Shown: one piece after another, positions 1 to 64,000 of the stretch
How positions within the stretch are numbered: the first letter of the stretch is position 1
How the letters are laid out: each line of letters starts with the position of its first letter
From: a virus
Lineage: Duplodnaviria; Heunggongvirae; Uroviricota; Caudoviricetes
Reading direction: 5' to 3' (one strand)
DNA length: 64,000 nt
Virus record (IMG/VR): IMGVR_UViG_3300015214_000028
Location: 1-64,000 of that record
Translations under genes and position numbers: made by a program
The notes under the pieces: model-generated
Told to the model about the DNA's origin: nothing
What the model saw: the letters and a program-made list of their open reading frames with translations, nothing else
Databases searched by the model: none

Positions 1-1521
1 AGAGCCTGTAGGACCTTGGGGGCCTGTTGGACCTTGAATACCTTGAGAGCCTGTTGGTCCTATTGGACCTTGAATACCTTCAGAGCCTGTAGGACCTTGG
101 GGACCTGTTGGACCTTGAATACCCTGAATACCTTGAGAGCCTGTGGGGCCTTGGGGGCCTGTAGGGCCTTGAATATTCCCTACGTTTTCCCAAGCACTAC
201 CACTCCAAACATAAAGGTCTCCATTAATAAGGTAGGCATCTCCCTGTGTTCCACTAGGAGGCAGTTCCAGTTCGGATTCCAGAGAATCTAAAATCTGTAC
301 CCCTGTGCCCTGTGGACCTGTAGGACCTAGAGCTCCGGTAGGGCCTGTAGGGCCTTGAATACCTTGGATACCTTGAGTACCTGTTGGACCTATTGGACCT
401 TGAATACCTTCAGAGCCTGTTGGACCTGTAGGACCTATTGGACCTTGAATACCTTCAGAGCCTGTTGGACCTATTGGACCTTGAATACCTTCAGAGCCTG
501 TAGGACCTTGGGGACCTGTTGGACCTTGAATACCCTGAATACCTTGAGAACCTGTTGGGCCTTGAATACCCTGAGAACCTGTGGGACCTTGAGGACCTGT
601 TGGGCCTTGAATATTGCCTACATTTTCCCAAGCACTGCCATTCCAAACATATAGATCTCCCTCAATAAGGTAGGCTTCTCCCACTGTACCGCTGATAGGT
701 AGCTCTAGCTCCGACTCTAAAGAGCCTAGAATGCTTACACCGGTTCCTTGAGGACCTGTTGGGCCTAGAGCACCTGTAGGTCCGGGAATGCCTTGAACAC
801 CTGTAGGGCCAATGGGGCCTGTTGGTCCCTGAATACCTTGGAGGCCTGTAGGGCCTGTAGGACCTTGAATACCCTGAAGGCCTGTTAGGCCTTGAATACC
901 CTGAGAGCCTGTAGGACCTGTAGGACCTTGAATACCCTGGATGCCTTGGGAGCCCGTTGGGCCTGTAGGGCCTAAAGCACCTGTAGGGCCTAAAGCACCT
1001 GTGGGTCCTGTAGGGCCTTGGATACCTTGAGTACCCTGAAGACCTTGAGGACCTGTTGGACCTACGGAACCTGTTGGACCTACGGAACCTGTCGGGCCTA
1101 TAACGCCCTGTACTCCCTGAACACCTTGAGCACCAGTAGGGCCTGTTGGGCCTGCAACACCTTGCACACCCTGAATGCCTTGAGAACCTGTAGGACCCTG
1201 AATACCTTGAGCACCTGTAGGGCCTATTGATCCAGTAGGCCCTACAAATCTACCAATGTTGTTCCAAACAGCTCCTTCCCAGAGCCAAAGGTCCCCTCCA
1301 ATAATGTAGCCATCACCTAAATTGTTTCCAGAAAGGGGAAGCAAACTTTGATCGGCTAAAGTACCTATAACTAAAATACCGGGACCTTGTGCCCCAGTAG
1401 GCCCAGTAGGCCCGGTCGGCCCAATATGGCCCGGAGGGCCAATCGGGCCCGGCGTGCCAGCTGTAATAAGTACTATTTCTTTAGTAACTGGGTCAACTAC
1501 AATATCTACTTCTCTAGCCAC
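1..1521 (-). CDS. collagen-like (Gly-X-Y repeat) fibre/structural protein, partial; C-terminus lies beyond the window start
   Basis: Minus-strand GTG at 1521-1519 preceded by GGAGG. Translation [47 protein letters not shown]..., then three long G-X-Y blocks (GPTG, GIQG, GVQG) separated by short non-collagenous spacers. No stop before position 1. The plus-strand ORFs 16..291, 355..654 and 1018..1230 are its antisense. Confidence 0.8.
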
Positions 1522-1888
1522 GAGTAACCTCCGGACGTAGTTTAATCTTACCCTCTAGTAATCTTACAACATACTCAGGATTATTCGTGTGAAACAATTC
1601 TAAATCGTACACGCCACCTTCTTGTACTAGTACACTAGACGTAGAAGGTAAAACAGTAACCTTAATTTCTCCGGGTAGTCCGCCTAGCTCTATCCCCCCA
1701 CCCGGATCTGAATTCAAATTTAAAAAAGCTACAGGAGAATCGAACTCTTCCCTAGCCTGCATTCGGGCGGAGAACTCTGTTAAGTCTACTGGAGTAGTTA
1801 CACCAGTATTAGTATCTTTTGTTTCCCAAATAAAAGACTTAACATAAGTTGCCCCCTTATTTATCTCTAAATCTAGTCTTCCTGCCAT
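1514..1888 (-). CDS. hypothetical structural protein (124 aa); position suggests a head decoration or connector role
   Basis: Track ORF. Sits between the capsid gene and the fibre gene and overlaps the fibre start by 8 nt (GTGGCTAG). Confidence 0.5.
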
Positions 1889-1966
1889 TTTATGTCCTTT
1901 TCAAATAAACTGCGAAGGGGGAACGAAAAAGGGGAAGCCCTAAGGCTCCCCCTTTCATGGGCTTAA

Positions 1967-3778
1967 TTAAGCAACCCAACGAGCGCAAGCAACTGCTTCG
2001 CCGTCTGTATCTGAAATCTGCTCGAAGCCCATACGTAGTGTAGCAACTAGTAAGGTTGATTGCTTCTCAACTAGATAATCTGATTCGACTGTTAGACCTT
2101 TGTAATTACCAATCATAAAGTTATTTGGATTGATAGCAATAGCAGGGTAGTTAGTTGCGATCTTAGAACCTAGCTCTCCTGATACGATAACTGGTGATCC
2201 GCCAGCCATACCGATCTGTCCACTAATAATAGTGGCTCGATCTCCAACTTTGTCCATTGTCTGGAACTCTGAATCTTCTAGAAGCTCGTAATATCCGGCT
2301 GTTGAAACGATGAAACTAACTTCTGCGGGATTTAGACCCCAAACACCTAAACGCTTACGAAGACCACGAAGTGCAGCAACAGTAAGAGTTGCATTAGTAC
2401 CAAGACTAAGAGTAGTATTGGAACCTGCAGCCTCGTACCCAGTAATACCAGTAATAGGGTCATTAGTATTACCAGCACCTAAAAGAAGCGCTTTATCGAC
2501 TGACTTAGCAGTTCTACGAATCATGGCGTCACGAATCACAGGCATTAGTGCAAGAATAGCATCCTGATCTTCTTCGTTTCCGATGAATTCTTTGGTTGCT
2601 AGCTTGTGTGCTGTGATTGTTAGGTCTTTTAGAACATGGGTCGCTGCTGAGCCCGAGCTAGCATCAGTACCATACTGAGCAGCAGTAACCCAAGTGCCGT
2701 ATCCAGCTTCTGGGTTAATTGGGAATCGAGTAACGACTCCTGGCATATTGATTTTACGGAAGAGAGGTTCAACGACTAAGCGTCTACGAATCTCTGCAAG
2801 CATGTTTGTGCTAACAATGTTTTCCCAATTTGCATTAGGAACGTGAGCACCATATTTCTCAACAATTTGCTGATAAGCTTTGGTCTCAGTTAGCCCTTTC
2901 CGGGTAGCCCGGGCCATAAGAACTGCAAGTTCTTTTTCGGCGTAGCTAACTTCATCACCATTACTGCGATCTTGAAATAGTTCTTTCTGCTTACGGAGGG
3001 CTTCAATTTCAGCAGCCTTCTCAGCAAGTTCACCACGTAGGTCTTCAATTGCTTTTGATACTGTAGTATTTTCTTCGGCAAGCCGCTTCTCAACAGTCTC
3101 TAGAAGTTGTTCTGCACCAGATTTTTCAACCTGAATACGTGCAGCTTCTGCAGCCTGCGTGGCTAGAGCTTCGTCAGCCGCTTTCTGCGCAGCAGCTGTT
3201 GCTGCGGCCGCTGCTTTTTCTGCAGCTGCGGTTACTAGAGCTTCTAGTTGTTCTTTATCCATTAATAACTCCTCTTTAAGAAATGACTTCTTAAATTCAA
3301 TTAACTCTTTTTTAGAGTTAAAACTTTTTGCAAGGTCAAATAAACTGTCTTGATTAGCTGGGACTGAGACAACAGATACCTCCAGTAACTCTAGAGCTTT
3401 AATTACGAAAATGTCAGTTGCAGAATCGTAATCAGCGTCTTTGACGTAAAAACCAATAGAGAAAGCTTTTAAAACTCCCTCTTTAATAAGCTGGTACACT
3501 TTACCAGCGGCGCTAGAAATCTTAGCAGTTAACTTTAGTCCATTTTCATCCGGCGAAATATCAACTGCCGTACCGATTGGTTCTGAGTGATTATGGAAAG
3601 CCAGAATAATTGGATTTTTTCTAAAGTTTTCTAAAGCTGCCTCATTCCAAGCGTATGATGGAACAACGTCTCCATACCTGTCTTTAGAGATAGTATTAGC
3701 GTATCCAGTAATTAACAGCTCATCATCTTCTAGCGCTTTGGCCTCGAAGTGGCCGAACGCTTTAATCATTTGTGTCAT
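1967..3778 (-). CDS. fused prohead protease (HK97/S78-like) + Ala/Glu-rich scaffold linker + HK97-fold major capsid protein
   Basis: N-terminal ~160 aa carry protease motifs (FHNHSEPIGT, LKAFSIGF, EVSVVSVPANQDS). Residues ~170-300 are an AEKAAAAATAAAQKAADEALA coiled-coil. C-terminal ~300 aa show major-capsid-like blocks (GYGTWVTAAQYG ... SGELGSKIATNYPAIAINPNNFMIGNYKG). Confidence 0.75.
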   Translation of the reverse strand: MTQMIKAFGHFEAKALEDDELLITGYANTISKDRYGDVVPSYAWNEAALENFRKNPIILAFHNHSEPIGTAVDISPDENGLKLTAKISSAAGKVYQLIKEGVLKAFSIGFYVKDADYDSATDIFVIKALELLEVSVVSVPANQDSLFDLAKSFNSKKELIEFKKSFLKEELLMDKEQLEALVTAAAEKAAAAATAAAQKAADEALATQAAEAARIQVEKSGAEQLLETVEKRLAEENTTVSKAIEDLRGELAEKAAEIEALRKQKELFQDRSNGDEVSYAEKELAVLMARATRKGLTETKAYQQIVEKYGAHVPNANWENIVSTNMLAEIRRRLVVEPLFRKINMPGVVTRFPINPEAGYGTWVTAAQYGTDASSGSAATHVLKDLTITAHKLATKEFIGNEEDQDAILALMPVIRDAMIRRTAKSVDKALLLGAGNTNDPITGITGYEAAGSNTTLSLGTNATLTVAALRGLRKRLGVWGLNPAEVSFIVSTAGYYELLEDSEFQTMDKVGDRATIISGQIGMAGGSPVIVSGELGSKIATNYPAIAINPNNFMIGNYKGLTVESDYLVEKQSTLLVATLRMGFEQISDTDGEAVACARWVA

Positions 3779-4931
3779 CTTTTGATCCTGATGGTTTAGC
3801 TGCAGAGCCAGTAATATTGGCTGGAATTCTTAGTTTATCCGATTCTGGGGAAGGGTCTTTCGGATAACGCAACTCTAGACGCGCTTCATTGGGGGTGATT
3901 ACGCCAGTATTGACTAAGGTTCCTAAATAAGCAGCCTGAATATTAAGCTCTGGCCGTAGAGCTTCTGCACCCGAGGTATCCACTGAAATGTCATAGCCGA
4001 AGTACCTTTCAAAGGCACTAACAACTAATCTAGCCAGGGGTAGAATAGTTTCAACCCACATCAGCTTTTGATTTGGAGTAATATTGGCATTATTGCCTCC
4101 AAACAGTAGAATCGGCGGTACGCCAAGTGCAAGTAAAACAGATTCATCTATTGAACGAACTGAGCCTTCAAAATCTAACTCTTTGAATTTGCCTTCTCCA
4201 AGAGCTTTAACTTCTAGACCTCCGTCTAGAATAAGTGGTCGTTTTCCGCCACGTTTCGGGTTATACTCCCGAACCCAGTTCTCAATTAAACGATCCTTGA
4301 TCTTCTGTCCTAGAACGCTAGGAGACTGGATCACTAAGCCCGGGACCGCGTTATTCTTAAAGAAATTACGCTGGAACTCTAACATTTCTCCTCTAATATT
4401 AATTAGTTCAAGAAACGTCTTAGCTCTACTAGTCCCTCTAAAGATACTGTCCGAACCGTTGTCGCTTACGGGAATGATTTCCTCAGGATTAAATCGAATT
4501 GTGGAATTGTATTCGTAATAAGCAACAAGTGTTTTCGGATCAGTAACTACTTTAACATTCACCGCTGGTAGATGGTACATAAAAGCACCATCAAAGTGAA
4601 TATAGGCGTTACCTTCTAGTATTAAATCTAGATAGATAAGCCTTTTAAATCTTTCAATATCTTGATAAGGATTAGGACTAAATTGAATTAAAGTTTCTAA
4701 TTTAGCTTTCCTAATTGACACTACGCCCACACCATTCAGTTTACTAGTAACGTCGAATCCCAGGCTAGAAGCACCGTTAACAATTAAGTCAACACCGCGT
4801 CGAACAACTGGAATCTCGTTATAGGCTGAAACATGGCTAGCATAGCGGCGCGCGGTCGAGTACACTTCCCCGCTATCGCGGGAAATGACAGATTGCGCGG
4901 GGTTTAATTTAGTTCGCAACCATTGCAGCAT
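3762..4931 (-). CDS. portal protein (HK97-family size, 389 aa)
   Basis: Size and position between terminase/HNH and the protease-capsid gene; portal-like composition. Confidence 0.6.
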   Translation of the reverse strand: MLQWLRTKLNPAQSVISRDSGEVYSTARRYASHVSAYNEIPVVRRGVDLIVNGASSLGFDVTSKLNGVGVVSIRKAKLETLIQFSPNPYQDIERFKRLIYLDLILEGNAYIHFDGAFMYHLPAVNVKVVTDPKTLVAYYEYNSTIRFNPEEIIPVSDNGSDSIFRGTSRAKTFLELINIRGEMLEFQRNFFKNNAVPGLVIQSPSVLGQKIKDRLIENWVREYNPKRGGKRPLILDGGLEVKALGEGKFKELDFEGSVRSIDESVLLALGVPPILLFGGNNANITPNQKLMWVETILPLARLVVSAFERYFGYDISVDTSGAEALRPELNIQAAYLGTLVNTGVITPNEARLELRYPKDPSPESDKLRIPANITGSAAKPSGSKDDTND

Positions 4932-5274
4932 GCTTCTCTCTTTTTTTCTCTACCCATGCTGCTTGCTTCTTTGCAGTACCTAGGGCAGGTTTAAGCCCAT
5001 AAACTTTATGCAATAAAGCATGATCGCTTTTGCATAGAGTTACGACTTCTAAATATATTTCTGAATGATGTTCGGAGATAAATTCATCTCTAAAATCTAG
5101 AACATTTTCTTCAGAATAGCCCTTTTTCTTACACCATTTGTTAAACAAAGCAGTTAAGCTATTATAATGGTGCAACTCTAACAACTCACTAGTACCACAA
5201 ATCACACAGGAAGAATCCTTCTCATATGCGGACTTGCAGCGGTCGCGAATGTATTTTACGGGTAAACGTTTCAT
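4909..5274 (-). CDS. HNH endonuclease, packaging-associated
   Basis: CVICG ... ELHHYNS ... LCKSDHALLH = CxxC...HH...N...H. Lies between portal and TerL. Confidence 0.65.
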   Translation of the reverse strand: MKRLPVKYIRDRCKSAYEKDSSCVICGTSELLELHHYNSLTALFNKWCKKKGYSEENVLDFRDEFISEHHSEIYLEVVTLCKSDHALLHKVYGLKPALGTAKKQAAWVEKKREKHAAMVAN

Positions 5275-5320
5275 TTTCCTATATTCTACTAGACCCAGAA
5301 AATATTTTCAACCAAATTTT

Positions 5321-6622
5321 TCACACTGAAGAAATATCCCCTCTATACGTATAAAGTGCGTATCTAAGAGCATCGGCCATGTGTGAATAACGATCATGCA
5401 CAGGTTTTTGAACTATAAGTCCTTCACGAGGGTCCCAGCGATACTGATCTAAGCAAGCTAAAGTCTCTTTACAATGGGGCGCTACAAATAAACGACCTTG
5501 CTCTACTAAAGTCTGTACAAAAGCAATACCTTCTAGAACAGCTTTATTAGCATTTACAGTTGAGATATCGTACTCCATTGCTAGATCATACCTGAACTGC
5601 TGCGCTGAAGAATCTACAAATATATATTCAACACCATACTTCTCTTCTAAAGCTTTAATCGCATTAGCATGTACGGCAGTAGTAGCTTCTGACTTGTAAT
5701 ACTCATCAACTACATAAAACTTATCATCAACACAACTAATAACCGCTCCAGCAGTAGGATCCCTAAAGCCAAAGTCAACACCCATAATCACTTCGTCTAA
5801 AACGGGTGTTTCAGCAATATAGTCTGGAGAAAAGTTAAAGATCTGTCCTTCGAACACTGAGAAGGAAGCTTCGTACTCTTGCTCGAACTCACCTTTAGAC
5901 ATGCTAAGTCTAGCTTCTTCAATATCCGCTAAAGAAGCTCGGGGATTCTCTCTCCAATCACAGTGTAAAGAAACCCATTGTGGGTAAGTATCTAAAAATC
6001 CTCTATCAAAGAATCTAGAGAACCAATTCATTTTACCACGGGGTGTAGAGATGAAGATAGCTTTAGCACCTGGTTTATCTAGGGTAGGTCGCAGAGCTAC
6101 ATTAAAAGCTTCTTCTCCCGCAGTCGATAGTGCTGCTTCGTCAAATAGAATTAAATCGTATGAGCGACCTACTACAGAATCAACCTGCGAAACTGAGCCA
6201 GCACGAACGGTAGAACCGTTACTAAGCTCTAAAACTCTATCTTTGGCGTTATCCTTTTCAACTTCTAAAGCAAATGCTTTCAAGTAGCGACGCTGTAATT
6301 CAAAAGAAATACTAGAAAGAGAATAATTGGGCGACATAATTAATACATGACAGCCCGGGATTAAGCATATTAGTTGTGCAATCATATTACCAGCTGTAGT
6401 CTTCCCAACACGTCTAGAAAAAGCAGCAACTATAAAGCGATATTTGGGATTATTAACAGCATTAATTAAAGCAATTTGTGGTCTATTAGGATCACCACCT
6501 AAAACGCCTTTTTCTTTTGCTAAAGGGATATATTTCTTGATAGGAAGTTTTATAAACCTTTCTTCTAGTGGAAACTCTTGAAACTCATCTGCTGAAATAT
6601 CCGGTCTACTTATTTTCAACAT
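5321..6622 (-). CDS. terL: terminase large subunit
   Basis: Walker A SRRVGKTT; 433 aa; C-terminal nuclease-like region; gene position. Confidence 0.8.
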   Translation of the reverse strand: MLKISRPDISADEFQEFPLEERFIKLPIKKYIPLAKEKGVLGGDPNRPQIALINAVNNPKYRFIVAAFSRRVGKTTAGNMIAQLICLIPGCHVLIMSPNYSLSSISFELQRRYLKAFALEVEKDNAKDRVLELSNGSTVRAGSVSQVDSVVGRSYDLILFDEAALSTAGEEAFNVALRPTLDKPGAKAIFISTPRGKMNWFSRFFDRGFLDTYPQWVSLHCDWRENPRASLADIEEARLSMSKGEFEQEYEASFSVFEGQIFNFSPDYIAETPVLDEVIMGVDFGFRDPTAGAVISCVDDKFYVVDEYYKSEATTAVHANAIKALEEKYGVEYIFVDSSAQQFRYDLAMEYDISTVNANKAVLEGIAFVQTLVEQGRLFVAPHCKETLACLDQYRWDPREGLIVQKPVHDRYSHMADALRYALYTYRGDISSV

Positions 6623-7058
6623 CTAAAAGCTTTCCCATCAATTCCCCGTAATTAGTTCCTACAAAGGGATTATTAATTTGAATATTTGTCTGAGTTTTAG
6701 GGCCTGCTGCCAGTTTGGTAGCTATGTTCATTTCATCCATTTTCATTTTGTGCACTAAAGCTAAAATATCCATAATATCTTTAGTAGATCCAATATCTGC
6801 TTCCTGTAATTCCTCCAGCTTTTTCTCAACTATACTGTCTACAATTTCTGCAAACTTGAAACGATTTCTATAACCAGACTCAAAATAAATTCTATCAATA
6901 TAGCTCTTGACTTCTGGTAAGTCTAGATATTGATTCACCTGTTCCGGGTGAATGCCTAGTTCTCTAGCGGTCTGTTCCACGCTTCTAGTAAGGAGATACG
7001 TATTAGCGATTTCTAGCTCTTCTGGGGAAATAGGCACAATAGTATTTGGATTTGCCAT
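6606..7058 (-). CDS. terS: terminase small subunit (HTH DNA-binding)
   Basis: ARELGIHPEQV HTH-like motif immediately upstream of terL. Likely start is the ATG at 7058 (MANPNT); the track's TTG at 7094 lies inside the promoter -35. Confidence 0.55.
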   Translation of the reverse strand: MANPNTIVPISPEELEIANTYLLTRSVEQTARELGIHPEQVNQYLDLPEVKSYIDRIYFESGYRNRFKFAEIVDSIVEKKLEELQEADIGSTKDIMDILALVHKMKMDEMNIATKLAAGPKTQTNIQINNPFVGTNYGELMGKLLDVENK

Positions 7059-7065
7059 ATTTTGA

Positions 7066-7094
7066 AGTATAACACTGTCAATAAAAAATTTCAA
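7066..7094 (-). promoter_or_regulatory. sigma70-like promoter for terS/terL (-35 TTGAAA, 17-bp spacer, -10 TATACT) giving a leaderless or near-leaderless transcript
   Basis: Reverse complement reads TTGAAA ttttttattgacagtgt TATACT tcaaaat ATG. Confidence 0.5.
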
Positions 7095-7129
7095 CTACTT
7101 TTTTCGTACTGGGCCCGTTGTTGCTTCTT

Positions 7130-7222
7130 GAGTGCTCTGAGCCCCGGGTTACCTTCCAATATTTTCTTAAAGTTGTACGCGGGGCCACCAATTACTCAGC
7201 GTCGCTGAGCCCCGGGTTACTC
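7130..7222. repeat. two direct ~65-bp repeats, each containing CTGAGCCCCGGGTTAC and AATTTTCTTAAAGTTGTACGCGGGG
   Basis: Read directly at 7130-7160 and 7200-7260. The core is the same 17-mer that recurs at 12187-14181. Confidence 0.8.
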
Positions 7223-7286
7223 TGTAAATTTTCTTAAAGTTGTACGCGGGGGAGGGCGGTGCGGCGGTGCCGATAGAGCGAGTCTA

Positions 7287-7322
7287 TCAACCGCCCATGC
7301 CCGATAGGGTGAGCCTATCGGG
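7287..7322. repeat. perfect 15-bp-stem inverted repeat (CCCATGCCCGATAGG gtgagc CCTATCGGGCATGGG) just downstream of the minus-strand two-gene operon
   Basis: Read directly. Preceded by a second palindrome GATAGAGCGAGTCTATC. Confidence 0.8.
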
Positions 7323-7337
7323 CATGGGTCTTGCCTG

Positions 7338-7634
7338 CTACACCTGGCGCGCAGGCGCGAAGTTCGCGAGGTTCAGCACGTCCAATCGATCATGTTCGGG
7401 CCGGGCAAGTGCATCGACCAAACGAGCGAGGAATTCCGTCGCGCTGATGGTAACGTGCCCGCCAGACACAGGAAAATCTACTTGCACGCTAACGCGCTCG
7501 ATCGCGCCTGCGCGCTCTACTGCGCGATTCAATTGCCTGACAAACGAGCGCGCAGCGATGAAGGTCATACCCTGCCCGAACGGGCGCGGCTGGCCTACGG
7601 GCTTTCCGGCCGCGAAGATGGTAATCTGTGTCAT
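7338..7634 (-). CDS. hypothetical protein (98 aa) in a ~60% GC patch
   Basis: Track ORF; follows the upstream ORF with a 5-nt gap. Confidence 0.45.
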   Translation of the reverse strand: MTQITIFAAGKPVGQPRPFGQGMTFIAARSFVRQLNRAVERAGAIERVSVQVDFPVSGGHVTISATEFLARLVDALARPEHDRLDVLNLANFAPARQV

Positions 7635-7639
7635 GCTGG

Positions 7640-7918
7640 TTACTCCATCGAATAATCGGCACAGTAGCGCAGCGCGCTAATGACCCGTTCCACAATCTTG
7701 GCCTCCCTGACTGCCTTTACCGCACCCGCATACTCGCCTGCGCTAGCATCCGTGGACATGCTCAGCAGGGTTTCTTCATGAAAGCGCACGTCGGACTCAG
7801 CCTTTGCTTGGGTAGAGTACAGAAGGTCTTCTACGCGCTGGCGCGCGGCGTTCAGTTCCTCATAAGCGACTTCACCCAGACCGAACATATGAGCTACGAA
7901 TGTGACAGTTGCCTTTTG
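7640..7918 (-). CDS. hypothetical protein (~93 aa; start ATG at 7918 with RBS GGAGGTAGG)
   Basis: The reverse complement of 7921-7935 gives GGTGGAGGTAGGAAA before the ATG. The track's longer 170-aa version runs back into AT-rich non-coding DNA. Confidence 0.45.
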   Translation of the reverse strand, partial: QKATVTFVAHMFGLGEVAYEELNAARQRVEDLLYSTQAKAESDVRFHEETLLSMSTDASAGEYAGAVKAVREAKIVERVISALRYCADYSME

Positions 7919-8357
7919 CATTTTCCTACCTCCACCCAATGCAGTGAAACCGGTCGGTTTCCTCGTTTGCTGCATCAGAGACTTAACTATAGCAAAGCAT
8001 TTTAACCCTGCAAAGCGGAAAATTGTAACAAATTGTAACTGTTGTTTTTTCACCACACGCGCCCGATGGGCACTCTTTCCCACTAATAACATTATACACG
8101 CTAGAAAAACCGTGTCAAGCAAAATATTTTTGCTCGTTCCGAAAATGAACATGTCTGATTTTGCCTAGTCTGTTTTACTGCCCTGGTCAAGCATTATTTT
8201 CTGCCTAGCATGTAACGATGTTATCGTCAAGACATATCGCGCCGAAAACACAAAACCTGGTAGCTGTCAAGTATTCCGCACTAAAATGCAAGGGTATTGC
8301 ATAGCATCTAAAAAGTATGCTAGACTATGGGTTATTGCATTAAATAGGCTATTCACC

Positions 8358-8741
8358 ATGCTAAAGAATCTTGACCTTGAAACCTTCTACCGTGCTGTAT
8401 CGCACTATTGCGAAGTTTTGCAGATTGATGAAAGTATGGTAGAATTCGAGTTTAGCAATCTTCGGCGCAATGCTAAATTATGGGGCGCTTGCATCAATGA
8501 CATTGATTGTGTTACAATCGAGATTGATAAAAGTTTGTCGCGCAAAAACACGCTAAAAACTCTAGCGCATGAGCTAGTGCATGCAAAACAGTTTTTAGAA
8601 GGTGAGCTAGACTGTATCGGGGATTATTGGATTTGGCACGGTGAAATTGTGTTAGAATCCTATGAGAATGAACCGCACGAAATAGAAGCTAACAGTCTCG
8701 AAAACGTGCTATACTCTAGTTTTATGGAAGCGAACCGATGA
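8358..8741 (+). CDS. HExxH zinc-metallopeptidase-like protein (ImmA/SprT-like; paralogue of 26173..26571)
   Basis: LAHELVHAKQF motif; ATG at 8358 in the track-ORF frame. Confidence 0.5.
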   Translation: MLKNLDLETFYRAVSHYCEVLQIDESMVEFEFSNLRRNAKLWGACINDIDCVTIEIDKSLSRKNTLKTLAHELVHAKQFLEGELDCIGDYWIWHGEIVLESYENEPHEIEANSLENVLYSSFMEANR

Positions 8742-9217
8742 AAATTGCAATTTTCGATCTGGACGAAACCGTTATTAATTCGTCGCATCGCACGCCGAAT
8801 AATCCCGATGGCACCCTTAACCTTGATGCTTACATTGCAAGGCATACACCGGAAAACGTGAGGAAAGACAAGGTTTTGCCGCTTGCCGAAACTATGCGCA
8901 GACTGTATAATATGGGCTGGCAGATTTTTGTTCTGACTGCTAGGGATATGAAACCTTGCGACTATGAATACCTCGCAAGGCATAATCTACCTTATCATCG
9001 CATTTTCTCGCGCGATCAAGCAAAGCCTGAACATTATAGGCTTTCCGATGGCGAATATAAAAAGCGCTGGATTCAAAAGCTGCTAAATCTTCGCCAATAC
9101 CGGAGCGCTTATGTTATAATGTTTGACGATAGCAGCAAGGTTAAATCTGCGCTGCGTCGATTCTTTCCGGTACTTTGCGCGCATAAGGTAAATGCGAAAA
9201 TCGGAACGGTTAAATAG
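8738..9217 (+). CDS. HAD-superfamily phosphatase (5'-deoxynucleotidase or PNK-phosphatase-like; resembles T5 dmp)
   Basis: N-terminal FDLDETV (DxDxT motif); 159 aa. Confidence 0.6.
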   Translation: MKIAIFDLDETVINSSHRTPNNPDGTLNLDAYIARHTPENVRKDKVLPLAETMRRLYNMGWQIFVLTARDMKPCDYEYLARHNLPYHRIFSRDQAKPEHYRLSDGEYKKRWIQKLLNLRQYRSAYVIMFDDSSKVKSALRRFFPVLCAHKVNAKIGTVK

Positions 9218-9283
9218 CACTACCGTTAAAACGTGCTATAATGGCTCTTCCTGATTGACGATAAACGAACTGAGGGAAACAAA

Positions 9284-10849
9284 ATGATCGAAGCTAAAAT
9301 TGCACTGCGCATTCGCGGCGCTTTCCGGTTGCGCAAACCCGAAAGCATTGATTCTGCTATTGCCGACGTTGCCGAGGAAATTGGCGCGGATGTTAACGCG
9401 GTTCGGGAAGTTTACAATACCGAACGTGCACGGTTGGACGCGGCACGGATCGAGCGGATTCGGAAGGCGGAAAGCAAACCCGTTTCGGGCGGCGCGTTGC
9501 GCCCGGATTATTCTGCGGAAGATTACCCTGGTCCAATCATCGTCACCGCCGCGCAAAATAACACGGAAGTGGCAGAAGCTTTCTGGGATAACCTTGTCGG
9601 GTATGCGTCCAGCATTGGGGCTAAAATCATTGTCGCACCGATTCTGTATAATAAATCGGCATGGAATCAGCCCGATGACATGACTGGACAAGATATTTAC
9701 TTTGACCCCAAGGTCAAACCCTATATGCGCGATGATCGGTTTACCGTTCACGGTGTAGCGGTATTGGCTAACGCTCATGTTTTGCCGACGTCCAAGAATC
9801 CGTTGTCGGGTTTTGAATCGGCCACGGGTGCTGGACAGTCTATCGTCATCCCGGCCAGTAAAATCTCTCTTAAAACGATGCCACGCCTTAAGGGTGAACC
9901 GCTGAAAATTGTTCAATCTACGGGCACGGTTACGGTATGCAACTATGTCCAGCGCAAGGCCGGAACGGTATCCGAGTTGGAGCACAATTACGGGTTTACC
10001 GTGATTGAATCCGGCGGAAAAGTTCGATCGGTAGAATGTATGAATCCTGATGCCGGCGGGTTTTTTGATTTTGACGGGGAGCATGTAAACGAACAAGGCA
10101 TTGAGTACCCTGATAACCCGGCTGCGCTGGTTTTTGGAGATATTCACGCCGAAAAGCTGCCGCTGGAACGGCTTAATGCAATCTCGGCACTAGCGCGAAA
10201 GGTCAATCCGTGCAATGTCATTTTCCACGATATTCTAGACTTTTCGAGTCGGAACCATCACAATCGGGAGTCTAGTCTCTTCCGCTTTGTGGCGGATTCT
10301 ACGGGCCAGTCAGTGGAAAGCGATATTGAAAAGGTCGCTAACGTGCTAGACTGTTTCCCAAGCTATGCTCCTATTGTGGTTGACTCCAACCATGACAGAG
10401 CGCTTGAACGTTGGCTGGATGAGGCAGATTATCGCGAGGACTCACAAAACGCGATTTTCTTTTTGGAATTGCAGCTTGCACGATACCGTGCGGCAAACTG
10501 TGGACAAGAGCCTATTAACCTGCTAAAATACGCTTTGACCAAGCGTTTCGGCAGGGATTTTAATGCTACTTTCCTGAAGCCTGATGAAAGCTGCAAGGTA
10601 GAAGGTATTGAATGCGGCAATCATGGCGACCGTGGCCCTAACGGCGCTAGGGGAAGTTTGCAAGCATTCCGGGCAATTGGCGAATCTATGGTGATCGGAC
10701 ACTCCCATAGTCCGGGCATTGCCGGCAAAGTGTATCAGGTCGGGGTTTCGGGCAGCCTTGAAATGGGGTACAATGTTGGACCGTCGTCTTGGGCGCATGC
10801 TCACTGTATCATTTTCGCCAATGGACAACGGCAAATGATTTTCGAGTAA
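9284..10849 (+). CDS. large protein with a C-terminal calcineurin-like (Mre11-type) metallophosphoesterase domain; resembles T5 pre-early A1
   Basis: Motifs VFGDIHAE, HDILD, DSNHD, ECGNHGDRG, VIGHSHSP; 521 aa. Confidence 0.55.
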   Translation: MIEAKIALRIRGAFRLRKPESIDSAIADVAEEIGADVNAVREVYNTERARLDAARIERIRKAESKPVSGGALRPDYSAEDYPGPIIVTAAQNNTEVAEAFWDNLVGYASSIGAKIIVAPILYNKSAWNQPDDMTGQDIYFDPKVKPYMRDDRFTVHGVAVLANAHVLPTSKNPLSGFESATGAGQSIVIPASKISLKTMPRLKGEPLKIVQSTGTVTVCNYVQRKAGTVSELEHNYGFTVIESGGKVRSVECMNPDAGGFFDFDGEHVNEQGIEYPDNPAALVFGDIHAEKLPLERLNAISALARKVNPCNVIFHDILDFSSRNHHNRESSLFRFVADSTGQSVESDIEKVANVLDCFPSYAPIVVDSNHDRALERWLDEADYREDSQNAIFFLELQLARYRAANCGQEPINLLKYALTKRFGRDFNATFLKPDESCKVEGIECGNHGDRGPNGARGSLQAFRAIGESMVIGHSHSPGIAGKVYQVGVSGSLEMGYNVGPSSWAHAHCIIFANGQRQMIFE

Positions 10850-10963
10850 AAGTGGAACGGGGTGATTGACTCATCCCAGTCACTAGGTTATACTTCTTTC
10901 ATCGGTTCAGCGAATAGCGCGACGTTGAACCGATACCCTAAACCGCGCTAAAAGGGCTTTATC

Positions 10964-11308
10964 ATGAGCAAAGAAAAAGTGGCAGCGTATTCAATCGAGC
11001 AAACTTCGGAACTGGTCGAGGCTTACAAAGCCGACCCGACTCAAGAGACTGTTGCGATTTTTGCGGAACGGTTCGGAAAATCTGCCCGGTCGGTTATCGC
11101 GAAGCTTACTCGGGAAGGCGTGTATATCAAAAAGACTTACACCAGCAAAACGGGTGAACCTGTTATCAAAAAGGATGACATTGCCGACAAGATCGGTGCG
11201 CTTGTCGGGCTGGCGGATTCCGAAGCTGATTCGCTTGCGAAAGCTAATAAATCCGCGCTGAAGAAAATTTATGCACGGCTTACCGGATCGGGCGCGGATT
11301 CCGAATAA
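10964..11308 (+). CDS. small HTH-motif protein (A2-like); member of a paralogous family
   Basis: Motif ARSVIAKLTREGVYIKK is shared with 15894..16238, 37469..37828 and the three repeats in 40736..41472. Confidence 0.5.
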   Translation: MSKEKVAAYSIEQTSELVEAYKADPTQETVAIFAERFGKSARSVIAKLTREGVYIKKTYTSKTGEPVIKKDDIADKIGALVGLADSEADSLAKANKSALKKIYARLTGSGADSE

Positions 11309-11364
11309 CCTGTAGCATACCGGGGTGCATCCAGCACCCCGGTTAATCAAAAGGTAACGCTAAA

Positions 11365-11673
11365 ATGTCTCGAAAATACCAAAGCTTTAGATATCGAACA
11401 GCTATGTGCAGCATTGCTCAGGCTAATGGTGCGGTAGCTTGTCGCAAGGGTTTGACCGTAGCAATCGTTCCATGCCTTGAAGGCGCTTTCAATCCGAAGT
11501 TCTATAAGGTAGCAGTTGCTCACTGTAGTGACTCGGATGAATTTGACTATAGTCGCGGCGTGATTATTGCAGAAAATCGGCTTTGTTGCGACAACTTTAT
11601 CACGTTGCAAAACCCTTTTCCCGGTTCACCGCCACAACGCGCAGCGGAGTATTTTGCCTCGATGCTAGTCTAG
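11365..11673 (+). CDS. hypothetical protein (102 aa)
   Basis: Track ORF with RBS AAAGG; followed by a terminator. Confidence 0.4.
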   Translation: MSRKYQSFRYRTAMCSIAQANGAVACRKGLTVAIVPCLEGAFNPKFYKVAVAHCSDSDEFDYSRGVIIAENRLCCDNFITLQNPFPGSPPQRAAEYFASMLV

Positions 11674-11684
11674 GTTCCTAGCGT

Positions 11685-11716
11685 AAGCCCCAATTCTAAT
11701 TGGGGCTTTTCTTTTG
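11685..11716 (+). terminator. rho-independent terminator
   Basis: AAGCCCCAA ttctaa TTGGGGCTT followed by TTCTTTTG. Confidence 0.7.
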
Positions 11717-11751
11717 CCCGGTACTGTAAATGCTTCGCATTCGCCAGATGA

Positions 11752-11983
11752 AAATGATTCTCATTTGCTCGCGCCGATTTTACACCTGGTTGGCCAGCAC
11801 GTCAAGCCCGGGTACTCTAAACGAGAATGATTCTCATTCAGGCGCCGATTTTACACTACACTAGAACACTTGTCAAGCCGTGTTACAATTAACACGGGGT
11901 GTAGCATATGGGGCAAACTGGTACGCTTTTTGCTTTCGTTAAACGCGAACGATTCTCATTCTCAAACGCGAACGATTCTCATT
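11752..11983. repeat. four operator-like palindromes (A)AATGATTCTCATT(T/C), two followed by GCGCCGATTTTACAC
   Basis: Copies at about 11752-11766, 11825-11839, 11948-11960 and 11971-11983. Confidence 0.75.
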
Positions 11984-12020
11984 CTCATTTCTTTTTGCCA
12001 AAATACCCGAAGGGTATTTT

Positions 12021-12140
12021 GCGCCCGCGAGAGTGAGAAATCAACGCCAAATTTTCCGTGTCGCCGCGCCCGCGCGAGTGAGAAATCAATGACAAAATTC
12101 CGCGCCCGCGCGAGTGCGAGATCAACGTGAAATTTTACAT
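12021..12140. repeat. three tandem ~38-bp direct repeats (GCGCCCGCG(C)GAGTG(A/C)GA(A/G)ATCAA(C/T)G..AAATTTT), iteron-like
   Basis: Read directly. The track ORFs 11870..12130 and 12127..12318 are most likely non-coding repeat DNA. Confidence 0.75.
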
Positions 12141-12184
12141 GCTAGAGTGCAAAGTCAAGTCGAGTTTTCCCCCGCTAAAGCAAC

Positions 12185-12610
12185 ATAACCCGGGGTGCAG
12201 CGATCATAGCAATCATAGCAATCCTAGCAATCGCGGCAACCACAGCAACCACAGCAAGCCTCACACTAAAGCAGCCCTAGCAACTTCCCGTAGCCCTCAC
12301 AGTAGCCCAAGCCGCTAAAGACTTTACGCCCCGGGCTACTCTATGAGCCCTCTAAGCCCGCTAAAACCTCTGAGCCCCGGGTTAAAAAATAGCCCGGGGT
12401 GTAGCGATTGATTCAATGCCCCAAATCTAAACAGTAACCCGGGGCTCAGCGATTTTAGTAAGCTAAAAAATATCCCAGACTAAAGAAGTAGCCCGGGGCT
12501 CAACGATTTTAGCAAGCTAAATGCACTCAAAGAACTAAAAAGTAACCCGGGGTTCAGCAATTGAACCGGCTTCAGCAATTGAACCGATCTTTGAGCCCCG
12601 GGTTACTTTG
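12185..12610. repeat. cluster of at least eight copies, in both orientations, of a 17-25-bp element GTAACCCGGGG(C/T)(T/G)(C/T)AGC(G/A)ATT, plus tandem 9-mers (TAGCAATC / CAACCACAG) at 12196-12262
   Basis: Copies near 12187, 12337, 12369, 12390, 12434, 12488, 12542 and 12591. Confidence 0.85.
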
Positions 12611-12960
12611 TGAAGGTGACTAAAAATTATTTTTGGCCAAAAAATTGAATTTTAAATTGTATTACGCAGGCGTTTTTTGCCGACTTTATATGGTAATCAA
12701 TAAATTAATTGATTTAAAACTCAGTAATTGAAAAAGAACTCTTAGCTTAAAAAAGGGGGGGATAAATTGTCCAGTAACAACAACGGAGCAAAAAATTTCA
12801 GCGCTAAATTTCAAAAAATAACGAAAATTTTTTTAAAAATAGTCGAAAAAAGCTGAAAAAACTTTGAAATTTGAATTAATTAAACTAAAAAGGCAGTAGT
12901 CTAATTTGAAATAAGTTAATTTAAAAAAGAGACTAGTCTGAAAAATACCCCCTGTCTAAT
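12611..12960. other. extremely AT-rich non-coding tract (candidate DNA-unwinding element or spacer) with no ORF above 60 aa
   Basis: Long A/T runs, e.g. aaaaattatttttggccaaaaaattgaattttaaattg. Confidence 0.6.
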
Positions 12961-12961
12961 A

Positions 12962-13090
12962 AGTAACCCGGGGCTCAAAATCTGAAAAAATGCTAAAAAT
13001 TTATTAATTCTTTTGTAATCTAATTAACCCGGGGCTCAGAGGTTGAAAAGGTTTTAATAGCTAAAGAAGTAACCCGGGGCTCAGCAATTC
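12962..13090. repeat. three more copies of the GTAACCCGGGGCTCA element
   Basis: Near 12962, 13026 and 13069. Confidence 0.85.
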
Positions 13091-13272
13091 AATAAACTAA
13101 GAAATCCCCTAAAATTGGGAGACCGGGGTTACAGTGGTTAGCTTATTAGTTGTATACCGTTTAATACGTTTAGTAATGAAAAAACGCGTAGTATACGTCA
13201 AAAGAAAAAGTCAAGCAAATTTTTAGTTATTACATTTTAAATATGTATAGGTTCCCCCAAGGTTAGATTGCC

Positions 13273-13390
13273 AGGAAAATCGCCTTAATATCGCAAGAAG
13301 AATTTTTTGCGCGGGCTCTTTAATAGCACCGGCGGGGGGACCCCCCGGCTATTAGCCCTCGCAAAATTCTTTTGCTCTAGCGATTTTCCT
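13273..13390. repeat. ~115-bp imperfect palindrome (AGGAAAATCGC ... GCGATTTTCCT) centred on a G7/C6 hairpin CCGGCGGGGGGACCCCCCGGC
   Basis: Read directly. Lies between convergent gene blocks. Confidence 0.75.
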
Positions 13391-13460
13391 TAATTCTGTC
13401 GAATTTCGTCAATCTATCCTTTATTATACCACATTTTTTTTTTAATTTCAACTCGATTTT

Positions 13461-14042
13461 TCATTCTGGCTTAAAATCCCAGTCTGTAGGGCTTAAAATC
13501 ATTTTAGGATGCCTGATATCCGGATGATAGATCCACATCTCTAGTAACATGTATCTCAACATCTTAGGAAGTTTATCGAAGAGTGTTCCAGTCTTTTCTA
13601 GTGAACCGTACTTTTTAGGGTCTGGCATTTGTGATCTATATTGTTCTAGCTTGTCTTTAGGCGGGATTGGGTATGGCATTAGTAGCCAAGTTAGCGACTC
13701 TGTTAGGAAAGTTGCTAGCTGGTTATTTTTTACCCAATCGTTATATTTGAAGTCGTAGTAGCTCATAAATAGCGGAACACCAGAAGAAAGTTCTGGTTTG
13801 TAAGTCATAGCAGGCTTTAGTAATTTTGAGCGTGGAATTACTGCGACTTGTTCTACTAGACTGATTAGGTTTTCTGGTGCTTTAGAATACCACTCTTCTG
13901 CGTTTGGGGTGTCTAGTGGTACGGTTTTTACTACCGATTCTAGCCAAGGAAAGAATTTTGGATCTTCCTTTACTTTCTTTTGTAGATCTTTATCTAGCTC
14001 TAGGAGCTTTATGTTGCCTTGTACGAAATATTCAATTTTCAT
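13461..14042 (-). CDS. hypothetical protein (193 aa)
   Basis: Track ORF. Confidence 0.5.
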   Translation of the reverse strand: MKIEYFVQGNIKLLELDKDLQKKVKEDPKFFPWLESVVKTVPLDTPNAEEWYSKAPENLISLVEQVAVIPRSKLLKPAMTYKPELSSGVPLFMSYYDFKYNDWVKNNQLATFLTESLTWLLMPYPIPPKDKLEQYRSQMPDPKKYGSLEKTGTLFDKLPKMLRYMLLEMWIYHPDIRHPKMILSPTDWDFKPE

Positions 14043-14074
14043 TTTAGTTCCTTAGGGGTGTAGCTGGTGTAGCG

Positions 14075-14181
14075 AGTAACCCGGGGTGTAGCGGGTTTAG
14101 CGATTGCAGTGGTTGCTTGAGTGTAACCCGGGGCTCAGCAATAGTCTGGGGTGTAGCAAGTGCTACACCCCGGGTTACAGT
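14075..14181. repeat. three more CCCGGGG-element copies; the last sits in a perfect hairpin GGGGTGTAGC aagt GCTACACCCC
   Basis: Read directly; upstream of the minus-strand gene 13461..14042. Confidence 0.8.
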
Positions 14182-14828
14182 TAGCAATTAACAATTTCCC
14201 ACCCAAAGTTATCGTCAGTGTAGCCTCTAGGATTTGATACTACTCTAGTGTTATTTATAGTGTAATCACACTTAAAGTGGGTGTGTCCATGAATCCAAAG
14301 CTTTGGCTCATGGTCTAGATAGGGGCTATACGGATTAAAGATATCAGTATAGAAAGCTTTGCTTAGAGGAGCTGAACGATACTCTGGTGCTACAGAAAGA
14401 ATACTAGGAGCATGATGAGTGATAAACACGTCAGCATTAGAAGTGTTTAGAAACTCTAGATCCTTTTGGAATTCTTCATTCCATTTTAGCTTTTTAATGT
14501 ACCTAAAATCATTCATGCCTTCTTTAGCTACTAGATAGGCCATAGGGTTACTAAGGTCTGTCCAAAGAGTAGCACAAGCAAATCTTACTCCTTTAAACTC
14601 AAAGATTTCTCTATTCTTTATTAGTGGGTGGTACTCATCATACTTACGACCATAGTACTCATGATTACCAGCTACATAAAGAATTGGCCCATCAAACTCT
14701 AGCGGGAGCCAAGGATTGCTTAGTGAGCAAATATCCCCCGCGAGCACGCAAATATCCGCCGGAGGCGGAAGCTTGCGCATTGGGGTAAATTCGGTGTGCA
14801 GATCTGATGCGTATGTAATTGTTAGCAT
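14181..14828 (-). CDS. calcineurin-like metallophosphoesterase (Ser/Thr-phosphatase-like)
   Basis: Motifs DLHTEF, LAGDICS, VAGNHEYYG, FITHHAP, IHGHTHF. Confidence 0.65.
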   Translation of the reverse strand: MLTITYASDLHTEFTPMRKLPPPADICVLAGDICSLSNPWLPLEFDGPILYVAGNHEYYGRKYDEYHPLIKNREIFEFKGVRFACATLWTDLSNPMAYLVAKEGMNDFRYIKKLKWNEEFQKDLEFLNTSNADVFITHHAPSILSVAPEYRSAPLSKAFYTDIFNPYSPYLDHEPKLWIHGHTHFKCDYTINNTRVVSNPRGYTDDNFGWEIVNC

Positions 14829-15047
14829 TTTTCAGATCCAAAACTTATTACATTCATTTTAATTTCTCCAAGGTTATAATATATTATAGCCGTTTAAAAA
14901 GAAAAAGGCAAGCTGTAAATAGCTTGCCTTTAGTTGGGTTAAAGAGGTTTTCAGTTTAGGGTGTCGTCATCATCATCATCTTCATACTCACCCTCAAAAA
15001 TTTCTTCCTCTATATTTTGCAAACACCCGTATATCTCACATATAGGA

Positions 15048-15233
15048 TTAGAGCATAGACAGATCATAGTCGCACTTCCTAATAATAAAGGATTCGTCAT
15101 CTAGAATTTCAAGTTCTAGTATGTCCCTTTCTTTCCACCCTAGCTGCTCAATAATCTCATCTGGTATTGGAAGAATTAATTCTCCGCTAGAATCAACCTC
15201 TAGTTCTACGTAAATTTCATTCATAAGCATCAT
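15048..15233 (-). CDS. hypothetical small acidic protein (61 aa)
   Basis: Track ORF. Confidence 0.35.
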   Translation of the reverse strand: MMLMNEIYVELEVDSSGELILPIPDEIIEQLGWKERDILELEILDDESFIIRKCDYDLSML

Positions 15234-15714
15234 CCGTTCTAAACGCTAATTCTGGCATACCCACAGCGGTTGGCCCACTCGGACGGTACCCGTCAAAATA
15301 GGGCTTGATTTTCCACCCGAATCTAAAATAAAGCCTAAACTTAGAGGTTTCTAGAATAATAAAGAAAAAGTCAAATGCCTTACCGTTGCTATAAAGAATG
15401 AAAGGGCCCTTTTCTTTTCTAGAAATATTGTCTAAATCTTTAGTTGCTAGTTTGAACCTTGCACCATATGCTTTATTTCTCCATAACCACCAAACCCTGG
15501 CAGCATAGCTTCCGTATTTCTCTTGAATTTTTAGAAGCTGTTTTTCTCCTCCAAAATCAGTTAAACTAGTATCTGGAGTACCCATCCAAGTAAAGGGTGG
15601 AAGTAGCTTACCGTTTTTTACTCTTAGTGCTGCTACAGGTGCTAGGGCTAGCGATACTGCTTGAGCAGTTAAGCTAGCGGCATTAACTACTAGTGCTTTT
15701 AGAAATGGTTTCAA
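15217..15714 (-). CDS. hypothetical protein (165 aa)
   Basis: Track ORF. Confidence 0.4.
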   Translation of the reverse strand: MKPFLKALVVNAASLTAQAVSLALAPVAALRVKNGKLLPPFTWMGTPDTSLTDFGGEKQLLKIQEKYGSYAARVWWLWRNKAYGARFKLATKDLDNISRKEKGPFILYSNGKAFDFFFIILETSKFRLYFRFGWKIKPYFDGYRPSGPTAVGMPELAFRTDDAYE

Positions 15715-15901
15715 TTTTTACCTCCAACTCTTCTATCTTTTTTAGACATACCTCAATTGCTTGAGCAGCATTATTAGCATGCTCTGCTAGTGCTTGAATA
15801 GCTTTTCCATGGTCTAGAATACACTCACTTTGTTGACTAGTAAGTTTGGAAAAGGCGTCTAGTACACTGTGTACTTCTTCTTTTAGTTTTTTGTTAAACA
15901 T
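15683..15901 (-). CDS. hypothetical coiled-coil protein (72 aa)
   Basis: Track ORF. Confidence 0.35.
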   Translation of the reverse strand: MFNKKLKEEVHSVLDAFSKLTSQQSECILDHGKAIQALAEHANNAAQAIEVCLKKIEELEVKIETISKSTSS

Positions 15902-16238
15902 TAACTACCTTAAGGGACTCAATAACTTCAGGATCAATGGCTTTTAGCAAGTTCCTTAAAGTTTGTTTTGGTGCTTTCTCTAACCCTTCTAGATCTGCTG
16001 AAATCAGGGCTAGAGAGTTAGCGATCAGTTCTACGTATTCATCTTTACTGGTGGGGATTTCTCCAGTTTTAGTAGTATACTTTGGTTTTTTGTAAATTCC
16101 TTCCCTAGTAAGTTTTGCAGCTACTTGTCTAATGGTTCTGTCCCATTTTTTAGCAAGTAGTTCCACAGTTCTAGGGTAGGGATTCTCTGTGTAAAGCTTT
16201 ATATAGTCTAGTGTTTCTTCGTCTGAATATCGTTGCAT
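15894..16238 (-). CDS. HTH-motif family protein (paralogue of 10964..11308)
   Basis: VAAKLTREGIYKKPKYTTKTGE closely matches VIAKLTREGVYIKKTYTSKTGE. Confidence 0.5.
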   Translation of the reverse strand: MQRYSDEETLDYIKLYTENPYPRTVELLAKKWDRTIRQVAAKLTREGIYKKPKYTTKTGEIPTSKDEYVELIANSLALISADLEGLEKAPKQTLRNLLKAIDPEVIESLKVVNV

Positions 16239-16262
16239 AGTTTATACCTCCACCGAATATAC

Positions 16263-16291
16263 ATTATACTACAAACAGAAAATAAAAACAA
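16263..16291 (-). promoter_or_regulatory. sigma70-like promoter (minus strand; TTGTTT-N17-TATAAT) for the 15894..16238 operon
   Basis: Reverse complement reads TTGACCTTGTTTttattttctgtttgtagTATAATgt. Confidence 0.45.
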
Positions 16292-16359
16292 GGTCAAAAT
16301 TCGAAGTGCACTGCGCCAAAACCAAAATTATGCAGTATATTACACGCATAAATGTCGGC

Positions 16360-16388
16360 TTGCTTTGTTCATTGATAATTGCTATAAT
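16360..16388 (+). promoter_or_regulatory. sigma70 consensus-like promoter (TTGCTT-N17-TATAAT)
   Basis: Read directly; divergent from the minus-strand promoter. Confidence 0.6.
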
Positions 16389-16440
16389 ATTGAATGTTCG
16401 GTGGGGAAGGCCCGCTGAAAACTAAGATAAGGAATTACTA

Positions 16441-16962
16441 ATGAATAAACTTAAAAAGTTTCGTCAAGACTACGAGGCTGCCGTTAGCAAAATTTGGGAG
16501 GTGATTGGGGACGAAAAGCATCCTCTTTATAGCATTACTAAATGGCTTCTTCAAACGGATGCTAATGCAGAGCAGCTTTTTCCAGAACTAGAGTTTGATG
16601 CTTTTAGTTCCCCCGAAAACTTTGTAGCTATGCTAGACCTTCTAGAAAGGGGGCCTGCCGTGGTTTCTGTTAATGGAGAACTACGAATCATTTTCTGTGG
16701 TATCCAAGATATGGAGTATTTCGAAAGGAATAAAGAAATTATTGCACTAACGGAATCGGAAATTCTTTCTGGGGCTGAGTTTGCTATTAGTGTTGTTGAT
16801 ATTTCTCTAGACGAGTTTGGTGCTGAGTACGATCGTAGATTTTTAGCTCAAATTGATGATTGGTTTGATAACGACCTTCAATTTAGCCTCATGTCTAAGG
16901 AAGAATTAGTAGAGTATTATTCTAATCGGTTTAACCTTTTTGATAGGAGTAAATACGAATGA
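16441..16962 (+). CDS. hypothetical protein (173 aa)
   Basis: Track ORF downstream of the promoter. Confidence 0.5.
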   Translation: MNKLKKFRQDYEAAVSKIWEVIGDEKHPLYSITKWLLQTDANAEQLFPELEFDAFSSPENFVAMLDLLERGPAVVSVNGELRIIFCGIQDMEYFERNKEIIALTESEILSGAEFAISVVDISLDEFGAEYDRRFLAQIDDWFDNDLQFSLMSKEELVEYYSNRFNLFDRSKYE

Positions 16963-17252
16963 GTGGGGGTGCGTTTGATTATGTCCAGCAACGAATTCAT
17001 GACGTTGCTAGTGAGCTTGAGACTCTTACTGACGAGATTCGTCTGGGTAAACCGGGGTTTGAACATCTCTCCATCGAAACAATTAATAAATTTTATGAGG
17101 GGGTCAAGGCTCTTTGGGTTGCCGAAGCCTATATTCATAGGATCGACTGGTTGGTGTGTGCTGATGATGGGGAGCAAGACTTCCATAAATTTTTGAAAGA
17201 CGACCTGGCTAACGTGGAGTTCTGCTGGGAACGTCTAAAAGGAAAGAAATGA
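16959..17252 (+). CDS. hypothetical protein (97 aa)
   Basis: Track ORF; start overlaps the upstream stop by 4 nt. Confidence 0.45.
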   Translation: MSGGAFDYVQQRIHDVASELETLTDEIRLGKPGFEHLSIETINKFYEGVKALWVAEAYIHRIDWLVCADDGEQDFHKFLKDDLANVEFCWERLKGKK

Positions 17253-17560
17253 CTCTAGGCGAACTTATTGAGTATTTGGAAGGGTGTCCAGATCAGAACT
17301 ATGTATGCCCACTAGGGTTGGGGCAGCCACACAGTTGGGGAGGTGCATATACTGACTTGTCCTTCACCCCTACTGAAAACATTACTGTAGCAGAAATGTT
17401 GAATAATGCGCACTCTGCTTTAGATAAAGAGTTTGAAGGGGGCACGTATTTTATGGATGAATTTACAAAAGTTAATATGGATCGTTATGGCGAGTACAGA
17501 AACGGCCCTGTAACTAAAATTCTTTTAGACTATATGACGGGGAAGCATGACAAAAGATGA
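17249..17560 (+). CDS. hypothetical protein (103 aa)
   Basis: Track ORF; start overlaps the upstream stop by 4 nt. Confidence 0.45.
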   Translation: MTLGELIEYLEGCPDQNYVCPLGLGQPHSWGGAYTDLSFTPTENITVAEMLNNAHSALDKEFEGGTYFMDEFTKVNMDRYGEYRNGPVTKILLDYMTGKHDKR

Positions 17561-17640
17561 TTGGCTAGGTATTCTAGCCATTTGTTTTATTTTGATTCAT
17601 TTCGTGGTTCCTATTTTGTTTTATTTTGGGGTATTTTAAT

Positions 17641-18516
17641 ATGAAAAAACTAATTATTGCAGCAGGTGTTGTGGCTTTTCTAGCAGGGTGTGGTGAGCGG
17701 GTAGAAGTCCCTCCTGCCCACATTGGTAAGGTAATGACTAAGAATGGCTACAAAGAACAGGTCATTCCAACTTCCAAATTTCGTCTTGAAGCGTGCATCA
17801 TGTATTGTGACAAGCTAGTTCTACTAGACGCTTCGGATCAGCCAGTGACTGAGCAGATGGAACTGTTCATGCCTAAAGACAAGCTCAATATGGTGTTTGA
17901 GCTTCGGCTTACTCTGGTGGTGAATCCCCAACGTCTTGAAGAGATCTTCGCCCGTATTCCCCCAGAAGCGGCTAATGAAGTCATTGACCGAATCTCAATT
18001 CAGCGAGTTTATCGTACCTACGCCCAGCAAATTATTCGAGCAGAAGCGCGTGAGTTTCTTAGCCAGTTTAGTATTGCAGAAATTGCGTCAAGTCGTGAAG
18101 CCATCAATGCCCAACTTAGCGAGCGATTGGTGGAGAGTATCAATACTAAGACCCCCTTTCAAGTACGCTACGTTGGTCTTGCGGATCTTAAATACCCAAA
18201 GATCATCGTTGAGGCTCAAGAGAATGCAGCTCAACGTCGCGAGCAAATTCAACAGGAAGAAGCTCAGCTAGAAATTAGCAAAGTTCAACTTGAGCGTACT
18301 CTCCAAGAGCAGCGACTACAGCGCGCTATTGATGTAGAGAAGGCTGCTGCAGAAGCGGAAGTTAACCGAATTCTTGCTAAAAGCGTAACCCCAGAGTATA
18401 TCAAATATCGAGAGCTTGCTTTGTTGGAAGCAATGACTAAAAGCGAGAATAAGATCTTTGTTCCTTCTAGTATGCTTGATTCTATCGCCGGACAAGTTCA
18501 ACTAGGACGCCAATAA
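17641..18516 (+). CDS. lipoprotein with an SPFH/band-7-like domain and a C-terminal coiled coil (candidate superinfection-exclusion or membrane protein)
   Basis: MKKLIIAAGVVAFLAGC lipobox; QQEEAQLEISKVQLERTLQEQRLQRAIDVEKAAAEAE coiled coil. Confidence 0.5.
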   Translation: MKKLIIAAGVVAFLAGCGERVEVPPAHIGKVMTKNGYKEQVIPTSKFRLEACIMYCDKLVLLDASDQPVTEQMELFMPKDKLNMVFELRLTLVVNPQRLEEIFARIPPEAANEVIDRISIQRVYRTYAQQIIRAEAREFLSQFSIAEIASSREAINAQLSERLVESINTKTPFQVRYVGLADLKYPKIIVEAQENAAQRREQIQQEEAQLEISKVQLERTLQEQRLQRAIDVEKAAAEAEVNRILAKSVTPEYIKYRELALLEAMTKSENKIFVPSSMLDSIAGQVQLGRQ

Positions 18517-18872
18517 TGTACGATTATATTCTAGATGTGTTGCTTTCTTTTAGCAGCTACCTTGCCCTAGCTATCGTTATTTGGTTAGGGCTGCCTCCTA
18601 TTCTTACCAGAGTAATGGATAAAGGAGGGGGGCTTAATGAAAAAAGCACTTCTCGTAGGATTGCGTTTGTAGTAGCGGTTGTAGGTTTTGTTCTTTCTGT
18701 TATGTCGCCAACCAACACCCCTAAAAATACTCCACACGATCGAAATACTTTTCGTAGTGTTCCTGCGCAATCTACCGGAGCTAAAGTGCAAGATCTAACT
18801 AAACAGCCTAAGAAAACTGATGAAGAACGCAAGGCTGATTTTGATGCCTTAGTTGATTGGAAAAGCAAATAA
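18516..18872 (+). CDS. membrane protein (two predicted TM helices)
   Basis: Track ORF with hydrophobic segments. Confidence 0.45.
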   Translation: MYDYILDVLLSFSSYLALAIVIWLGLPPILTRVMDKGGGLNEKSTSRRIAFVVAVVGFVLSVMSPTNTPKNTPHDRNTFRSVPAQSTGAKVQDLTKQPKKTDEERKADFDALVDWKSK

Positions 18873-18880
18873 TCCTTAGC

Positions 18881-18909
18881 TTGATTAAGCAAGCCGCGCT
18901 TGCTATAAT
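18881..18909 (+). promoter_or_regulatory. sigma70 promoter TTGATT-N17-TATAAT; the spacer contains the palindrome GCAAGCCGCGCTTGC
   Basis: Read directly. Confidence 0.6.
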
Positions 18910-18933
18910 ATATCTTTACGGTGAGAGACACAA

Positions 18934-19347
18934 ATGGAAAAATACGATTTTGAAGGGGCCTTTTCTACAAAAAGCTCTATTATGACAAAAAATGAACTAC
19001 TAGAATTATCAGCAAAGCTGCTAGGCATTGATATCTTTCGTTCTAGCGAAACATATTTATTCTATGATAAATACGATAAATACGTTATCTGGAACCCTCT
19101 AAACAATAATAACCAAGCTATGCAGCTTATGGCTGACTATAGACCAAGTCTAATGGTAGGAATAAATAAGTACATAGACGTAGAAGTATTTTATAGGAAT
19201 AATGAGGGGTTTCTAGAGTTTAAGAACTACGAAGTTTGGTATCAGGACTACCCTTCTGTAGAGGCAGCTATTCGCTACGCAATTGTTCTAGGCGCAGCTG
19301 AGGCGTACAAGCTAAGAATGGAGTACAGTAATGCGAACACTCTATGA
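18934..19347 (+). CDS. hypothetical protein (137 aa)
   Basis: Track ORF. Confidence 0.45.
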   Translation: MEKYDFEGAFSTKSSIMTKNELLELSAKLLGIDIFRSSETYLFYDKYDKYVIWNPLNNNNQAMQLMADYRPSLMVGINKYIDVEVFYRNNEGFLEFKNYEVWYQDYPSVEAAIRYAIVLGAAEAYKLRMEYSNANTL

Positions 19348-19367
19348 TAGCAAGGAGAAAAAACGAA

Positions 19368-19664
19368 ATGACTAACATCACTATCAACGGCGTCGAGTAC
19401 GCCCCCGTCAATCGCGTCACCGGCACGCGCGCAGTCGTTGTTGTTGACCGAGGCTGGATCTTTGCCGGCGACGTGACCCGCGAGAATGGCCGTATCCGAC
19501 TCAGCCGTGCGGTACACGTGTTCCGCTGGGAGTCCATCGGGTTCGCAAAGATGATTGAGACTGAACAAGCCGATCTGCGGCCAATCGCCGACGTTGACAT
19601 GCCGGCCGATGCGGAGATTTTCTGCGTGCCTGTTCACGAGGGATGGGGTCTTAAAAATGACTAA
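19368..19664 (+). CDS. hypothetical protein; first gene of the high-GC island
   Basis: RBS AAGGAGA precedes the ATG at 19368 (MTNITINGVEY...). GC above 60%. Confidence 0.45.
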   Translation: MTNITINGVEYAPVNRVTGTRAVVVVDRGWIFAGDVTRENGRIRLSRAVHVFRWESIGFAKMIETEQADLRPIADVDMPADAEIFCVPVHEGWGLKND

Positions 19665-19956
19665 CCCAATCATGGGGCCGATTGGTTACGGCTACAGCAA
19701 CGGCTACGGCTACGGCTACAGCTACAGCTACAGCTACGGCTACGGCTACGGTGACGGTGACGGTGACGGCAACGGCTACGGATACGGATACGGCGACGGC
19801 AACGGCTACGGTGACGGCAACGGCTACGGCTACGGATACGGCGACGGCAACGGCTACGGCGACGGCTACGGCTACGGCAACGGCAACGGCAGCGGCTACG
19901 GCTACGGCGACGGCTACGGCACAATCAACTCCACGTCGCGGAGGCGGAGGACGTGA
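19657..19956 (+). CDS. Gly-Tyr/Gly-Asp/Gly-Asn dipeptide-repeat protein (~100 aa; (GY)n(GD)n(GN)n), encoded by a (GGCTAC)n hexanucleotide array
   Basis: ATG at 19657. Translation MTNPIMGPIGYGYSNGYGYGYSYSYSYGYGYGDGDGDGNGYGYGYGDGNG...GTINSTSRRRRT, stop at 19954-19956. Confidence 0.5.
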   Translation: MTNPIMGPIGYGYSNGYGYGYSYSYSYGYGYGDGDGDGNGYGYGYGDGNGYGDGNGYGYGYGDGNGYGDGYGYGNGNGSGYGYGDGYGTINSTSRRRRT

Positions 19957-20351
19957 TCCGCGACGAACTGCAGGCTCTTGCAGACGAGCTCGAATCGAAT
20001 CTGTATCACCGTGCCGCCGCTGTCCTGCGGCAAATTGCAGATGCGAAACCGGTTGCATGGCGCTGGATGTATAAGGGAAAGCCTGAGCCTTACGCTCTTG
20101 GAGGAAGCCTCTGTTTTGACGGTACCGGCCCCGATGCTGATATCGAGGCACGAGGAGCAGCAGCCGAACATCCTCGCACAGTACAGAGGCTCTACGCCCT
20201 ACCCCCTGCACTCCGCATGCCGGAGCCGATGACGAGAAGCGAAATCAGCGACTACGCACGAGTGATGGTGAAGGACAATAGGTCGGTAGATTGGCTGGTT
20301 ATGCAGATCGAGGCCGAAACCCTTCACCGAGTGAAGGAGATGAACGAATGA
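19953..20351 (+). CDS. hypothetical protein (132 aa; GTG start overlaps the upstream stop)
   Basis: Track ORF in the high-GC island. Confidence 0.4.
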   Translation: MIRDELQALADELESNLYHRAAAVLRQIADAKPVAWRWMYKGKPEPYALGGSLCFDGTGPDADIEARGAAAEHPRTVQRLYALPPALRMPEPMTRSEISDYARVMVKDNRSVDWLVMQIEAETLHRVKEMNE

Positions 20352-21202
20352 ACCGACCCCTTGTGATCTACCACGGCAACTGCGCGGACGGCTTTAGCGC
20401 AGCTTGGTGTTTCTGGCGCAAGTACGGCGCCGGCGCTGACTACGTTGCAGGCGTGTACCAGCAAGCTCCGCCTGACGTGGCCGGGCGCGACGTGTACCTG
20501 GTGGACTTCAGCTACAAGCGCTCCGTGGTGGAGCAGATGCTGGCGCAGGCGCGCAGCGTGTGCTTAATCGACCACCACAAGACCGCCATTGAAGACTTGC
20601 AGCCGCTGTTCATGCAGGATTCGTGGGCGGGGGAGCCGAAGCAACTGGCGCACTTCACCGACTTGAACCGGAGCGGTGCCACGCTGGCGTGGGACTACCT
20701 GTTCCCGGGCGAAGACCGGCCGCTCCTGCTGGGCCATGTGGAAGACCGCGACCTGTGGCGCTTCAAGCTGCAGGGCACGCGCGAGATTCAGGCGTTCATG
20801 TTCTCGCACGAGTACAGCTTCGAGCTGTGGGACAAGCTTATGAGCGCCGATCAGGTGGAACTGCTGAAGATGACCGCAGCCGGTGCCGCCATCGAGCGTA
20901 AACACCACAAGGACGTGGCCGAGCTGGTGGCTGTGTGCAAGCGACGTATGGTGATCGGCGCCCATGATGTGCCCGTCGCGAGTCTTCCGTACACGATGGT
21001 TAGCGATGCCGCGCACCTGATGGCGCAGGGCGAGCCATTCGCGGCGTGCTACTGGGACACCGCCGAAGGTCGCGTGTTCGGCCTGCGCTCCTCCGACGAA
21101 GGCGTGGACGTATCTGAAGTGGCAAAGCAGTACGGCGGTGGCGGCCACGCCAAAGCGGCCGGATTCATGGTGCCGCGTGGTCACGTTCTAGCGGTGGCGT
21201 AA
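20348..21202 (+). CDS. DHH/DHHA1-family phosphoesterase (NrnA-like nanoRNase / pAp- or cyclic-dinucleotide-phosphodiesterase-like)
   Basis: Motifs LVIYHGNCADGFSAA, LVDFS, CLIDHHKT (DHH), and C-terminal QYGGGGHAKAAGF (DHHA1 GGGH). ATG at 20348 shares its A with the upstream stop (ATGA). Confidence 0.65.
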   Translation: MNRPLVIYHGNCADGFSAAWCFWRKYGAGADYVAGVYQQAPPDVAGRDVYLVDFSYKRSVVEQMLAQARSVCLIDHHKTAIEDLQPLFMQDSWAGEPKQLAHFTDLNRSGATLAWDYLFPGEDRPLLLGHVEDRDLWRFKLQGTREIQAFMFSHEYSFELWDKLMSADQVELLKMTAAGAAIERKHHKDVAELVAVCKRRMVIGAHDVPVASLPYTMVSDAAHLMAQGEPFAACYWDTAEGRVFGLRSSDEGVDVSEVAKQYGGGGHAKAAGFMVPRGHVLAVA

Positions 21203-21230
21203 TGCTGCGCCGAGTCAAGGAGGTGAACAA

Positions 21231-21458
21231 ATGAAAGGAACTGAAATGAATGTGAGCGTCGAACAGTTGAGCGACGGAGATCGTGTCCGCTTGCACCCGA
21301 ACTCGGACAACCCGATTCACAAGCAGCCGGTGTATGCAACGTACTCGCAGGGATACTTCTTCTGCGATGGAAGTGGCCCTGCGGATGGTCCCGACTACTT
21401 CTTCCGCGACGTGCTGACATTCAATGACCGCATTGAGTTGATTGTCACCAACAGGTAA
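21231..21458 (+). CDS. hypothetical protein (75 aa)
   Basis: Track ORF; high GC. Confidence 0.4.
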   Translation: MKGTEMNVSVEQLSDGDRVRLHPNSDNPIHKQPVYATYSQGYFFCDGSGPADGPDYFFRDVLTFNDRIELIVTNR

Positions 21459-21494
21459 GTCAATTCCTAAGCGCTACGAGAAGGAGAGGAACAA

Positions 21495-21731
21495 GTGAGC
21501 AAGATAAAAAACGGCGGTCCGGCTTACCCAGCGGTTGATATTGTTCCCGGAGTAAATTACAATTCTTCAACCGAAATCTATTACAAGGGCATGACCCTGC
21601 GCGATTGGTTTGCAGGACAGGCACTAGTCGGGCTATCTATTCGACGTGAAGGCGAGTGCGATGCAGACGACGCCGAAAACGCTTACAGACTCGCAGACGC
21701 CATGCTCAAGGCAAGGGAGGTGAACAAGTGA
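21495..21731 (+). CDS. hypothetical protein (78 aa; GTG start with a GGAG RBS)
   Basis: Track ORF; last gene of the high-GC island. Confidence 0.4.
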   Translation: MSKIKNGGPAYPAVDIVPGVNYNSSTEIYYKGMTLRDWFAGQALVGLSIRREGECDADDAENAYRLADAMLKAREVNK

Positions 21732-21794
21732 GCATCGAACTAATCGAAGCAATCGGGGTATGGATAGTACTGCCGGTAACGTGTAGGAGTTAAA

Positions 21795-22121
21795 ATGATG
21801 CATAAAAATGCCTGGCTTCGTGTTATTGACGAAGCTCTAGTAACTTCTGGGCTAGAGTTTGCTAGCCCTAATGATTCATATGAAGAGGCTAAACAAAAAT
21901 TAAATGATCTGATTTGTTGGAATATTTCAGTGGCTGTTGATCCGGTACTTGCGGAGCAACTATCAGAAGAAGAAATACTAGAAGCTATTAGCCCTTTCTA
22001 CAGCACTAGATTATTAGCTATTATGGGACTGGAAGGGGGCCTGCCTGAGTTTAGAGAGATCGAAAGGGCGGTACTACACAAACTGTATAATACCTTTTCC
22101 AAAAAGAAATTTGGGGCTTGA
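21795..22121 (+). CDS. hypothetical protein (108 aa)
   Basis: Track ORF; composition returns to AT-rich. Confidence 0.45.
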   Translation: MMHKNAWLRVIDEALVTSGLEFASPNDSYEEAKQKLNDLICWNISVAVDPVLAEQLSEEEILEAISPFYSTRLLAIMGLEGGLPEFREIERAVLHKLYNTFSKKKFGA

Positions 22122-22146
22122 TTTTCTTTTTTGGCCCGTGTATAAT
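22118..22146 (+). promoter_or_regulatory. sigma70 promoter TTGATT-N17-TATAAT
   Basis: Read directly. Confidence 0.6.
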
Positions 22147-22184
22147 ATTATTTCTGAGTCGGAAATCAAATCAAAAAGGAAAAC

Positions 22185-22472
22185 ATGGAAATTAACGAAG
22201 TATTGAAAGAACGGGGCTCCAGGTATGGGCCATTTTCGGGACATGCAGCTATTGCGCAATCTCTAAAAGATGTTTTTGAAGGTGAAGGTGCACCAACTAG
22301 TTTTGAAACCAATTGGTACTTTCTAGAGGACTTTCATAAAGAAGCACTAGAAATGATTGCTCATAAGATTGGCCGCATTCTAAATGGGGATCCTAATTAT
22401 GATGATAGCTGGCGAGATATTGCTGGATACGCTCAGCTAGTTGTTGACATTCTAAACGGTAAAGACACATGA
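22185..22472 (+). CDS. hypothetical protein (95 aa)
   Basis: Track ORF. Confidence 0.45.
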   Translation: MEINEVLKERGSRYGPFSGHAAIAQSLKDVFEGEGAPTSFETNWYFLEDFHKEALEMIAHKIGRILNGDPNYDDSWRDIAGYAQLVVDILNGKDT

Positions 22473-22654
22473 TTTATAGCAAGCAGTTCCTTATTGATGC
22501 CTACCTTTGGCGCTTCAAAGGTCTTGATACTAAAATTCTAGAAGAGAATGCTAATACCTACTATGACAAAGTAGGCAAAGATAAGTTTCGAACTGCTGCT
22601 AGCCTTGATGCTACTTACCTAAAGGAATACAAAAATGCGTGTAAAGGTACTTAA
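22469..22654 (+). CDS. hypothetical protein (61 aa)
   Basis: Track ORF. Confidence 0.35.
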   Translation: MIYSKQFLIDAYLWRFKGLDTKILEENANTYYDKVGKDKFRTAASLDATYLKEYKNACKGT

Positions 22655-22967
22655 ATGTTGGTCGTCCGTTCATCCCCCAGGGGAAGGCCCTACAATGGTT
22701 TTTGTGGCTAAGGAGCTATCCCCCCGGCCTGCGAACACTCAACCTGAGCTAGCTTTCTCGTGGTTTAGCTCTGTGGAAGGACCCTACTTAGATATTGATA
22801 TGGTAGAGGCTGTGGCTGTAGCATCCTTCAAAAGAGGTAAAGTAACCCGGGCGCAGCTAATTGAGGGAGATTTTGTCCTTTCAATTGAAGAGTATATGGA
22901 TGAAGTCTATCCTGAATCTATGTTTTGGCAACTTGACTGCGAATTTCTAGCTGATAAGGATATTTAA
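22635..22967 (+). CDS. hypothetical protein (110 aa)
   Basis: Track ORF. Confidence 0.4.
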   Translation: MRVKVLKCWSSVHPPGEGPTMVFVAKELSPRPANTQPELAFSWFSSVEGPYLDIDMVEAVAVASFKRGKVTRAQLIEGDFVLSIEEYMDEVYPESMFWQLDCEFLADKDI

Positions 22968-22968
22968 T

Positions 22969-23154
22969 ATGTACGAAGTAAAAAGTTTTGGTGTTACTCT
23001 AGAATGGGGGCCAAACTTCAAAAAGGCTAAGAAAGCCTTTGATGAAGCCCGCGTAGATGCACAACTCCTCCAATTCAGCGGAGGTGTAAAGCGTGTGCTT
23101 TATTCTAAGCAGAATAAGTACAAGTTGGCGGATCGTATTAGTGAAGTTAATTAA
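22969..23154 (+). CDS. hypothetical protein (61 aa)
   Basis: Track ORF. Confidence 0.35.
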   Translation: MYEVKSFGVTLEWGPNFKKAKKAFDEARVDAQLLQFSGGVKRVLYSKQNKYKLADRISEVN

Positions 23155-23389
23155 GCTAAGCACTAGTACGTGCGTTCCTTGTAAAGTTTTAGATGCGGAA
23201 CTTACAGGGAATTCTATTCCGTTTGAAAATCTATACGTAGATCAAGTTGAGGCGCCCTACAAAATCCGCGGAGTTCCTACTCTTGTAGTCCTAGACTCAG
23301 ATGGGGTAGAAATGGACAGATATGTAGGACAAGTAGGCGCCTTAGCTTGGGTATTAAATAACAACTATGTTTTTTTTTTGGACAACTAA
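23093..23389 (+). CDS. thioredoxin-like protein
   Basis: STSTCVPCK (CxxC) and GVPTLVVLD (cis-Pro loop). GTG start with GGAGG 8 nt upstream. Confidence 0.6.
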   Translation: MCFILSRISTSWRIVLVKLIKLSTSTCVPCKVLDAELTGNSIPFENLYVDQVEAPYKIRGVPTLVVLDSDGVEMDRYVGQVGALAWVLNNNYVFFLDN

Positions 23390-23588
23390 AATGAAAAACT
23401 TTCTTATTAGCATTATTGATGATAACAATGGTGACACACTTTCCTATTACGAAGAAGCAGAAACTGTAATGGAAGCGTACGATCTGGCTATTACTCAGGC
23501 AGAGGAATTTTGCTCAGAAGAATATAGTATTACTGTGCAACAACTTGCACCTAAGGGTATCAATTCTTTTTGGTATGCAGCACAATAA
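23367..23588 (+). CDS. hypothetical acidic protein (73 aa)
   Basis: Track ORF. Confidence 0.35.
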   Translation: MFFFWTTKMKNFLISIIDDNNGDTLSYYEEAETVMEAYDLAITQAEEFCSEEYSITVQQLAPKGINSFWYAAQ

Positions 23589-23773
23589 TGTCTAGACGAA
23601 TTACTACACTTTGGAAGGATGAAGTCCCTTACCATCTAGTAGCCACTGAACGTGGATTTGTACTAGAGAAGGACGATTACAGCTTGGTTAATACTAATAT
23701 TTATAGTGAGTACTCAGATGCTTACGACGCACTAGAAGACTATATTCTAGAAATTGGAGGCCAGACTGTATAG
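23570..23773 (+). CDS. hypothetical protein (67 aa)
   Basis: Track ORF. Confidence 0.35.
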   Translation: MVCSTIMSRRITTLWKDEVPYHLVATERGFVLEKDDYSLVNTNIYSEYSDAYDALEDYILEIGGQTV

Positions 23774-24084
23774 TGTTAGAGTATGTATATATAGGAGTCG
23801 CTGTAACTAGCTATGTGTTTTTGTCCGCTCTAGGTATTACAATTGTATTTGCTGGAATCGCGTATCTAATTTCAGTAATTAATACTGTGATTAGTCAACA
23901 AGCTGAATACCGAGCGTCTAAATACCGTGCTGAGCTAGTTAGTACTTGGACAGATATTTCTCATACTCATCTATTAAATGATGATGAAAAACAAGTGTGG
24001 GAGTATTTGCAAAGAACATTTCATAACGGGGCATACCCATATGCCCATGAATATCAGAGACAGAAAAGGATAGAGACAGTATGA
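23773..24084 (+). CDS. membrane protein (two TM helices)
   Basis: Track ORF with hydrophobic N-terminus. Confidence 0.4.
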   Translation: MLEYVYIGVAVTSYVFLSALGITIVFAGIAYLISVINTVISQQAEYRASKYRAELVSTWTDISHTHLLNDDEKQVWEYLQRTFHNGAYPYAHEYQRQKRIETV

Positions 24085-24335
24085 ATGACATTACTGAAGA
24101 AGACCTCGAAGCTGAGGCTGAATACATTAAAGAAGCTGTAAAAGATCGAGTAATTGCATTAATTGAGGCTTCTCCAGCTATTAGTGCCGCTGTACTAATT
24201 CAACGAATCCGTGAACTTTAAACAACTTATTGCATTTTTAGCGGGGCGGGCAGGCTTGCCATACCCGCAGCTTGCCTCTAAAGAGGAAGTTGCTGCCTAT
24301 GTGCAAGGTTGCCTTTCCAAAGATGAAATCCAAAC

Positions 24336-24364
24336 TTGATTTTATCTTTTGGCTAACGTATAAT
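24336..24364 (+). promoter_or_regulatory. sigma70 promoter TTGATT-N17-TATAAT
   Basis: Read directly. Confidence 0.6.
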
Positions 24365-24389
24365 ATTATTTCTTTGGAAGTTTTCAAAA

Positions 24390-24671
24390 ATGAAAAAACT
24401 AATTGCAATTCTAGCGCTAACTTTTGCAGCCTCTACTAACGCAGAGATTGTTGAGCGCAAAATTAATGTTACTTGTGCTCCGACAAAACTAGTGTTTGGG
24501 TTTCTAAAGGATAAAAAGCAGATGCAACCTGTTTTTATTTCCAAAGAAACTAATAAATCGCTAGTAATGATGTGGATACGCGATAATAAAGCATATATCA
24601 CTGCCAGCCCAATGAATTCTAGCGAAACTTGTGTTCTGGCAGAACTACACGACTTAGAGCTTAGAAAATGA
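24390..24671 (+). CDS. secreted/periplasmic small protein (signal peptide MKKLIAILALTFAASTNA)
   Basis: Track ORF. Confidence 0.45.
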   Translation: MKKLIAILALTFAASTNAEIVERKINVTCAPTKLVFGFLKDKKQMQPVFISKETNKSLVMMWIRDNKAYITASPMNSSETCVLAELHDLELRK

Positions 24672-25183
24672 AAACATTCCTTGTAGCAGACACGCACTTT
24701 GGTCACCAAGGTGTTTGTAGGTTTCTTAGAGAGGACGGCTCCAAGCTTCGTCCATGGGATAACTATGCAGATATGGATCGGGAGCTTGTTGCTAGATGGA
24801 ACGCTAAAGTAGGGCCTAAAGATAAGGTATATCACCTGGGCGATGTTCTTATAAACCGTAGGGCTTTTGGTGTTTTGAATGAGCTTAATGGTGATAAGGT
24901 ACTAATACGTGGTAACCATGACATCTTTAAAGACGCCGAGTATACTCCATTCTTTAGGTCTATACGTGGGTCTCATGTGTTAAATAACATGTTGTTAACT
25001 CATATACCTGTTCACCCAGACAGTATGGGCAGGTTTACAGTTAATCTTCATGGGCACTTGCACTATCGTAGTGTTATGCTAGGAGACACGCCCGACCCTA
25101 GGTACCTATGTCTATCAGTGGAGCATACTGATTATGCTCCAATAGATTTTAACGAAGTACTTTCTAGAGTAGCTCAGCGGTAG
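24668..25183 (+). CDS. calcineurin-like metallophosphoesterase
   Basis: Motifs ADTHFGHQG, GDVLINR, IRGNHD, GHLHYR. The 3' end overlaps tRNA-Asn. Confidence 0.6.
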   Translation: MKTFLVADTHFGHQGVCRFLREDGSKLRPWDNYADMDRELVARWNAKVGPKDKVYHLGDVLINRRAFGVLNELNGDKVLIRGNHDIFKDAEYTPFFRSIRGSHVLNNMLLTHIPVHPDSMGRFTVNLHGHLHYRSVMLGDTPDPRYLCLSVEHTDYAPIDFNEVLSRVAQR

Positions 25184-25237
25184 AGCAGTTGGCTGTTACC
25201 CAATTGGTCCTAGGTTCGATACCTAGCTCTAGAGCCA
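25163..25237 (+). tRNA. tRNA-Asn(GTT)
   Basis: Acceptor TCTAGAG/CTCTAGA; D arm AGCTCAGCGGTAGAGCA; anticodon loop CTGTTAC; T loop TTCGATA; encoded CCA. Confidence 0.75.
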
Positions 25238-25312
25238 GGGGGATTAGTGATAATGGGAGCACAGGGGTTTTGCATACCTTTAGTGGGAGTTCAATTCTCC
25301 CATCCTCCACCA
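25238..25312 (+). tRNA. tRNA-Ala(TGC)
   Basis: G3:U70 alanine identity pair; anticodon loop TTTGCAT; T arm GGGAG-TTCAATT-CTCCC; encoded CCA. Confidence 0.65.
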
Positions 25313-25320
25313 AGTTTTAA

Positions 25321-25395
25321 GCACGATTCGTCTATCGGTTAGGACTCAAGGTTTTCATCCTTGCAAGAGGGGTTCGACTCCCCTATCGTGTGCCA
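25321..25395 (+). tRNA. tRNA-Glu(TTC)
   Basis: Anticodon stem CAAGG/CCTTG with loop TTTTCAT; T arm AGGGG-TTCGACT-CCCCT; encoded CCA. Confidence 0.7.
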
Positions 25396-25459
25396 ATTTT
25401 AGTTTTAGGATAGATACAGCAAATTTTACTTATATGGAAGTAACCAAAACTATCCTGTC

Positions 25460-25488
25460 TTGATTTTGTTTGATTAGTGCTGTATAAT
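25460..25488 (+). promoter_or_regulatory. sigma70 promoter TTGATT-N17-TATAAT ahead of the tRNA-Gly/Ile pair
   Basis: Read directly. Confidence 0.6.
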
Positions 25489-25500
25489 GTTTATATCGGA

Positions 25501-25569
25501 TGGGGAATCGCCAAGATGGTTAAGGCATTGGGTTTTGATCCCGACAGTCGAATCCTTCTTCCCTTGCCA
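25501..25569 (+). ncRNA. tRNA-like leader or degenerate tRNA (acceptor, D arm and a TTG anticodon arm recognisable, no T arm)
   Basis: GCC-aagatggttaa-GGC D arm and TTGGG-ttttgat-CCCGA anticodon-like arm ending in TTGCCA, but the 3' part has no foldable T stem. Confidence 0.3.
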
Positions 25570-25578
25570 AAATATTTT

Positions 25579-25654
25579 GCGGATATAGCTCAATTGGTAG
25601 AGCTTCTGCCTTCCAAGCAGACTGTTGTCGGTTCGAGTCCGACTATCCGCTCCA
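25579..25654 (+). tRNA. tRNA-Gly(TCC)
   Basis: GCGGATA/TATCCGC acceptor; loop CTTCCAA; T arm GTCGG-TTCGAGT-CCGAC; encoded CCA. Confidence 0.8.
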
Positions 25655-25661
25655 ACTTTAC

Positions 25662-25736
25662 TCCCGATTAGCTCAGAGGTAGAGCAGTGTTTTGATAAAG
25701 CACTGGTCGATGGTTCGAGTCCATCATCGGGTACCA
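25662..25736 (+). tRNA. tRNA-Ile(GAT)
   Basis: D arm GCTCAGAGGTAGAGC; loop TTGATAA; T arm GATGG-TTCGAGT-CCATC; encoded CCA. The 1:72 pair is T:T. Confidence 0.7.
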
Positions 25737-26075
25737 AATTTAGAGTATACTACCCCAACGGATGGAAAGGAACTACACCTCCCCTTCTTAGTAGGGAAAA
25801 CTCTAAATCTTCTGGGGTCTTGGCCAGACTTTAGAATAATCGACTGTGCGATGAGAGGCTTTAATCTCTCGGGGTACGGCAGTACAGGAACCGTAACCTG
25901 CTATAATAATGATTCCTTTCACTTTTAGGAGCTTATTACTAAGTCTCCTTTTTCAAGATAACTAGACGGACTGTGCTGCCCATAGCGGCACGTGTTAACA
26001 AGTTCGGTGGCGTCTGGCAACCTGCAAAAACTGTATATGCCAGTATACAGGAATGTATCTAGTTGTCTTGAAAAA

Positions 26076-26167
26076 GGAGAGATCCCATAATCGGTATTGG
26101 AGCGGATTGCTAATCCGTCGGCCTGCTAAAAACAGACTTGTGGGTTCGAGTCCCACTCTCTCCACCA
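26076..26167 (+). tRNA. tRNA-Ser(GCT), type II with a long variable arm
   Basis: GGAGAGA/TCTCTCC acceptor; loop TTGCTAA; T arm GTGGG-TTCGAGT-CCCAC; encoded CCA. Confidence 0.7.
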
Positions 26168-26172
26168 TAATT

Positions 26173-33747: not shown

Positions 33748-33833
33748 AGATATTAAAAAGTGCGCAGAGTATCAGCACGTAGTCAAAACTACTCTAAATT
33801 TCATTTTGCAACTTGGAAAACCGGAGTACCTGA

Positions 33834-34034
33834 ATGATATTAAACATCAAACGAGTAAAATACGATGCAGCTAATGAAGAGCATCGAAATGCTTATTTTA
33901 ATTTTCTAAATACTGGAAGATGGTGTAAACATTTCGAAGTGGAGTACCCTTATGTGGAACTTCCAGCTCAGCTAGCGCAGCAAACACTGCGTTTTTATCG
34001 TGATCGGGAGACTCGTCTAGTATCCACTGCTTAG
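33834..34034 (+). CDS. hypothetical protein (66 aa)
   Basis: Track ORF. Confidence 0.4.
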   Translation: MILNIKRVKYDAANEEHRNAYFNFLNTGRWCKHFEVEYPYVELPAQLAQQTLRFYRDRETRLVSTA

Positions 34035-34407
34035 CCCTGCTGCCCTGCTTTGTTTAGCTCAAGCTATTTACTACGAAGCCCGGGGTGAGCCAGAAAGGGG
34101 ACAACACGCGGTTGCGCATGTTGTATTAAATAGAGCCGCAGATCCTAGGTATCCCGATCATATCTGCAAAGTTGTACACCAGCCCTATCAGTTCTCTTGG
34201 ACTTTAGAAAAATCGCGAAAAGCCCCCAAAGGGCCTGCGTGGAAAAAAGCACAAGACATTGCGATTCTTTCATATGTAGGGCTAATAAAAGACCCTACTA
34301 ATGGGGCCTTATTTTTTCATAATAAACAAATAAAGCCTTACTGGGCTAAGAAAGTTACTTACAATATTAAAATTGGAAATCATGTATTCTACTCAACAAT
34401 CAAATAA
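34021..34407 (+). CDS. SleB/CwlJ-family cell-wall hydrolase domain ORF with no canonical start codon (possible frameshift fusion with 33834..34034, non-canonical start, or pseudogene)
   Basis: Frame +1 open from 34021 to TAA at 34405-34407. Translation ...CLAQAIYYEARGEPERGQHAVAHVVLNRAADPRYPDHICKVVHQPYQFSWT...ALFFHNKQIKPYWAKKVTYNIKIGNHVFY. Missing from the ORF track because there is no in-frame ATG/GTG/TTG. Confidence 0.5.
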   Translation, partial: YPLLSPAALLCLAQAIYYEARGEPERGQHAVAHVVLNRAADPRYPDHICKVVHQPYQFSWTLEKSRKAPKGPAWKKAQDIAILSYVGLIKDPTNGALFFHNKQIKPYWAKKVTYNIKIGNHVFYSTIK

Positions 34408-34741
34408 CTCTTGGGACGCCCTATCAAAATCTTTACCTTTAATGACCCCTCCGCCTGGTTTCGATATTCTAGAAACAAAAGATGGCTTTGCATACCTAAA
34501 GCACCTACGCCTAAGTTTTGAGATTTCTAAGTCCGATATTAAAGTAGTGACTAAAGGCAATAAAGTCTATGTAAATGTACATCGAGGGGGAGCCCCGAAC
34601 CGCAGTGTATTCTATTCTGTCTCTCTTTTCAGTAATGAGAAGTTTAAGAAAGCTGCATTTATCGAAGACATTGGCCTACTTCTACTATACGTAACCTATT
34701 CAGACGCGTCTGAAACAGTAACAGAACATCCCATTCTGTGA
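34382..34741 (+). CDS. small heat-shock protein (Hsp20/alpha-crystallin-like)
   Basis: FDILETKDGFAYLKHLRLSFEISKSDIKVVTKGNKVYVNVHRGG; ATG at 34382 (the track's TTG is at 34373). Confidence 0.5.
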   Translation: MYSTQQSNNSWDALSKSLPLMTPPPGFDILETKDGFAYLKHLRLSFEISKSDIKVVTKGNKVYVNVHRGGAPNRSVFYSVSLFSNEKFKKAAFIEDIGLLLLYVTYSDASETVTEHPIL

Positions 34742-34748
34742 CCCTACA

Positions 34749-34772
34749 AGGCCCCTTAATGGGGCCTTTTTC
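34749..34772 (+). terminator. rho-independent terminator
   Basis: AGGCCCC-ttaat-GGGGCCT followed by TTTTT. Confidence 0.7.
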
Positions 34773-34922
34773 CTATGTACGAACTAAATAAACAGTATCA
34801 CTATCGCCCTTTCGGTCTCGTTACCTATCAAGGAATTGATGGTAATTTTCATGTGTTTCGAACAAATGATTTTGCTCTAAGATTGAGTACTTTTAGTAAG
34901 CAGAAACTCCGGCTACATATCA

Positions 34923-35177
34923 ATGTTTGAGCTTTTCCTAGCGTTTCTAGCATGTGCCGTGGCCACAGCTTTTATAGCTATTTTTTGGCTATATATTCCA
35001 ATTATTGAAAAAGTAAGAGTTCTAAATAGAAAAGATTCGATTTTTATAGGCACCCCCTTACTAGCTTGCGTTGTATTCTTTGTTCTAACTTTAGTTATGG
35101 CACCAATGATGTTTGGTGTAATGCTTAACGAACCTCATAGAAAGATTTTCATTCAAGAATTGAGTACTAAACATTGA
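34923..35177 (+). CDS. membrane protein (84 aa, two TM helices)
   Basis: Track ORF. Confidence 0.45.
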   Translation: MFELFLAFLACAVATAFIAIFWLYIPIIEKVRVLNRKDSIFIGTPLLACVVFFVLTLVMAPMMFGVMLNEPHRKIFIQELSTKH

Positions 35178-36064
35178 AAAACCAAGAACAAATTCAAGTA
35201 AAAGTTTTAGCGGACTCTAAAACTAAAGACGGTATTCGTCTTACCACACTTAGGCTTATCTATCCAAGATTTATTCATGCTGAGCTAAAAACTCATCGCA
35301 TGTTTAGCACTAACTCCTCTAGTTCTAGAGCAATTCCTGTTAAGTCTATGATTGAATATACTCTAGAAAACCCTGCCAAGCTTTGCCACTTCGGGCGCAA
35401 TCAGCCCGGTATGCAAGCTGAGACAGAACTTGATAACGAAACTATTCAAGCTGTAGAAGCCCATTGGCACCGTGGAAGTAAACTGGCTGCTGAAGTAGCA
35501 GAAGTTCTAAACAGACTGGGACTACACAAGCAAGGTACTAATAGAGTACTAGAGCCATTTCAACATATGCATACTATTGTGTCCGCTACAGAGTTTGAAA
35601 ACTTCTTTAATCTTCGCAGACACAAAGACGCTCAGCCGGAAATCAAAATTCTGGCCGACAAAATGTGGGAAGCTATAGAAAATAGCGTACCACAAATCTT
35701 ATATCCTGGACAATGGCACTTACCAGGTATTGTACAAAAGGCTAATTCGACGTATATTTCCCCAGATGGCGCCGAACTGACCTTAGAACAGGCTCGTATG
35801 GTTTCCGCGAGCCTATGTGCCCAAGTCTCCTACAGAAAGGAAGACTATTCGCTAGAAAAAGCTGAAAAGATTTTTAATCAGTTAATTTATAGCGAGCCTA
35901 TGCATGCAAGCCCTGTAGAGCATCAGGCTACTCCCATTCCAACCGGCTACCCCTTTACTAAGGGAGTTACCCATATGGATTTTAAAGGTAACTACTGGAG
36001 TGGTAATTTCAGAGGGTGGATTCAATTCCGCCAGTTACTTCAGCAGAAATGGGACGAAAATTAA
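35174..36064 (+). CDS. thyX: flavin-dependent thymidylate synthase
   Basis: ThyX signature LKTHRMFSTNSSSSRAIP (RHR...S...SxR). Confidence 0.75.
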   Translation: MKNQEQIQVKVLADSKTKDGIRLTTLRLIYPRFIHAELKTHRMFSTNSSSSRAIPVKSMIEYTLENPAKLCHFGRNQPGMQAETELDNETIQAVEAHWHRGSKLAAEVAEVLNRLGLHKQGTNRVLEPFQHMHTIVSATEFENFFNLRRHKDAQPEIKILADKMWEAIENSVPQILYPGQWHLPGIVQKANSTYISPDGAELTLEQARMVSASLCAQVSYRKEDYSLEKAEKIFNQLIYSEPMHASPVEHQATPIPTGYPFTKGVTHMDFKGNYWSGNFRGWIQFRQLLQQKWDEN

Positions 36065-36750
36065 AAACGGAAAACCCGTCAGTCAACAAACACGTTACTT
36101 TAGAGCCTAAAACTCCAGCTCAAGCGAGATTTATCTCTGCTATAGAGGGACACCCTATCTCAATGGGTATTGGCCCTGCGGGAACTGGAAAGACCTATGT
36201 GTCTTCCAGTCTTGCAGCCCGGGGTTTAGTAAATAAACAATATGACAAAATTGTTTTGTCTAGAGCTAATGTCCCCACTGGTAGGTCTTTAGGACATTTC
36301 CCAGGTACTGTGGAGGATAAGCTTACTCCTTGGCTAACTCCTGCGTTAGATATTTTAAGATATCAGATGGGAGAGAGCATGTTTAAATACTGCATGGCTA
36401 AAAAGGTTATCCAACTACAGCCTTTAGAGACTATTAGAGGTAGGTCATTTGAATCTACCTTTATGATTGTTGACGAATCTCAAAATTTAAATAGGGACGA
36501 AATCACTTCTATTACCACAAGACTAGGAGAGTATTCTAAGTTAGTTCTTTTAGGAGACCCCTTTCAAACCGATATTAAGGGAGAGAACGGTCTGGAGTGG
36601 TTTGAGACTTTAGTAACTAAATATAAACTAAATATTCCAGTTACTAGGTTTGGGTTAGAAGACGTAGTTAGAAGTAAAATTGTTAAACAAATTCTAGTAG
36701 CTCTTTACGCAGAGCACACTAGAAAATCTAAGCTTGAGGCTGCCGGCTGA
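36016..36750 (+). CDS. phoH: PhoH-like ATPase
   Basis: Walker A GPAGTGKTYV; DESQN motif; overlaps thyX (the alternative ATG at 36049 gives a shorter overlap). Confidence 0.7.
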   Translation: MDSIPPVTSAEMGRKLKTENPSVNKHVTLEPKTPAQARFISAIEGHPISMGIGPAGTGKTYVSSSLAARGLVNKQYDKIVLSRANVPTGRSLGHFPGTVEDKLTPWLTPALDILRYQMGESMFKYCMAKKVIQLQPLETIRGRSFESTFMIVDESQNLNRDEITSITTRLGEYSKLVLLGDPFQTDIKGENGLEWFETLVTKYKLNIPVTRFGLEDVVRSKIVKQILVALYAEHTRKSKLEAAG

Positions 36751-36762
36751 TCCCTGTATAAT
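36734..36762 (+). promoter_or_regulatory. sigma70 promoter TTGAGG-N17-TATAAT
   Basis: Read directly. The track ORF 36734 starts on the -35 TTG; the real start is the ATG at 36788. Confidence 0.55.
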
Positions 36763-36787
36763 ATCTATATTGGCTAGGGAGAAAACA

Positions 36788-37045
36788 ATGAAATTCAAAT
36801 ACACAAAAGCAAATGGGGAAGTTTCGGAGCGTTCTACGATCCTGCTTCGCCAACCGGAACCTAATTATATGATGCTAGATATTAGCGAGTATAGTGAGGA
36901 AGAGCAATTGGAGCTTCGTACTAAATACAACGATCTTCAGGAACAAATTCAGGCTATGACAGCTGAGTTCTATCCAGAGATTGTAAAACTTTATGAGACT
37001 CGTCTCCGGTGTTTTAAGCGGGAGCGAATGAGTGAAGTTAAGTGA
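36788..37045 (+). CDS. hypothetical protein (85 aa)
   Basis: RBS GGGAGA precedes the ATG at 36788. Confidence 0.45.
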   Translation: MKFKYTKANGEVSERSTILLRQPEPNYMMLDISEYSEEEQLELRTKYNDLQEQIQAMTAEFYPEIVKLYETRLRCFKRERMSEVK

Positions 37046-37229
37046 GCTGGATCAAAAAGTTCTAGAATCCGTAGTAGATATAGCAATGAAATATATCCAG
37101 TCAGAAAAAACTGGAGAACTAAAATTGTCTACTGCTCTCACAATTTGCTCTGGGTACTTATCTTTCTATAACCTAAATATGGAGTATGAGGGGCGGCTGA
37201 ATAAAAAGCTTAGCTCCTCATATCACTAA
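37032..37229 (+). CDS. hypothetical protein (65 aa)
   Basis: Track ORF. Confidence 0.35.
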   Translation: MKLSELDQKVLESVVDIAMKYIQSEKTGELKLSTALTICSGYLSFYNLNMEYEGRLNKKLSSSYH

Positions 37230-37230
37230 T

Positions 37231-37416
37231 ATGGATGAAAAGGCACGACTAGCAGAAGTATGCAGGCAAGCACTTGAATCTATGAAACACCAGGACCCAG
37301 ATACAAATGTAAAAATCAATGAAAATCTTCTAATGTATATTAGTGGGGAACTAGTTACTTATTACGTGCGTATGGTGGAAGCTGGGCTAATTAAAACAAA
37401 AAACACAAAACATTAA
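37231..37416 (+). CDS. hypothetical protein (61 aa)
   Basis: Track ORF. Confidence 0.35.
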   Translation: MDEKARLAEVCRQALESMKHQDPDTNVKINENLLMYISGELVTYYVRMVEAGLIKTKNTKH

Positions 37417-37417
37417 C

Positions 37418-37446
37418 TTGAATTTTTCTAGTTAGTCTAGTATAAT
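37418..37446 (+). promoter_or_regulatory. sigma70 promoter TTGAAT-N17-TATAAT
   Basis: Read directly. Confidence 0.6.
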
Positions 37447-37468
37447 ATAATCTTTAAGGAAATTAAAT

Positions 37469-37828
37469 ATGGCATGGGACGACGATAAAAAAGCTAAAGC
37501 AGTTGAACTCTACGAACAAGCAGGGCCTACCCCTGAGAATTCGATGGAAATTGTTAAAGAAGTAGCCGAGGAGCTTGGCGAAACTGTTAACGGTGTTCGT
37601 ATGATTCTTTCTAAGGCGGGGGTCTACGTTAAAGTAGAAGGTGGTGCTAAAAAGAGCAGCACTAAACCTGCTTCAGATAAAGCACCTCGGGTATCTAAGG
37701 CTGATTCACTTCAGGCTCTTACTGATGTTATCGAATCTTCAGGCGTGGAACCTGATCTAGAAATTATCGGTAAACTTACTGGTAAACAGGCTGTTTACTT
37801 TACTGAGCTTCTTAAAAAGTTTGTCTAA
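37469..37828 (+). CDS. HTH-motif family protein
   Basis: ETVNGVRMILSKAGVYVK matches the xRSVIAKLTREGVYIK family motif. Confidence 0.45.
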   Translation: MAWDDDKKAKAVELYEQAGPTPENSMEIVKEVAEELGETVNGVRMILSKAGVYVKVEGGAKKSSTKPASDKAPRVSKADSLQALTDVIESSGVEPDLEIIGKLTGKQAVYFTELLKKFV

Positions 37829-37838
37829 TTAATAGGGT

Positions 37839-38438
37839 GTGAATATGCCTCGCAAAGGTGCTAGTGAAAAACTAACGGACACTAATCTTCAAAAAGTCAC
37901 TGAACTATTGGGGGCAAAATCACCTATTACTAAAAAGCAAGCCTGTGAAATTCTAGGTATCGCCTATAATACTAGCCGGCTTGCTACACTTCTTGAATCA
38001 TATAAAGAACGTAAAGAACGCACTGCTCGTAAAAAGGCAGAGAAACGCTACACTCCTCCAACTGAAGATGAAATTCGAACTATTGTTCGAGATTATTTGA
38101 TTGACGGAGATAGCGTTAGCGTAATTGCTGAAAGAATTTATCGTTCTAGCGATTTTGTTAATCGAATTCTGGAACGCGTAGGAGTTCCCAAACGTACCCC
38201 AGGATTTAACTATTTTAATCCTGAACTGATTCCTGACGCAGCAGTTCGTGAAACTTTTTCCGCTAATGAGCGTGCTTGGTCTGCTAGGTATAACACTACC
38301 GTTAAGGTAATCAATGAGCGTGAAAATCAAAAAGGTGTGTATCTAGTATGGGTTGAAGGCGAAGCCGGACAATTTTACGCTTTTCAGCCCTTTGAAGAGC
38401 TTGGTTCCCTAGAACATCTAAAACAATACGGAATTTAA
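37839..38438 (+). CDS. putative DNA-binding protein (HTH; 199 aa)
   Basis: ITKKQACEILGIAYNTSRLATLLESY. Confidence 0.4.
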   Translation: MNMPRKGASEKLTDTNLQKVTELLGAKSPITKKQACEILGIAYNTSRLATLLESYKERKERTARKKAEKRYTPPTEDEIRTIVRDYLIDGDSVSVIAERIYRSSDFVNRILERVGVPKRTPGFNYFNPELIPDAAVRETFSANERAWSARYNTTVKVINERENQKGVYLVWVEGEAGQFYAFQPFEELGSLEHLKQYGI

Positions 38439-38441
38439 ATA

Positions 38442-38732
38442 ATGGAATTCAATTCCTTTAAAGCAAAAATGAACGAAGCAGGTGATGCTCTAGTCAACTA
38501 TATTTCGCCTGTTTCCGGTAAACAAAAATATCATGTTTGTACTCTAGACCTTAAGAATTGCAAGTATATTAAGGATAAACTAGATCAGCGTAAGTTTTCT
38601 GAACCTCAGCAAGGTTGGGTACGTGCTTTCTGTTGGGATCTAGATGACTTCAAAAATATTGATGTTGCTAGTGTAACATCCGTGGTGCCACTTAATAAGA
38701 TGGTATCTAATGCTGTAGACTCTTATGTATGA
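38442..38732 (+). CDS. hypothetical protein (96 aa)
   Basis: Track ORF. Confidence 0.4.
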   Translation: MEFNSFKAKMNEAGDALVNYISPVSGKQKYHVCTLDLKNCKYIKDKLDQRKFSEPQQGWVRAFCWDLDDFKNIDVASVTSVVPLNKMVSNAVDSYV

Positions 38733-39021
38733 GTGGTTCATTAGCGAAAATGAACGCGGAGAGCGGCTTTACCTAACTATTGACTCTTTTCGAGACGTAG
38801 AGTACGTACATTTTCGCAAATACTTTCAAGATTTTGAGGGTGAGTACAAACCCACGAAAGAGGGGATTTCATTCCCTCTTTCTATAGTAGCAACTCTACG
38901 TCTCTTTCTAGCACTGTCAGAAATTGTATCTGAAGCTGAAAAAGAGTTGCTATCCGACTCTCTAAAAGAAATTTTAAATGACGCTAAAACATATCGAAGG
39001 TCTACTGAAGTCAGCGAGTGA
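38725..39021 (+). CDS. hypothetical protein (98 aa)
   Basis: Track ORF. Confidence 0.4.
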   Translation: MYEWFISENERGERLYLTIDSFRDVEYVHFRKYFQDFEGEYKPTKEGISFPLSIVATLRLFLALSEIVSEAEKELLSDSLKEILNDAKTYRRSTEVSE

Positions 39022-39943
39022 GGCTTATTACGCTGGAGATCCGTTTCTAACGGATGAACAATTCGACGCTCTAGCAGCTTCAGTAAACTTTAGTGATGTT
39101 GGTAGTTCCGTTAAAGGTCTTAAGGCTAAACATACATATCGTATGTACAGTCTTAAAAAATACTATCCCGGGGAAGGTAAGCCTCCCCTTACTGAGTACA
39201 CTAAAGCTAAGATTACAACTCCTAAGCTTGATGGTGCCGCAATTTCCCTTCTATATAAAGAAGGAAAATTTGTACAAGCTCTCACGAGGGGCGACGGCTT
39301 TGAGGGGCAAGTTATTACTGCCAAACTTGCCTGCTCAACTCTCATTCCTCTGGAAATCTCTTATAAAAAAGAAATTCAGATTACGGGAGAAATTGTAGCC
39401 CCTAAAGATATTGCTAATGCTAGAAATTACGCTGCAGGTGCACTAGGGCTCAACAGTATTGAAGAATTTCTATGCCGAGACCTATATTTTGTAGCCTATG
39501 GTGCTAACATGGTGGATAAGCCAAATTTCTACAGAGATACATTGGCTTGGCTAGAAAGTCTTGGGTTTAAAACAGTTGCTGATTCTGATTTGTGCGACAA
39601 ATTTCCACAAGACGGAGTTGTTACTCGGATTGATTCCGAAAAGGATTTCAATGAATATGGGTTTACTAGTAAGCACCCTAGTGGAGCTTTTGCTACAAAG
39701 TCTAGAAATGCTGAGGTTCGTAGCATTTTACGAGAAGTTAAATGGCAAACAGGACGTAGTGGTAAAGTAACTCCAGTAGCCTTGTTTGATCCAGTTATTA
39801 TTGATGGTGCAACTATTTCACGAGCTACACTTAATAACCCGGGGTTTATCGAGGCTTTAAATCTAGATCTAGGGGATTTTGTGTATATCGAGCGAGCAGG
39901 CGATATTATTCCCGCTGTTGTTCGTAGTGAAAAACCAACTTGA
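38978..39943 (+). CDS. NAD-dependent DNA ligase, N-terminal subunit (Ia + adenylation + OB domains)
   Basis: YYAGDPFLTDEQFDAL (domain Ia), TPKLDGAAISL (KxDG adenylation lysine), OB-fold region. Ends with a stop; a promoter follows. Confidence 0.7.
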   Translation: MTLKHIEGLLKSASEAYYAGDPFLTDEQFDALAASVNFSDVGSSVKGLKAKHTYRMYSLKKYYPGEGKPPLTEYTKAKITTPKLDGAAISLLYKEGKFVQALTRGDGFEGQVITAKLACSTLIPLEISYKKEIQITGEIVAPKDIANARNYAAGALGLNSIEEFLCRDLYFVAYGANMVDKPNFYRDTLAWLESLGFKTVADSDLCDKFPQDGVVTRIDSEKDFNEYGFTSKHPSGAFATKSRNAEVRSILREVKWQTGRSGKVTPVALFDPVIIDGATISRATLNNPGFIEALNLDLGDFVYIERAGDIIPAVVRSEKPT

Positions 39944-39968
39944 TTTTCTTTACTGACCAAGGTATAAT
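39940..39968 (+). promoter_or_regulatory. sigma70 promoter TTGATT-N17-TATAAT between the two ligase halves
   Basis: Read directly. Confidence 0.6.
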
Positions 39969-39977
39969 ATATTTTCT

Positions 39978-40721
39978 ATGATCGAAATTCCATCAAATTG
40001 TCCGAGCTGCGACGGCCCACTAACAAAAGTAAACATGCAGTTATTTTGCAAAAACAAAGGGTGCCCAGCTCAAACACTGAAAAAAATTCAGCATTTCGCC
40101 AAAGTGATGGGAATTAAAGGTCTAGGAGAAAAAACTCTAGAAAAGCTCGATTTTGAGACTTATCACGATCTTTACTACTTTAGCCCTCAATATTTTACAG
40201 ATACTCTAGGGACAAAAGTAGGTACAAAGATTCTTGCAGAAATTGAAGCGTCTAAGTCTGTTCCTCTAAATCAGGGTATCGCAGCTTTCGGTATTCCTCT
40301 TATTGGTGAAACTGCTGGAAGGAAACTAGCCGAAGTATGTGCTTCTATTGAAGATATTGACTTTGAGACGTGCAAAAAAGCAGGATTAGGAGAAAAAGCT
40401 TCAAATAATCTGTTATGGTGGCTTGAGGAACAAGAATACAACGGCCTACCAATTAACTTTCTTTTTGAGAAACCTACAAAGCCCAGCTCTAATGGCTATG
40501 TAGTTTGTATCACTGGAAAACTAAATGATTATAAAAACAGAAGTGAAGCTAAAGCTTTTCTAGAAACTTTAGGCTGTACAGTAGTAGATAGTATTACCTC
40601 TAACACTAATGTTCTAATCGTAGAAGATGGGAAAACAAGCTCATCTAAATATAAACAAGCGTTAAGTCGCAATATTAAAATCTGCTCTATTAAAGAGCTT
40701 GAATCTGAAATTATTTCATAA
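39978..40721 (+). CDS. NAD-dependent DNA ligase, C-terminal subunit (Cys4 zinc finger + HhH + BRCT)
   Basis: CPSCDGPL...CKNKGC zinc finger, GIKGLGEKT HhH motifs, BRCT-like C-terminus. Confidence 0.7.
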   Translation: MIEIPSNCPSCDGPLTKVNMQLFCKNKGCPAQTLKKIQHFAKVMGIKGLGEKTLEKLDFETYHDLYYFSPQYFTDTLGTKVGTKILAEIEASKSVPLNQGIAAFGIPLIGETAGRKLAEVCASIEDIDFETCKKAGLGEKASNNLLWWLEEQEYNGLPINFLFEKPTKPSSNGYVVCITGKLNDYKNRSEAKAFLETLGCTVVDSITSNTNVLIVEDGKTSSSKYKQALSRNIKICSIKELESEIIS

Positions 40722-40735
40722 GGATAAGAAACACA

Positions 40736-41472
40736 TGACAACCCAAAAATGGACCGAAGATCGCACAGCACAACTTACTAGTCTAGTTGGCGGAGAATCT
40801 CCTGTTACTCCCGGCACTGTTGAGGCCGCTGCAGAGCAACTAGGAACAACTATCCGTTCGATTGCTTCAAAATTACGAAAACTAGGTTACGATGTTGCTA
40901 GCATGGCTAAAGATCGTGCTCCAGCTTTCTCTCAAGAAGAAGGAGAGGCTCTAGCAGAATTTGTTCAGGCTAACAGCGGTCGATTTACCTATACTGAAGT
41001 TGCCGAAAATTTTGCTGGTGGCAAATTCACTGCAAAACAAGTACAGGGTAAGGTTCTTAGTATGGAACTAACCTCGCATATTCGTCCAGCGGATAAAGTA
41101 GAGGTTCCACTCAAGTACACCGAACAAGAAGAAAACCTATTTGTTGATATGGCAAACCAGGGTCAGTATATTGAGGCAATTGCTAAGGCTCTAGGCAAAT
41201 CAATTAACTCAGCCCGGGGTAAGGCGCTTTCGCTACTTCGTGCTGGAAAGATTGACAAGATTCCGGCACAAGAAGTTTCTAACGCTAAGGTAAAGTCTGA
41301 TGCTGTAGCTGAGCTAGGAGATCTTAGCGGTATGACAGTTGCTGAGATCGCAGAGAAAACTGGCAAGACGGAACGTGGTGTTCGTACCCTGCTAACTCGT
41401 CGGGGTATTAAAGTAGCAGACTATGATGGTGCTGCTAAGCGTGAAAAAGCCGACGCAAAACAAGAAGGCTAA
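40736..41472 (+). CDS. protein with three tandem HTH-family repeats
   Basis: TIRSIASKLRKLGYDV, SINSARGKALSLLRAGKI and TERGVRTLLTRRGIKVADY. ATG at 40736 with RBS AAGGATAAG. Confidence 0.5.
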
Positions 41473-41479
41473 TTAAAAT

Positions 41480-41510
41480 ACGGCGGGTATGATTACCCGC
41501 CGTTTTTGTT
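41480..41510 (+). terminator. rho-independent terminator
   Basis: ACGGCGGGTA-tgat-TACCCGCCGT followed by TTTTGTTTG. Confidence 0.7.
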
Positions 41511-41824
41511 TGTGGAGTCGAACATTGAAAGTTAAAATTACCTATTACGATACCGACTCTCTAACAGTTGAGGAAGTACTGGCTACTGCTAAGCAAAACT
41601 ACGGAGAATTCGTAGAGGTAGAAGTATTTCCAGAGAGTAATGACCCTAGAGATATTATTTATTTCGGGTTACAACAGCTGATAACTTTTGAGCAGCTGTC
41701 CCTACTATTCGACAATACCCCTCTTTACGATAACAAACTTAAAGATACTAAGGATAAGATTCTTAGTCAGCTTGCGGAAACATTAGACCAGGTCGTTAAA
41801 GATAACGAAGTAAGAGTGAGGTAA
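41489..41824 (+). CDS. hypothetical protein (111 aa)
   Basis: Track ORF. Confidence 0.4.
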   Translation: MITRRFCLWSRTLKVKITYYDTDSLTVEEVLATAKQNYGEFVEVEVFPESNDPRDIIYFGLQQLITFEQLSLLFDNTPLYDNKLKDTKDKILSQLAETLDQVVKDNEVRVR

Positions 41825-41825
41825 C

Positions 41826-43193
41826 ATGGGGGATATAGGGGCCGTAGTATTATTAAAGCTACTAAGGGAGCCCGACTTAGATGCTTGGGCCAGACTACGA
41901 TTAGCATACTTTGATGCGGCGTACAGTAGTATTTATGCAGCAATTAATTCATTCTACACAAAATACAGCGCCCTACCCACTTTTGAAAATTTATTAACAA
42001 GTACGCAGAGGGATGGGGCCCTAACAAGGGCTTTAACCGCTCTTCAAGAATTAGAAGTACCCGATGTAGATATTAACATTGCGGTAGACGCTTTAATCGA
42101 TCAGTTTACACAAAATGAATCTTTAAAGCTCATTGACAAATTTGTAGATAAAGTAGTAACTCTTGATTCTCAAGAAATTAAAGACGCTCTAGCTGATATT
42201 GTACTAAAACTAGACGAACAGACTCATACTAGCGAGTCTGTAGTAGTAATGAACAATGTATCCATCTTCCAAGAACTAGAGGCTAACGAGCATACTAGGT
42301 TCCCTCTAGGATTTAGTAATACCTTCGATGTAGAATTGGGCGGGGCATATCGTCAAGAACTAATTCTAGTGGGTGGAAAACGCGGAGCAGGTAAATCCAT
42401 TGTATGCTCTAACCTAGTGGCAAATCAATTAGATAGTGGAAACTCAACTGTATATTTCACTATTGAAATGACTGCCAAAGAGACGCTAGAGCGTATCATG
42501 GCAATTCAATCTGGAGTAGAGTATCAACATATCCGTAAAGGTACTCTAAGTTTTGAAGAACAATTAGCCCTAATTAAAATTAGAGCTTCACAATTTCAAA
42601 ACTCAGAGGAGTTAGTAGAAGCATTTAGAGAACATAGAAATCCAATTAAATTTGAACAAGAACTTATTCGTTCTAAACAACTAGTAGAAAATCAACTAGT
42701 TATTATTGATGACCGAGAATTAAGTCTTACTTCTGTAGATTTGCATTTACAAAAGCTAAAGGCTAAATACGGGGATAAGTTCAAATTGGCCGTAGTGGAC
42801 TACCTGAACCAGATTCAAGTTAATGGAAAAGCAGATTCTATGTACGATTGGACAACCCAAATCTTTATTAGTAAAAAACTAAAAGAATTTGCTAGAAAGT
42901 ACGATATTTGTATTTTCTCTCCTTATCAGATTGATGACTCTGGGGCTACACGGTTCGCTAAGGGTATTCTAGATTCTACCGATATTGCTCTACTTTTAGA
43001 CGCACACACTAAAGACCAAGCTAAGCTTACTTTTACAACTACTAAAATTCGTGGAGGGGCAGACTTAAAATTTAGTGTAGGAATGGACTGGAAGTGTCTT
43101 AAAATCAATCCAGCAGAAATTATTAGCCTTCCTGAAGAAGAGCCCAAGAAATTTAAGAAAGCAAAAGAGGAAGCAGGAGACTTACCATGGTAG
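41826..43193 (+). CDS. DnaB-like replicative helicase (RecA-fold)
   Basis: Walker A GGKRGAGKS; 455 aa; followed by primase. Confidence 0.65.
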   Translation: MGDIGAVVLLKLLREPDLDAWARLRLAYFDAAYSSIYAAINSFYTKYSALPTFENLLTSTQRDGALTRALTALQELEVPDVDINIAVDALIDQFTQNESLKLIDKFVDKVVTLDSQEIKDALADIVLKLDEQTHTSESVVVMNNVSIFQELEANEHTRFPLGFSNTFDVELGGAYRQELILVGGKRGAGKSIVCSNLVANQLDSGNSTVYFTIEMTAKETLERIMAIQSGVEYQHIRKGTLSFEEQLALIKIRASQFQNSEELVEAFREHRNPIKFEQELIRSKQLVENQLVIIDDRELSLTSVDLHLQKLKAKYGDKFKLAVVDYLNQIQVNGKADSMYDWTTQIFISKKLKEFARKYDICIFSPYQIDDSGATRFAKGILDSTDIALLLDAHTKDQAKLTFTTTKIRGGADLKFSVGMDWKCLKINPAEIISLPEEEPKKFKKAKEEAGDLPW

Positions 43194-44050
43194 AGGAACT
43201 TCTAGATAAAAAAGGAATTCCGTATTCCTACCAAGGCAAGGATATTGTAGTTAGGTGTCTAAATCCAGAGCACCCGGACCGAAATCCTTCACTAAGAATC
43301 GATAAAGTAACGGGTCTAGGCCATTGTTTTTCTTGCGGGTTTAAATTAAATCTCTTCAGGTATTTTGCAGAGCCAGCTAATTCTGTAAAAGCTAAAGTTG
43401 CTTTAGTAAAAGAGAAGATTACTACAATTTACAGCGATGTATACGGGCTAGAGGTTCCCAAAGGTGCTCAGCCCTATCCACGAGAGTTCAGAGATATTCC
43501 AGTAGAGGTTCTTAGAAAGTTTGGGGCGTTTAAGCACAAAGATTACCAAGATCGTATTGTATTCCCCCTTCGAGATATTCAGGGCAAAATTCGCGCATTC
43601 GTGGCTCGAACCGAGCCACATTCGCGCGACTTGCCTAGGTATAAAATCTCTCCACCCGGGGCTAGCCTACCCTTATTTCCTGAAAAGCTAAACGAGAAAA
43701 ACTCTACTTTGTTCTTAGTAGAGGGGCCTTTTGATATGCTTAATTTATATGCTAAAGGCATTCATAATGTAGCAGCTATGCTAGGAACGCAAGGGTTAGG
43801 CTCCCTTAAACAGGGGTTAAGAAAAGATAAAGTTCATTTATTAAAACTTCAAGGTGTTAGTCGTCTAGTATTACTTATGGACGGCGACGAGGCGGGTCGT
43901 AAAGCTGCCGAAATATTGGAACCAATGTTGAAAGCTGCCGACTTTGAAGTAATAAGCGTTGACTTAGCTGAGGGAGACGACCCCGGAAGTCTAGATCAAG
44001 ACACAGTTAACCAATTAATTAAATTCTATGACGAAAATTGCAGTAATTGA
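43187..44050 (+). CDS. DnaG-like primase (zinc-binding domain + TOPRIM)
   Basis: CLNPEHPDRNPSLRID...CFSCG zinc ribbon; LVEGPFDMLNLY ... LMDGDEAGRKAA (TOPRIM). Confidence 0.7.
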   Translation: MVEELLDKKGIPYSYQGKDIVVRCLNPEHPDRNPSLRIDKVTGLGHCFSCGFKLNLFRYFAEPANSVKAKVALVKEKITTIYSDVYGLEVPKGAQPYPREFRDIPVEVLRKFGAFKHKDYQDRIVFPLRDIQGKIRAFVARTEPHSRDLPRYKISPPGASLPLFPEKLNEKNSTLFLVEGPFDMLNLYAKGIHNVAAMLGTQGLGSLKQGLRKDKVHLLKLQGVSRLVLLMDGDEAGRKAAEILEPMLKAADFEVISVDLAEGDDPGSLDQDTVNQLIKFYDENCSN

Positions 44051-45560
44051 TAAGTGCCCAAATAACGTAGACTATTCAAAGTACTTTAACTTTGAATTTG
44101 AATATTATCCACTTTCTAGTAAAAAACTAACAAAGGTATTGAAGAAAGATGTTGATATTAATATTGATATTGCTGCCTATGATTATGTTATCCTAGTTGG
44201 CTCCGAAGCAGTAAAGTATTACACTACTCACACCAATGTAACAGACCATCAAGGCACTCTAGTTGATGATAAGTTTATCCCTATGATTACACCTGGGATG
44301 CTGCACTTTAAACCTGAGGCTCGTCCAGCATTCGAACGCTCTCTAGAGTTACTGCATAAAATTGTAGCGGGAGAGCGCATGGAGGTTGTAGGGGACTTTA
44401 AATGGACGGAAGATTATGATACAGCTAGGTCCCTTCTTCTACAGCTTTTGGAAGATGTTAAGGAAACAGGACTGCTAGCGATCGACACTGAAACTACAGC
44501 GCTGTATCCTCGCGATGGGTATGTTCTAGGCGTTTCTCTAGCGGCCAAAGTAGAGAAGGGTATCTATGTACATGCTGATACTCTTGATGATGAAAACTTA
44601 GCTATTATTCAGCAAGCTATTGATATTAGCACAGAAATTTATCATAATGCTAAGTTCGATAGAAAGATGATTAAATACCATCTTGGGCTTAATCTAAAGG
44701 ATAAGTATGAAGATACCATTCTTTTGCATTATCTTCTAGACGAGACTCAAGGAACACATGGCCTTAAGCAACTAGCACTAAAATACACTAAACTAGGTGA
44801 CTATGATAGGGGACTAGACGAATTCAAAAAGTCATACTGTCGCCAGCACAAAATTAAGGAAGAGGATTTCAATTATGGAATGATTCCATTTGAAATCCTG
44901 GGGGAGTATGCTGCTAAAGATGCTGCCGCCACTCTGGAGATTTACCACCTGTTTAGGCCTAAAGTTTCCCAGAATGCAAGGCTAGAAAAGGTATATCAAG
45001 AACTAATTCTACCTGCGTCCTCTGCCCTAGAAAAAGTAGAAGACTTTGGTATTCCCGTATCTAAGGACAGATTAGAGTTTGCTAATAAAACTCTAACTGA
45101 GGCTATTCAGGAGGCTTCCGATGTATTTTACAACTCGGAGGAAGTTAAGCGCTTTGAGGAAATTCAGGAGAAACCTTTCAATCCTAATTCTGTACAACAA
45201 CTTAGGGAATTTCTTTTTACTTATCTAGGATTAAATCCTTTAAATAAAAAGACTAGTACTGGTGCTCAATCAACCGATGCAGAAGTTCTAGAAGATCTAG
45301 AAGACCAACACGAACTAGTTCGTCAAATTATTAAAATTCGTAAACTAGGTAAACTAAAAAATACCTATGTAGATAAGTTACTTTACGAGATTGATAGGGA
45401 CGGCAGAATTCGTACGGGCTTTAATCTTATTAGTACTACTTCAGGTAGGCTATCTAGCTCTGGTAAGTTCAATGCTCAACAAATTCCTAGGGATGACCCA
45501 CGCATTAAAGGTTCAATCGTTGCACCCCCGGGTTACAAAATTGTATCTCAGGATTGGTAA
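44028..45560 (+). CDS. DNA polymerase I (family A), N-terminal fragment: 3'-5' exonuclease domain through the first Asp of motif A
   Basis: Exo motifs (LAIDTETTALY); RKLGKLKNTYVDKL; TSGRLSSSGKFNAQQIPRDDPRIKGSIVAPPGYKIVSQDW aligns to E. coli Pol I ...IRQAFIAPEDYVIVSADY then stops. Confidence 0.8.
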   Translation: MTKIAVIDKCPNNVDYSKYFNFEFEYYPLSSKKLTKVLKKDVDINIDIAAYDYVILVGSEAVKYYTTHTNVTDHQGTLVDDKFIPMITPGMLHFKPEARPAFERSLELLHKIVAGERMEVVGDFKWTEDYDTARSLLLQLLEDVKETGLLAIDTETTALYPRDGYVLGVSLAAKVEKGIYVHADTLDDENLAIIQQAIDISTEIYHNAKFDRKMIKYHLGLNLKDKYEDTILLHYLLDETQGTHGLKQLALKYTKLGDYDRGLDEFKKSYCRQHKIKEEDFNYGMIPFEILGEYAAKDAAATLEIYHLFRPKVSQNARLEKVYQELILPASSALEKVEDFGIPVSKDRLEFANKTLTEAIQEASDVFYNSEEVKRFEEIQEKPFNPNSVQQLREFLFTYLGLNPLNKKTSTGAQSTDAEVLEDLEDQHELVRQIIKIRKLGKLKNTYVDKLLYEIDRDGRIRTGFNLISTTSGRLSSSGKFNAQQIPRDDPRIKGSIVAPPGYKIVSQDW

Positions 45561-46740
45561 CAAGTCCCCTTCAGCAGTAATGTTGAAGTAAACACCCCTC
45601 TAACTGCTGGAATATCATTAGAGCCTTCAAGCTACAACGCAACTGGAAACGGTAATCGTGATAGCCTAAAAATTGAAGGATTTGACAATCAGCAGCCAAG
45701 CCCCGCATTACAAGGGGAAGGTTCAGAGACTATCCGAAAGGAGTAGAGTATGCAAAATAGCAAGCTCGAAATGGGGGGCAGCCTCTTTACGCTAGCCGAA
45801 ATGGCGCGTAAATGGTTTGTAGAGAATAACGTAGAAGTTCCAAAAACTTCAAAAGAATGGGCATCTAGGTCTGTAAACAGGGGGGAAATCCCCCCGGGCA
45901 CAGCTGTGATGACTTTAAGAAACTCGTATGGTATTACTCCTAGAGTATTTTTAAACATACTAAACGGTAAAGACCCTGAAGTCAATAAGTATAAACAAAA
46001 CCAAATTACTCCCGATAATTCTCAAGAACTAATAGGTTTAGAAATTATTGATACTGAGTACAGAAATGACAATGTGCATAAAATTAGTAGAACTAAATGC
46101 TGTCAATGCGGTTTTGAAGAAACTTTAGACAACGGGACTTTTGGTAGAATGCTAGCCAGTAAAAATAAATATTGCAGGATATGCAGAGGTGCTAGTGGAA
46201 AAGAAAAGCCCCTGTTTATTTTTGATAGGTTTGAAGATTTTATTCCTATCAAACAAACTGCAAATAAAAAAATATTATACAGGTGCATTACTTGTGATAA
46301 TAATATTTTACGTGGCACTGGGTATAGTTTACAAGCAGAATACTTAGTTTGTGAGCATTGTAATCCCAAAATTATTAGTGGGGCTAAACTTGAAACACCT
46401 GAGGGTGTTTTTGATTCTAAAATTGAATACTTAGCCTATCTAAAATTAGTAGAAATTTTACCAGACACTTTTAGTATAGAGCGACAAAAATCCTACGATA
46501 GCCTATTCGGCACTAAAACTAAACATACTGCAGATTTTTATTTACCCGAGTTAGATCTAGTTTTAGAAGTCACTACAAACAGTAATAACCTAGGGGCCAA
46601 GTATTCCAAAACAATGTTATGGAAACTAGGCATATCTAGTAAAGTTAAACTAGCCCTGTCAGTTAAAGAGGTTGAAGATATAGTCCGGCCCTTATTGAAA
46701 AATAGGGGGATAACCGTTAACCACAGCAGAAGTTTATGTA
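45558..46740 (+). mobile_element. ~1.18-kb insertion splitting polA inside motif A (intron or free-standing endonuclease insertion; mechanism unresolved)
   Basis: Pol I homology stops at 45557 and resumes at 46741 in a different frame. The insert carries a Cys-rich endonuclease-like ORF. Confidence 0.6.
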
Positions 46741-46784
46741 GCCTCTGTTCTATCAGGAGACAAGAAACTTCAAGAAGTTTTTAA
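45750..46784 (+). CDS. Cys-rich putative homing endonuclease (344 aa; two CxxC...CxxC zinc ribbons) inside the polA insertion
   Basis: CCQCG...CRICRG and CITCDNN...CEHCNP; C-terminal DFYLPELDLVLEVT (possible nuclease core). Same frame as the polA N-fragment; its 3' end overlaps the start of the C-fragment. Confidence 0.45.
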   Translation: MQNSKLEMGGSLFTLAEMARKWFVENNVEVPKTSKEWASRSVNRGEIPPGTAVMTLRNSYGITPRVFLNILNGKDPEVNKYKQNQITPDNSQELIGLEIIDTEYRNDNVHKISRTKCCQCGFEETLDNGTFGRMLASKNKYCRICRGASGKEKPLFIFDRFEDFIPIKQTANKKILYRCITCDNNILRGTGYSLQAEYLVCEHCNPKIISGAKLETPEGVFDSKIEYLAYLKLVEILPDTFSIERQKSYDSLFGTKTKHTADFYLPELDLVLEVTTNSNNLGAKYSKTMLWKLGISSKVKLALSVKEVEDIVRPLLKNRGITVNHSRSLCSLCSIRRQETSRSF

Positions 46785-47496
46785 GAGCGGAGGCGACCTT
46801 CACTCTACAATTGCAAAGATGGTTTTCAACCTTCCTTGCGAGGCAGATCAAGTAAAAAAGCTGTTTCCAATCCAGAGGCAAGCAGCGAAAGCGATTACAT
46901 TCGGAATCCTATACGGTTCAGGGCCGTCTAAAGTAGCAGAGAGTGTAAACAAAGAAGGGGGTAGCATGACTGTCTCCGAAGCGGAAGAAGTTATTCAGCA
47001 ATACTTTGATACATTCAAGCAACTAAAGAAATGGATTACTAGTACAAAAGCTGTTATTGAGCGCGATGGATTTATTTACACAAGCCTAGGAAGAAAAAGA
47101 CGGTTGGAAAATGTATTTTCCTCAGACCGCGGCATTGCCAGCCACGAAGTCCGTTCCGGACTAAATGCTGCGGTCCAGGCTACCGCTAGTGATATCAATT
47201 TGTTAGCGCTTATTAATGCTCAAAAAGAACTAGAAAAACGCAAGCTAGACGCTAATATCTTTATGCTGGTGCATGACTCCATTGTAGCACTAGTAAAAGA
47301 TGAGTGCGTTGAGGAGTACAAGCAAATTCTAAAAACTTGTACTCAACAGGACTACGGATTTAGTATTAGCGGATACCCTATTGGGGTAGATCAGGATGTA
47401 GGGCAGGACTACTCTTTCGGTTCTTTTGACGAGAAATTTGGAGAAGAATATGCTAGATTTATCGAAACTAAAGTGGCCGATTTATCCGCTGCCTGA
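46741..47496 (+). CDS. DNA polymerase I (family A), C-terminal fragment (motifs B and C)
   Basis: [32 protein letters not shown] aligns to [45 protein letters not shown] (motif B) and LVHDS (motif C). The first ATG is at 46819, but homology starts right after the TAG at 46738. Confidence 0.75.
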   Translation, partial: [251 protein letters not shown]

Positions 47497-47956
47497 CTAC
47501 TATCAACTGCAGCAGGACTTAGTAGGGTCATACGTAATTAATTTTAAAAATAATAAATTATATGTAGACCCTACTTCTATAGAGCAGCCCAGCCTTGCTA
47601 GACGAAGGCTGGCGCTCTCTTCTAACCCAGAACAAAAACTATTACGACTAAAAAATCCTTTGAATAGTTATGTTGATATGATTAATTCGCCGCATAAGCG
47701 ATTTATTGATTCTAGTGGTAGAATTATCAGATATCAAAAATCTAGAACAGCTAGACTAGCTTATTATAAAATTTCTTCCTTTGAAGAAACAACAATGGGT
47801 TACGTAATTAATGTCCAAGGACTACATTGTAAGTTTTTTATAAATCGCGCGCCGAAACTTCACGAGAAATATGCCGGAATTCTACACGTGGGTAGAGGCT
47901 TTGTGTTATACAGCTTAGAAGCAGAAAAGCACAAAGATACTTTTAGAAAAATATGA
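47450..47956 (+). CDS. hypothetical protein (168 aa)
   Basis: ATG at 47450 with RBS GGAGAAGA. The track's start at 47426 overlaps the end of polA. Confidence 0.4.
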   Translation: MLDLSKLKWPIYPLPDYYQLQQDLVGSYVINFKNNKLYVDPTSIEQPSLARRRLALSSNPEQKLLRLKNPLNSYVDMINSPHKRFIDSSGRIIRYQKSRTARLAYYKISSFEETTMGYVINVQGLHCKFFINRAPKLHEKYAGILHVGRGFVLYSLEAEKHKDTFRKI

Positions 47957-49668
47957 AAAAAGCAGTAATTAGAAATAGAATTATACTACACACGGATGAT
48001 GAACTAGCTAAGAAAATTATAGATGAACTGACCCATAGGATTCCTCCTAGAAATCATATGGAAACAGTTAAAATTCTAAAATTGTGGAATAGAATCACAC
48101 CTAGTACATATTCAATTCCTTCTGGTCGTATGGACTTAATCCCAGAAGACTATGAAATAATTGATAAACGTGCAGATGTGCCTATCGAGCTTCCAGAGTT
48201 TAAATTTACTTTACGTCCTTCCCAAATGGACGTTTATAACGAAGTTGATTCTAGCTGCATTATTAATGCGGCCCCTTCCTACGGAAAGACTTTTACAGCT
48301 CTAGCTCTGCTCAGCAAACTAAAACAAAAAACTTTAGTAATAACGCATACAACAGCGTTAAGAGATCAGTGGGCGAGGGAGGTTGAGAAAGTTTATGGGT
48401 TTAGTCCTGGAATTATTGGTAGTGGTAGATTTGATATTGTTCCTGACATTGTTATTGCGAACACACAAACTCTAGTTAAAAAGCTTCCTGAGGTTAAGGA
48501 TAAGTTTGGCGCATTAGTGGTGGATGAGTGTTTAGACTACGAAGTAAGCATTGACACCTCTGAAGGACCTATGAAACTGGGGGTTATCGTAAACAATAAA
48601 TTAGCTGTTAAAGTGCGTAGTTTTGATTTAGAAACAGGTAAAGAAGTTTTTAAACCAGTAGTAAACTGGTATAGGAACCCAGAAACAAACTGTTTAAAAA
48701 TAAAAACAAGTATTAGCACCTTAAAGGCCACCAGTAATCATTCTATATATGTAGAAAAAAATGGTGAAATAGTTAAGTTACGGGCAGACGAATTAAAGGT
48801 AGGGGATAATTTGGTTTTGTCGCTTTCTACGCATAACAATATTGAGGTTACCCCAATCAAATCTATTGAACCTAGCACTTTAACTGGCAATCACAGATAT
48901 AATATTGAAGTAGCTGATACGCATACATACTATGCTAATAGTATTCTTGTAGCTAACTGCCATCATTCCCCTTCTTCTACCTTCTCAGAGATAGTTGATA
49001 AGATGGAATCCAAATATAAAATTGGATTGTCTGGCACTATAGTAAGAAAAGACGGACAACATGTTGTTCTTCCAGGCTACTTTAGTAGTAAATTAATTCA
49101 ACCTCCGGCGGAGAACGCAGCTACTCCCGTAATATTTACAGTAGCTTCTAAGATTCCGTTTCCTTCTGGAAGTACTTGGGGAGAGCAGGTTACTAACTTA
49201 GAATGCTATACTCCTGAATACCAGCAGCTAGTAGTAACTCTAGCCGACATGGCGGCAGATGCCGGACATAAAGTGTTAGTTGTAGCCTCTAGGGTTGAAT
49301 TTTTGGAGAAAGCCCCCGGCATGTGTAAGAATAGTGCTATTTCAATTACGGGCTCTGTAAAGGACTTAGAAGAGCGCAACGATCTTCTAGCTTCCTTATC
49401 TAGTAGTAATTCAATTCTTTTTGGAACCATGTCTATTTTTAGCGAAGGCATTTCACAAAACGATCTAAGCTGTTTAATTTTAGCCACCCCTATTAATAAC
49501 GATTCTTTGCTAGAACAATTAATTGGGCGGGTAGTTCGTATTAAAGAAGGAAAGAAGCAGCCAGTAGTTTTTGATATTCATTTGGATGGTGCCATGACTA
49601 AAAGACAAGCAAGCAGTAGAATGGGCTTCTATATGCGAAAAGGCTTTGAAATAAAAAAATTGACTTGA
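47953..49668 (+). CDS. DExH-box (superfamily 2) helicase containing a mini-intein
   Basis: Motif I AAPSYGKTF. Motif II is DE-[intein]-CHH, which becomes DECHH after splicing. Helicase C-terminal motifs (ILFGTMS, QLIGRVVR). Confidence 0.7.
   Translation: MKKAVIRNRIILHTDDELAKKIIDELTHRIPPRNHMETVKILKLWNRITPSTYSIPSGRMDLIPEDYEIIDKRADVPIELPEFKFTLRPSQMDVYNEVDSSCIINAAPSYGKTFTALALLSKLKQKTLVITHTTALRDQWAREVEKVYGFSPGIIGSGRFDIVPDIVIANTQTLVKKLPEVKDKFGALVVDECLDYEVSIDTSEGPMKLGVIVNNKLAVKVRSFDLETGKEVFKPVVNWYRNPETNCLKIKTSISTLKATSNHSIYVEKNGEIVKLRADELKVGDNLVLSLSTHNNIEVTPIKSIEPSTLTGNHRYNIEVADTHTYYANSILVANCHHSPSSTFSEIVDKMESKYKIGLSGTIVRKDGQHVVLPGYFSSKLIQPPAENAATPVIFTVASKIPFPSGSTWGEQVTNLECYTPEYQQLVVTLADMAADAGHKVLVVASRVEFLEKAPGMCKNSAISITGSVKDLEERNDLLASLSSSNSILFGTMSIFSEGISQNDLSCLILATPINNDSLLEQLIGRVVRIKEGKKQPVVFDIHLDGAMTKRQASSRMGFYMRKGFEIKKLT
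48529..48957 (+). mobile_element. mini-intein (143 aa, Hint domain) inserted in helicase motif II
   Basis: Begins CLDYEVSIDT (block A) right after VVDE. TxxH block B (LKATSNHSIY). Ends NIEVADTHTYYANSILVAN followed by CHH (blocks F/G, terminal Asn, +1 Cys). Excision restores DECH. Confidence 0.7.
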
Positions 49669-49693
49669 CTTTTTGAGTTGATGGGCGTATAAT
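49665..49693 (+). promoter_or_regulatory. sigma70 promoter TTGACT-N17-TATAAT
   Basis: Read directly. Confidence 0.6.
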
Positions 49694-49699
49694 ATTAAT

Positions 49700-50077
49700 A
49701 TGCTGCATGATGGCGTTATGTTCTTTGATTGGAAGTTACTGTACCAATCAGCTAAGGGCGATAAGAAAAAATTAGTACAAACAGTAAAGAATAAGCTATT
49801 GAAGCCACACTACTATAAAGTGCCTGACGGATATAGTTTTTTAGCTAATCCCGTAATTTTGATGGAGTCTTCCAAAAGAAATACGGTAAACGAGGTATAC
49901 GACTACATTAGGTTGGCAAGTATTCGAAACTTTTTCGATGCAGAATTTAATAGGGATTTAACTCTATCTCTGCTATATGTTCCAAACGATGTAGACGTGA
50001 GAAACAACAGACTATTAATAGTTAAAGAAAACAAAGTATTTTTTAGATACGAAAAAGGACTAAGTACATGGGACTAA
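49700..50077 (+). CDS. hypothetical protein (125 aa)
   Basis: Track ORF. Confidence 0.4.
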   Translation: MLHDGVMFFDWKLLYQSAKGDKKKLVQTVKNKLLKPHYYKVPDGYSFLANPVILMESSKRNTVNEVYDYIRLASIRNFFDAEFNRDLTLSLLYVPNDVDVRNNRLLIVKENKVFFRYEKGLSTWD

Positions 50078-50709
50078 AATTTAATCAAACGCAAGGTAAA
50101 GCTCAAAAAGGCGCAGCATCATATAAATTCAAAGACGGAGAAAATGCTATCCGTATCTTTGGAGACGTACTACCGCGGTATGTATACTGGCTAAAAACTA
50201 AAGACGGTAAAGACATTCCTATGGAGTGTCTAGGATTCGATCGCGAGAAAGAGAAATTCACTAATCTAGAAAAAGATTGGGTACGGGAACACTTTCCTGA
50301 GCTAAAGTGTGGTTGGGCATACGTTATTCAGGGTTACGACATTGCAGAAAAGAAGGTCGTAGTTATCAATCTTAAGAAAAGGCTTTTTGAACAGGTTATT
50401 AACGCAGCAGAAGATCTTGGCGATCCTACAGACCCAGATACTGGTTGGGATTTAGTCTTTAAAAAGGTAAAGACTGGCCCCCTACCTTTTAACGTCGAGT
50501 ATAATCTACAGGTACTACGTTGTAAAAAGCGTGCTCTTAGCGATGAGGAGCGTGAACTAATCGCAGCAGCTCCCACCATTGACGAATTAGTCCCTCGGCT
50601 AACTCCTGACGAACAGAAAAAAATTCTAGAAGAACAAGTTCTAGGCAATGAGAAAGATGAGGAATTACCTCCAGAAATGGCAGGTAAAGAAACTCCTAAA
50701 GATCTATAA
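50068..50709 (+). CDS. putative single-stranded-DNA-binding protein (acidic C-terminal tail)
   Basis: 213 aa. C-terminus EKDEELPPEMAGKETPKDL resembles an SSB acidic tail; position within the replication module. Confidence 0.35.
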   Translation: MGLKFNQTQGKAQKGAASYKFKDGENAIRIFGDVLPRYVYWLKTKDGKDIPMECLGFDREKEKFTNLEKDWVREHFPELKCGWAYVIQGYDIAEKKVVVINLKKRLFEQVINAAEDLGDPTDPDTGWDLVFKKVKTGPLPFNVEYNLQVLRCKKRALSDEERELIAAAPTIDELVPRLTPDEQKKILEEQVLGNEKDEELPPEMAGKETPKDL

Positions 50710-50719
50710 TTATAAGACT

Positions 50720-50746
50720 GCCGGGGCTAACCCCCCGGCTTTTTTA
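50720..50746 (+). terminator. rho-independent terminator
   Basis: GCCGGGG-ctaacc-CCCCGGC followed by TTTTTTAT. Confidence 0.7.
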
Positions 50747-50759
50747 TCTGGGAGCACTA

Positions 50760-51707
50760 ATGAAACTATTATTTACAGCCGATTGGCATATTAAACTGGG
50801 CCAGAAAAATGTACCTAGAGATTGGCAGTTAAATCGCTTTCGCAGTATGTTTTCCCAATTACTAACAGAAGAATTTGATCTTTTAGTTATTGGTGGGGAT
50901 ATTTTTGATGCCATGCCGAAACTAGAAGAGCTAGAGCTTTATTTTGAATTTATTAAGCAAGTAGCTCCTAGGCGTACAGTTATTTATCCTGGCAACCACG
51001 AAGCATTAAAGAAAACTACTACATTTCTAACGTATCTAAAAACTATTACGGAAGTGGCCAGTAATGGCTCGGCCACTATTCTTGATGAAATAACTAAAAT
51101 CGACAATATTGATTTTATTCCATATAACAGACTAAAAACATTCAAGCCTGAAGATTTTAGTGGAAATATTCTGTGTACCCATGTCAGAGGAGAAATTCCC
51201 CCGCATGTACATCCAGAAGTTGATTTAGACTTGTTTTACCGATGGGATTTAGTTTTAGCAGGAGATTTGCACTCCCACTCTAATTCACAACGCAATATTG
51301 TCTATCCCGGCTCTCCAGTTACAACTTCGTTCCATAGAAGCGAAACTAAGACAGGCTATTTGCTAGTTGATACTGGATCTCTTAAATGGGAATTTAAAGA
51401 ACTACAGGTTCCCCAATTAATTCGTAAAACAGTTACCAGCCCAGATGAAATGGTAAAGACCGAGTATCACCATACCATCTATGAGTTGGAGGGGGATCTA
51501 GCTAGTCTGAAAGCTAAAGTCAATACGGAACTTCTAGATAAGAAAATTGTTAGAAAAGAGAGCAAGTCAACACTGAGCTTGCATAATTTAACACTTTCTC
51601 AAGAGTTAGAGCTTTATCTAAAAGAAATTATGAAACTAGACTCCACTAGAGTTAAGGAAGTTATGACACTGTTCAATGATAACATTAAAGAAACTACGAT
51701 GGAATAA
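50760..51707 (+). CDS. SbcD/Mre11-like nuclease
   Basis: TADWH, VIGGDIFD, PGNHE, GDLHSH phosphoesterase motifs. Confidence 0.7.
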   Translation: MKLLFTADWHIKLGQKNVPRDWQLNRFRSMFSQLLTEEFDLLVIGGDIFDAMPKLEELELYFEFIKQVAPRRTVIYPGNHEALKKTTTFLTYLKTITEVASNGSATILDEITKIDNIDFIPYNRLKTFKPEDFSGNILCTHVRGEIPPHVHPEVDLDLFYRWDLVLAGDLHSHSNSQRNIVYPGSPVTTSFHRSETKTGYLLVDTGSLKWEFKELQVPQLIRKTVTSPDEMVKTEYHHTIYELEGDLASLKAKVNTELLDKKIVRKESKSTLSLHNLTLSQELELYLKEIMKLDSTRVKEVMTLFNDNIKETTME

Positions 51708-53487
51708 TCTATTTTCCTACGCGGAAAATAACGAAATTAATTTATCAGAAGAGCCGATTACTCAGCTAGTAGGGCTAAACGGACATGGTAAATCCTCAAT
51801 TCCTTTGATTTTAGAAGAGTGTTTATTTAATAAAAACTCCAAAGGCGTTAAAAAGGCAGACATTGTAAATAGAAACTTGGATACTAACAAGTATTCAATG
51901 GCCTTAGACTTTTCAGTTTTTAATGATGAGTATTCTTTAGCCATTAATAGGAGTGGAGCTACTCAAAAAGTTACCCTTCTAAAAAACAAAGAAGATATTT
52001 CTAGTCACACAGCCACTGAGACTTTTAAACAAATAGAGTCTTTGATCGGATTAGACTTTAAAACTTTTTCTCAAATTGTTTATCAAAATTCCTCTTCTAG
52101 CCTACAATTTTTGACTGCTACTGATTCAGCTAGGAAGGCTTTTTTAATTGAGCTTTTATCTTTAGATAAGTATGTAAAGCTATTTGAAGAAATTAAAGCT
52201 TTACATAAGTCATCCTCTGATAACTATACTAAACAAAAATCGAAAGTAGACACTATTAATTCTTTTATCGAGCGGAATTTAAAGACAGATCTAGAAGTAA
52301 AACCATTAAAAGAGCTGCCTGAAAAACCTTCAGAAGAATTATCCGAGAAACTGAATACCATTAACGCTAAAAAACTAGCACTAGAAGAAGTTAATGCTAG
52401 AATTGAGAAAAACAATGCGTATAAGAAAATTCTGGACAATCTTGACAAAGACTTGTTATCCGATAAAACTGAGCCTATTGATACTTCCAGGATTACTGCT
52501 CCTATTACTATTGCTAGGCATGAAATGGCTAGTATTAGTAATACAGAAACTAAGTACTCCAAAATAACTGGATTAGAGACTTGCCCCACTTGTTATCAAG
52601 AAATTAATACTGATACTATCCAAAATATTCTTCAAACTGCTAAATCAAAGAAAGATACGCTACAGCAATTAGTTTCTGATTTAACTGTTCAGCTAGAAAC
52701 TGCTAACTCTATCAATAAAAGAGTTTCTGATAGAGAAAAACTTATTGCGGACTTTGAAAAATATTCTAATTTAATAGACTCTGGTTTGCCAGAACAATTA
52801 TTAGATAAGGAAGAATTAGAGAAAGAGGCAAAGGAAACCGTAGAAGTACTTAAAAAATACAAAGAGCAGCTAAAGAATGTAGAGGACCACAATTCTAAAG
52901 CGGAAGTTCATAACGCTAAAGTTGCAGCTATTAAAGAACAAACTGAAGTTTTTGAAAAAGAACTTGGTGTAGTACTAAATCAACTGCAAATTTTAGAACA
53001 AGAATTAGGCCTTTTAGAGATCCTAAAGAAAGCGTTAAGTACCTCTGGGCTAATTGCTTATAAAATTGAAAATTCAATTAAAGAGCTAGAAGAACTTACC
53101 AATGAGTATCTCGCGGAATTGTCGGACGGTAGGTTTCAGCTAGAGTTTGTACTAAACAATGATAAATTAAAAGTTAGTATTATTGATAGTACTAAGTCAA
53201 TTGATATTTCTGCATTATCAGCTGGAGAATTGGCAAGGGTAACTACTTCTACACTTTTAGCTATCCGTAAATTAATGAGTAGCTTATCTAAATGTAGAAT
53301 TAATATCCTGTTTCTTGATGAAACAATTGATTCTTTAGACACTTTTGGGAGAGAGAAGCTTGTTGAGGTCCTTTTAAAGGAGGAGGGGCTTAATACTTTT
53401 CTTATTTCTCACTCCTATACGCATCCTCTAATTGCTAAAGTCAATGTAATAAAAGAAGAGGACATTAGTAGGTTAGAATTTGGTTGA
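51676..53487 (+). CDS. SbcC/Rad50-like ATPase
   Basis: Walker A GLNGHGKSS, long coiled coil with a CPTC zinc hook, and C-terminal LFLDETIDSLD. Confidence 0.7.
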   Translation: MITLKKLRWNNLFSYAENNEINLSEEPITQLVGLNGHGKSSIPLILEECLFNKNSKGVKKADIVNRNLDTNKYSMALDFSVFNDEYSLAINRSGATQKVTLLKNKEDISSHTATETFKQIESLIGLDFKTFSQIVYQNSSSSLQFLTATDSARKAFLIELLSLDKYVKLFEEIKALHKSSSDNYTKQKSKVDTINSFIERNLKTDLEVKPLKELPEKPSEELSEKLNTINAKKLALEEVNARIEKNNAYKKILDNLDKDLLSDKTEPIDTSRITAPITIARHEMASISNTETKYSKITGLETCPTCYQEINTDTIQNILQTAKSKKDTLQQLVSDLTVQLETANSINKRVSDREKLIADFEKYSNLIDSGLPEQLLDKEELEKEAKETVEVLKKYKEQLKNVEDHNSKAEVHNAKVAAIKEQTEVFEKELGVVLNQLQILEQELGLLEILKKALSTSGLIAYKIENSIKELEELTNEYLAELSDGRFQLEFVLNNDKLKVSIIDSTKSIDISALSAGELARVTTSTLLAIRKLMSSLSKCRINILFLDETIDSLDTFGREKLVEVLLKEEGLNTFLISHSYTHPLIAKVNVIKEEDISRLEFG

Positions 53488-53926
53488 TAGTAAAGCAAAA
53501 GGCGCTAGAGGGGAAGACGCCGCTAAGAAAAAATTGAAAGAATTAACAGGTCTTAACTGGGAACGAGTGCCCTTAAGTGGAGCAATGCATCAGAGATTAA
53601 TGATGAAAGGGGACTTGTTTATACCTGGAGTAGATAACGTTTACTGTGTAGAGGTAAAGAACTATCAAGATGACCATCTTACTTCTAAGTATTTAACAGA
53701 TAAAACTCCCCAGCTATCTACTTGGTGGGCTCAAACTATAAGAGAAGCCGGGCAAGTAAACAAACTACCCCTTTTAATTTTTAAATTTAATAGATCTAAA
53801 TTTTTTGTAGCTTTTCAATCTGAGAATAGGCCCAAGTCTGAATTTGTATACCTATCTAAAGATAATGTATATGTCATGCTACTAGAGACTTGGATTAGTG
53901 AATATACTCCAAAATTCATACAATGA
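53480..53926 (+). CDS. putative PD-(D/E)xK nuclease (recombination or Holliday-junction-resolvase-like)
   Basis: GDLFIPGVDNVYCVEVKN (D...EVK). Confidence 0.4.
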   Translation: MVDSKAKGARGEDAAKKKLKELTGLNWERVPLSGAMHQRLMMKGDLFIPGVDNVYCVEVKNYQDDHLTSKYLTDKTPQLSTWWAQTIREAGQVNKLPLLIFKFNRSKFFVAFQSENRPKSEFVYLSKDNVYVMLLETWISEYTPKFIQ

Positions 53927-54756
53927 AATTTATTGAAACAATGAAGCCTAGAAGCAATTCTAGGCTTCTTATCGTGGACGCGTTAAATTTTAGCTTCAGA
54001 TGGAAACACAGGAAGCAATTTGATTTTGCAGAAGACTACTTCAGAACAGTGCAGTCTTTAGCAAAATCTTATTCTACTGGTGAAATTCTGATTACAGCGG
54101 ATAAAGGTTCTTCATCTTATAGGCGAGAAATATATCCAGAGTATAAAGCTAATAGAGCTGAGAAATACGCCAATCAAACTGAACAGGAGAAAGCAGACGC
54201 AGAGGCTTTCTTTAATGGCTATGAAGAAACTCTGCTTCTTTTAGCCAAAGAATTTCCTATACTTAGATTCAACAGAGTAGAGGCAGACGATATTGCTGCC
54301 TGCTTAGTTAAGAACAATCAAAAGTTCGAACATATTTGGTTAGTGTCCTCAGACAAAGATTGGAATTTACTAGTAAATGAGAATGTAAGTCAATTTTCTT
54401 GTATTACTAGGAAAGAAACTACTAATGATAACTGGTTTGAACATCATCAAGTGAGCCCAGAGTTTTATCTAGGACTAAAATGCCTACAAGGAGATACTGG
54501 AGATAATATTAAAGGTATTTCTGGTATTGGCCCTAAAAGAGGCTATGAACTCTTAGAAAAATATGATGGAATCAATGGGTTAATGGATAGCCTTCCTCTA
54601 AAAGGTACGGCTAAGTACATTCAAGCTTTAAATACGGAAGGTCCTACCACTATTCCAAGAAATATCCAATTAATGGACTTATTTAGTTTTTGCGAAGAAG
54701 CTATAGGCCACGATAATGTAAAGGAAGTGAACAAACATGTCAGTAGTTCCAATTAA
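53923..54756 (+). CDS. 5'-3' exonuclease / flap endonuclease (T5 D15 / T4 RNase H-like)
   Basis: N-terminal PIN-like LIVDALNF; H3TH motif GISGIGPKRGYELL. Confidence 0.7.
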   Translation: MKFIETMKPRSNSRLLIVDALNFSFRWKHRKQFDFAEDYFRTVQSLAKSYSTGEILITADKGSSSYRREIYPEYKANRAEKYANQTEQEKADAEAFFNGYEETLLLLAKEFPILRFNRVEADDIAACLVKNNQKFEHIWLVSSDKDWNLLVNENVSQFSCITRKETTNDNWFEHHQVSPEFYLGLKCLQGDTGDNIKGISGIGPKRGYELLEKYDGINGLMDSLPLKGTAKYIQALNTEGPTTIPRNIQLMDLFSFCEEAIGHDNVKEVNKHVSSSN

Positions 54757-55177
54757 GGTTGTAAATAGGGGTCCTAACCCCCTCCCTACCTATGCCCTCA
54801 GAGGAGACGCAGGAGTAGACGTTAGGGCTGCTAAAACCGTTACTATTACCCCCGGAGAAACTACCCTAGTTCCTACAGGGCTGTATGTAGCAATTCCTCC
54901 AGGCTATGAGCTACAGGCACGGCCACGGAGTGGCCTATCTCTGCGCTCGGATTTGAGAATTCCCAACTCTCCAGGTACTATTGATTCTAATTACCGAGGG
55001 GAAATTCAAATTATTATGCAGCATACTGGGTTTAATGAAGAAATTGTAATTAAAGAAGGCGAGCGTATTGCTCAGCTAGTATTAAATAGAGTACCCACTA
55101 TTTTATGGGACGAACTAGATACCCTACCTGACTCGGATCGAGGAGACGCAGGGTTCGGAAGCACAGGAGTAAAATGA
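54737..55177 (+). CDS. dut: dUTPase
   Basis: AGVDVRA, RSGLSLRSD, GTIDSNYRGEIQIIM, GDAGFGSTG dUTPase motifs. Confidence 0.75.
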   Translation: MSVVPIKVVNRGPNPLPTYALRGDAGVDVRAAKTVTITPGETTLVPTGLYVAIPPGYELQARPRSGLSLRSDLRIPNSPGTIDSNYRGEIQIIMQHTGFNEEIVIKEGERIAQLVLNRVPTILWDELDTLPDSDRGDAGFGSTGVK

Positions 55178-57075
55178 GTCAATTTGTAATGACTCCTTAT
55201 GAGGAGTTTATTCATAAATCACGTTACGCTAGATATTTAGACGAAAAACAACGTAGAGAAAATTGGGATGAAACCGTAGAGCGATATCTAGGTTTCATGA
55301 AAAAACACTTAGCGGACAAACATTCGTATGTAATTTCTGATAGTATGTATACTCGGCTATACAAAGCTATTCACGAAATGTCAGTTATGCCCTCTATGAG
55401 GGCAATGATGACCGCTGGTGACGCCCTTGCTAGAGATAACACTGCAGGGTTTAACTGCTCCTATCTTCCAGTAGATGACTATCGTAGCTTCGATGAGGCT
55501 ATGTTCATTCTGCTGTGTGGTACTGGAGTGGGCTTTAGTGTTGAAAGGCAATACGTTAATAAACTGCCTGAAGTACCTAAACTTCTTAATACTGCAACAA
55601 CAATTATTGTTGAGGACAGCAAGGAGGGTTGGGCACTGTCACTAAGACAATTAATCGCTCTCCTATATAGCGGACAAATTCCAAAATGGGACACCTCACT
55701 AGTCCGTCCTGCTGGTGCTAGACTGAAGACTTTTGGCGGGCGTGCTAGCGGTCCTGGCCCTCTAATTGAGCTTTTCCAATTTGTTATTAATATCTTCAAG
55801 CAGGCGCAAGGGCGCCGGCTTACGAGTATCGAAGCCCATGATATTATGTGTAAAATTGGGGAAGTGGTGGTCGTGGGGGGAGTGAGACGTAGTGCTATGA
55901 TTTCCTTGTCCAACCTCTCTGATGATCGTATGCGACATGCTAAAAGCGGTGCTTGGTGGGATGTAGCAGGCCATAGAGCTTTAGCAAATAACTCAGTAGC
56001 ATACACAGAGAGGCCTGACGTTGGAAGCTTCATGAGAGAATGGATTGCCCTTTATGAATCTAAATCAGGTGAACGAGGGATCTTCAATAGGGAGGCTGCC
56101 AAAGCAATCGTAGAAATGAGTGGCCGAAGGGATGCATCCTTTGATTTTGGGACAAACCCGTGTTCTGAAATTATCTTGAGACCATACGAGTTCTGTAATC
56201 TCTCAGAGATTGTTGTAAGAGAAGGAGACACTGATAGTTCTCTACAGGACAAAGCAGAAATTGCTACAATCCTTGGAACTTTTCAGTCTACTCTAACAAA
56301 TTTCCCTTACCTAAGAGACATTTGGAAAGAGAATACGGAAGAAGAGAGACTTCTGGGTGTTAGTATGACTGGCATTATGGACAGCCCTCTTACTAACGGA
56401 AAAGACTCGAAACTTAAAGAACGGTTAGAAGGCTTGAAATCTTTAGCAGTTAGTGTTAATGCAAAGATGGCAAATGAACTGGGAATTCAGGCTTCAGCGG
56501 CTATTACGTGTGTGAAGCCTAGTGGTACGGTTTCTCAATTAACTGATTCTGCTAGCGGGATTCACGCTAGACACTCCAAATACTACTTTAGGCGGATTAG
56601 AGGGGACATTAAAGACCCACTAACACAGTTTATGATTTCTCAGGGCATTCCTAATGAACCCTGTGTAATGAAGCCAAATCAAACAGTAGTGTTTACCTTT
56701 CCTAAACGCGCTCCAGAATATGGAGTATTTAGGGAAGACATGACCGCTTTAGAACATTTAGAGCTATGGCTTACGTACCAGAAGCACTGGTGTGAACATA
56801 AGCCCTCTGTAACCATTAATGTTATGGATCATGAGTGGCCTGAAGTAGGTACTTTTGTTTGGAACAACTTTGATTGGATGAGTGGAGTGTCTTTCTTGCC
56901 ATATGATGGAGGAAGTTACAGACAAGCCCCCTATGAAGAATGTACTAAGGAAGATTATGAAGCAATGCTTGATAAAATTCCTACACACCTAAACTGGGAT
57001 TCAATTATTGAAGCAGATGATGAAACAGAAGGAGCACAAACACTAGCTTGCGTAGCCGGTATTTGTGAAGTGTAA
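55174..57075 (+). CDS. class II (adenosylcobalamin-type, NrdJ-like) ribonucleotide reductase
   Basis: FGTNPCSEIILRPYEFCNLSEI (NPC(G/S)E active-site loop); 633 aa. Confidence 0.6.
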   Translation: MSQFVMTPYEEFIHKSRYARYLDEKQRRENWDETVERYLGFMKKHLADKHSYVISDSMYTRLYKAIHEMSVMPSMRAMMTAGDALARDNTAGFNCSYLPVDDYRSFDEAMFILLCGTGVGFSVERQYVNKLPEVPKLLNTATTIIVEDSKEGWALSLRQLIALLYSGQIPKWDTSLVRPAGARLKTFGGRASGPGPLIELFQFVINIFKQAQGRRLTSIEAHDIMCKIGEVVVVGGVRRSAMISLSNLSDDRMRHAKSGAWWDVAGHRALANNSVAYTERPDVGSFMREWIALYESKSGERGIFNREAAKAIVEMSGRRDASFDFGTNPCSEIILRPYEFCNLSEIVVREGDTDSSLQDKAEIATILGTFQSTLTNFPYLRDIWKENTEEERLLGVSMTGIMDSPLTNGKDSKLKERLEGLKSLAVSVNAKMANELGIQASAAITCVKPSGTVSQLTDSASGIHARHSKYYFRRIRGDIKDPLTQFMISQGIPNEPCVMKPNQTVVFTFPKRAPEYGVFREDMTALEHLELWLTYQKHWCEHKPSVTINVMDHEWPEVGTFVWNNFDWMSGVSFLPYDGGSYRQAPYEECTKEDYEAMLDKIPTHLNWDSIIEADDETEGAQTLACVAGICEV

Positions 57076-57077
57076 CA

Positions 57078-57112
57078 AAAAAGCCCCGTAGAGCAATCTA
57101 CGGGGCTTTTTT
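57078..57112. terminator. bidirectional rho-independent terminator between convergent blocks
   Basis: AAAAA-AGCCCCGTAG-agcaat-CTACGGGGCT-TTTTT. Confidence 0.75.
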
Positions 57113-57387
57113 CATTCCTTAGGACATACATTTCTACCTTTTAATATAGCTATTAGTATAAATAGAATACCTAGGTCTTTAAACATCCATATTGGTAAAT
57201 TAAAAACAGGGTATACTCCAAATACTATTTGTTTAGCTGCATCAAATAGTAGGCCTAGTGCTAAAACTAATAGTCCTATTTTTACAGTTTTGCGAAAGTT
57301 TATTAAGTTAAAAAGTAGTGTAACAGTAATTAGAATAATACTTACTATATTAGCTGCTAGAACTGCATACTGTTCAAGGAGTACCAC
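57112..57387 (-). CDS. small membrane protein (holin/antiholin-like, three TM helices)
   Basis: Track ORF; hydrophobic; in the lysis cassette. Confidence 0.45.
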   Translation of the reverse strand: MVLLEQYAVLAANIVSIILITVTLLFNLINFRKTVKIGLLVLALGLLFDAAKQIVFGVYPVFNLPIWMFKDLGILFILIAILKGRNVCPKE

Positions 57388-57389
57388 AA

Positions 57390-57752
57390 TTATTTATCCC
57401 TCCTTAGTAGTTCTTTAACAATCTGGGCTATATCTTCCTCGTGCCGTTTAGAGAAAAAATTGGCTAAAAAATTAAGGACTCCCATCGAGAGTGCCCCAAT
57501 TACCCAGCCTATTCCTAAAGCAACATCCAAAGATGCAGTATCCATGCCAGCTATAGTAGCTATAAGGCCACCTAGACTAAAGGCACTCCCAACTGAAACA
57601 CCTCCGATAATAGCTCCTGCGGCTAAACTACCATATCTTTTAAGCCTTTCAGGCAGCCAGAATACCGCTATACAAAGAGCCCCTAATAGGCCTGAAATAC
57701 CACTAATTAATTTAGTGATTAAAAACTCCTGCGTTGGCGGATCCAGTTGCAT
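57390..57752 (-). CDS. holin-like membrane protein (3-4 TM helices)
   Basis: Track ORF adjacent to the endolysin. Confidence 0.45.
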   Translation of the reverse strand: MQLDPPTQEFLITKLISGISGLLGALCIAVFWLPERLKRYGSLAAGAIIGGVSVGSAFSLGGLIATIAGMDTASLDVALGIGWVIGALSMGVLNFLANFFSKRHEEDIAQIVKELLRRDK

Positions 57753-57787
57753 TTACTCCTCTTATAAAAAAAAATGGGTGCTCCCTT

Positions 57788-58363
57788 CTATTTAACACCC
57801 AAAAATCTTTCAGGGTATAAAAGATACTCAGCTTCTAAGTTTCTTCTACGTACTAAACCCGGGAGAATTTTTCCTCCCCCAAATTTCCATCTTAAGCATT
57901 CTTTAGCAGAAGCTTCCCAATTTTTTTCTAGCAGTCTTTTTCTAAATGTAGAGCCTGCAAAAGCAGTAGCCCCTAAATTAAAAACAAAATCAGTTACCGC
58001 TGCTAGTCTAATAGGATCTTCCTTTAGTACTGGGCAAAGTCGTATAGTGTCACTCAAATAATCTGGAAGTATAGCTACTAAACGTCTATCTGCTTCTTCT
58101 CTAGTAATTGGAGGCACAGACATTGAGGAGACTCGAATACCCCACCCTTGAGTGGGGTATCCTGCTGGACATATATAAGGATATATAAGACCGTCTTTAC
58201 CTACTTTATGCAGCCCCTCAAATTCTTGTACTAAAGGAATTAATGCATAAGGCACTCCATTCGGGTAGCTAAGCTCTTGAGATTGAGGTTGAGGTTGAGG
58301 TTGAGGTTGAGGTTGAGATTGGGAGGACTTTTCTAAAATAGACACTAACCACTTCCACATCAC
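57788..58363 (-). CDS. endolysin, GH24 (T4-lysozyme-like) with an N-terminal (QP)n linker
   Basis: EFEGLHKVGKDGLIYPYICPAGYPTQGWG catalytic motif; SQSQPQPQPQPQPQSQ encoded by (GGTTGA)n at 58270-58316. Confidence 0.65.
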   Translation of the reverse strand: MMWKWLVSILEKSSQSQPQPQPQPQPQSQELSYPNGVPYALIPLVQEFEGLHKVGKDGLIYPYICPAGYPTQGWGIRVSSMSVPPITREEADRRLVAILPDYLSDTIRLCPVLKEDPIRLAAVTDFVFNLGATAFAGSTFRKRLLEKNWEASAKECLRWKFGGGKILPGLVRRRNLEAEYLLYPERFLGVK

Positions 58364-58830
58364 AGCCCTTTTTTACGAAGTGCTCTATCTAAGAACCAAA
58401 AGCCAACGATACTACCGATAACTGCTTTGTCAAATTCAGTAACTAATAAATTAGCTACAGTTATTAGATCAGCTTCTTGATTTACCGCTACGGCTACAGT
58501 TATTAACTTGTAGGCAGAGTATAAAATAATGCACCACCAATAAGTTAGCAGGGGGCGTACAGACGCGTTGATAGCATCTATAAATCTTATGCCTGAAGTT
58601 TTAACTTCTAAAGCATAGGGTAGCGCATTCGCCCAGGCCCCTTCTACCATAGCTTCCGTTGTTGCAGTGATTTCTCTTTCTTTATGCTGCCATTTTAATT
58701 TTTCAAGCTCCATGCTCTTATCAAGCAATGCTATTTCATGTTTTAAGTCTCTACCCTGTCTAAAAAATTCTAAAACAGAGGGGAACAGCCTAAAAAGGCC
58801 GCCCCCTATTAAGGAAAGTAATTCAAACAT
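58360..58830 (-). CDS. hypothetical membrane-associated protein (156 aa)
   Basis: Track ORF with one TM segment. Confidence 0.4.
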   Translation of the reverse strand: MFELLSLIGGGLFRLFPSVLEFFRQGRDLKHEIALLDKSMELEKLKWQHKEREITATTEAMVEGAWANALPYALEVKTSGIRFIDAINASVRPLLTYWWCIILYSAYKLITVAVAVNQEADLITVANLLVTEFDKAVIGSIVGFWFLDRALRKKGL

Positions 58831-61800
58831 TTAATTTCTTCTTTAGTTCCTCTACTTGAGCAGATAGCTCTTGTACAGCTTTTACTAATATTGGAATAAG
58901 TTGTAGTTCCCTGATGGCCAAGTGCGCTTCTTCATTAGTAGATTCTACTAATTCAGGAACAATAGACTTGACTTGCTGCGCTGAAAAACCCCACCATTTT
59001 CTATGGGTATCATCATTCTTCCAACTGTAAGTAATAGGTTGAAATTTTAATAAAGCACCTAACCCCGGGTTAGTATCTGCATCTTCAATATTTTTTAAAC
59101 GAATATCTGAAGCGCCACCTGCTATTAGATGTCCAAGATGAAATACTACTGAAAAACCATTAAAAGTAGAGTTAGAGAATGAGCCAGAGAAAAATAAGCC
59201 TGTTGTGCCTATATTAGGGTTCGTACCTGTGGCCCTAATTGCAAAGTTACTGCTATAATCATTAATTGCAACGGTACCAGCATCATTGCTAGCATAGGCA
59301 TCATAAATATCTACGCCATCCGTAAGGGCTGTATCCGTAGATAAGCGCCTAAACAAAGCAGTGTACCCACTATTGGGGGAGGAAACCGCCTTAATCGCAG
59401 CGTTATAAGTAGCTAATTGTACATCAGTATTGATGTTGCCCTTAGAAGAATACCCAGTCCCTTTAAACCTAGAAAACCAACCACCTTTAGCATACATATT
59501 GCTACCGGTTAGATCTGCTCCGTTAAAGGCTTGACCTCTTACTGCTGCGTAGGTATTTCCGGAGGCAAGTGAGCCAATGTACTTCCATGAAGATATCGAG
59601 GTTGAATTAGAAGCGCTAAACACTCCCACAACAGCATTTCCACCACTACTAATATAGTTTAAGGAAGCCGAAGAAATTCCTTTGTGAATCCAAACAGGAG
59701 CAGCATCATCAACTGTGTTTGTAGCTGAAAGAAGGACTCTATTGGAGTCCCCAACTGCCTTTGTTAAGTGGAAATTAGAGGTATGGTTTCCTACTACTGT
59801 TCCCTCGGTAGAGATGGATAGTGTAGAATTGGCAGAGGATCCTAAAGATAGGGTGCCTCCTAAGGATACTCTACTGGTAGTAGCTACAATATATGCATTA
59901 GAATTCCCAATTGCAAATTGTCCCGAACTGTTAACTCTAAAGCCCGCTCCTGAACTAATATAGTCATAATACGTGCTGGAACTAACTACTGGAGGAGACG
60001 ACCCCGCTGTAATACTGGTAGAAACATTTAAAGAGCCAGTATTAGCAGTAATGGCACTTAAAGTACCTACTTTAAGACTAGATAGGTAGGGAGTGTACCA
60101 GGTAGTCTCATTAGTTACTGGGTTATAGATACCGTCTGTCTGATACAGGCTATTGCTAGAACTAGGTAAAGGATCGTTACCATACCAGGTAATGTTCATC
60201 GACCATGCACTATTTGATTGAGAACTGTTAGGAAAGTCAGTATTTCCGATAGTTGTAACGGTACCAGAGACTGGATTTACGTTACCAAACCTAGCATAGG
60301 CTGTTCTATATGACGCCCCTTGTGGTCCCGCAGTACCTACACCTGTAGCCCCTTGCTTAGCTTTGGCTACAGTAAGAATATGGGTGTACCATACTGAGTT
60401 ATACTGAGCAGCTAATTCAAAAGTCACAGCATCCGTATTCCAAGATGCTCCAGATAAGGTAATAGCGCCAGAAGAATTAATAGCGCAGGTTAATCCGTTT
60501 TTGTTTTGTGAAGTAGCATAAGTGGTAGGCCCAGTTTTAACTCTATAATTAATTCCAGAAGTTAATTGTTCTCCTCCAGAGTATAGTCTTAATGCGTTTC
60601 CTGAAGGTAGAGTGTAACCCCCACCACTAGTATTAGTGGGAACTATTAAGTTTTCTGATATTAAATCTGCAAATACTGCGGAATCACCTTTTTTCGATTT
60701 AGCAATTACATATGCAGTCGAATAAGGAACACTATCATAAGTAGCTGTAAAGATAAACTCTACTTTATCTGTATTCCATGAACCGGAAAATGTAACATTT
60801 CCAGAAGAGTCAATATTAGCCACTACCCCCACAACACTAGAAGTATATGAATAAGTTATGCCGCTAGTAATTAAAGTATTACCCAGATATAATCTAATTT
60901 GATTTGTTGGGTAACTAAATCCACTACCGTCCGCTAAAGCGGGAACTACATCTGCCTCTGAAAGGAGATCGATAGTAATAGGGTTTCCACCATTGGCACC
61001 ATTATAGGCTTCTGGTCGTACTGCCGCAGTAACCCAGTTAATGGGCGTAGTAGCAGCATTAGCACTATCTACTAGACGTAAAGACGCAGAGTATAAAGTA
61101 GTTCCTGGTGCGGGCGCCGGGATAGTTTTAGTCCATCCGCTAGGATCACTAAAGTTTCCGGTAGACCAGGTGTACGTACTAGTACCAGTTGGGCCCGCGG
61201 GTATTGTTAAGTCTAATTTATAGACTTTAATTTCAGCGGACTGAATAAAGTCTCCTTCCTCACCGTTTTCAGAGCGATAAACAGATACAGAAGGATTTGC
61301 CCAATTAACTAAGCTCGTAGTGTTTTGCTCTTCAGTAGTAATACTTTGAGCAGCTACCCATAGGTAAACACTAGATCCTCCAGGATTTGGACCAAAAGTA
61401 TTAGACCAACCGTTTATTCCAGTATAAGGACTTAATGAGTTTGTACTCCAAGTGTAGGTCTGAACACCCGTTGGATTTCCCGGCTTAACACTGCTCCACT
61501 GAAAAAGGAATACTCTAGAAGTTTTTAGTGCTTTTTCTAGCGAAACTGCAGAAACAGGGCCTACTTCTGGTAACAAATTACCATTCCTGTCTAAGATTCT
61601 AGCCCAGAAATACCAAGTTTCGCCGGCCTCTAGCTCTGCTTTAAAGCCTTCTCCCGTAGTCGTTCCAAGGGTGGTAGCTGTAGAGAAGTCATTTACTAGA
61701 CTGTATAGAATCTCAATATGTTTTATGGCTACTAATAGACTATTTGGGTTTGTCCAAGTTAATACTACTCCTCCGGAGGCACTAGTAGCCGCTAGCCCGG

Positions 61801-64000
61801 TAATGTTACTAGCCCCAGAGCTAATATCTAAAGTAGTGCTGGCAGGATTAGTAGAGTAATTTCCAGAGGTATCTACTGCTTTTACGTAGTATGTGTATAC
61901 TCCTGGCTCTAAAACTTCTGAGTCAATAAATGTAGTTGCTGTAATATTTTCGCCAACTACTGTAGCAGTTGCCCAAGAGCCACCACTATCTTTAAATCTT
62001 CTTAACTCGTAATGTTTTAAGTCTAAGTCTTGAATTTTACCCCAAGATAGATTGACGCCACCTACTCCTAGTTCAGCTGTAATACTTGTTACGTCAGCAG
62101 GAGGCGCCGCCTTACCAAAAATTGTCATTTCGGCTTCACAAGGCTGCGTCATTGTTCCAGCGTTATTTACACCTACTATTTTAATGTCATAAACAGCAGG
62201 CGCAATAGGCTTAATATCAATACTATTAGTTTCAGACTCTACAGTTCTCCAGACATCATTAACCCATTGAATACCTACACCGGGAACAGCAATCGGAATA
62301 GCTTTTCGTCTGTAAGATACTATATACTTTGGAGAGTTGCCTGTCCAAGATACAGTTACCCCCGTACTAAGCACACTAGGTCCTGAGTAGTATAAATACT
62401 CAATATACCAGTTACCCTGCACGGTGGGGGTATCTAGGCCAGGACCTAAGTTTCCCGTCCCTGGCGACCCCGAGTTCCCGTATCTAGGTTGTAGCCTCAA
62501 GCCATTTTCTACGTAGTCGTATTTAGTAGGCCAGTACTCTAAAGCTGTAATGTTTACAATACCGGGGGAATCCTCGGTAATGCTTAAAATTCTCCACTGC
62601 TCTTTTTCATAGCCATTGCCAGAAACAGTCCAAACCATATTTGGCTCAGCGCCGGTTATGGGACTGGGAGCAGTAAAAATATTATCTACGACTGTGCCAG
62701 TAATTTCGGTTAATTTAGGGGCTAAATGTCTGTTAGCTTGGTCAGTGTCCTCTGCTAGAACGTATAAAGTATACGACCCATTAGGTACTGTAGAGTCCAG
62801 TGTAATTTGGCTGCCACTAATAGATTTAATTCTACCGCCATACCTACCAAAATGTCTGTTGGAGTCCGCAATTTCAATAACATCCCCGGGGGCTAGAATA
62901 GCCGACTCTAAGGATGTTTGAAATGAAACTGTTTCTGTCTCGTACTGATCCGTATATAGGGCCCATTTACCTAGTCTATGGGCTTGGCCTCTAGAAGTAC
63001 ATCCAACTGCGGTAATTTCTAGAGTAACAATTCCCCAACGAGCTACGGCTTGTTGATCTTCTACATATTCTACTTTTTGTCTATAAAAGTCTTGAGGATC
63101 ATTCCAAACTACTTGAGCTACAGTATGTCTAGATTTTAAAGAAGTGCCGGAGTAGGTAAATTGACCAGAGATTACATTAGCTTGAGTAAAATGGGCTACA
63201 GGGTCTCTAGGCATATCTGCTTGAGCTACAAGTTTACCTGCTGCCCAAAACTGCATACCTCTAAAGATTGATGCAAAGTTATTTAACGCGCTATAAACAT
63301 CTTCCGCACTTGTTAGCCAAGTATTGCAGCTGAATCTACGCTCTACGCCACCAAACCCGTCGGGCACTAGATCATCACAGTATTTTCCAATCTCATAAAG
63401 AGCCCATTTATTAATTTGATCTGAATTAATAAACTCACCAATACCGTATCTAGTATTAGTTAAAAGGTCATAGTAGATCCAAGCAGGGTTATCTGTCCAT
63501 TCTGTTTTAAATTGCCCATCCCATGTTCCTACAAATCTATTTCCAATAGCATTAGCATTATAGTTAGTAGGTACTTTAACTTGAATACCCTTAATTAAGT
63601 ATGCTCTGGAAGGGATTGAGGAAAACTGATCAGACTTAACTCTTAATCTAGTAACCGCTGAATTAGGATAACTAAGCTGTTGACTACGAATAACAGTATA
63701 GGCATCAAAAAATACTGAGTCGGCAAATACAAAATCTGGATCTACTTCAGTTGAGCCACCTCTATCGGGAGTAATACGACGAACCTGTACTGTGTATTGA
63801 GTTTGAGATCCGTCAATTTGAATAGTATATGGCTGCTGAAATCTACTGGTAGTTTTTCCGGTTAGATTAATATCTTGTACTTTAACGAAAGAGCCGTTAG
63901 GACCGGACTTTAACCATAGTTCTAAAGCAACTGTAACTGCGGTAGTATCCCCTGTTTTTTTGTTTTGTTGGTAAAACTGGGGAATCCCTAGTATAACTTC
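58823..64000 (-). CDS. giant host-specificity / tail-fibre protein (lambda-J-like region, FN3-like repeats, fibre region, C-terminal S74 intramolecular-chaperone domain), 5' partial; N-terminus beyond the window end
   Basis: The frame stays open upstream of the track start (GTG at 63367) all the way to 64000, with no stop or start codon. The C-terminus SDIRLKNIEDADTNPGLGALLKFQPITYSWKNDDTHRKWWGFSAQQV is a chaperone/autoproteolysis motif. Confidence 0.7.
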   Translation of the reverse strand, partial: EVILGIPQFYQQNKKTGDTTAVTVALELWLKSGPNGSFVKVQDINLTGKTTSRFQQPYTIQIDGSQTQYTVQVRRITPDRGGSTEVDPDFVFADSVFFDAYTVIRSQQLSYPNSAVTRLRVKSDQFSSIPSRAYLIKGIQVKVPTNYNANAIGNRFVGTWDGQFKTEWTDNPAWIYYDLLTNTRYGIGEFINSDQINKWALYEIGKYCDDLVPDGFGGVERRFSCNTWLTSAEDVYSALNNFASIFRGMQFWAAGKLVAQADMPRDPVAHFTQANVISGQFTYSGTSLKSRHTVAQVVWNDPQDFYRQKVEYVEDQQAVARWGIVTLEITAVGCTSRGQAHRLGKWALYTDQYETETVSFQTSLESAILAPGDVIEIADSNRHFGRYGGRIKSISGSQITLDSTVPNGSYTLYVLAEDTDQANRHLAPKLTEITGTVVDNIFTAPSPITGAEPNMVWTVSGNGYEKEQWRILSITEDSPGIVNITALEYWPTKYDYVENGLRLQPRYGNSGSPGTGNLGPGLDTPTVQGNWYIEYLYYSGPSVLSTGVTVSWTGNSPKYIVSYRRKAIPIAVPGVGIQWVNDVWRTVESETNSIDIKPIAPAVYDIKIVGVNNAGTMTQPCEAEMTIFGKAAPPADVTSITAELGVGGVNLSWGKIQDLDLKHYELRRFKDSGGSWATATVVGENITATTFIDSEVLEPGVYTYYVKAVDTSGNYSTNPASTTLDISSGASNITGLAATSASGGVVLTWTNPNSLLVAIKHIEILYSLVNDFSTATTLGTTTGEGFKAELEAGETWYFWARILDRNGNLLPEVGPVSAVSLEKALKTSRVFLFQWSSVKPGNPTGVQTYTWSTNSLSPYTGINGWSNTFGPNPGGSSVYLWVAAQSITTEEQNTTSLVNWANPSVSVYRSENGEEGDFIQSAEIKVYKLDLTIPAGPTGTSTYTWSTGNFSDPSGWTKTIPAPAPGTTLYSASLRLVDSANAATTPINWVTAAVRPEAYNGANGGNPITIDLLSEADVVPALADGSGFSYPTNQIRLYLGNTLITSGITYSYTSSVVGVVANIDSSGNVTFSGSWNTDKVEFIFTATYDSVPYSTAYVIAKSKKGDSAVFADLISENLIVPTNTSGGGYTLPSGNALRLYSGGEQLTSGINYRVKTGPTTYATSQNKNGLTCAINSSGAITLSGASWNTDAVTFELAAQYNSVWYTHILTVAKAKQGATGVGTAGPQGASYRTAYARFGNVNPVSGTVTTIGNTDFPNSSQSNSAWSMNITWYGNDPLPSSSNSLYQTDGIYNPVTNETTWYTPYLSSLKVGTLSAITANTGSLNVSTSITAGSSPPVVSSSTYYDYISSGAGFRVNSSGQFAIGNSNAYIVATTSRVSLGGTLSLGSSANSTLSISTEGTVVGNHTSNFHLTKAVGDSNRVLLSATNTVDDAAPVWIHKGISSASLNYISSGGNAVVGVFSASNSTSISSWKYIGSLASGNTYAAVRGQAFNGADLTGSNMYAKGGWFSRFKGTGYSSKGNINTDVQLATYNAAIKAVSSPNSGYTALFRRLSTDTALTDGVDIYDAYASNDAGTVAINDYSSNFAIRATGTNPNIGTTGLFFSGSFSNSTFNGFSVVFHLGHLIAGGASDIRLKNIEDADTNPGLGALLKFQPITYSWKNDDTHRKWWGFSAQQVKSIVPELVESTNEEAHLAIRELQLIPILVKAVQELSAQVEELKKKLNV

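Follow-up and report, generated by a model that had tools for sequence, protein, structure and literature searches.

A promoter and long hairpin, possibly encoding a structured RNA, recur at the terminal-repeat/early-gene boundary of T5-like phages

What is a long palindrome doing in the gap between two oppositely transcribed gene blocks of a phage genome? The window (the whole 64-kb stretch of viral DNA analysed here) contains such an element, and it sits where an earlier note had put it, in a gap with a plus-strand gene block on one side and a minus-strand gene block on the other. The arms (13273-13311 and 13360-13390) and the core (CCGGCGGGGGGACCCCCCGGC, 13329-13349) are present as quoted in that note, except that re-reading the sequence gives a core of G6/C6 rather than G7/C6; this core occurs only once in the 64-kb window. 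The palindrome had also been called near-perfect, a description that has to be given up, as it is imperfect and interrupted by several bulges and internal loops. Indels put the arms out of register, so that without gaps just 38/118 positions are self-complementary. A long hairpin was nevertheless said to be possible on either strand, and this holds: both strands fold far below their shuffles, the plus strand as RNA reaching -57.7 kcal/mol (z -5.1) and the minus strand -58.8 kcal/mol (z -5.9), with none of 200 dinucleotide shuffles equalling either, whilst with DNA parameters a 171-nt stretch folds at -43.6 (z -7.5). Across fold runs, z ranged from about -5 to -7, and from -5.9 to -6.7 when scored as the hairpin of the promoter–hairpin–tail cassette described below. 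Against a background of 6387 sliding 140-nt segments covering all 64 kb (mean -33.1, sd 8.0), the palindrome, at -60.5, is approximately the ninth non-overlapping region, and those ranked above it are mostly GC-rich (0.54-0.69). The symmetry even continues outwards, into arms of 12 nt (13259-13270 and 13410-13421). We take the palindrome as confirmed, its fold being far beyond chance expectation.

Immediately to the right of the palindrome lies a near-consensus promoter pointing into it. The match comprises a -35 TTGAAA (13451-13446), a 17-nt spacer, a TG (13431-13430) and a -10 TATAAT (13428-13423), and it is the sole extended -10 among the six sites scoring at least 11/12 in 64 kb. It begins 10 nt past the stop of the neighbouring gene (13461) and ends 32 nt ahead of the hairpin, with a predicted transcription start near 13416 and transcription running leftward into the palindrome. 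As judged by its match to the consensus, this promoter would be expected to fire. As for the product, we found no clear terminator that would delimit a discrete small RNA, the first weak candidate (13124-13103) not being conserved in the diverged relative L012 described below. None of the Rfam 15 covariance models, including those for 6S RNA and phage RNAs, matches the element at the gathering threshold or at E <= 10. A 6S-RNA-like reading was discarded, the hairpin having neither a large central bubble nor a covariance-model match, and so was a tRNA-like reading, with no covariance-model or ARAGORN match. A search for small ORFs returned nothing credible. As regards the recombination or nicking site that the earlier note had offered as a second possibility, the T5-type nick motif PuPu|GCGC does not occur inside the palindrome, a candidate lying 1.25 kb to the left.

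Table 1. Coordinates of the palindrome and of neighbouring features in the window
Feature	Position	Strand	Remarks
Match to left genome end of T5, KpGranit and PR1	7254..7296	+	~26-nt G-rich stretch, then (T/G)AGTCT..AACCGCC
A1-type DNA transfer protein	9284..10849	+	phrog_1745, E 4e-147; A1 of T5-like phages 37-39% identical
Intrinsic terminator (canonical) closing the plus-strand pre-early-type operon	11685..11708	+	10-bp stem, then TTCTTTT
Four copies of AATGAGAATC(A/G)TT	11753..11983	-	4 found, 0.35 expected
Three GCGC-rich direct repeats, ~44 bp each	12021..12130		contig ends and PuPu|GCGC site
TAACCCGGGGCTCA repeat family, both orientations	12186..13132		13 copies, 0.25 expected
Match to conserved right terminal-repeat end of T5, Stitch, KpGranit and PR1	12745..12812	+	motif alignment
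3' tail	13235..13272	-	outer arm CAAUCUAACCUU, then G-run/AT-rich motif CCTTGGGGGAACCTATACATATTTAAAAT
Long imperfect palindrome (the element studied here)	13273..13390	-	118-nt unbranched hairpin, 46 predicted pairs
Initial transcribed leader (predicted)	13391..13422	-	5-bp hairpin AAUUC/GAAUU and 5' outer arm AAGGAUAGAUUG
Sigma-70-type promoter (predicted)	13423..13451	-	11/12 consensus score with TG, extended -10
First early-side gene, 193 aa, without family match	13461..14042	-	stop codon 10 nt before promoter -35

Which phage carries this arrangement? On its gene content, the window is a distant T5-like phage: genes for A1, an A2-like protein, a dNMPase (dmp), a T5-type small terminase and the T5 nicking endonuclease are all present, the called genes matching phrog_1745 (Table 1), phrog_1725 and phrog_415 as well as PF26880, PF26823 and PF26848. 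The plus-strand operon (dNMPase, A1, A2-like) ends at 11673, and from 11674 to 13460 we found no credible ORF, only TTG/GTG-start frames of 20-86 aa without a family match. The palindrome bounds, on the right, a gene-free repeat region of 1.8 kb that separates the plus-strand from the minus-strand gene block, harbours direct as well as inverted repeats and palindromes, in several families, and is colinear, between 11.7 and 13.46 kb, with Repeat Region 3 of T5, i.e. the injection-stop region. Indeed, the leftmost repeats share the 13-mer AATGAGAATCATT, which is the core of the repeats of the T5 injection-stop region (T5 families D2 and I14). Further along, contigs from three independent assemblies stop at 12022-12055, around a PuPu|GCGC site at 12024/12025 on the minus strand that is a candidate T5-type nick; coverage drops have been reported at T5-type nicks (PMC13250531). 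The TAACCCGGGGCTCA family, with further copies at 7138, 7206 and 14124, is the positional analogue of the T5 direct repeat D. Motif alignment would place the right end of the terminal repeat at ~12812, some 460 bp left of the palindrome, and 7254..7296 would be its left end.

The likeness to the T5 injection-stop region is one of layout, with a large gene-free stretch between pre-early and early genes in the company of A1, A2 and dmp, and with a common order of AATGAGAATCATT-type repeats, a GCGC nick-type site, short multi-copy repeats, the terminal-repeat-end motif, further repeats, the promoter–hairpin cassette and the first early gene. Except for the 13-mer, the repeats have other sequences than in T5, where the pre-early operon also has the opposite orientation, and the window has no DnaA boxes there: TTWTNCACA, which Davison's criterion requires to be paired, is absent from 11.6-13.5 kb, and the four copies in the whole window are at chance level. 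The palindrome also falls outside the counterpart of the T5 region annotated as carrying the stop signal, as well as outside Repeat Region 3 as Davison delimits it, with its end at 10409.

Is the cassette peculiar to this phage? Matching promoter–hairpin cassettes, in the equivalent place and on the same strand, occur in T5, Stitch, KpGranit, PR1, GEC_vB_N5, saus132, Kpn13-P1 and DT571/2. In T5 (AY587007, ~10561-10799), a TTGACA-17-TATCAT promoter is followed by a 147-nt hairpin at 10740-10594 with z -6.9; the PR1 hairpin has z -6.8, and in KpGranit the promoter scores 12/12 and the hairpin is weaker, with z -2.7. The promoter itself was found in the window, T5, KpGranit, PR1, Stitch, GEC_vB_N5, saus132, Kpn13-P1 and GSW6, with the hairpin setting in ~25-35 nt past the -10 and folding better than shuffles in the window, L012, T5 and PR1. 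All of these cassettes adjoin the first early gene; in T5, KpGranit and PR1, whose repeats are annotated, the hairpin starts 403-624 bp past the repeat end, and that of the window would start ~460 bp past its putative one. They share with the window the extended -10, the leader of ~25-35 nt, an unbranched hairpin of ~100-150 nt and a G-run/AT-rich tail. In contrast, the hairpin sequences are unrelated to that of the window, whose apex is GC-rich and whose -35 is TTGAAA, and beyond the promoter consensus, inspection by eye yielded only short similarities, namely the strings ATAGATT (common to the leaders of the window, Stitch and KpGranit) and GGGGGAnCYTAT..TTTAAAA. The cassette is unannotated in three T5 GenBank records and unmentioned in the Davison preprint, and literature searches that turned up descriptions of the injection-stop region gave no mention of either the hairpin or its promoter.

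What is conserved in these cassettes is the fold and its flanks. A blastn search with the Stitch cassette matched 335 records, and since most of them match only the promoter/leader (nt 2-88) or the tail (nt 204-248), the flanks are conserved whilst the hairpin interior is replaced. All sampled versions fold as a long hairpin, with the exception of GSW6, whose minimum-free-energy fold contains just an 18-bp, 44-nt hairpin despite a sequence resembling that of saus132. Within the T5 group, pairing holds in 98.6% of alignment cells and drops to 31-44% once partners are slid; compensatory double changes occur in three pairs and may represent only a few evolutionary events, as the variation amounts essentially to two haplotypes, and the one-sided changes, four in all, fit G-U pairing on the promoter-sense strand without exception. 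The tail motif lies 12-30 nt past the hairpin, with a single match at the homologous position in each of the window, L012, T5 and PR1, and with variants in Stitch, Kpn13-P1, GEC_vB_N5, DT571/2 and saus132, although the pattern was derived post hoc from the same sequences on which it was scored. An IMG/VR scan with this motif recovered the T5 group, yet 20 of its 31 matches were non-T5 contigs, some of them resembling ribosome-binding sites (TGGGGGAACTTATG), which rules the motif out as a diagnostic on its own. The loose criterion of a promoter plus a hairpin of at least 30 bp is likewise unusable alone, with a background of ~0-20% of promoter-like sites depending on the locus.

Closer relatives of the window element are scarce. 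The 193-aa neighbour protein has a single homologue among 5.8 billion proteins, which leads to L012, and no relative in IMG/VR. L012 is the only diverged copy of the element, its neighbouring gene being 88% identical in amino acids. Between the two, the gene end, promoter, hairpin and a 28-nt tail are ~93-95% identical, and beyond the tail similarity collapses. The promoters differ by two spacer bases only, and the changes in the hairpin favour pairing: a T-A pair takes the place of an apical bulge through an inserted T and a G>A, a G>T restores pairing at an A·G mismatch, and the hairpin of L012 reaches -67.4 kcal/mol (z -8.3). Promoter, hairpin and tail are therefore conserved as one block with pairing-restoring changes, unlike the flanking DNA. 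Elsewhere the yield was lower. Over 11000-14200, six contigs (five samples) show 100% identity and hence no covariation information; the phosphoesterase neighbour has one close relative, on a contig that ends short of the palindrome; and the relative L014 retains promoter and hairpin as a partial cassette, with the adjoining genes in reverse orientation. No clean cassette was found in L026, L028 or L030, metagenomic relatives at a greater distance whose A1 proteins are 40-50% identical to that of the window phage, and L026 and L028 have ordinary short terminators at its position. Megablast and blastn searches of 12300-14100 against 50,697 phage records gave no match, an exact IMG/VR scan for the G6/C6 core gave nothing, and JGI metagenomes, scanned with gaps for the outer arms, yielded chance palindromes and one unrelated repeat element only.

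A hairpin in a convergent gap could serve in termination, and the earlier note had suggested a bidirectional terminator. Rho-independent bidirectional terminators are likewise stable hairpins between convergent gene blocks; here the hairpin is very stable on both strands, GCGAUUUUCCU closes both 3' arms, and the plus strand goes on with UUAAUU. An intrinsic terminator, taken as a GC-rich stem-loop followed by a U-tract of at least 5 U in 8, nevertheless requires what this locus does not provide: no U-tract directly follows the stem (plus strand TAATTCTG, minus strand GGCAATCT), the terminator scan did not call the palindrome, and at 46 bp it is far longer than terminator stems. Moreover, the plus-strand operon already ends at its own terminator, 1.6 kb before the palindrome, and on the minus strand a promoter intervenes between the gene stop and the hairpin, predicted to fire into the hairpin. 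Comparison with relatives weakens the suggestion further: KpGranit has a separate terminator-like T-run hairpin ahead of its promoter (read from the sequence rather than called by a tool), L014 keeps promoter and hairpin though its adjoining genes are reversed, and the short terminators of L026 and L028 occupy this very position. A terminator or insulator, bidirectional or unidirectional, between the pre-early and early blocks thus seems improbable to us. We give still less weight to the palindrome belonging to the injection stop signal, at which first-step DNA transfer halts, the least probable of the readings considered here: the T5 stop lies left of the shear point at 7.9%, within the terminal repeat, and the equivalent hairpins lie outside the repeat, as by alignment would that of the window. 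A transcription-primed, R-loop-type origin of replication has a layout to recommend it, one like that of ColE1 RNA II and T4 oriF (a strong promoter, a structured RNA, a G-run whose rG-dC hybrid would be stable, then an AT-rich stretch for unwinding), and a G5-6 run followed by AT-rich TATA..TTTAAAA is found past the hairpin in the window, L012, T5, Stitch, PR1, Kpn13-P1 and GEC_vB_N5. However, the motif is short and elsewhere resembles ribosome-binding sites, and section 3.3.3 of the Davison preprint places the T5 origins near the genome centre, such that we regard an origin as very unlikely.

The main rival operates at the level of DNA. Could the palindrome extrude or fold back during packaging or replication, in concatemer processing or terminal-repeat duplication, with transcription from the promoter helping? 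A proposal of this kind exists for the T7 concatemer junction, where Chung, Nardone and Hinkle (1990) reportedly linked promoter phiOR to a hairpin-ended intermediate; the T7 elements, namely phiOR, a pause site and a palindrome giving a hairpin end, have experimental support. As in the window, promoter and palindrome stand in unique DNA adjoining a direct terminal repeat, but only the position is comparable, since in T7 they flank the repeat on its other side and depend on the phage's own polymerase. We know of nothing comparable shown in T5-like phages. The distance from the repeat end (403-624 bp where annotated, ~460 bp from the putative end in the window) suits a DNA-level role, as does the DNA fold z of -7.5, and a structure kept whilst its sequence is replaced fits a structure-specific DNA enzyme. 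Against this, a pure DNA hairpin needs neither a near-consensus promoter nor a conserved leader and tail, imperfect arms with indels make cruciform extrusion costly, and hairpin-ended intermediates are without evidence in T5. Comparing the strands does not settle the matter: in the window, L012, T5 and PR1 the better fold is that of the promoter-sense strand, and in KpGranit that of the opposite strand; the one-sided changes in the T5 group that are G-U on the promoter-sense strand would be A·C mismatches on the other, which speaks against DNA, yet total G-U counts across lineages (8 vs 9) have no strand bias, which speaks for it. Overall, we consider a DNA-level element unlikely, albeit the strongest of the alternatives.

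The fold, the promoter match, the conservation as one block, the recurrence across lineages and the compensatory changes in the T5 group are, in our view, best explained by a transcribed structured RNA. We posit, at roughly even probability, that the palindrome is the hairpin core of a non-coding RNA cassette, transcribed by host RNA polymerase, at the boundary of terminal repeat and early genes. On this reading, the cassette is one that T5-like phages (Demerecviridae and relatives) preserve in their non-coding DNA, just beyond the right-hand end of the left terminal repeat and next to the first early gene. Host sigma-70 RNA polymerase would initiate at the extended -10 promoter on the minus strand and reach the palindrome ~26 nt after the start; the nascent RNA would then close, near its 5' end, into a rod of ~118 nt (~160 nt with the outer arms), followed by the conserved G-run/AT-rich tail. 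On this mechanism it is the duplex rod that selection keeps and not its sequence, so the element would most likely be a sequence-independent double-stranded RNA module, perhaps for processing, stability or insulation, or else a small structured RNA. It would stand at the start of a leftward, non-coding transcript running toward the terminal repeat and against the pre-early genes. RNA rather than DNA is thus presumed to be the active form, and any downstream role for the cassette is one that we infer. Long hairpins of the RNase III type are familiar from phage transcripts, such as the T7 early R sites, lambda sib and the N leader, and HK022 put is an RNA element just downstream of a promoter. 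Like these, the cassette has a long imperfect RNA duplex close behind a strong host-type promoter, its structure kept as its sequence varies. It differs from them in having no same-strand downstream gene for at least 5 kb and no sequence or covariance-model similarity, and its duplex is a predicted one, of 46 bp with loops, where an RNase III processing hairpin calls for at least ~20 bp.

Where would such an RNA fit in the life of a T5-like phage? The questions that it touches in T5-like phages are how DNA entry pauses and resumes, how pre-early gives way to early expression, and how the long terminal repeats are regenerated; the mechanism of second-step transfer has been described as poorly understood (PMC13250531). 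It is tempting to go further and ask whether the cassette is an undescribed non-coding RNA gene of the T5-like family, with conserved promoter, leader and tail and a rod whose sequence turns over fast between close relatives; we raise this tentatively, and doubt it more than we believe it. If true, this RNA would, by analogy with T5, be encoded on the first DNA to enter at second-step transfer. Perhaps it would serve as a double-stranded RNA decoy or anti-defence RNA, or perhaps as a switch that ends pre-early expression, antisense into the terminal repeat.

To conclude, a distant metagenomic lineage retains the whole boundary architecture of T5, and a promoter–hairpin cassette recurs at that boundary from T5 to the window phage. 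In T5 itself the cassette could be deleted, which makes a role in the expression switch or in packaging directly testable.

The palindrome at 13273-13390 carries the very sequence quoted for it in the earlier note and is real, although its centre is G6/C6 rather than G7/C6 and it is imperfect rather than near-perfect. In the predicted fold its 118 nt make a single hairpin, unbranched, whose 46 pairs are interrupted by several bulges and internal loops; ungapped self-complementarity reaches just 38/118 because indels shift the register. As the same note supposed, a hairpin is available to either strand: predicted RNA folds are stable for both plus (-57.7 kcal/mol, z -5.1) and minus (-58.8 kcal/mol, z -5.9), with 0/200 dinucleotide shuffles as good on either, and a DNA-parameter fold of 171 nt gives z -7.5. 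This structure is well beyond chance. When the whole window is folded in sliding 140-nt segments (6387 windows, mean -33.1, sd 8.0), the palindrome, at -60.5, ranks ~9th among non-overlapping regions, and those outranking it are mostly far GC-richer (0.54-0.69). Its core occurs once in the window, and 12-nt outer arms (13259-13270 and 13410-13421) widen the symmetry to ~163 bp. The outer-arm sequence recurs, probably by coincidence, as the repeat AGGAAAATCGCCGAGGTA of an unrelated 132-nt nested palindrome (-82.6 kcal/mol) at 11-142 of L018, JGI contig Ga0209092_10165716.

The hairpin lies downstream of a promoter 10 nt past the stop codon of a 193-aa gene; six sites in the window, both strands counted, score at least 11/12, and none of the other five has an extended -10. 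Transcription is predicted to start at ~13416 and to enter the hairpin at 13390. For the presumed RNA (13422-13230) the fold energy is -74.9 kcal/mol (z -6.7); leader and tail pair in this fold, which closes the 5' end, and the RNA contains no ORF of at least 43 aa and no fit to an Rfam family. A full 12/12 match to the sigma-70 consensus (TTGACA-16-TATAAT) stands elsewhere, at 8118 on the minus strand, inside the minus-strand ORF 7640-8152. Two other structured elements were seen: a 125-nt intergenic hairpin behind a weak promoter-like site (22477-22601), modest against shuffles (z -3.2), and a ~137-nt element (25944-26080; -63.7 kcal/mol, z -7.5) with a 23-bp closing stem, between tRNA-Ile and tRNA-Ser and without an Rfam match at gathering threshold.

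The source is a T5-like phage known from metagenomes only, with 15 tRNA genes in the window and genes for an A2-like DNA-binding protein, a T5-type dNMPase, T5-type small and large terminase and a T5 nicking endonuclease, as well as a portal and a protease-capsid fusion. Its A1 is only 37-39% identical to that of any isolated phage, and at the DNA level blastn against 50,697 phage records gives no match. The same sequence is present on an 86.9-kb ENA contig and, in four other samples, on shorter contigs, all of them 100% identical over 11000-14200. Two genes match phrog_1725 (A2-like), one in the pre-early block (10964-11308, plus) and one among the early genes (15894-16238, minus).

Comparison for the window's own element comes from its only diverged relative. 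Among 5.8 billion proteins, the 193-aa protein has a single homologue (88% identity), whose 1.4-kb contig, L012, includes the palindrome region. Gene end, promoter, hairpin and a 28-nt tail are ~93-95% identical, and similarity collapses beyond the tail. Both promoter changes fall in the spacer. In the hairpin, a T insertion in one arm and a G>A in the other create a T-A pair where the window has an apical bulge, an A·G mismatch is repaired by G>T, and each arm is shorter by a base in the AAAAGAA/TTCTTCTT segment; these changes make the hairpin more stable than the window's (-67.4 kcal/mol, z -8.3).

Classical T5-like phages carry the same cassette of promoter, leader, long hairpin and tail directly behind the first early gene and on the strand that it occupies in the window, and in the three with annotated repeats (T5, KpGranit, PR1) the hairpin starts 403-624 bp past the terminal-repeat end. 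T5 has TTGACA-17-TATCAT and a hairpin of 147 nt and 52 pairs (z -6.9), Providencia phage PR1 has TTGACG-17-TATAAT and 102 nt (z -6.8), and Klebsiella phage KpGranit has a 12/12 promoter and a weaker 97-nt hairpin (z -2.7). Stitch combines TTGACA-18-TGTTATAAT with a long hairpin of different sequence; GEC_vB_N5, saus132 and Kpn13-P1 combine TTGACA-17/18-TG(T/G)TATAAT with hairpins of 103-130 nt and differing sequences (z -3.3 to -5.0, mononucleotide shuffles). DT571/2 has a near-consensus promoter, under the scan cut-off, and a long hairpin, both read by eye. GSW6 (TTGACA-17-TGTTATAAT) has an MFE fold of only 18 bp over 44 nt (z -3.6, mononucleotide shuffles), yet its sequence resembles saus132.

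Used as a blastn query, the Stitch cassette matched 335 records and was fully covered in only 34, the matches being mostly to promoter and leader (nt 2-88) or tail (nt 204-248) alone, which indicates that the flanks are conserved and the interior is replaced, yet by another hairpin. Conserved flanks around an unrelated interior, even between close relatives, were likewise seen across Markadamsvirinae and Sugarlandvirus-like phages (L066 and L068-L073: Stitch, GEC_vB_N5, DT571/2, saus132, AKFV33, Kpn13-P1 and GSW6). In GEC_vB_N5 and DT571/2, a homing or GIY-YIG endonuclease gene replaces the T5.018 homologue upstream of the cassette. The window shares with these cassettes leader strings (TATAATAA..ATAGATT) and tail strings (CCTTGGGGGAACCTATAC..TTTAAAAT); the tail pattern, derived from these same sequences and elsewhere resembling ribosome-binding sites, has a single hit, at the corresponding position, in each of the window, L012, T5 and PR1. 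The family-wide argument is built on position and structure, with short shared motifs in addition.

Around the cassette, the window and T5 regions are, judged by their sequence features, colinear from left to right. T5 has the same topology: its gene-free region, which holds the annotated injection stop signal and the left terminal-repeat end, is flanked by pre-early genes on the plus strand and by T5.018 on the minus strand.

Features of the boundary region and their coordinates in the window
Feature	Position	Strand	Remarks
Late genes	end at 7094	-	last is small terminase
Left-end motif	~7254-7296		aligns with conserved left genome ends of T5, KpGranit, PR1
A1-type DNA transfer protein	9284-10849	+	phrog_1745, E 4e-147
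Pre-early-type block	ends 11673	+	dNMPase, A1, A2-like
Canonical terminator of that block	11685-11708	+	
Gene-free stretch	plus-strand block end to 13461		~1.8 kb
AATGAGAATC(A/G)TT	11753-11983	-	four copies; 0.35 expected by chance
GCGC-rich direct repeats	12021-12130		three of ~44 bp
TAACCCGGGGCTCA repeats	7138, 7206, 12186-13132, 14078-14170	both	13 copies with up to 2 mismatches; chance expectation 0.25
Right-end motif	12745-12812		aligns with conserved terminal-repeat right end of T5, Stitch, KpGranit, PR1
Extended -10 promoter	13451-13423	-	TTGAAA-17 nt-TGnTATAAT
Early-type genes	from 13461	-	

The T5 injection-stop-region repeats have as their core the identical 13-mer, AATGAGAATC(A/G)TT, although the A1 proteins are only ~39% identical; it is a candidate for a conserved site at which protein binds in the DNA-entry pause. 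The GCGC-rich repeats match the point of the T5 major nick and may be its equivalent: three independent assemblies have contig ends within them (12022/12024, 12044 and 12055), and a minus-strand PuPu|GCGC site lies at 12024/12025. Contigs L015 and L016, from a 52%-related phage, also break, ~310-335 bp past the last pre-early gene, though in that case repeats could be the cause. From the two end-motif alignments we infer a collapsed terminal repeat of ~5.6 kb (~7254-12812) in this assembly, which would place the palindrome ~460 bp outside it, after more repeats and before the first early gene; the 8118 promoter consensus falls within it. The TAACCCGGGGCTCA family, positional counterpart of T5 direct repeat D, brackets this putative repeat, flanks the first early gene and is likely a binding site for a phage protein. 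None of Davison's DnaA boxes occurs in the gene-free region. The window's most stable 140-nt fold (7241-7380; -72.9 kcal/mol, GC 0.66, a perfect 16-bp hairpin) sits at the presumed left end of the terminal repeat, and another strong fold (14051-14190, -63.0 kcal/mol), between the 193-aa gene and a phosphoesterase gene, is composed of inverted TAACCCGGGG repeat copies.

Does the hairpin act as RNA or as DNA? We lean, by a narrow measure, towards RNA, given the conserved promoter, the conserved leader and tail of the predicted transcript, the better folding of the promoter-sense strand in the window, L012, T5 and PR1, and the G-U pattern of the T5 group. In eight distinct T5-type sequences scored on the T5 structure, 98.6% of cells are paired, against 31-44% with partners slid; three pairs change on both sides (U-A/C-G, A-U/U-A, A-U/G-C), one pair is lost in six of them, and the four changes confined to one side all fit G-U pairing on the promoter-sense strand, though this variation amounts to about two haplotypes and therefore few independent events. 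Against RNA, or neutral, are KpGranit, whose opposite strand folds better, and the overall G-U counts (8 vs 9 between strands). A DNA hairpin for concatemer processing or terminal-repeat duplication, as has been proposed for T7, seems rather unlikely.

The bidirectional terminator suggested in the earlier note is not supported, and a terminator or insulator appears improbable: the plus-strand operon ends at its own terminator 1.6 kb upstream of the palindrome, a promoter separates the hairpin from the minus-strand gene, and no U-tract follows. Moreover, KpGranit has, as read from its sequence, a separate terminator-like hairpin and T-run ahead of the promoter, the relative L014 retains a leftward promoter and a 59-nt hairpin with neighbouring genes on the other strand, and the more distant L026 and L028 have ordinary short terminators behind the first early gene (in both, an A2-like gene with a weak match to Pfam Phage_T5_A2). 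That the palindrome is an R-loop replication origin we regard as very doubtful, and that it is part of the injection stop signal as more doubtful still.

Taken whole, the boundary region is a new example, and a distant one, of the known T5 type. Its hairpin and promoter are unannotated in all three T5 GenBank records and go without mention in the Davison preprint, whose Repeat Region 3 ends at 10409; the cassette appears undescribed in the literature searched, older work (Heusterspreute 1987; Bujard promoter maps) lying beyond that search. The best explanation, to which we give an even chance, is a transcribed, structured RNA module: host RNA polymerase would start at the extended -10 promoter and read through the palindrome, yielding an RNA rod selected for duplex shape rather than sequence. 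This rod would head a non-coding leftward transcript running into the terminal repeat, antiparallel to the plus-strand dNMPase, A1 and A2-like genes. As, by analogy with T5, the cassette would enter the cell only at the second-step transfer, it could have a part in insulating pre-early expression or in shutting it down, or be the source of a stable small RNA.

Follow-up and report, generated by a model that had tools for sequence, protein, structure and literature searches.

The window analysed here, 64,000 nucleotides in length, belongs to a divergent T5-like phage with a GC content of ~40%. Its T5-like backbone genes include those for the A1 'DNA transfer protein' (phrog_1745), an SbcC-like protein, PolA, a DnaB-like helicase, ribonucleotide reductase and a tail J-like protein, and it carries 15 tRNAs; its TerL is 49% identical to those of Vibrio T5-like phages, and its A1 protein is 36-37% identical to T5-like A1 proteins. 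Patches of elevated GC occur at 1-1500, 7200-7800 and 9300-12600, in addition to the island described here. This island contains six plus-strand genes, and possibly a seventh of 21 codons, one of which encodes a DHH-DHHA1 phosphoesterase (Table 1). A preliminary description of the locus had reported six tightly overlapping genes; the number is right, but overlaps (8, 4 and 4 nt) are confined to the first four genes, and gaps of 28 and 36 nt precede g5 and g6. Each of the six ORFs is uninterrupted and linked to its neighbours in translation. For g1, an ATG at 19344 would yield a protein of 106 aa, but ATG 19368 is probably the start, as judged from the gene calls and from an AAGGAG Shine-Dalgarno site at 19352. 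A sigma-70-like promoter sits 5′ of the low-GC gene 18934-19347 and is the likely start of a transcription unit running through the island, within which no plus-strand terminator-like site was found.

Table 1. Features of the island and its surroundings (GC3, GC at third codon positions).
Feature	Position	Strand	GC/GC3	Description
Sigma-70-like promoter	18881..18909	+		TTGATT-17-TATAAT with TG; consensus match only
g1	19368..19664	+	0.56/0.65	98 aa; first island gene
g2	19657..19956	+	0.64/0.87 (in g2 frame)	99 aa; Gly-Tyr-Asp/Asn repeat protein
Hexanucleotide tandem repeat	19687..19920			TACGGC, 39 copies; codes for g2 Gly-Tyr repeats
g3	19953..20351	+	0.57/0.58	132 aa; GTG start; chimeric small protein
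Junction motif copy 1	20333..20351	+		GAAGGAGATGAACGAATGA; DHH start
DHH-DHHA1 phosphoesterase gene	20348..21202	+	0.64/0.81	284 aa, stand-alone
Motif I (H9/C12/D14)	20372-20389	+		H9-x-x-C12-x-D14-G
Motif II (D53)	20504-20506	+
DHH triad (D75-H76-H77)	20570-20578	+		Residues 75-77
D133-R-D135	20744-20752	+		Motif IV region
GGGH	21137-21148	+		Residues 264-267
Junction motif copy 2	21216..21234	+		g5 start; directly 3′ of DHH stop
g5	21231..21458	+	0.53/0.68	75 aa; orphan small protein
Junction motif copy 3	21480..21498	+		g6 start
g6	21495..21731	+	0.52/0.53	78 aa; phrog_2201 (function unknown), 1.3e-17
Junction motif copy 4	21713..21731	+		Micro-ORF start
Possible micro-ORF	21728..21793	+		VSIELIEAIGVWIVLPVTCRS; 21 codons; hydrophobic; read from sequence
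Flanking genes			0.37-0.41/0.28-0.37

The island stands out sharply in composition. Against a window background of 0.405 (sd 0.03, 1.9-kb windows), the richest 1859-bp window (19370-21228) has a GC of 0.616 (z = 6.5), and the compositional jump noted in the preliminary description is real; GC goes from ~0.40 to 0.62 over this core and is then ~0.52 out to ~21740. In 200-bp windows, GC rises from 0.33-0.39 at 18900-19300 to 0.54-0.67 at 19300-21300, falls to 0.47-0.52 at 21300-21800 and then returns to ~0.39. The left edge is sharp (~19360-19380), whereas the right edge is gradual and is marked by the possible micro-ORF, which is coupled to g6 and stops 1 nt short of the next low-GC gene. No island-less relative of the window phage was found.

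The genes surrounding the DHH gene have separate affinities. The g1 product belongs to a very abundant family of small phage proteins (2946 homologs, the top ones 74-89% identical, and no Pfam domain among them), with homologs on phage contigs L130-L132 (GC 56-64%). Its pairing with g2 is kept in L130/131 and L132, where g2 contains GYG/GNG repeats and a basic tail; the window g2 likewise has a basic C-terminal tail (…STSRRRRT) and is translationally coupled with both g1 and g3. The TACGGC array is polymorphic in length, g2 being 83 aa in contig L001 as compared to 99 aa in the window. The g3 gene is a chimera. The first 84 aa of its product correspond to one gene of phage contig L041 (10007-10260, 84% nucleotide identity), and the C-terminal 'ALRMPEPMT…EAE.L.RV.E.N' module corresponds to another (11500-11646); the chimera matches lie on contigs L041/L042, and only 4 homologs were found in 5.8 billion proteins. 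The g5 product is without a Pfam, PHROG or NCBIfam match, and tblastn against 50,697 phage records matched nothing, while g6 has homologs in 67 phages, chiefly of Pseudomonas, Burkholderia, Ralstonia and Rhizobium. Relatives of g1/g2, g3 and g6 occur in phages of 51-64% GC.

The DHH gene had been delimited correctly, with its DHH and GGGH motifs in place, and its earlier assignment as a DHH/DHHA1 phosphoesterase is borne out by a full-length match to phrog_4771 (2.4e-102), by a Pfam DHHA1 match that passes the cut-off (30.3 bits) and by fold matches. The Pfam DHH score (16.2 bits) is under the cut-off; among 55 family members, Pfam matches DHHA1 in 51 and DHH in 38. The 'DxD' previously taken for motif I is D133-R-D135 of the motif IV region. 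In the actual motif I, the first aspartate is replaced by Cys12, which is invariant across the family, as are D14, D53, D75, H76, H77, D133, D135 and GGGH. This cysteine is foreign to characterised NrnA, NrnB and RecJ enzymes and could signify a different chemistry or metal. In the AF2 model (pLDDT 94.6), the whole 284 aa form two catalytic lobes joined by a linker helix (169-197), without a C-terminal extension. Foldseek retrieves NrnA, CdnP, TM1595 and GdpP at ~1e-11, BFVD gives TM 0.79-0.86 to giant-virus and jumbo-phage DHH phosphohydrolases, and identity to any solved DHH protein is 12-18%. Sequence and model together show an intact two-lobed, metal-dependent DHH-DHHA1 phosphoesterase with a helical linker. 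The gene is under strong purifying selection (dN/dS 0.065-0.14), and every catalytic residue is kept. An NrnA equivalog was considered and rejected, with a score of 19 bits versus an NCBIfam NrnA cut-off of 350; contrary to the NrnA-like character first ascribed to it, the protein is nearer to a viral DHH clade and to those RecJ2/HAN/RecJ cores that have a helical linker. A RecJ fragment, raised in the preliminary description as a competing identity, was also rejected: the gene encodes a full-length protein that stands alone and on which purifying selection acts.

The closest relatives of the DHH gene (87-94% amino acid and 84-89% nucleotide identity) are without exception found on phage or prophage contigs of 60-69% GC and in Betaproteobacteria-type MAGs, with MAG titles that include Rubrivivax, Sterolibacterium and Proteobacteria, which supports the earlier proposal that this is foreign DNA from a GC-rich pool. 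Its carriers in this GC range are Mu-like phages (GemA, Mu transposase), lambdoid phages (ERF/RecT/Sak, YqaJ, NinB, cI-like HTH) and PolA-type phages. DNA homology to these donor-type loci (L004-L011, L014, L038 and L039) is limited to 20334-21214, i.e. it stops at the DHH ORF ends; the other island genes are absent from the DHH-bearing donor-type loci, and no fixed partner gene for DHH was seen in the loci inspected. On this comparison, the DHH gene is a single-gene cassette that moves alone between unrelated phages. The acquisition can be called 'recent' only in a relative sense, given a dS of ~0.55 to the nearest sampled relative and a modest AT-ward drift.

An 18-19-nt junction motif is common to four gene starts, all within the island, where 0.02 copies would be expected in the window by chance. 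In it, a Shine-Dalgarno site is followed, after a spacer, by a start codon that overlaps the preceding stop. Copies 1 and 2 form an imperfect direct repeat on either side of the DHH ORF; direct reading of a 30-nt extended form (20322-20351 versus 21205-21234) gives 24/30 identical positions, and a 23-mer form is restricted to the two flanks of DHH and is absent upstream of DHH in donor-type loci. In contig L041, the 3′ end of one gene is homologous to the stretch 21203-21234. The repeat could alternatively reflect ordinary conservation of the translation-initiation region among genes from one source. Lambdoid phages are mosaic, and in tailed phages early-region 'moron' or cassette exchange occurs at conserved gene boundaries. 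The island resembles such exchange in its single-gene modules, in its sharp homology breakpoints at ORF ends and in the short conserved boundary sequence that recurs at successive gene starts, but the recipient here, a lytic T5-like phage, has a GC ~20-25 points below that of the donor-type contigs. In place of the one block from a single donor first envisaged, segment 19368-21793 is mosaic, built from at least four separately exchangeable early-gene cassettes: g1 with the Gly-Tyr repeat gene g2; the chimeric g3; the DHH gene; and g5, g6 and the micro-ORF.

Several known systems resemble the DHH protein in part. The phrog_4771 'DHH phosphoesterase' family, whose function is predicted only, includes Polaromonas phage Tiera gp027 and proteins of phiCbK-like Caulobacter phages, Vibrio anguillarum H20-like phages and the jumbo phages PaBG, PhiEaH1 and ME3. 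The window protein shares its length class and motifs, with 39-54% identity to the Tiera, phiCbK-like and Vibrio phage proteins and TM 0.80-0.86 to the jumbo-phage members. However, none of the 135 deposited phages with the family is T5-like (0/135), and the window copy falls in a tight subclade (82-94% identity) whose other known members come only from MAGs and from metagenomic temperate or Mu-like phages of high GC. NrnB (COG2404), for example that of B. subtilis, H. pylori and B. thuringiensis, likewise stands alone as a DHH-DHHA1 protein, has the DHH and GGGH signatures and contains an alpha-helical linker; the window protein, having no long C-terminal extension, recalls its short-RNA-preferring clades B and C (PMC12709177). 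Homologs of the window protein are named NrnB/COG2404 by JGI, a likeness by description; the motif I cysteine sets the protein apart, and in BFVD the one viral protein annotated as NrnB, from Bacillus phage AR9, is a weak match (TM 0.65, 16% identity). The RecJ-type cores, namely archaeal HAN (5yh1), RecJ2 (7ykv), RecJ-Cdc45/GAN (7bhi) and bacterial RecJ (1ir6, 2zxo), are 11-15% identical; unlike them, the window protein represents a complete stand-alone family, lacks an OB-fold, S1, zinc-finger or other accessory domain, and is ~100-360 residues shorter than the matched chains (385-648 residues). The bacterial nanoRNases and cyclic-dinucleotide phosphodiesterases NrnA, CdnP (Rv2837c), TM1595, GdpP, PggH and DhhP share the superfamily and its two-metal DHH/GGGH architecture, and the family profile reaches 9r7o, 3dev, 9n0l and 5jju at 4e-8 to 5e-6. 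Sequence likeness is nevertheless essentially confined to the GGGH region, and a different arrangement of linker and lobes keeps TM down to 0.4-0.6.

Could the island be a chimeric assembly or a decaying, functionless passenger? The window is of metagenomic origin, and assemblies often break within the repeat at 19687-19920. This reading is effectively refuted: both edges are spanned by independent contigs of 99.3-100% identity that derive from three assembly sources and at least five samples (ERZ27247376, ERZ27247346, SRR6484323, JGI 3300028603 and SRR8449813), so the island is not an assembly chimera, and the linked, intact ORFs and the selection on the DHH gene speak against decay. It is also rather improbable that the enzyme is a minimal RecJ-like single-strand DNA exonuclease that aids phage recombination or replication, for example in end resection or in flap or primer removal alongside annealing proteins and a polymerase. 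Temperate phages do carry the gene in one early operon with ERF/RecT/Sak, YqaJ exonuclease and NinB, in phage Tiera it lies directly 3′ of PolA and primase, and some Brevundimonas and Serratia phage homologs are labelled 'single-stranded-DNA-specific exonuclease'. Against this, such recombination partners do not consistently adjoin the gene, the window copy lies amid orphan small ORFs, 20 kb away from the replication genes, motif I departs from the DxDxDG of RecJ, and a protein of only 284 aa is without the OB-fold or other DNA-binding domain behind RecJ processivity.

A role in counter-defence is unlikely on present evidence but deserves more weight. Here the enzyme would be a phosphodiesterase, spread as a single anti-defence gene, that destroys host immune second messengers early in infection; proposed targets are the cyclic di- and trinucleotides of CBASS, cA3/cA4/cA6 of type III CRISPR, Pycsar cNMPs and related signals. 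The preliminary description had put this role forward, naming CBASS, Pycsar, type III CRISPR and Thoeris signals. A gene that is mobile alone, partnerless, located in early or accessory regions and under strong purifying selection has a typical counter-defence profile, and the DHH fold includes the bona fide cyclic-dinucleotide phosphodiesterases CdnP/Rv2837c and GdpP, both of which match structurally. Such a role was put forward by Iyer et al. for jumbo-phage DHH enzymes (PMC7824862). Mimivirus R106 (Euk-DHH-1B) degrades 3′3′-cGAMP and many other cyclic nucleotides in vitro, and one phage DHH enzyme blocked cGAMP-STING signalling, although its catalytic mutant inhibited non-specifically; the activities of R106 and Ph_DHH_3B come from human-cell or in vitro assays rather than bacterial defence systems, and an R106 knockout had no phenotype in its natural host (bioRxiv 10.64898/2026.07.21.739742). 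Both are viral stand-alone DHH-DHHA1 enzymes but may fall outside the window protein's clade. Recurrent horizontal transfer and an ordered inter-lobe helix, the latter described for DHH groups 4 and 5, are found in viral and cellular DHH groups as in the window (bioRxiv 10.64898/2026.07.21.739742), and the nearest viral matches of the model are giant-virus DHH proteins with an ordered linker helix. On the other side, c-di-AMP was cleaved by none of the characterised COG2404 NrnBs (PMC12709177), the loci inspected contained no known defence or anti-defence neighbours of the DHH gene, and PADLOC, whose library covers defence rather than anti-defence proteins, gave no match. For the window protein an anti-signalling role would be pure inference, and for phage DHH enzymes the idea is already published (PMC7824862; bioRxiv 10.64898/2026.07.21.739742).

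The explanation that we prefer, and consider somewhat more apt to be right than wrong, combines mosaic cassettes brought in by recombination with a mobile DHH gene coding for an NrnB/RecJ-core-type exonuclease. The cassettes would have entered the low-GC T5-like phage piecemeal from the pool of genes carried by temperate and lytic phages whose Proteobacteria hosts are GC-rich, linked through the short shared junction, of which two copies flank the DHH ORF; homologous exchange at these sites would leave just such bracketing repeats. In the enzyme, the metal site would consist of His9, Cys12, Asp14, Asp53, Asp75, His76/His77 and Asp133, with the substrate held by the GGGH/Arg247 lobe. The substrate is assigned by analogy with distant relatives. 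Characterised COG2404 NrnBs are 3′-5′ exoribonucleases, and those without a C-terminal extension favour short RNA (PMC12709177); this biochemistry, the JGI naming and the Tiera gene order would favour a linear oligonucleotide. By this analogy, the enzyme most likely acts early in infection as an NrnB/RecJ-core-type exonuclease, and may degrade nanoRNA or nanoDNA, single-stranded oligonucleotides only a few residues long, to mononucleotides.

The window has a mean GC content of 41.4% (40.7% without the island), and the sharp compositional jump of the preliminary description was borne out by both windowed GC and third-position GC (GC3). In 200-bp windows, the GC fraction rises from 0.33-0.39 at 18900-19300 to 0.54-0.67 across 19300-21300, falls to 0.47-0.52 up to ~21800 and then returns to ~0.39. 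The maximum over 1859-bp windows lies at 19370-21228, where GC reaches 0.616 against a background of 0.405 (sd 0.032; z = 6.5), and the GC3 of the island genes is 0.53-0.87, as compared to 0.28-0.37 (~0.30) in the flanking genes. Composition and codon bias both deviate from those of the host replicon, and the nearest relatives reside in genomes of deviant composition. An assembly chimera was rejected by the agreement of five samples (ENA ERZ27247376 and ERZ27247346; SRR6484323; JGI 3300028603; SRR8449813), as their contigs match the window at 99.3-100% identity and together span both island edges. The island contains six genes, as originally described, all of them on the + strand, but overlap is confined to the first four, g5 and g6 following after gaps. 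It lies among small early ORFs, between a gene for an SPFH-family lipoprotein and a DUF6378 gene. No + strand terminator was found within it, an Rfam search of 18500-22500 returned no RNA family, and PADLOC and NCBIfam yielded nothing useful for any island protein. Just upstream, the SPFH/Band-7 lipoprotein gene (17626-18516; phrog_200, lipobox-like N-terminus) precedes one that encodes a small membrane protein (18516-18872), an unusual pairing in a phage early region.

Coordinates of the island genes, their junction sequences and related features in the window and in compared phage contigs
Feature	Position	Strand	Remark
Promoter-like site	18881-18909		Precedes the low-GC gene upstream of the island
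g1	19368-19664	+	Start favoured by an AAGGAG site; ATG at 19344 possible
g2	19657-19956	+	Overlaps g1 by 8 nt; Gly-Tyr/Asn/Asp repeat at 19687-19920
g3	19953-20351	+	Overlaps g2 by 4 nt
DHH	20348-21202	+	Overlaps g3 by 4 nt
Cys12 codon of DHH	20381-20383	+	Invariant Cys in place of the first Asp of motif I across the viral/prophage clade collected
g5	21231-21458	+	Short gap after DHH
g6	21495-21731	+	Short gap after g5
Possible 21-codon ORF	21728-21793
Junction copy	20333-20351		Start of DHH
Junction copy	21216-21234		Start of g5
Junction copy	21480-21498		Start of g6
Junction copy	21713-21731		Start of the 21-codon ORF
Gly-Tyr/Asn/Asp repeat gene, contig L130	8327-8581
Gly-Tyr/Asn/Asp repeat gene, contig L132	7381-7515
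Gly-Tyr/Asn/Asp repeat gene, contig L001	9358-9609

Judged by its gene content, the carrier is a divergent T5-type tailed phage. The window encodes an A1 ‘DNA transfer protein’ (phrog_1745), an SbcC-like protein, a family A polymerase, a DnaB-like helicase, ribonucleotide reductase, a protease-capsid fusion, a large terminase (TerL) and a J-like tail protein, as well as a block of 15 tRNA genes (25163-33256). Its TerL is 49% identical to those of Vibrio T5-like phages and its A1 protein is 36-37% identical to A1 of enterobacterial T5-like phages, and megablast queries with the island and with 24 kb of the window returned tRNA matches alone among 50,697 phage records. The same phage is present at 99-100% identity across five metagenome samples. 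Further GC-elevated patches occur at 1-1500 (0.50-0.57), 7200-7800 (0.60) and 9300-12600 (0.46-0.57), compared with 0.40 in the background. Four ORFs (16-291, 355-654, 1018-1230 and 7240-7680) have GC3 values of 0.66-0.76 and lack a PHROG match, and the T5-type A1 gene (9284-10849; GC 0.51) itself falls inside the third patch. The presence of several such patches suggests repeated exchange with a GC-rich gene pool. A polynucleotide-kinase-like gene of phrog_415 (8738-9217) could form an RNA or tRNA repair set together with a phrog_850 ‘RNA-binding protein’ gene that lies within the tRNA block (31510-32880).

The DHH gene of the island moves as a single gene between unrelated phages. A word-indexed search recovered ~7000 relatives of its protein, the best 120 of which are 82-94% identical, and the protein falls among 11,556 clusters formed at 50% identity. 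Among the nearest copies, one (94% amino acid and 88% nucleotide identity) lies on a 60% GC lambdoid contig that encodes a cI-like repressor, ERF and NinB. Others are carried by lambdoid contigs of 64-67% GC with ERF/YqaJ, RecT/YqaJ or Sak/NinB/DnaB, by a Mu-like transposable phage of 69% GC in which the gene follows GemA, and by metagenome-assembled contigs titled Proteobacteria, Rubrivivax, Sterolibacterium and Acidobacteriota. Homology at the DNA level to all of these close DHH-bearing contigs is confined to a segment that begins at 20334-20349 and ends at 21185-21214 (i.e. the ORF and a few flanking bases), and no relatives of g1, g2, g3, g5 or g6 are found in the close DHH-bearing loci. 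In Tiera, the gene directly follows PolA and primase, and elsewhere it sits in early operons shared with recombination genes; clustering of the DHH neighbours across 40 loci revealed no universal partner, only sporadic YfdQ-like, HNH and C5-methyltransferase genes. The origin of the imported genes hints at a host community of GC-rich Proteobacteria, and the pattern of import suggests hosts in common between this 40% GC phage and phages of 60-69% GC.

The window copy was compared with its five closest relatives, which yielded dS values of 0.52-0.64 and dN/dS ratios of 0.065-0.14. The low dN/dS ratios indicate that the gene is functional, and the dS values imply either that the true donor is unsampled or that the transfer is not very recent. 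The proposal of a recent acquisition from a high-GC donor stands as regards a foreign, GC-rich origin, whereas its recency is relative. Some adjustment to the new genome may have begun, as the GC3 of the window copy is 0.81 versus 0.85-0.91 in the four closest full-length copies, and the substitutions specific to the window lineage comprise 20 GC-to-AT, 2 AT-to-GC and 4 GC-to-GC changes. The ratio of GC-to-AT to GC-to-GC changes differs from that of the pooled relatives (Fisher p = 0.018), although the GC-rich relatives also show a GC-to-AT excess by opportunity; this modest signal fits, and is only suggestive of, a beginning drift toward the composition of the gene’s own phage.

By its sequence matches, the island as a whole is a mosaic whose homologies differ gene by gene. 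The g1 family is very abundant and unnamed (2946 matches, the best at 74-89% identity), and in contigs L132 (63.5% GC) and L130/L131 (56% GC, from a PolA-encoding phage) the g1 homolog precedes a gene whose product has Gly-Tyr/Asn/Asp repeats and a basic tail; the island is 80% identical to L132 at the DNA level over 19374-19794. The recurrence of a g2-like gene after the g1 homolog in these contigs indicates that g2 is a real, conserved gene paired with g1. A minus-strand ORF preferred at this position by one gene caller is not supported, as its GC3 is 0.49 versus 0.87 in the g2 frame. The repeat-protein gene lies immediately 3′ of a g1-family gene in three unrelated phage contigs, and the protein family conserves a short N-terminal ‘M..P(V/I)G’ segment and the basic C-terminal tail. 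The length of the repeat array varies between near-identical phage genomes (99 vs 83 residues), and short-read assemblies break there. By comparison with g1, g3 is rare, and a search of 5.8 billion proteins recovered only four relatives. Residues 1-84 of g3 share 87% identity (84% at the nucleotide level) with a 90-residue protein encoded on L041, a phage contig of 53.5% GC that also carries PolA, YuA_Gp49 and NinX, and the C-terminal module of g3 (‘ALRMPEPMT…EAE.L.RV.E.N’) corresponds to the end of another L041 gene. The L041 gene at 10996-11649 has an N-terminus that matches the protein encoded at 21795-22121 of the window (58% amino acid identity), followed by a g3-type C-terminal module and the junction sequence. 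From this arrangement it follows that the same small modules have been shuffled in differing order between phages. Lastly, g6 belongs to phrog_2201 and has relatives in 67 phages, most of which infect Pseudomonas, Burkholderia, Ralstonia and Rhizobium; g5 is an orphan, and neither g3 nor g5 has a tblastn match in deposited phages.

Several gene starts of the island share a repeated 18-19-nt junction sequence, RAAGGAGRTGAACRARTGA, in which a spacer separates a Shine-Dalgarno site from a start codon that overlaps the preceding stop codon. It occurs four times in the 64-kb window, versus 0.02 occurrences expected by chance, and all copies are inside the island. A longer 23-mer is restricted to the flanks of the DHH ORF (20329-20351 and 21212-21234), and on direct reading 24 of the 30 positions agree between 20322-20351 and 21205-21234. 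The copy that follows the DHH stop codon shares homology with the 3′ coding end of the L041 gene that has a g3-like C-terminal module, whereas in donor-type loci the sequence upstream of the DHH gene is unrelated to the junction. A related copy ends an L041 gene (11618-11649). In the simplest reading, insertion of the DHH ORF would have interrupted a pre-existing row of small genes with a common boundary sequence, leaving this boundary duplicated. The motif may act as a preferred site of recombination when cassettes are exchanged, or simply be a common translation-initiation region. No relative of the phage that lacks the DHH gene or the island was found, as all contigs with the flanking genes also bear the island: IMG/VR yielded no relative of the gene that flanks the island upstream, searches for exact copies of the two flanking proteins retrieved island-bearing contigs only, and the DUF6378 flank gene is too widespread to inform a search for the empty site. 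L041 offers only a partial ‘DHH-less’ junction.

The DHH gene product is an intact, stand-alone DHH-DHHA1 phosphoesterase maintained by selection. It belongs to phrog_4771 (‘DHH phosphoesterase’; E = 2.4e-102, residues 2-281 aligned to profile positions 16-289 of 363), a phage family already known within the DHH superfamily but uncharacterised. Pfam recognizes its DHHA1 domain (PF02272; 30.3 bits, cut-off 25.9), as it does in 51 of 55 family members, and the DHH domain (PF01368) scores 16.2 bits, under the cut-off of 28.1, and is matched by 38 of the 55 relatives at E <= 0.01. In an alignment of the 55 sequences, which extends down to 41% identity, residues C12, D14, G15, D53, D75, H76, H77, D133, D135, G264 and G266 are invariant, and H9, R247, S248 and H267 are nearly so. 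Complete DHH and DHHA1 motifs had been reported for this protein. The D75-H76-H77 and G264-G-G-H267 motifs are indeed present, along with D53, D133/D135 and a two-lobed fold, but motif I is not the Asp-x-Asp that had been assigned, reading H9-G-N-C12-A-D14-G instead. The sequence H-x-N-C-x-D-G is shared by at least 203 of 270 family proteins, and H-x-x-C-x-D-G by almost all others among those listed. Because the second aspartate and the upstream histidine are retained, we consider this a variant of motif I and not its loss. In family II pyrophosphatase and NrnA, the upstream histidine, the first aspartate of motif I and the aspartate of motif II hold one of two metals. By analogy, a His/Cys/Asp metal site is predicted here, which would be unlike that of the characterised NrnA, NrnB, RecJ and pyrophosphatase enzymes.

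An AlphaFold2 model of the protein (pLDDT 94.6, pTM 0.86) contains two α/β lobes that are linked by a helix formed by residues 169-197, and the chain ends 17 residues after the GGGH histidine. Foldseek matches it to NrnA, Rv2837c/CdnP, TM1595, GdpP, PggH and DhhP at ~1e-11 (TM 0.4-0.6). Models of viral DHH phosphohydrolases match far closer (TM 0.79-0.86); they originate from giant viruses (Marseillevirus, Klosneuvirus, Lausannevirus, Pithovirus and Hokovirus) and from the jumbo phages PhiEaH1, PaBG and ME3. The protein had been described as NrnA-like in size, but its sequence is not that of an NrnA equivalog: the NCBIfam equivalog for the bifunctional oligoribonuclease/pAp phosphatase NrnA (NF053633) scores 19 bits against a cut-off of 350 and covers residues 249-276 only, and this identity was rejected. 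Homologs that are 82-91% identical are labelled by JGI as ‘oligoribonuclease NrnB/cAMP/cGMP phosphodiesterase (DHH superfamily)’ (COG2404), and both the DHH and GGGH signatures of NrnB are present in the window protein. Its modelled fold suggests that it would work like NrnB or the core of RecJ. The known phage enzymes that act against immune signalling are built differently: Acb1 is a 2H phosphodiesterase, Apyc1 has a metallo-β-lactamase fold and AcrIII-1 is a ring nuclease. These share no fold with a DHH-DHHA1 protein, and none of the three families appears among the Pfam, PHROG and structure matches of the window protein. No experimental paper on this phage DHH clade was found in the literature.

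By analogy with its relatives, we lean toward the protein being a short-oligonucleotide exonuclease. Characterised NrnB enzymes of COG2404 are 3′-5′ exoribonucleases, those without a long C-terminal extension prefer short RNAs, and none of them cleaves c-di-AMP (PMC12709177). A phosphodiesterase that counters host signalling, the role suggested in the preliminary description, is a distinctly less probable though serious alternative. Iyer and colleagues proposed that DHH enzymes of jumbo phages counter SMODS and type III CRISPR signals (PMC7824862), and a July 2026 preprint describes viral DHH enzymes as widespread, repeatedly transferred horizontally and, in some groups, equipped with an ordered linker helix; in that work, mimivirus R106 degrades 3′3′-cGAMP and many other cyclic nucleotides and is dispensable in its own host, and one phage DHH enzyme blocked cGAMP-STING signalling (bioRxiv 10.64898/2026.07.21.739742). 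A RecJ-like role in recombination or replication appears improbable. The window protein has in common with RecJ a DHH-DHHA1 core joined by a long helix, but lacks both the OB-fold/C-terminal DNA-binding domains, its 284 residues being taken up by the two lobes, and the DxDxDG form of motif I, which is CxDG here. That it is a fragment of RecJ, the finding which had been named as grounds for abandoning the proposed role, was rejected, as it is a full-length, stand-alone protein without an OB-fold and belongs to a conserved family of ~280 residues. An artefact or dead passenger is very hard to reconcile with an intact ORF under purifying constraint.

Set beside the favoured exonuclease activity, we offer as a speculation, somewhat more tentative than the general counter-signalling role, that the clade with cysteine for aspartate in motif I is a dedicated, broadly mobile counter-defence phosphodiesterase that destroys cyclic oligonucleotide immune signals, in which the His/Cys/Asp site would tune substrate or metal use. 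Thousands of 50%-identity clusters make up the clade, whose carriers include T5-like, Mu-like, lambdoid and jumbo phages, and giant eukaryotic viruses have proteins of the same fold. If the counter-defence reading were true, the low-GC T5-like phage would have captured the gene under selection from a signalling defence of a GC-rich host. The idea of an anti-defence role for phage DHH enzymes is already in the literature, and the present work adds a candidate and its context, not a new concept. Specific to the window are its T5-type carrier, as none of 135 deposited carriers is T5-like, the resolved mosaic with its repeated junction, and the family-wide cysteine of motif I. The island represents a cleanly resolved case of a lytic T5-like phage importing single genes from the temperate-phage pool of GC-rich bacteria, in which the breakpoints of the imported genes lie at ORF ends and are marked by a repeated junction sequence. 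With 11,556 clusters, this DHH clade is among the most widespread uncharacterised ones in phages, and it has an invariant cysteine in its predicted metal site. Given the high mobility and conservation of the gene, a decision between a nanoRNase-type housekeeping aid and an anti-signalling enzyme would provide an annotation for thousands of phage genes at once.

Follow-up and report, generated by a model that had tools for sequence, protein, structure and literature searches.

A Gly-Tyr dipeptide-repeat gene of tailed phages and its conserved upstream partner, a predicted Sm-like protein

Analysis of a hexanucleotide array in the genome of a T5-like tailed phage indicates that it is a gene for a low-complexity protein in which Gly alternates mainly with Tyr, Asp and Asn, and it is virtually certain that this repeat gene and the gene immediately upstream of it form a conserved pair. 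From a structural model, we propose that the upstream partner folds as an Sm/LSm-like small beta-barrel. Both genes lie in a high-GC island of the window, by which we mean the whole stretch of 64,000 nucleotides that was analysed (Table 1). The pair appears to be undescribed so far; full-text searches of the literature returned no paper on DUF6948, DUF7666 or Gly-Tyr repeat proteins in phages. The Sm-like fold and Tyr/Gly low-complexity sequence are each already familiar singly, and what is new is a phage-specific pair that is split and co-translated, together with its abundance and its hypervariable dipeptide array. The statement in an earlier note on this DNA that nothing comparable is established in phages is correct for the literature searched and incorrect for the databases, which hold thousands of members, including gp38 of the cultured Eggerthella phage PMBT5.

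Table 1. Features of the repeat locus, with positions counted from the first nucleotide of the window.
Feature	Position	Strand	Remarks
High-GC island	19350..21750	.	about 0.60 GC (0.41 elsewhere in the window)
Partner gene	19368..19664	+	98 aa; motifs VVVVDRGWIFAGDV and HVFRW; predicted Sm/LSm-like small beta-barrel; remote DUF6948 relative
Gly-Tyr/Asp/Asn dipeptide-repeat protein gene	19657..19956	+	99 aa; TGA stop at 19954-19956; homologues equally placed in partner loci
N-terminal non-repeat segment MTNPIMGPIG	19657..19686	+	fits family motif M..(R)P[VI]G
Hexanucleotide array (GGC/AGC)-(TAC/GAC/AAC/AGC)	19684..19920	+	about 39 units; Tandem Repeats Finder and pattern scan
C-terminal tail TINSTSRRRRT and stop	19921..19956	+	family motif GT[VIC]xxxxR.RR
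ORF132	19953..20351	+	132 aa; 'PVAW' motif; GTGA overlap with the repeat-gene stop; coupled, outside the conserved pair
DHH/DHHA1 phosphoesterase gene	20348..21202	+	phrog_4771 (E 2.4e-102), Pfam DHHA1; ATGA overlap with ORF132

The repeat protein consists of a short N-terminal segment, 79 residues in which G or S alternates with Y, D, N or S, and a basic tail. Tandem Repeats Finder resolves positions 19687-19920 into 39.0 copies of a unit of period 6 with 85% matches, and a 15-mer of the unit (GGCTACGGCTACGGC), allowed up to two mismatches, has 31 matches, all within 19684-19920, where shuffles lead one to expect 0.08. The earlier note described a coding gene with a basic tail, which codon-level selection and the conserved termini bear out; its estimate of some 45 hexamer units has to be lowered to about 39 and its product length of 100 aa to 99 aa, and its succession of (YG)n, (DG)n and (NG)n blocks gives way to Tyr, Asp and Asn units mixed along the whole array, with Ser (AGC) at five of the 'Gly' positions. 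Its start codon stands (ATG at 19657), but the ribosome-binding site that it considered plausible is weak, the sole Shine-Dalgarno-like sequence being GGGG, 8 nt upstream of the ATG.

The composition of the protein (G 37, Y 23, N 9, D 8, S 7, R 4) is extreme: all 23 Tyr residues lie within [G/S]-Y-[G/S] triplets, and the repeat region is polar, with neither aliphatic residues nor Gln, so that it displays the sequence features of FUS-type or prion-like domains. Prion-like or phase-separating behaviour, as envisaged earlier for this protein, would fit such a composition. A peptide search with the window protein retrieved many G-[YDNS] repeat proteins, among them P0001 and P0009 with similar tails (...GTVSTRSRRKS and ...GTITTRTRRR, respectively). 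The family contains about 39% Gly and 19-23% Tyr, and an average member contains roughly 17 Tyr along with 8 acidic and 5 basic residues; for the window protein the counts are 23 (Tyr), 8 (Asp) and 4 (Arg). Most of 64 unique homologues begin with M..RPVG or PIG (MTDTMRPVG in locus L009), and the window protein, a G-X dipeptide repeat with the termini MTNPIMGPIG ... GTINSTSRRRRT, conforms to this subfamily pattern, whereas other repeat-protein subfamilies end differently from M..RP[VI]G and GT[VIC]xxxxR.RR. Pfam, PHROGs, PADLOC and NCBIfam yielded only sub-threshold low-complexity matches to the repeat protein (TrAA12-like, serine-rich protein, keratin head), and MTNPIMGPIG, read from the sequence, is not a signal peptide.

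Codon statistics compiled from 2,085 dipeptide units in the 64 unique homologous genes of related loci point to a protein-coding gene under codon-level purifying selection in the Gly-Tyr frame. Positions 1 and 2 of the hexamer are G in every unit, since units were picked as G-X. In the Gly codon the third base is a four-fold site; C accounts for.876 there and the remaining bases occur at equal frequencies (T.045, A.040, G.039); at hexamer position 6, the two-fold third base of NAC, C accounts for.855 and T for.121, with A and G together at.024, implying that only synonymous change is tolerated there. The X residue is Y in.49 of units, D in.20, N in.16, S in.07, T in.04 and Lys in.005; Glu and Gln are both at 0, and there are no in-frame stops, though TAA and TAG are one step from TAC, just as GAA/GAG and AAA/AAG are one step from GAC and AAC. 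In all 64 homologues the Gly-Tyr frame is open and the termini are conserved, and the lower-GC locus L003 (flanks 0.41 GC) spells the same protein with GGT-TAC, a usage that turns the +1 frame from (AT)n into (VT)n. This +1 (Ala-Thr)n frame was considered as the true gene and discarded, given its loss in L003 and the presence of C at only 0.8% of its would-be four-fold sites, unlike elsewhere, where C is the preferred third base. A functional RNA structure in the repeat transcript was likewise rejected (z -0.07, nothing unusual), and a queuosine-tRNA or anticodon-nuclease 'sensor' role, raised by the NAC form of the X codons, was dropped for want of supporting evidence.

The order of the units looks random, judging by the run lengths of consecutive Tyr units, which form a geometric series (342, 151, 66, 21, 12, 5) of the kind expected from a random copolymer with about 49% Tyr; composition, and not order, is what is selected. 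Asp and Asn, which are short and turn-forming, are allowed in the repeats, and Glu and Gln never. The 64 unique variants range from 52 to 171 aa, all of them in frame with termini intact, and repeat number appears to be hypervariable among near-identical phages: in the 41 locus pairs with partner genes at least 95% identical, repeat length differs in 30 and the repeat gene is identical in 8, figures to be read with the caveat that short-read assembly may inflate differences and that assembly artefacts are possible. Identical partners can accompany repeat proteins of differing lengths (114 aa in L022 and 80 aa in L024; 84, 82 and 70 aa; 127 and 121 aa). The locus thus resembles a phase-variable one in that repeat number varies between close relatives, but on/off switching by frameshift or promoter spacing was not found among the 64 variants, and slippage of a 6-nt unit can never switch the repeat gene off.

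Such variability could also be read, as the earlier note proposed, as that of a non-coding contingency microsatellite, a slippage-prone tract within an operon whose ORF is incidental; the length differences between close relatives would suit this reading, as would the many metagenome contigs that end within the array. We reject it, leaving it a negligible probability, on the strength of the third-base patterns, the GGT codons with which L003 encodes the same protein and a transcript free of special structure; moreover, a 6-nt unit is unable to shift the frame, the 64 homologues are open in one frame with conserved ends, and codons for Glu, Gln and Lys and stop codons, each one mutation away, are essentially absent. 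The repeat-length polymorphism that the earlier note suggested looking for does appear to be present, and its rule that hypervariable repeat number, combined with a lack of translation evidence, would favour a non-coding microsatellite would have misled, because the locus is a coding gene with an apparently hypervariable repeat number.

The partner gene, which is absent from the earlier note, has 2,946 homologues by single-sequence search and 3,740 by profile search (193 clusters at 50% identity), none of which, in either search, is named or annotated with a Pfam domain; across many of its closest relatives the partner is about 80% identical. In the window, as in the pair generally, a DRGWIFAGD/DUF6948-like gene of about 95 aa immediately precedes the repeat gene on the same strand, its stop overlapping the start of the repeat gene. 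The overlap amounts to 8 nt in the window, and to 4 nt in 38 and 1 nt in 17 of 64 genes compared; neither a promoter-like nor a plus-strand terminator-like site was found between the two genes. Automatic flagging placed the repeat gene directly after the partner in 82 of 88 partner loci (80 of the 88 being from IMG/VR, with complete repeat ORFs obtained from 71 loci), and the six unflagged loci comprise four contigs that end in or just after the repeat start and two with shorter uninterrupted runs. Every partner locus read that reaches far enough has a Gly-Tyr repeat gene directly downstream, as in L003 and L005-L009, and among GTDB genomes, including that of a Novosphingobium isolate, the repeat gene is found in 12 of 13 loci, the thirteenth being cut by a contig end. 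The reverse search, seeded with an exact 24-mer of repeat DNA in IMG/VR, gave 119 loci, of which 21 were cut upstream; in 83 of the 98 retained, the partner or a DUF6948 gene lies immediately upstream. Accordingly, the association holds both ways.

The same pair is found in phage PMBT5, the sole cultured carrier identified, as gp37, which is 33% identical to the partner, and gp38 (MANYGYGNGYGNGYG...GCGYGDGYG...), which is annotated as 'adsorption protein'; the paper describing PMBT5 mentions neither gp37, gp38 nor adsorption, and the label is therefore unsupported. In P0329, a short repeat segment and the partner domain are fused in one ORF, and P0241, P0243, P0391 and P0384 contain tandem partner domains. 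A conserved third gene was sought and rejected, the genes further downstream being heterogeneous between loci.

The partner is a remote relative of DUF6948 (PF22253), by three lines of evidence: profile-profile alignment with hhalign (E 2.8e-5, probability 74%), weak Pfam matches to DUF6948 in 7 of 58 diverse partner homologues, and matches of the partner model to DUF6948 proteins in the viral structure library BFVD. The window partner itself does not reach the Pfam threshold of DUF6948, and tblastn of DUF6948 against the phage collection gave no match. Of 82 IMG/VR loci with a true DUF6948 gene, 79 have a Gly-Tyr repeat gene after it (two others are cut and one is negative), and a DUF6948 gene also precedes the repeat genes P0012 and P0084. 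The repeat proteins linked to DUF6948 usually carry an extra C-terminal domain of about 120 aa, weakly DUF7666-like, which is absent from the window protein; a fusion with DUF7666 on the N-terminal side of the Gly-Tyr repeats is seen as well (P0007).

The proposal that the partner folds as an Sm/LSm-like small beta-barrel comes from an AlphaFold model built on a 71-sequence alignment (pLDDT 75.1, pTM 0.57), which was used instead of one built on 23 near-identical sequences (pLDDT 45.8). The model comprises five main strands, the third of which is followed by one helix; it matches Sm/LSm folds only, best of all a cyanophage Sm-like protein, and so has the predicted fold of the Sm/LSm/Hfq superfamily. 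At the level of sequence, PDB searches with the partner and DUF6948 profiles gave no match, the LSM and Hfq families are absent from the Pfam matches of 58 partner members at E up to 1, hhalign of the partner against E. coli Hfq returned a probability of 0.4%, and the partner has neither Sm1/Sm2 motifs nor an LSM/Hfq profile match; with no sequence link to Sm or Hfq, the claim is limited to an Sm-like fold and does not extend to membership of the Sm family. The tandem two-domain versions may be taken as an indirect hint of an RNA-binding ring oligomer. LSm-like proteins have been reported in phages (PMC3710371), including T4-type phages (PMC12152347).

The four genes of the island (partner, repeat gene, ORF132 and DHH phosphoesterase) are chained by overlapping stops and starts, in agreement with the high-GC operon recognized in the earlier note. 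The island brings the pair into the genome of a T5-like phage with about 40% GC; the window also encodes an A1-like DNA transfer protein, DNA polymerase A, a DnaB-like helicase, an SbcC-like protein, ribonucleotide reductase, the central tail fibre J and 15 tRNAs. In L001, a domain related to ORF132 is joined in frame to the repeat protein. The DHH phosphoesterase is an island neighbour outside the conserved pair; its gene has its nearest DNA relatives in Caulobacter and Brevundimonas phages (65-68% identity), and DNA searches of the phage collection with the cassette region, a 24-kb stretch and the island gave only distant matches to this gene. The Arg codons of the repeat gene carry GGAGG at 19940-19944 and 19946-19950, ahead of the GTG at 19953, and can act as the Shine-Dalgarno sequence of the next gene, a double use that is usual in the subfamily. 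In L058, L061-L063 and L076, the next Shine-Dalgarno sequence follows the stop and the basic tail is kept nonetheless, with CGN codons, implying that the tail is selected as peptide too; its being a mere by-product of the next gene's Shine-Dalgarno sequence is thus rejected as the sole cause.

In related contexts the neighbours of the pair are genes for DNA polymerase A, a PD-(D/E)XK nuclease, an SNF2 helicase, SSB and a DnaC-like loader, so that it has early and replication genes around it. An early-region or moron-like position within a horizontally acquired GC island would also be appropriate for an anti-defence or host-takeover decoy, a Tyr/Asp-rich polymer that soaks up or blocks a host factor (a protease, kinase, nucleotidyl-transferase or immune sensor, for example) and varies as part of an arms race, and the rapid diversification of the array beside an invariant neighbour, together with the presence of the pair in phages of very different hosts, adds to the appeal of this explanation. 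However, the variation resembles neutral reshuffling of a fixed composition and not directed change, there is no PADLOC family match, nothing ties the pair to a specific defence system, and the strict association with a partner that is itself highly conserved speaks for a housekeeping-like role in the virus; we consider a decoy unlikely.

The best explanation overall, which we favour tentatively, is that the pair encodes a co-translated Sm-like oligomer with a Tyr/Gly tail that acts on nucleic acid or builds assemblies early in infection. Because the reading frames overlap, the repeat protein and the 98-aa protein encoded upstream would be produced at a constant ratio (termination-reinitiation coupling); the upstream protein would fold as the Sm/LSm-like barrel and oligomerise, and the repeat protein would serve as its separately encoded, multivalent and detachable Tyr/Gly low-complexity 'tail'. 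Tyr residues would supply the stickers and Gly, Asn, Asp and Ser the spacers, with the Arg tail either binding nucleic acid or pairing with Tyr, so that the complex might provide self-association and avidity on RNA or single-stranded DNA during the early or replication phase of infection. Since selection acts on composition and frame but not on order, the array can grow and shrink fast without loss of function. That the two proteins form a physical complex is probable, and an Sm-like nucleic-acid role of the partner is a reasonable possibility; self-association or condensate formation by the repeat product is conceivable but somewhat unlikely. More speculative, and in our estimation improbable, is that the two genes constitute a minimal viral nucleic-acid-centred assembly system, a prokaryotic-virus counterpart of granule scaffolds of the LSm4/Edc3 type, in which an Sm-like ring and a separate sticker-and-spacer polymer of Tyr and Gly, its valency tuned by rapid in-frame gain and loss of repeats, would arrange or sequester RNA or intermediates of replication in the early stage of infection.

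In eukaryotes, RG repeats are found in SmB/D1/D3 and LSm4, a Q/N-rich tail of LSm4 takes part in P-body assembly, and the combination of an Sm-fold ring with a dipeptide-repeat or prion-like tail serves higher-order particle assembly. These tails offer a second analogy to the phage pair, which differs in repeat chemistry (Tyr/Asp/Asn, as opposed to Arg), in the splitting of the gene in two and in the lack of Sm1/Sm2 sequence motifs in the partner; the RG dipeptides of Sm/LSm proteins are mentioned in PMC3710371. The closest working analogy would be Hfq of Acinetobacter, which combines an Sm core with C-terminal (GGFGGQ)n repeats that are functionally required and whose number matters for RNA regulation (PMC11617691). 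The likeness is that of an Sm-fold protein combined with a low-complexity segment of short glycine/aromatic repeats; the Acinetobacter repeat, however, is on the same chain, contains Phe and Gln and has an acidic tip, whereas the phage-borne pair has a separate, coupled Gly-Tyr/Asp/Asn polypeptide with a basic tip, and Hfq has no sequence similarity to the partner. With FUS-type domains and the YG domain of PEX13, which is reported to form a meshwork (PMC12173945), the window protein shares [G/S]-Y-[G/S] triplets and an Arg-rich segment on the same chain, making Tyr-Arg sticker chemistry possible. In comparison with FUS-type domains, the window protein is far denser in Tyr (23%), shows a strict alternation with Gly, has no Gln and abundant Asp, is only about 100 aa long and is encoded by a bacterial virus.

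Gly/Tyr-rich repetitive composition is also a property of the sulfur globule proteins SgpA/B (PF17228) and of Gly/Tyr-rich antimicrobial peptides of nematodes and arthropods, but these are secreted and have signal peptides, which the window protein lacks. PF17228 did not match the window repeat protein at E up to 0.1, only one distant relative matching below threshold, and the likeness reflects convergence in composition rather than homology. A variable core between conserved ends and a small conserved companion gene could denote the precursor of a ribosomally made, post-translationally modified peptide, for example with a triceptide-like cyclophane on the many Y-G-D or Y-G-N triads, the partner being a recognition or chaperone protein; consistent with this, the relative P0012 weakly matches TIGR04260, the family of GrrA/OscA1 cyclophane precursors, at 19.3 bits against a curated cutoff of 31. 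The window protein itself does not match TIGR04260, and no credible radical-SAM/SPASM maturase is adjacent to the repeat gene in the window, in loci L001-L185 or in the annotated contexts: a scan of 984 ORF segments of at least 200 aa from the window and these loci gave 11 matches to CxxxCxxC, all spurious and none in the window, and Pfam annotation of eight contexts contains no maturase. As the partner, moreover, models as an Sm-like barrel and not as a PqqD-like winged helix, a modified-peptide precursor is very unlikely.

Alternation of Gly with side-chain residues, as in silk fibroin, favours sheets. An ordered beta-rich material (silk-like, amyloid-like or a beta-solenoid), in which (YG)n forms strands and Asp-Gly or Asn-Gly forms turns while the partner acts as an anti-aggregation chaperone, would account for this alternation in the repeat protein and for the toleration of only the short, turn-forming Asp and Asn and never of Glu or Gln, and finds some resonance in the weak compositional matches to sulfur-globule protein and keratin-head models. 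It is unlikely nevertheless: strand lengths are geometric without a preferred period and array length varies freely, both of which are unusual for a defined fold, and the protein has neither a signal peptide nor a link to the virion module. That GDGDGNG stretches bind calcium is only a thought.

If the preferred reading of a nucleic-acid-directed Sm-like oligomer with a Tyr/Gly tail is true, thousands of environmental phages and at least one cultured phage of a human-gut bacterium carry a two-gene module of Sm-like and low-complexity proteins; the repeat protein would be among the simplest natural low-complexity polymers known, random in order and selected on composition only, and the module would represent a new kind of early phage function and a tiny natural test bed for sticker-and-spacer rules. 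DUF6948 would thereby gain a function, as would a large number of phage genes now labelled 'hypothetical'. Whatever the function, the strict pairing of the genes in both directions offers a concrete, testable lead, and the pair could prove more distinct once its role is established.

Many metagenome contigs break at the array, so that the genomes of carrier phages are systematically fragmented. Two further ORFs that cross the array in the window, an antisense (VA)n ORF (19651-20211), which the earlier note was right to call an artefact, and a +1 frame (AT)n ORF (19682-20074), are by-products of the repeat.

The gene pair made up of the Gly-Tyr dipeptide-repeat gene and its partner (the gene directly upstream, for a predicted Sm-like-fold protein) is duplicated in some other phages (loci L018, L019 and L053), with the order partner, repeat gene, second partner in L019 (about 3999-4854) and two tandem Gly-Tyr repeat genes in each of L018 (about 4644) and L053. 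The ORF after the repeat gene of the window contains the motif 'KPVAWRW', and in the metagenome contig L001 (23-472) a related PVAW domain is joined in frame to a Gly-Tyr repeat protein because the stop codon is absent. A separate family of Gly-Tyr repeat proteins (L199, L237, L288) has the conserved ends MKYPKG...GAYPYPLVTR, and no partner is detectable upstream of the repeat gene in these three loci. In L209, DUF7666 is fused to the repeats, and one more domain follows. Many IMG/VR and metagenome contigs, including L010, L015, L021, L048, L051, L055, L057, L065, L068 and L080, stop within the Gly-Tyr array, a pattern showing that short-read assemblies systematically break at this repeat.

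At the DNA level, relatives of the DHH/DHHA1 phosphoesterase gene of the GC island, with 65-68% identity, occur only in Brevundimonas phages and in Caulobacter phages of the phiCbK-like group; this distribution is consistent with a phage of a high-GC host as the source of the whole island. GC content is also raised elsewhere in this 0.41-GC genome, in patches that are possibly further acquired segments.

The clustered tRNA genes of the window include Tyr-GTA, Asn-GTT, Asp-GTC and Ser-GCT, the readers of TAC, AAC, GAC and AGC, which together account for 45 of the 99 codons of the repeat gene; GGC is not read by the Gly tRNA (TCC) of the phage. The match between the tRNA set and these codons is probably a coincidence for a T5-like tRNA set. 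An ORF matching phrog_850 ('RNA-binding protein') adjoins the cluster.

Other repeat tracts are present in the window. The dense repeats at its left end, which include CCTGTAGGA, ACCTTGAAT and similar units, read on the minus strand as collagen-like Gly-X-Y triplets, and are probably part of a gene for a collagen-like tail-fibre or decoration protein, cut off by the left end of the window. On its coding strand, the (TTGAGG)7.5 array would encode a Pro-Gln dipeptide repeat; read in this way, it gives the window a second dipeptide-repeat tract, shorter than the Gly-Tyr one. Four direct-repeat arrays lie downstream of the A1-like DNA-transfer gene, in a stretch that contains no large ORF; given that the phage is T5-like, this cluster could be a region of the regulatory or injection-stop type.

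Features of the window, with positions and strand
Feature	Positions	Strand	Details
Dense repeats	1-1460	-	9-nt-based
Raised-GC patch	7001-8000		0.54 GC
Raised-GC patch	9001-11000		0.49-0.50 GC
A1-like DNA-transfer gene	9284-10849		
Direct repeat	11941-11987		23 nt x2
Direct repeat	12198-12257		9 nt x6.7
Direct repeat	12427-12556		54 nt x2.4
Direct repeat	12868-12939		37 nt x2
ORF with KPVAWRW	19953-20351		
DHH/DHHA1 phosphoesterase	20348-21202		
tRNA cluster	25163-33256		15 genes
phrog_850-matching ORF	31510-32880		456 aa; E 1.9e-121
(TTGAGG)7.5 array	58277-58321	-	94% matches; inside ORF 57788-58363 (- strand)

Follow-up and report, generated by a model that had tools for sequence, protein, structure and literature searches.

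We describe here a 126-aa single-domain cell-wall hydrolase gene of the SleB/CwlJ type on a phage chromosome, which is probably functional and translated from a CTG codon at position 34027, with initiation coupled to the upstream gene orf66 and expression at a low level. The window referred to throughout is the whole stretch of DNA that was analysed, 64,000 nt (64 kb) in length, and the features discussed below are listed in Table 1. Starts of this sort are rare but known, coupling of this sort is known too, and the gene is a fresh example and no novel mechanism. Since both were established before, no concept is changed by it.

Table 1. Features of the window discussed in the text, with positions counted from its first nucleotide.
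Feature	Position	Strand	Remark
A1-type DNA transfer protein (T5 hallmark)	9284-10849		
15 tRNA genes, no suppressor	25163-33256		
HNH endonuclease ORF within the tRNA region (T5 hallmark)	29797-30273		
orf66, 66-aa gene, presumed coupling partner	33834..34034	+	ends TAG; called in all contigs
GGGAG, sole Shine-Dalgarno-like element upstream of the hydrolase	34006..34010	+	16 nt from the CTG, normally too far
SleB/CwlJ-type (Hydrolase_2) cell-wall hydrolase	34027..34407	+	126 codons + TAA, proposed CTG start
CTG, proposed initiation codon	34027..34029	+	GTG in E/E2; CTG in A, B, C, D
-8 stop/start overlap junction CTGCTTAG	34027..34034	+	hydrolase start overlaps the orf66 TAG stop
GAA, Glu17 of YYEARGE, presumed catalytic glutamate	34075..34077	+	invariant column, alignment to the SleB Glu
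orf119, downstream gene, 119 aa	34382..34741	+	ATG 34382, overlaps the hydrolase 3' end by 26 nt
Intrinsic-terminator-like hairpin	34748..34768	+	8 bp, 6 G-C, then T run; 7 nt after the orf119 stop
NAD-dependent DNA ligase split into two ORFs (T5 hallmark)	38978-39943 and 39978-40721		

The hydrolase frame is closed on its 5' side by a TAG (34018-34020), is open from 34021 and ends at a TAA (34405-34407). None of its 128 codons is an in-frame ATG, GTG or TTG, while the near-cognate codons within it are CTG 34027, CTG 34045, ATT 34066 and several ATH codons further in. The initial annotation had reported such a frame at 34021-34407, startless but with a hydrolase domain, and had noted that the ORF track missed it. 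Our recount and the full-length Pfam match agree with the former, and the gene is indeed absent from the program-made ORF list. The match to Hydrolase_2 (PF07486) covers profile positions 1-100 of 100 and residues 22-124 of the protein, with 96.2 bits (E = 2e-27) against a cut-off (gathering score) of 27 bits for this family, and PHROG 938, annotated as 'endolysin', is matched with E = 5.5e-26.

The structural evidence points in the same direction. The AlphaFold model of the 126-aa protein has a pLDDT of 94 and a pTM of 0.87, and Foldseek superimposes it on the SleB catalytic domains 4FET and 4F55 with TM scores of 0.80-0.85 and rmsd values of 2.1-2.4 A over 123-124 columns (123 of the 126 residues); the next-best match has an E-value above 1. 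Of the two glutamates in YYEARGE, Glu17 is the one that we take to be catalytic. It is carried by helix 1 of the model (residues 4-18), its column is invariant in an alignment of 50 homologues, and it aligns to the Glu of YGESRGE in 4F55 and 4FET. The catalytic glutamate of SleB has been reported to be essential (PMC12331253). Sequence, fold and conserved Glu all place the protein firmly in the Hydrolase_2/SleB-CwlJ catalytic-domain family, and its predicted activity is probably that of a lytic transglycosylase. Only eight residues precede the conserved Cys-Leu-Ala, the protein has one domain, and neither a signal peptide nor the N-terminal peptidoglycan-binding domain expected of SleB proper was found in the 126 residues. 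According to the model, a start at 34027 would give exactly one complete domain.

The sequence of this region is reproducible across assemblies. Four other assemblies, namely SRR6484323 and SRR8449813 (both from Logan), ERZ27247376 (ENA) and JGI 3300028603, match the 908 nt that comprise orf66, the hydrolase gene and orf119 with 100% identity; some of the records may share reads, but at least two distinct sequencing runs are represented. It had been proposed that an indel error at 34015-34035, placing an ATG in frame, would remove the puzzle, and this identity contradicts such an error. Divergent sister haplotypes were found via the orf66 protein cluster. At the position equivalent to 34027, a CTG is present in group B (L020), group C (L018, L019, L022 and L023) and group D (L024), all from other sequencing runs, and a GTG is present in groups E (L008-L010) and E2 (L025). 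Exact-pattern scans of viral and metagenome contigs yielded no further haplotype and no outgroup, searches with orf66 and orf119 returned matches from the present phage clade only, and the next hydrolase homologues are at most 53% identical.

Comparison of these haplotypes points to CTG 34027 as the most likely initiation codon. In E and E2, the gene callers report a 126-aa Hydrolase_2 protein (P0001 and P0125) beginning at the GTG in question, with the same 8-nt overlap with orf66 as in the window. The other two bases of the codon, T 34028 and G 34029, are invariant across haplotypes, and all four bases are seen among them at 34025, the synonymous third base of an orf66 Ser codon. The signal-less homologues P0004, P0007, P0034 and P0043 have the same relative start, 8-10 residues before Cys-Leu-Ala. 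In addition, every variable site among six haplotypes was scored both in the orf66 frame and in the hydrolase frame. Eight sites vary over 33917-34025. None of them alters the orf66 protein, whereas in the hydrolase frame every one is non-synonymous, and one introduces a stop codon in haplotype D. Another eight sites vary over 34035-34062, and six of these are silent when read in the hydrolase frame; for example, all four bases occur at 34041 and Ala is kept throughout. This shows that the coding frame switches from orf66 to the hydrolase within 34026-34035. The pattern over 33917-34025 rules out an upstream extension by TAG read-through, and between the preceding in-frame TAG and 34035 no near-cognate start other than CTG 34027 is available. 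As for canonical in-frame starts, group A has none, and those of groups B and C are found only at codons 86 and 88, downstream of Glu17.

The hydrolase start is embedded in the end of orf66, a gene with its own GGAG 8 nt upstream of its ATG and with no homologue outside the present phage clade in protein and PHROG searches. That orf66 ends at 34034 and overlaps the following frame by 14 nt, as noticed initially, is right for the open frame; counted from CTG 34027, the overlap is 8 nt. Such overlaps are not peculiar to this place: elsewhere in the window, the -8 spacing recurs at five junctions (ATGTTTGA, ATGTATGA, TTGGTTGA and two minus-strand cases), and there are twelve -4 junctions (mostly ATGA) and two -1 junctions. 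Examples of stop/start overlaps in the window are located at 34923, 38725, 53480, 58830 (-) and 15901 (-). Three overlap motifs are enriched in prokaryotes, the NTGNNTGA-type -8 spacing among them, and overlapping pairs are translationally coupled through re-initiation or RNA unfolding (PMC12548453).

Genes after intergenic spacers in the present phage have GGA(G/A) 5-9 nt upstream of their starts, and the genes at overlapping junctions in the window often miss a Shine-Dalgarno-like motif. For CTG 34027, no ribosome-binding site was found at functional spacing, the GGGAG being 16 nt away against the usual 5-9 nt, and the GGGAG itself reads GGGAA in the sister lineages. It is for this reason that coupling is invoked. 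In E. coli, CUG initiates at about 1-2% of the level of AUG, a figure that may not hold for the present host (bioRxiv 10.1101/063800). With a weak CTG and the GGGAG at such a distance, de novo initiation would be very inefficient and a coupling step would be needed. Consequently, a CTG in a -8 overlap without a well-placed Shine-Dalgarno sequence makes weak initiation coupled to orf66 translation, and hence low expression, most likely. Translation would then start at CTG 34027, with the initiator tRNA reading CTG as a near-cognate start codon. Ribosomes that end orf66 at its TAG would re-initiate 5 nt upstream at the CTG, or would unmask it, and the yield would be a small, fixed fraction of orf66 output, that is, a low-level, cytoplasmic, signal-less hydrolase. 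In the minimum free energy (MFE) fold of 33955-34045, nucleotides 33971-33980 pair with 34027-34035 and bury both the CTG and the TAG. Such pairing would fit the unfolding component of coupling, and we give it no weight, as its stability is about that of shuffled sequence (z 0.43).

Could the hydrolase instead be made without any start of its own? If ribosomes near the orf66 stop underwent a programmed +1 frameshift or made a short hop, the product would be an orf66-hydrolase fusion of about 190 aa, and a +1 frameshift fusion was among the options offered by the initial annotation. Relative to orf66, the hydrolase is indeed in the +1 frame, and the switch at 34026-34035 is placed just before the orf66 TAG, which is the geometry of a 'shifty stop'. 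Unconventional recoding inside 34026-34035 would leave a polymorphism pattern identical to the one observed, and a 10-nt hop is formally conceivable, given the take-off codon GCU (34029-34031) and the in-frame Ala GCN codon at 34039-34041 in all haplotypes; the phage also encodes a tRNA-Ala(UGC). However, no slippery or re-pairing site was seen at the junction, where, at GCU UAG, the P-site GCU must re-pair on CUU, which is not cognate. There is neither a homopolymer run nor a Shine-Dalgarno stimulator at the right distance (the GGGAG lies 18 nt upstream), and the predicted folding of the junction region is no more stable than that of shuffled controls (z +1.59 and +0.43), with no Rfam family matching it. 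Within the putative hop gap, two of the three variable sites (34035 and 34038) are synonymous in the hydrolase frame. Moreover, the short homologues are independent proteins with the same relative start, and orf66 homologues, whether fused or free, were not found elsewhere. A +1 frameshift is also unnecessary because lineage E carries a canonical GTG at the same place, from which the hydrolase is called as a separate gene. With no shifty site, no stimulator and no need for a shift, we consider the fusion improbable. The same holds for the junction as a true recoding site, at which a clade-conserved +1 or bypass signal would produce an orf66-SleB fusion without a canonical slippery sequence. 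It shares its slim chance jointly with the idea that the CTG is kept by selection as an expression dial, the CTG and GTG variants being low- and high-expression phages.

In pairwise Nei-Gojobori estimates for the hydrolase between haplotype groups, the CTG lineages A and B differ with a dN/dS of 0.078 (dS 0.29), A and C with a dN/dS of 0.114 (dS 0.47), and B and C with a dN/dS of 0.090 (dS 0.39). The synonymous excess among the CTG lineages is highly significant (Fisher p below 1e-9), and dN/dS lies at 0.08-0.15 in every between-group comparison. The flanking genes are less constrained, with dN/dS values of 0.50 for orf66 and 0.72 for orf119 (against lineage E). Neither stops nor indels occur in the 126 hydrolase codons of the CTG lineages. 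The hydrolase gene is thus intact, and it is conserved under strong purifying selection in several CTG-bearing lineages. The deepest splits also lie among these lineages, and E forms one terminal branch that is nearest to B (dS 0.14). From this depth and from the terminal position of E, it follows most parsimoniously, by unrooted reasoning without an outgroup, that CTG is the older state and GTG a derived improvement.

These values bear directly on the suggestion, also made at the outset, that the frame is a recent pseudogene, i.e., a recently silenced copy that has lost its start codon and is intact in looks only. The frame has no canonical start and is left uncalled by gene callers in more than ten contigs, and the adjoining DenV-like gene has been deleted in the window lineage, a sign that the region is partly dispensable and decaying. 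However, the CTG is common to four haplotype groups separated by dS values of 0.29-0.47, and dN/dS among the CTG lineages, at 0.08-0.11, is below that of the flanking genes and contradicts recent silencing. Silencing would need to have been independent and very recent in each lineage. We judge this explanation to be very unlikely.

Just as doubtful is initiation at another non-canonical codon further downstream, CTG 34045 or ATT 34066. Both are in-frame near-cognate codons, and ATT 34066 is conserved in all haplotypes. However, 34045 is CTT in every other lineage, and neither codon is accompanied by a Shine-Dalgarno sequence or by an adjacent stop for coupling. The codons at 34033-34062 vary mostly synonymously, which indicates that they are translated, and they form helix 1 of the confident model. 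A rare start codon had been one of the initial proposals, with CTG 34027 or an ATT as examples. The former has been strengthened, as the codon is GTG in the sister lineage and CTG in four groups under purifying selection, while the latter is unlikely, since the codons upstream of it vary synonymously and build helix 1. Finally, a sequencing or assembly error, or a recoded TAG that extends the frame up to an ATG, can practically be dismissed. The two nearest upstream in-frame stops (33973 and 34018) are indeed both TAG, with an ATG a few codons ahead of the former, but several assemblies carry the identical sequence, translation of the long ORFs under code 11 is normal, and no suppressor is found in the set of 15 tRNAs. 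Moreover, the sites that vary upstream leave the orf66 protein unchanged but are non-synonymous when read in the hydrolase frame, to which haplotype D adds a further stop.

Two further ideas were considered and rejected. The first is a phage-encoded initiator tRNA. The tRNA-Met(CAT) at 31417-31491 has no three consecutive G:C pairs in its anticodon stem, and by this feature it is classed as an elongator Met or Ile2-type tRNA. The second is that CTG starts are a general habit of the phage. The 64-kb window was scanned from stop to stop for frames of at least 70 codons with a positive coding score and no canonical start. The only other such frame, 1593-1847 (+), lies opposite a minus-strand ORF at 1514-1888 (tail-fibre-assembly-like) and is probably its shadow.

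The hydrolase gene is followed by orf119, which is called in all related contigs and for which no family match was found in Pfam and PHROG searches. The genes orf66, hydrolase and orf119 are likely to form one transcription unit, closed by the terminator-like hairpin after orf119. We also found a terminator-like hairpin inside orf66 (window 33974-33993, AGCGCAG-CAAACA-CTGCGTT then TTTTTAT), 34 nt upstream of the CTG. Its 3'-arm variants, 33987 C/T and 33992 T/C, keep the pairing (G-C/G-U) and are both synonymous in orf66. It may be a chance structure, or it may attenuate transcription of the hydrolase gene. The neighbours of the hydrolase are orf66, orf119, ThyX, PhoH and tRNAs, none of which is recognised as a holin or spanin, and no second endolysin, holin or spanin was found among about 50 window ORFs scanned with PHROGs and Pfam, in a genome that extends beyond the window. 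The hydrolase may be either the lysis endolysin of the phage or an accessory enzyme.

As judged from its genes, the window belongs to an uncharacterised T5-like phage, of which only metagenomic sequence exists. Besides the hallmarks listed in Table 1, it carries genes for a D5-like regulator, a small terminase, ThyX and PhoH. No close phage relative was found in GenBank, where DNA similarity consists of short matches to tRNA and thyX only. Some other features of this region were observed. For example, a 156-aa Pyr_excise (T4 endonuclease V/DenV-like) gene is located between the PTH2-like gene and orf66 in B, C and E, and has been lost in the window by a clean deletion of about 326 nt, with the junction near 33793/33794 and a remnant that begins ATGAATAG; the deletion was mapped by comparing window 33744-33833 with L018 2555-3025. 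The listed 147-aa ORF at 33182-33625 overlaps a tRNA-Asp (33177-33256), and the identical contigs call it from ATG 33272 as a protein of 117 aa; it has a weak match to PTH2 peptidyl-tRNA hydrolase and a strong match to phrog_5822. In addition, a 456-aa DUF2828/DUF7788 (vWA-like) protein, encoded at 31510-32880 between tRNA-Met and tRNA-Arg, is kept in all related contigs.

The hydrolase start is an annotation catch and, at the same time, a test case for non-canonical initiation in phages. It provides a phage CTG-start example backed by comparative genomics, being conserved across diverged lineages, placed in a -8 overlap and devoid of a usable Shine-Dalgarno sequence. Standard gene callers missed the hydrolase of the window in every assembly that carries the CTG version; in all four identical contigs, for instance, the 347-nt gap that holds it is left without any called gene. 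A collection of about 15 billion proteins does not include its product, though its DNA occurs there several times. The gene thus illustrates a systematic blind spot in the annotation of phages and metagenomes. If the proposed account is true, production of the SleB-like hydrolase in this phage clade is low and coupled, and a sister lineage has increased it by means of a GTG.

Compared with known proteins, the window hydrolase shares with SleB of B. cereus (4F55) and B. anthracis (4FET) the full-length domain, the fold and the invariant Glu of Y-x-E-[AS]-R-G-E. However, it is a phage-borne single-domain protein of 126 aa outside a spore-germination setting, and its substrate and activity are predicted only. 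It resembles the single-domain CwlJ or the short phage forms, unlike SleB proper, which is a spore cortex-lytic enzyme. SleB-like genes are frequently found in Demerecviridae, and also in many phages of other groups (PHROG 938). In tblastn searches, the SleB-like 'cell wall hydrolase/endolysin' proteins of Demerecviridae (T5_ev219 YP_013605805; Sugarlandvirus, e.g., Klebsiella phage DevonBitter) are about 43-48% identical to the window hydrolase over about 92-94% of the protein, and both are encoded in the early, tRNA-rich nucleotide-metabolism region of a T5-like genome. The T5/Sugarlandvirus homologues have an ATG start and an N-terminal signal peptide (MKAALLLVAALTFSFSSQA...), whereas the window protein has neither. 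These signal peptides are of the classical kind in both T5_ev219 and Klebsiella phage DevonBitter (MKAALLLVAALTFSFSSQA..., MKAAILMISILTSFHAQA...; L027 1426-1875, L026 3908-4369). Their presence there, and their absence in the window protein and several short metagenomic homologues, imply different routes to the wall.

As for the mode of initiation, coupled overlapping pairs (-4, -1 and -8) are well documented, including the coat-lysis coupling of RNA phages (PMC12548453; PMC6728339). The window junction shares the NTGNNTAG -8 geometry with them, apparently within one transcription unit, and a lysis-type enzyme downstream of another ORF would likewise get a small fraction of the ribosomes. The documented pairs use ATG, GTG or TTG, whereas in the window the coupling would act onto a CTG. 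CTG starts have been verified for E. coli hda and yfjD (EcoGene 3.0; PMC3531124), and the RepFIB rep gene also starts at a CTG, to which a deliberately low expression level is ascribed and which pipelines commonly annotate wrongly (PMC11983097). The RepFIB rep CTG has a good ribosome-binding site, whereas that of the window has none at normal spacing and is situated in a -8 overlap with the upstream stop; the starts of hda, yfjD and RepFIB rep were verified experimentally, and that of the window is proposed here from sequence comparison. What all these genes have in common with the window hydrolase is a CTG at the initiation position, which annotation pipelines miss or mis-annotate.
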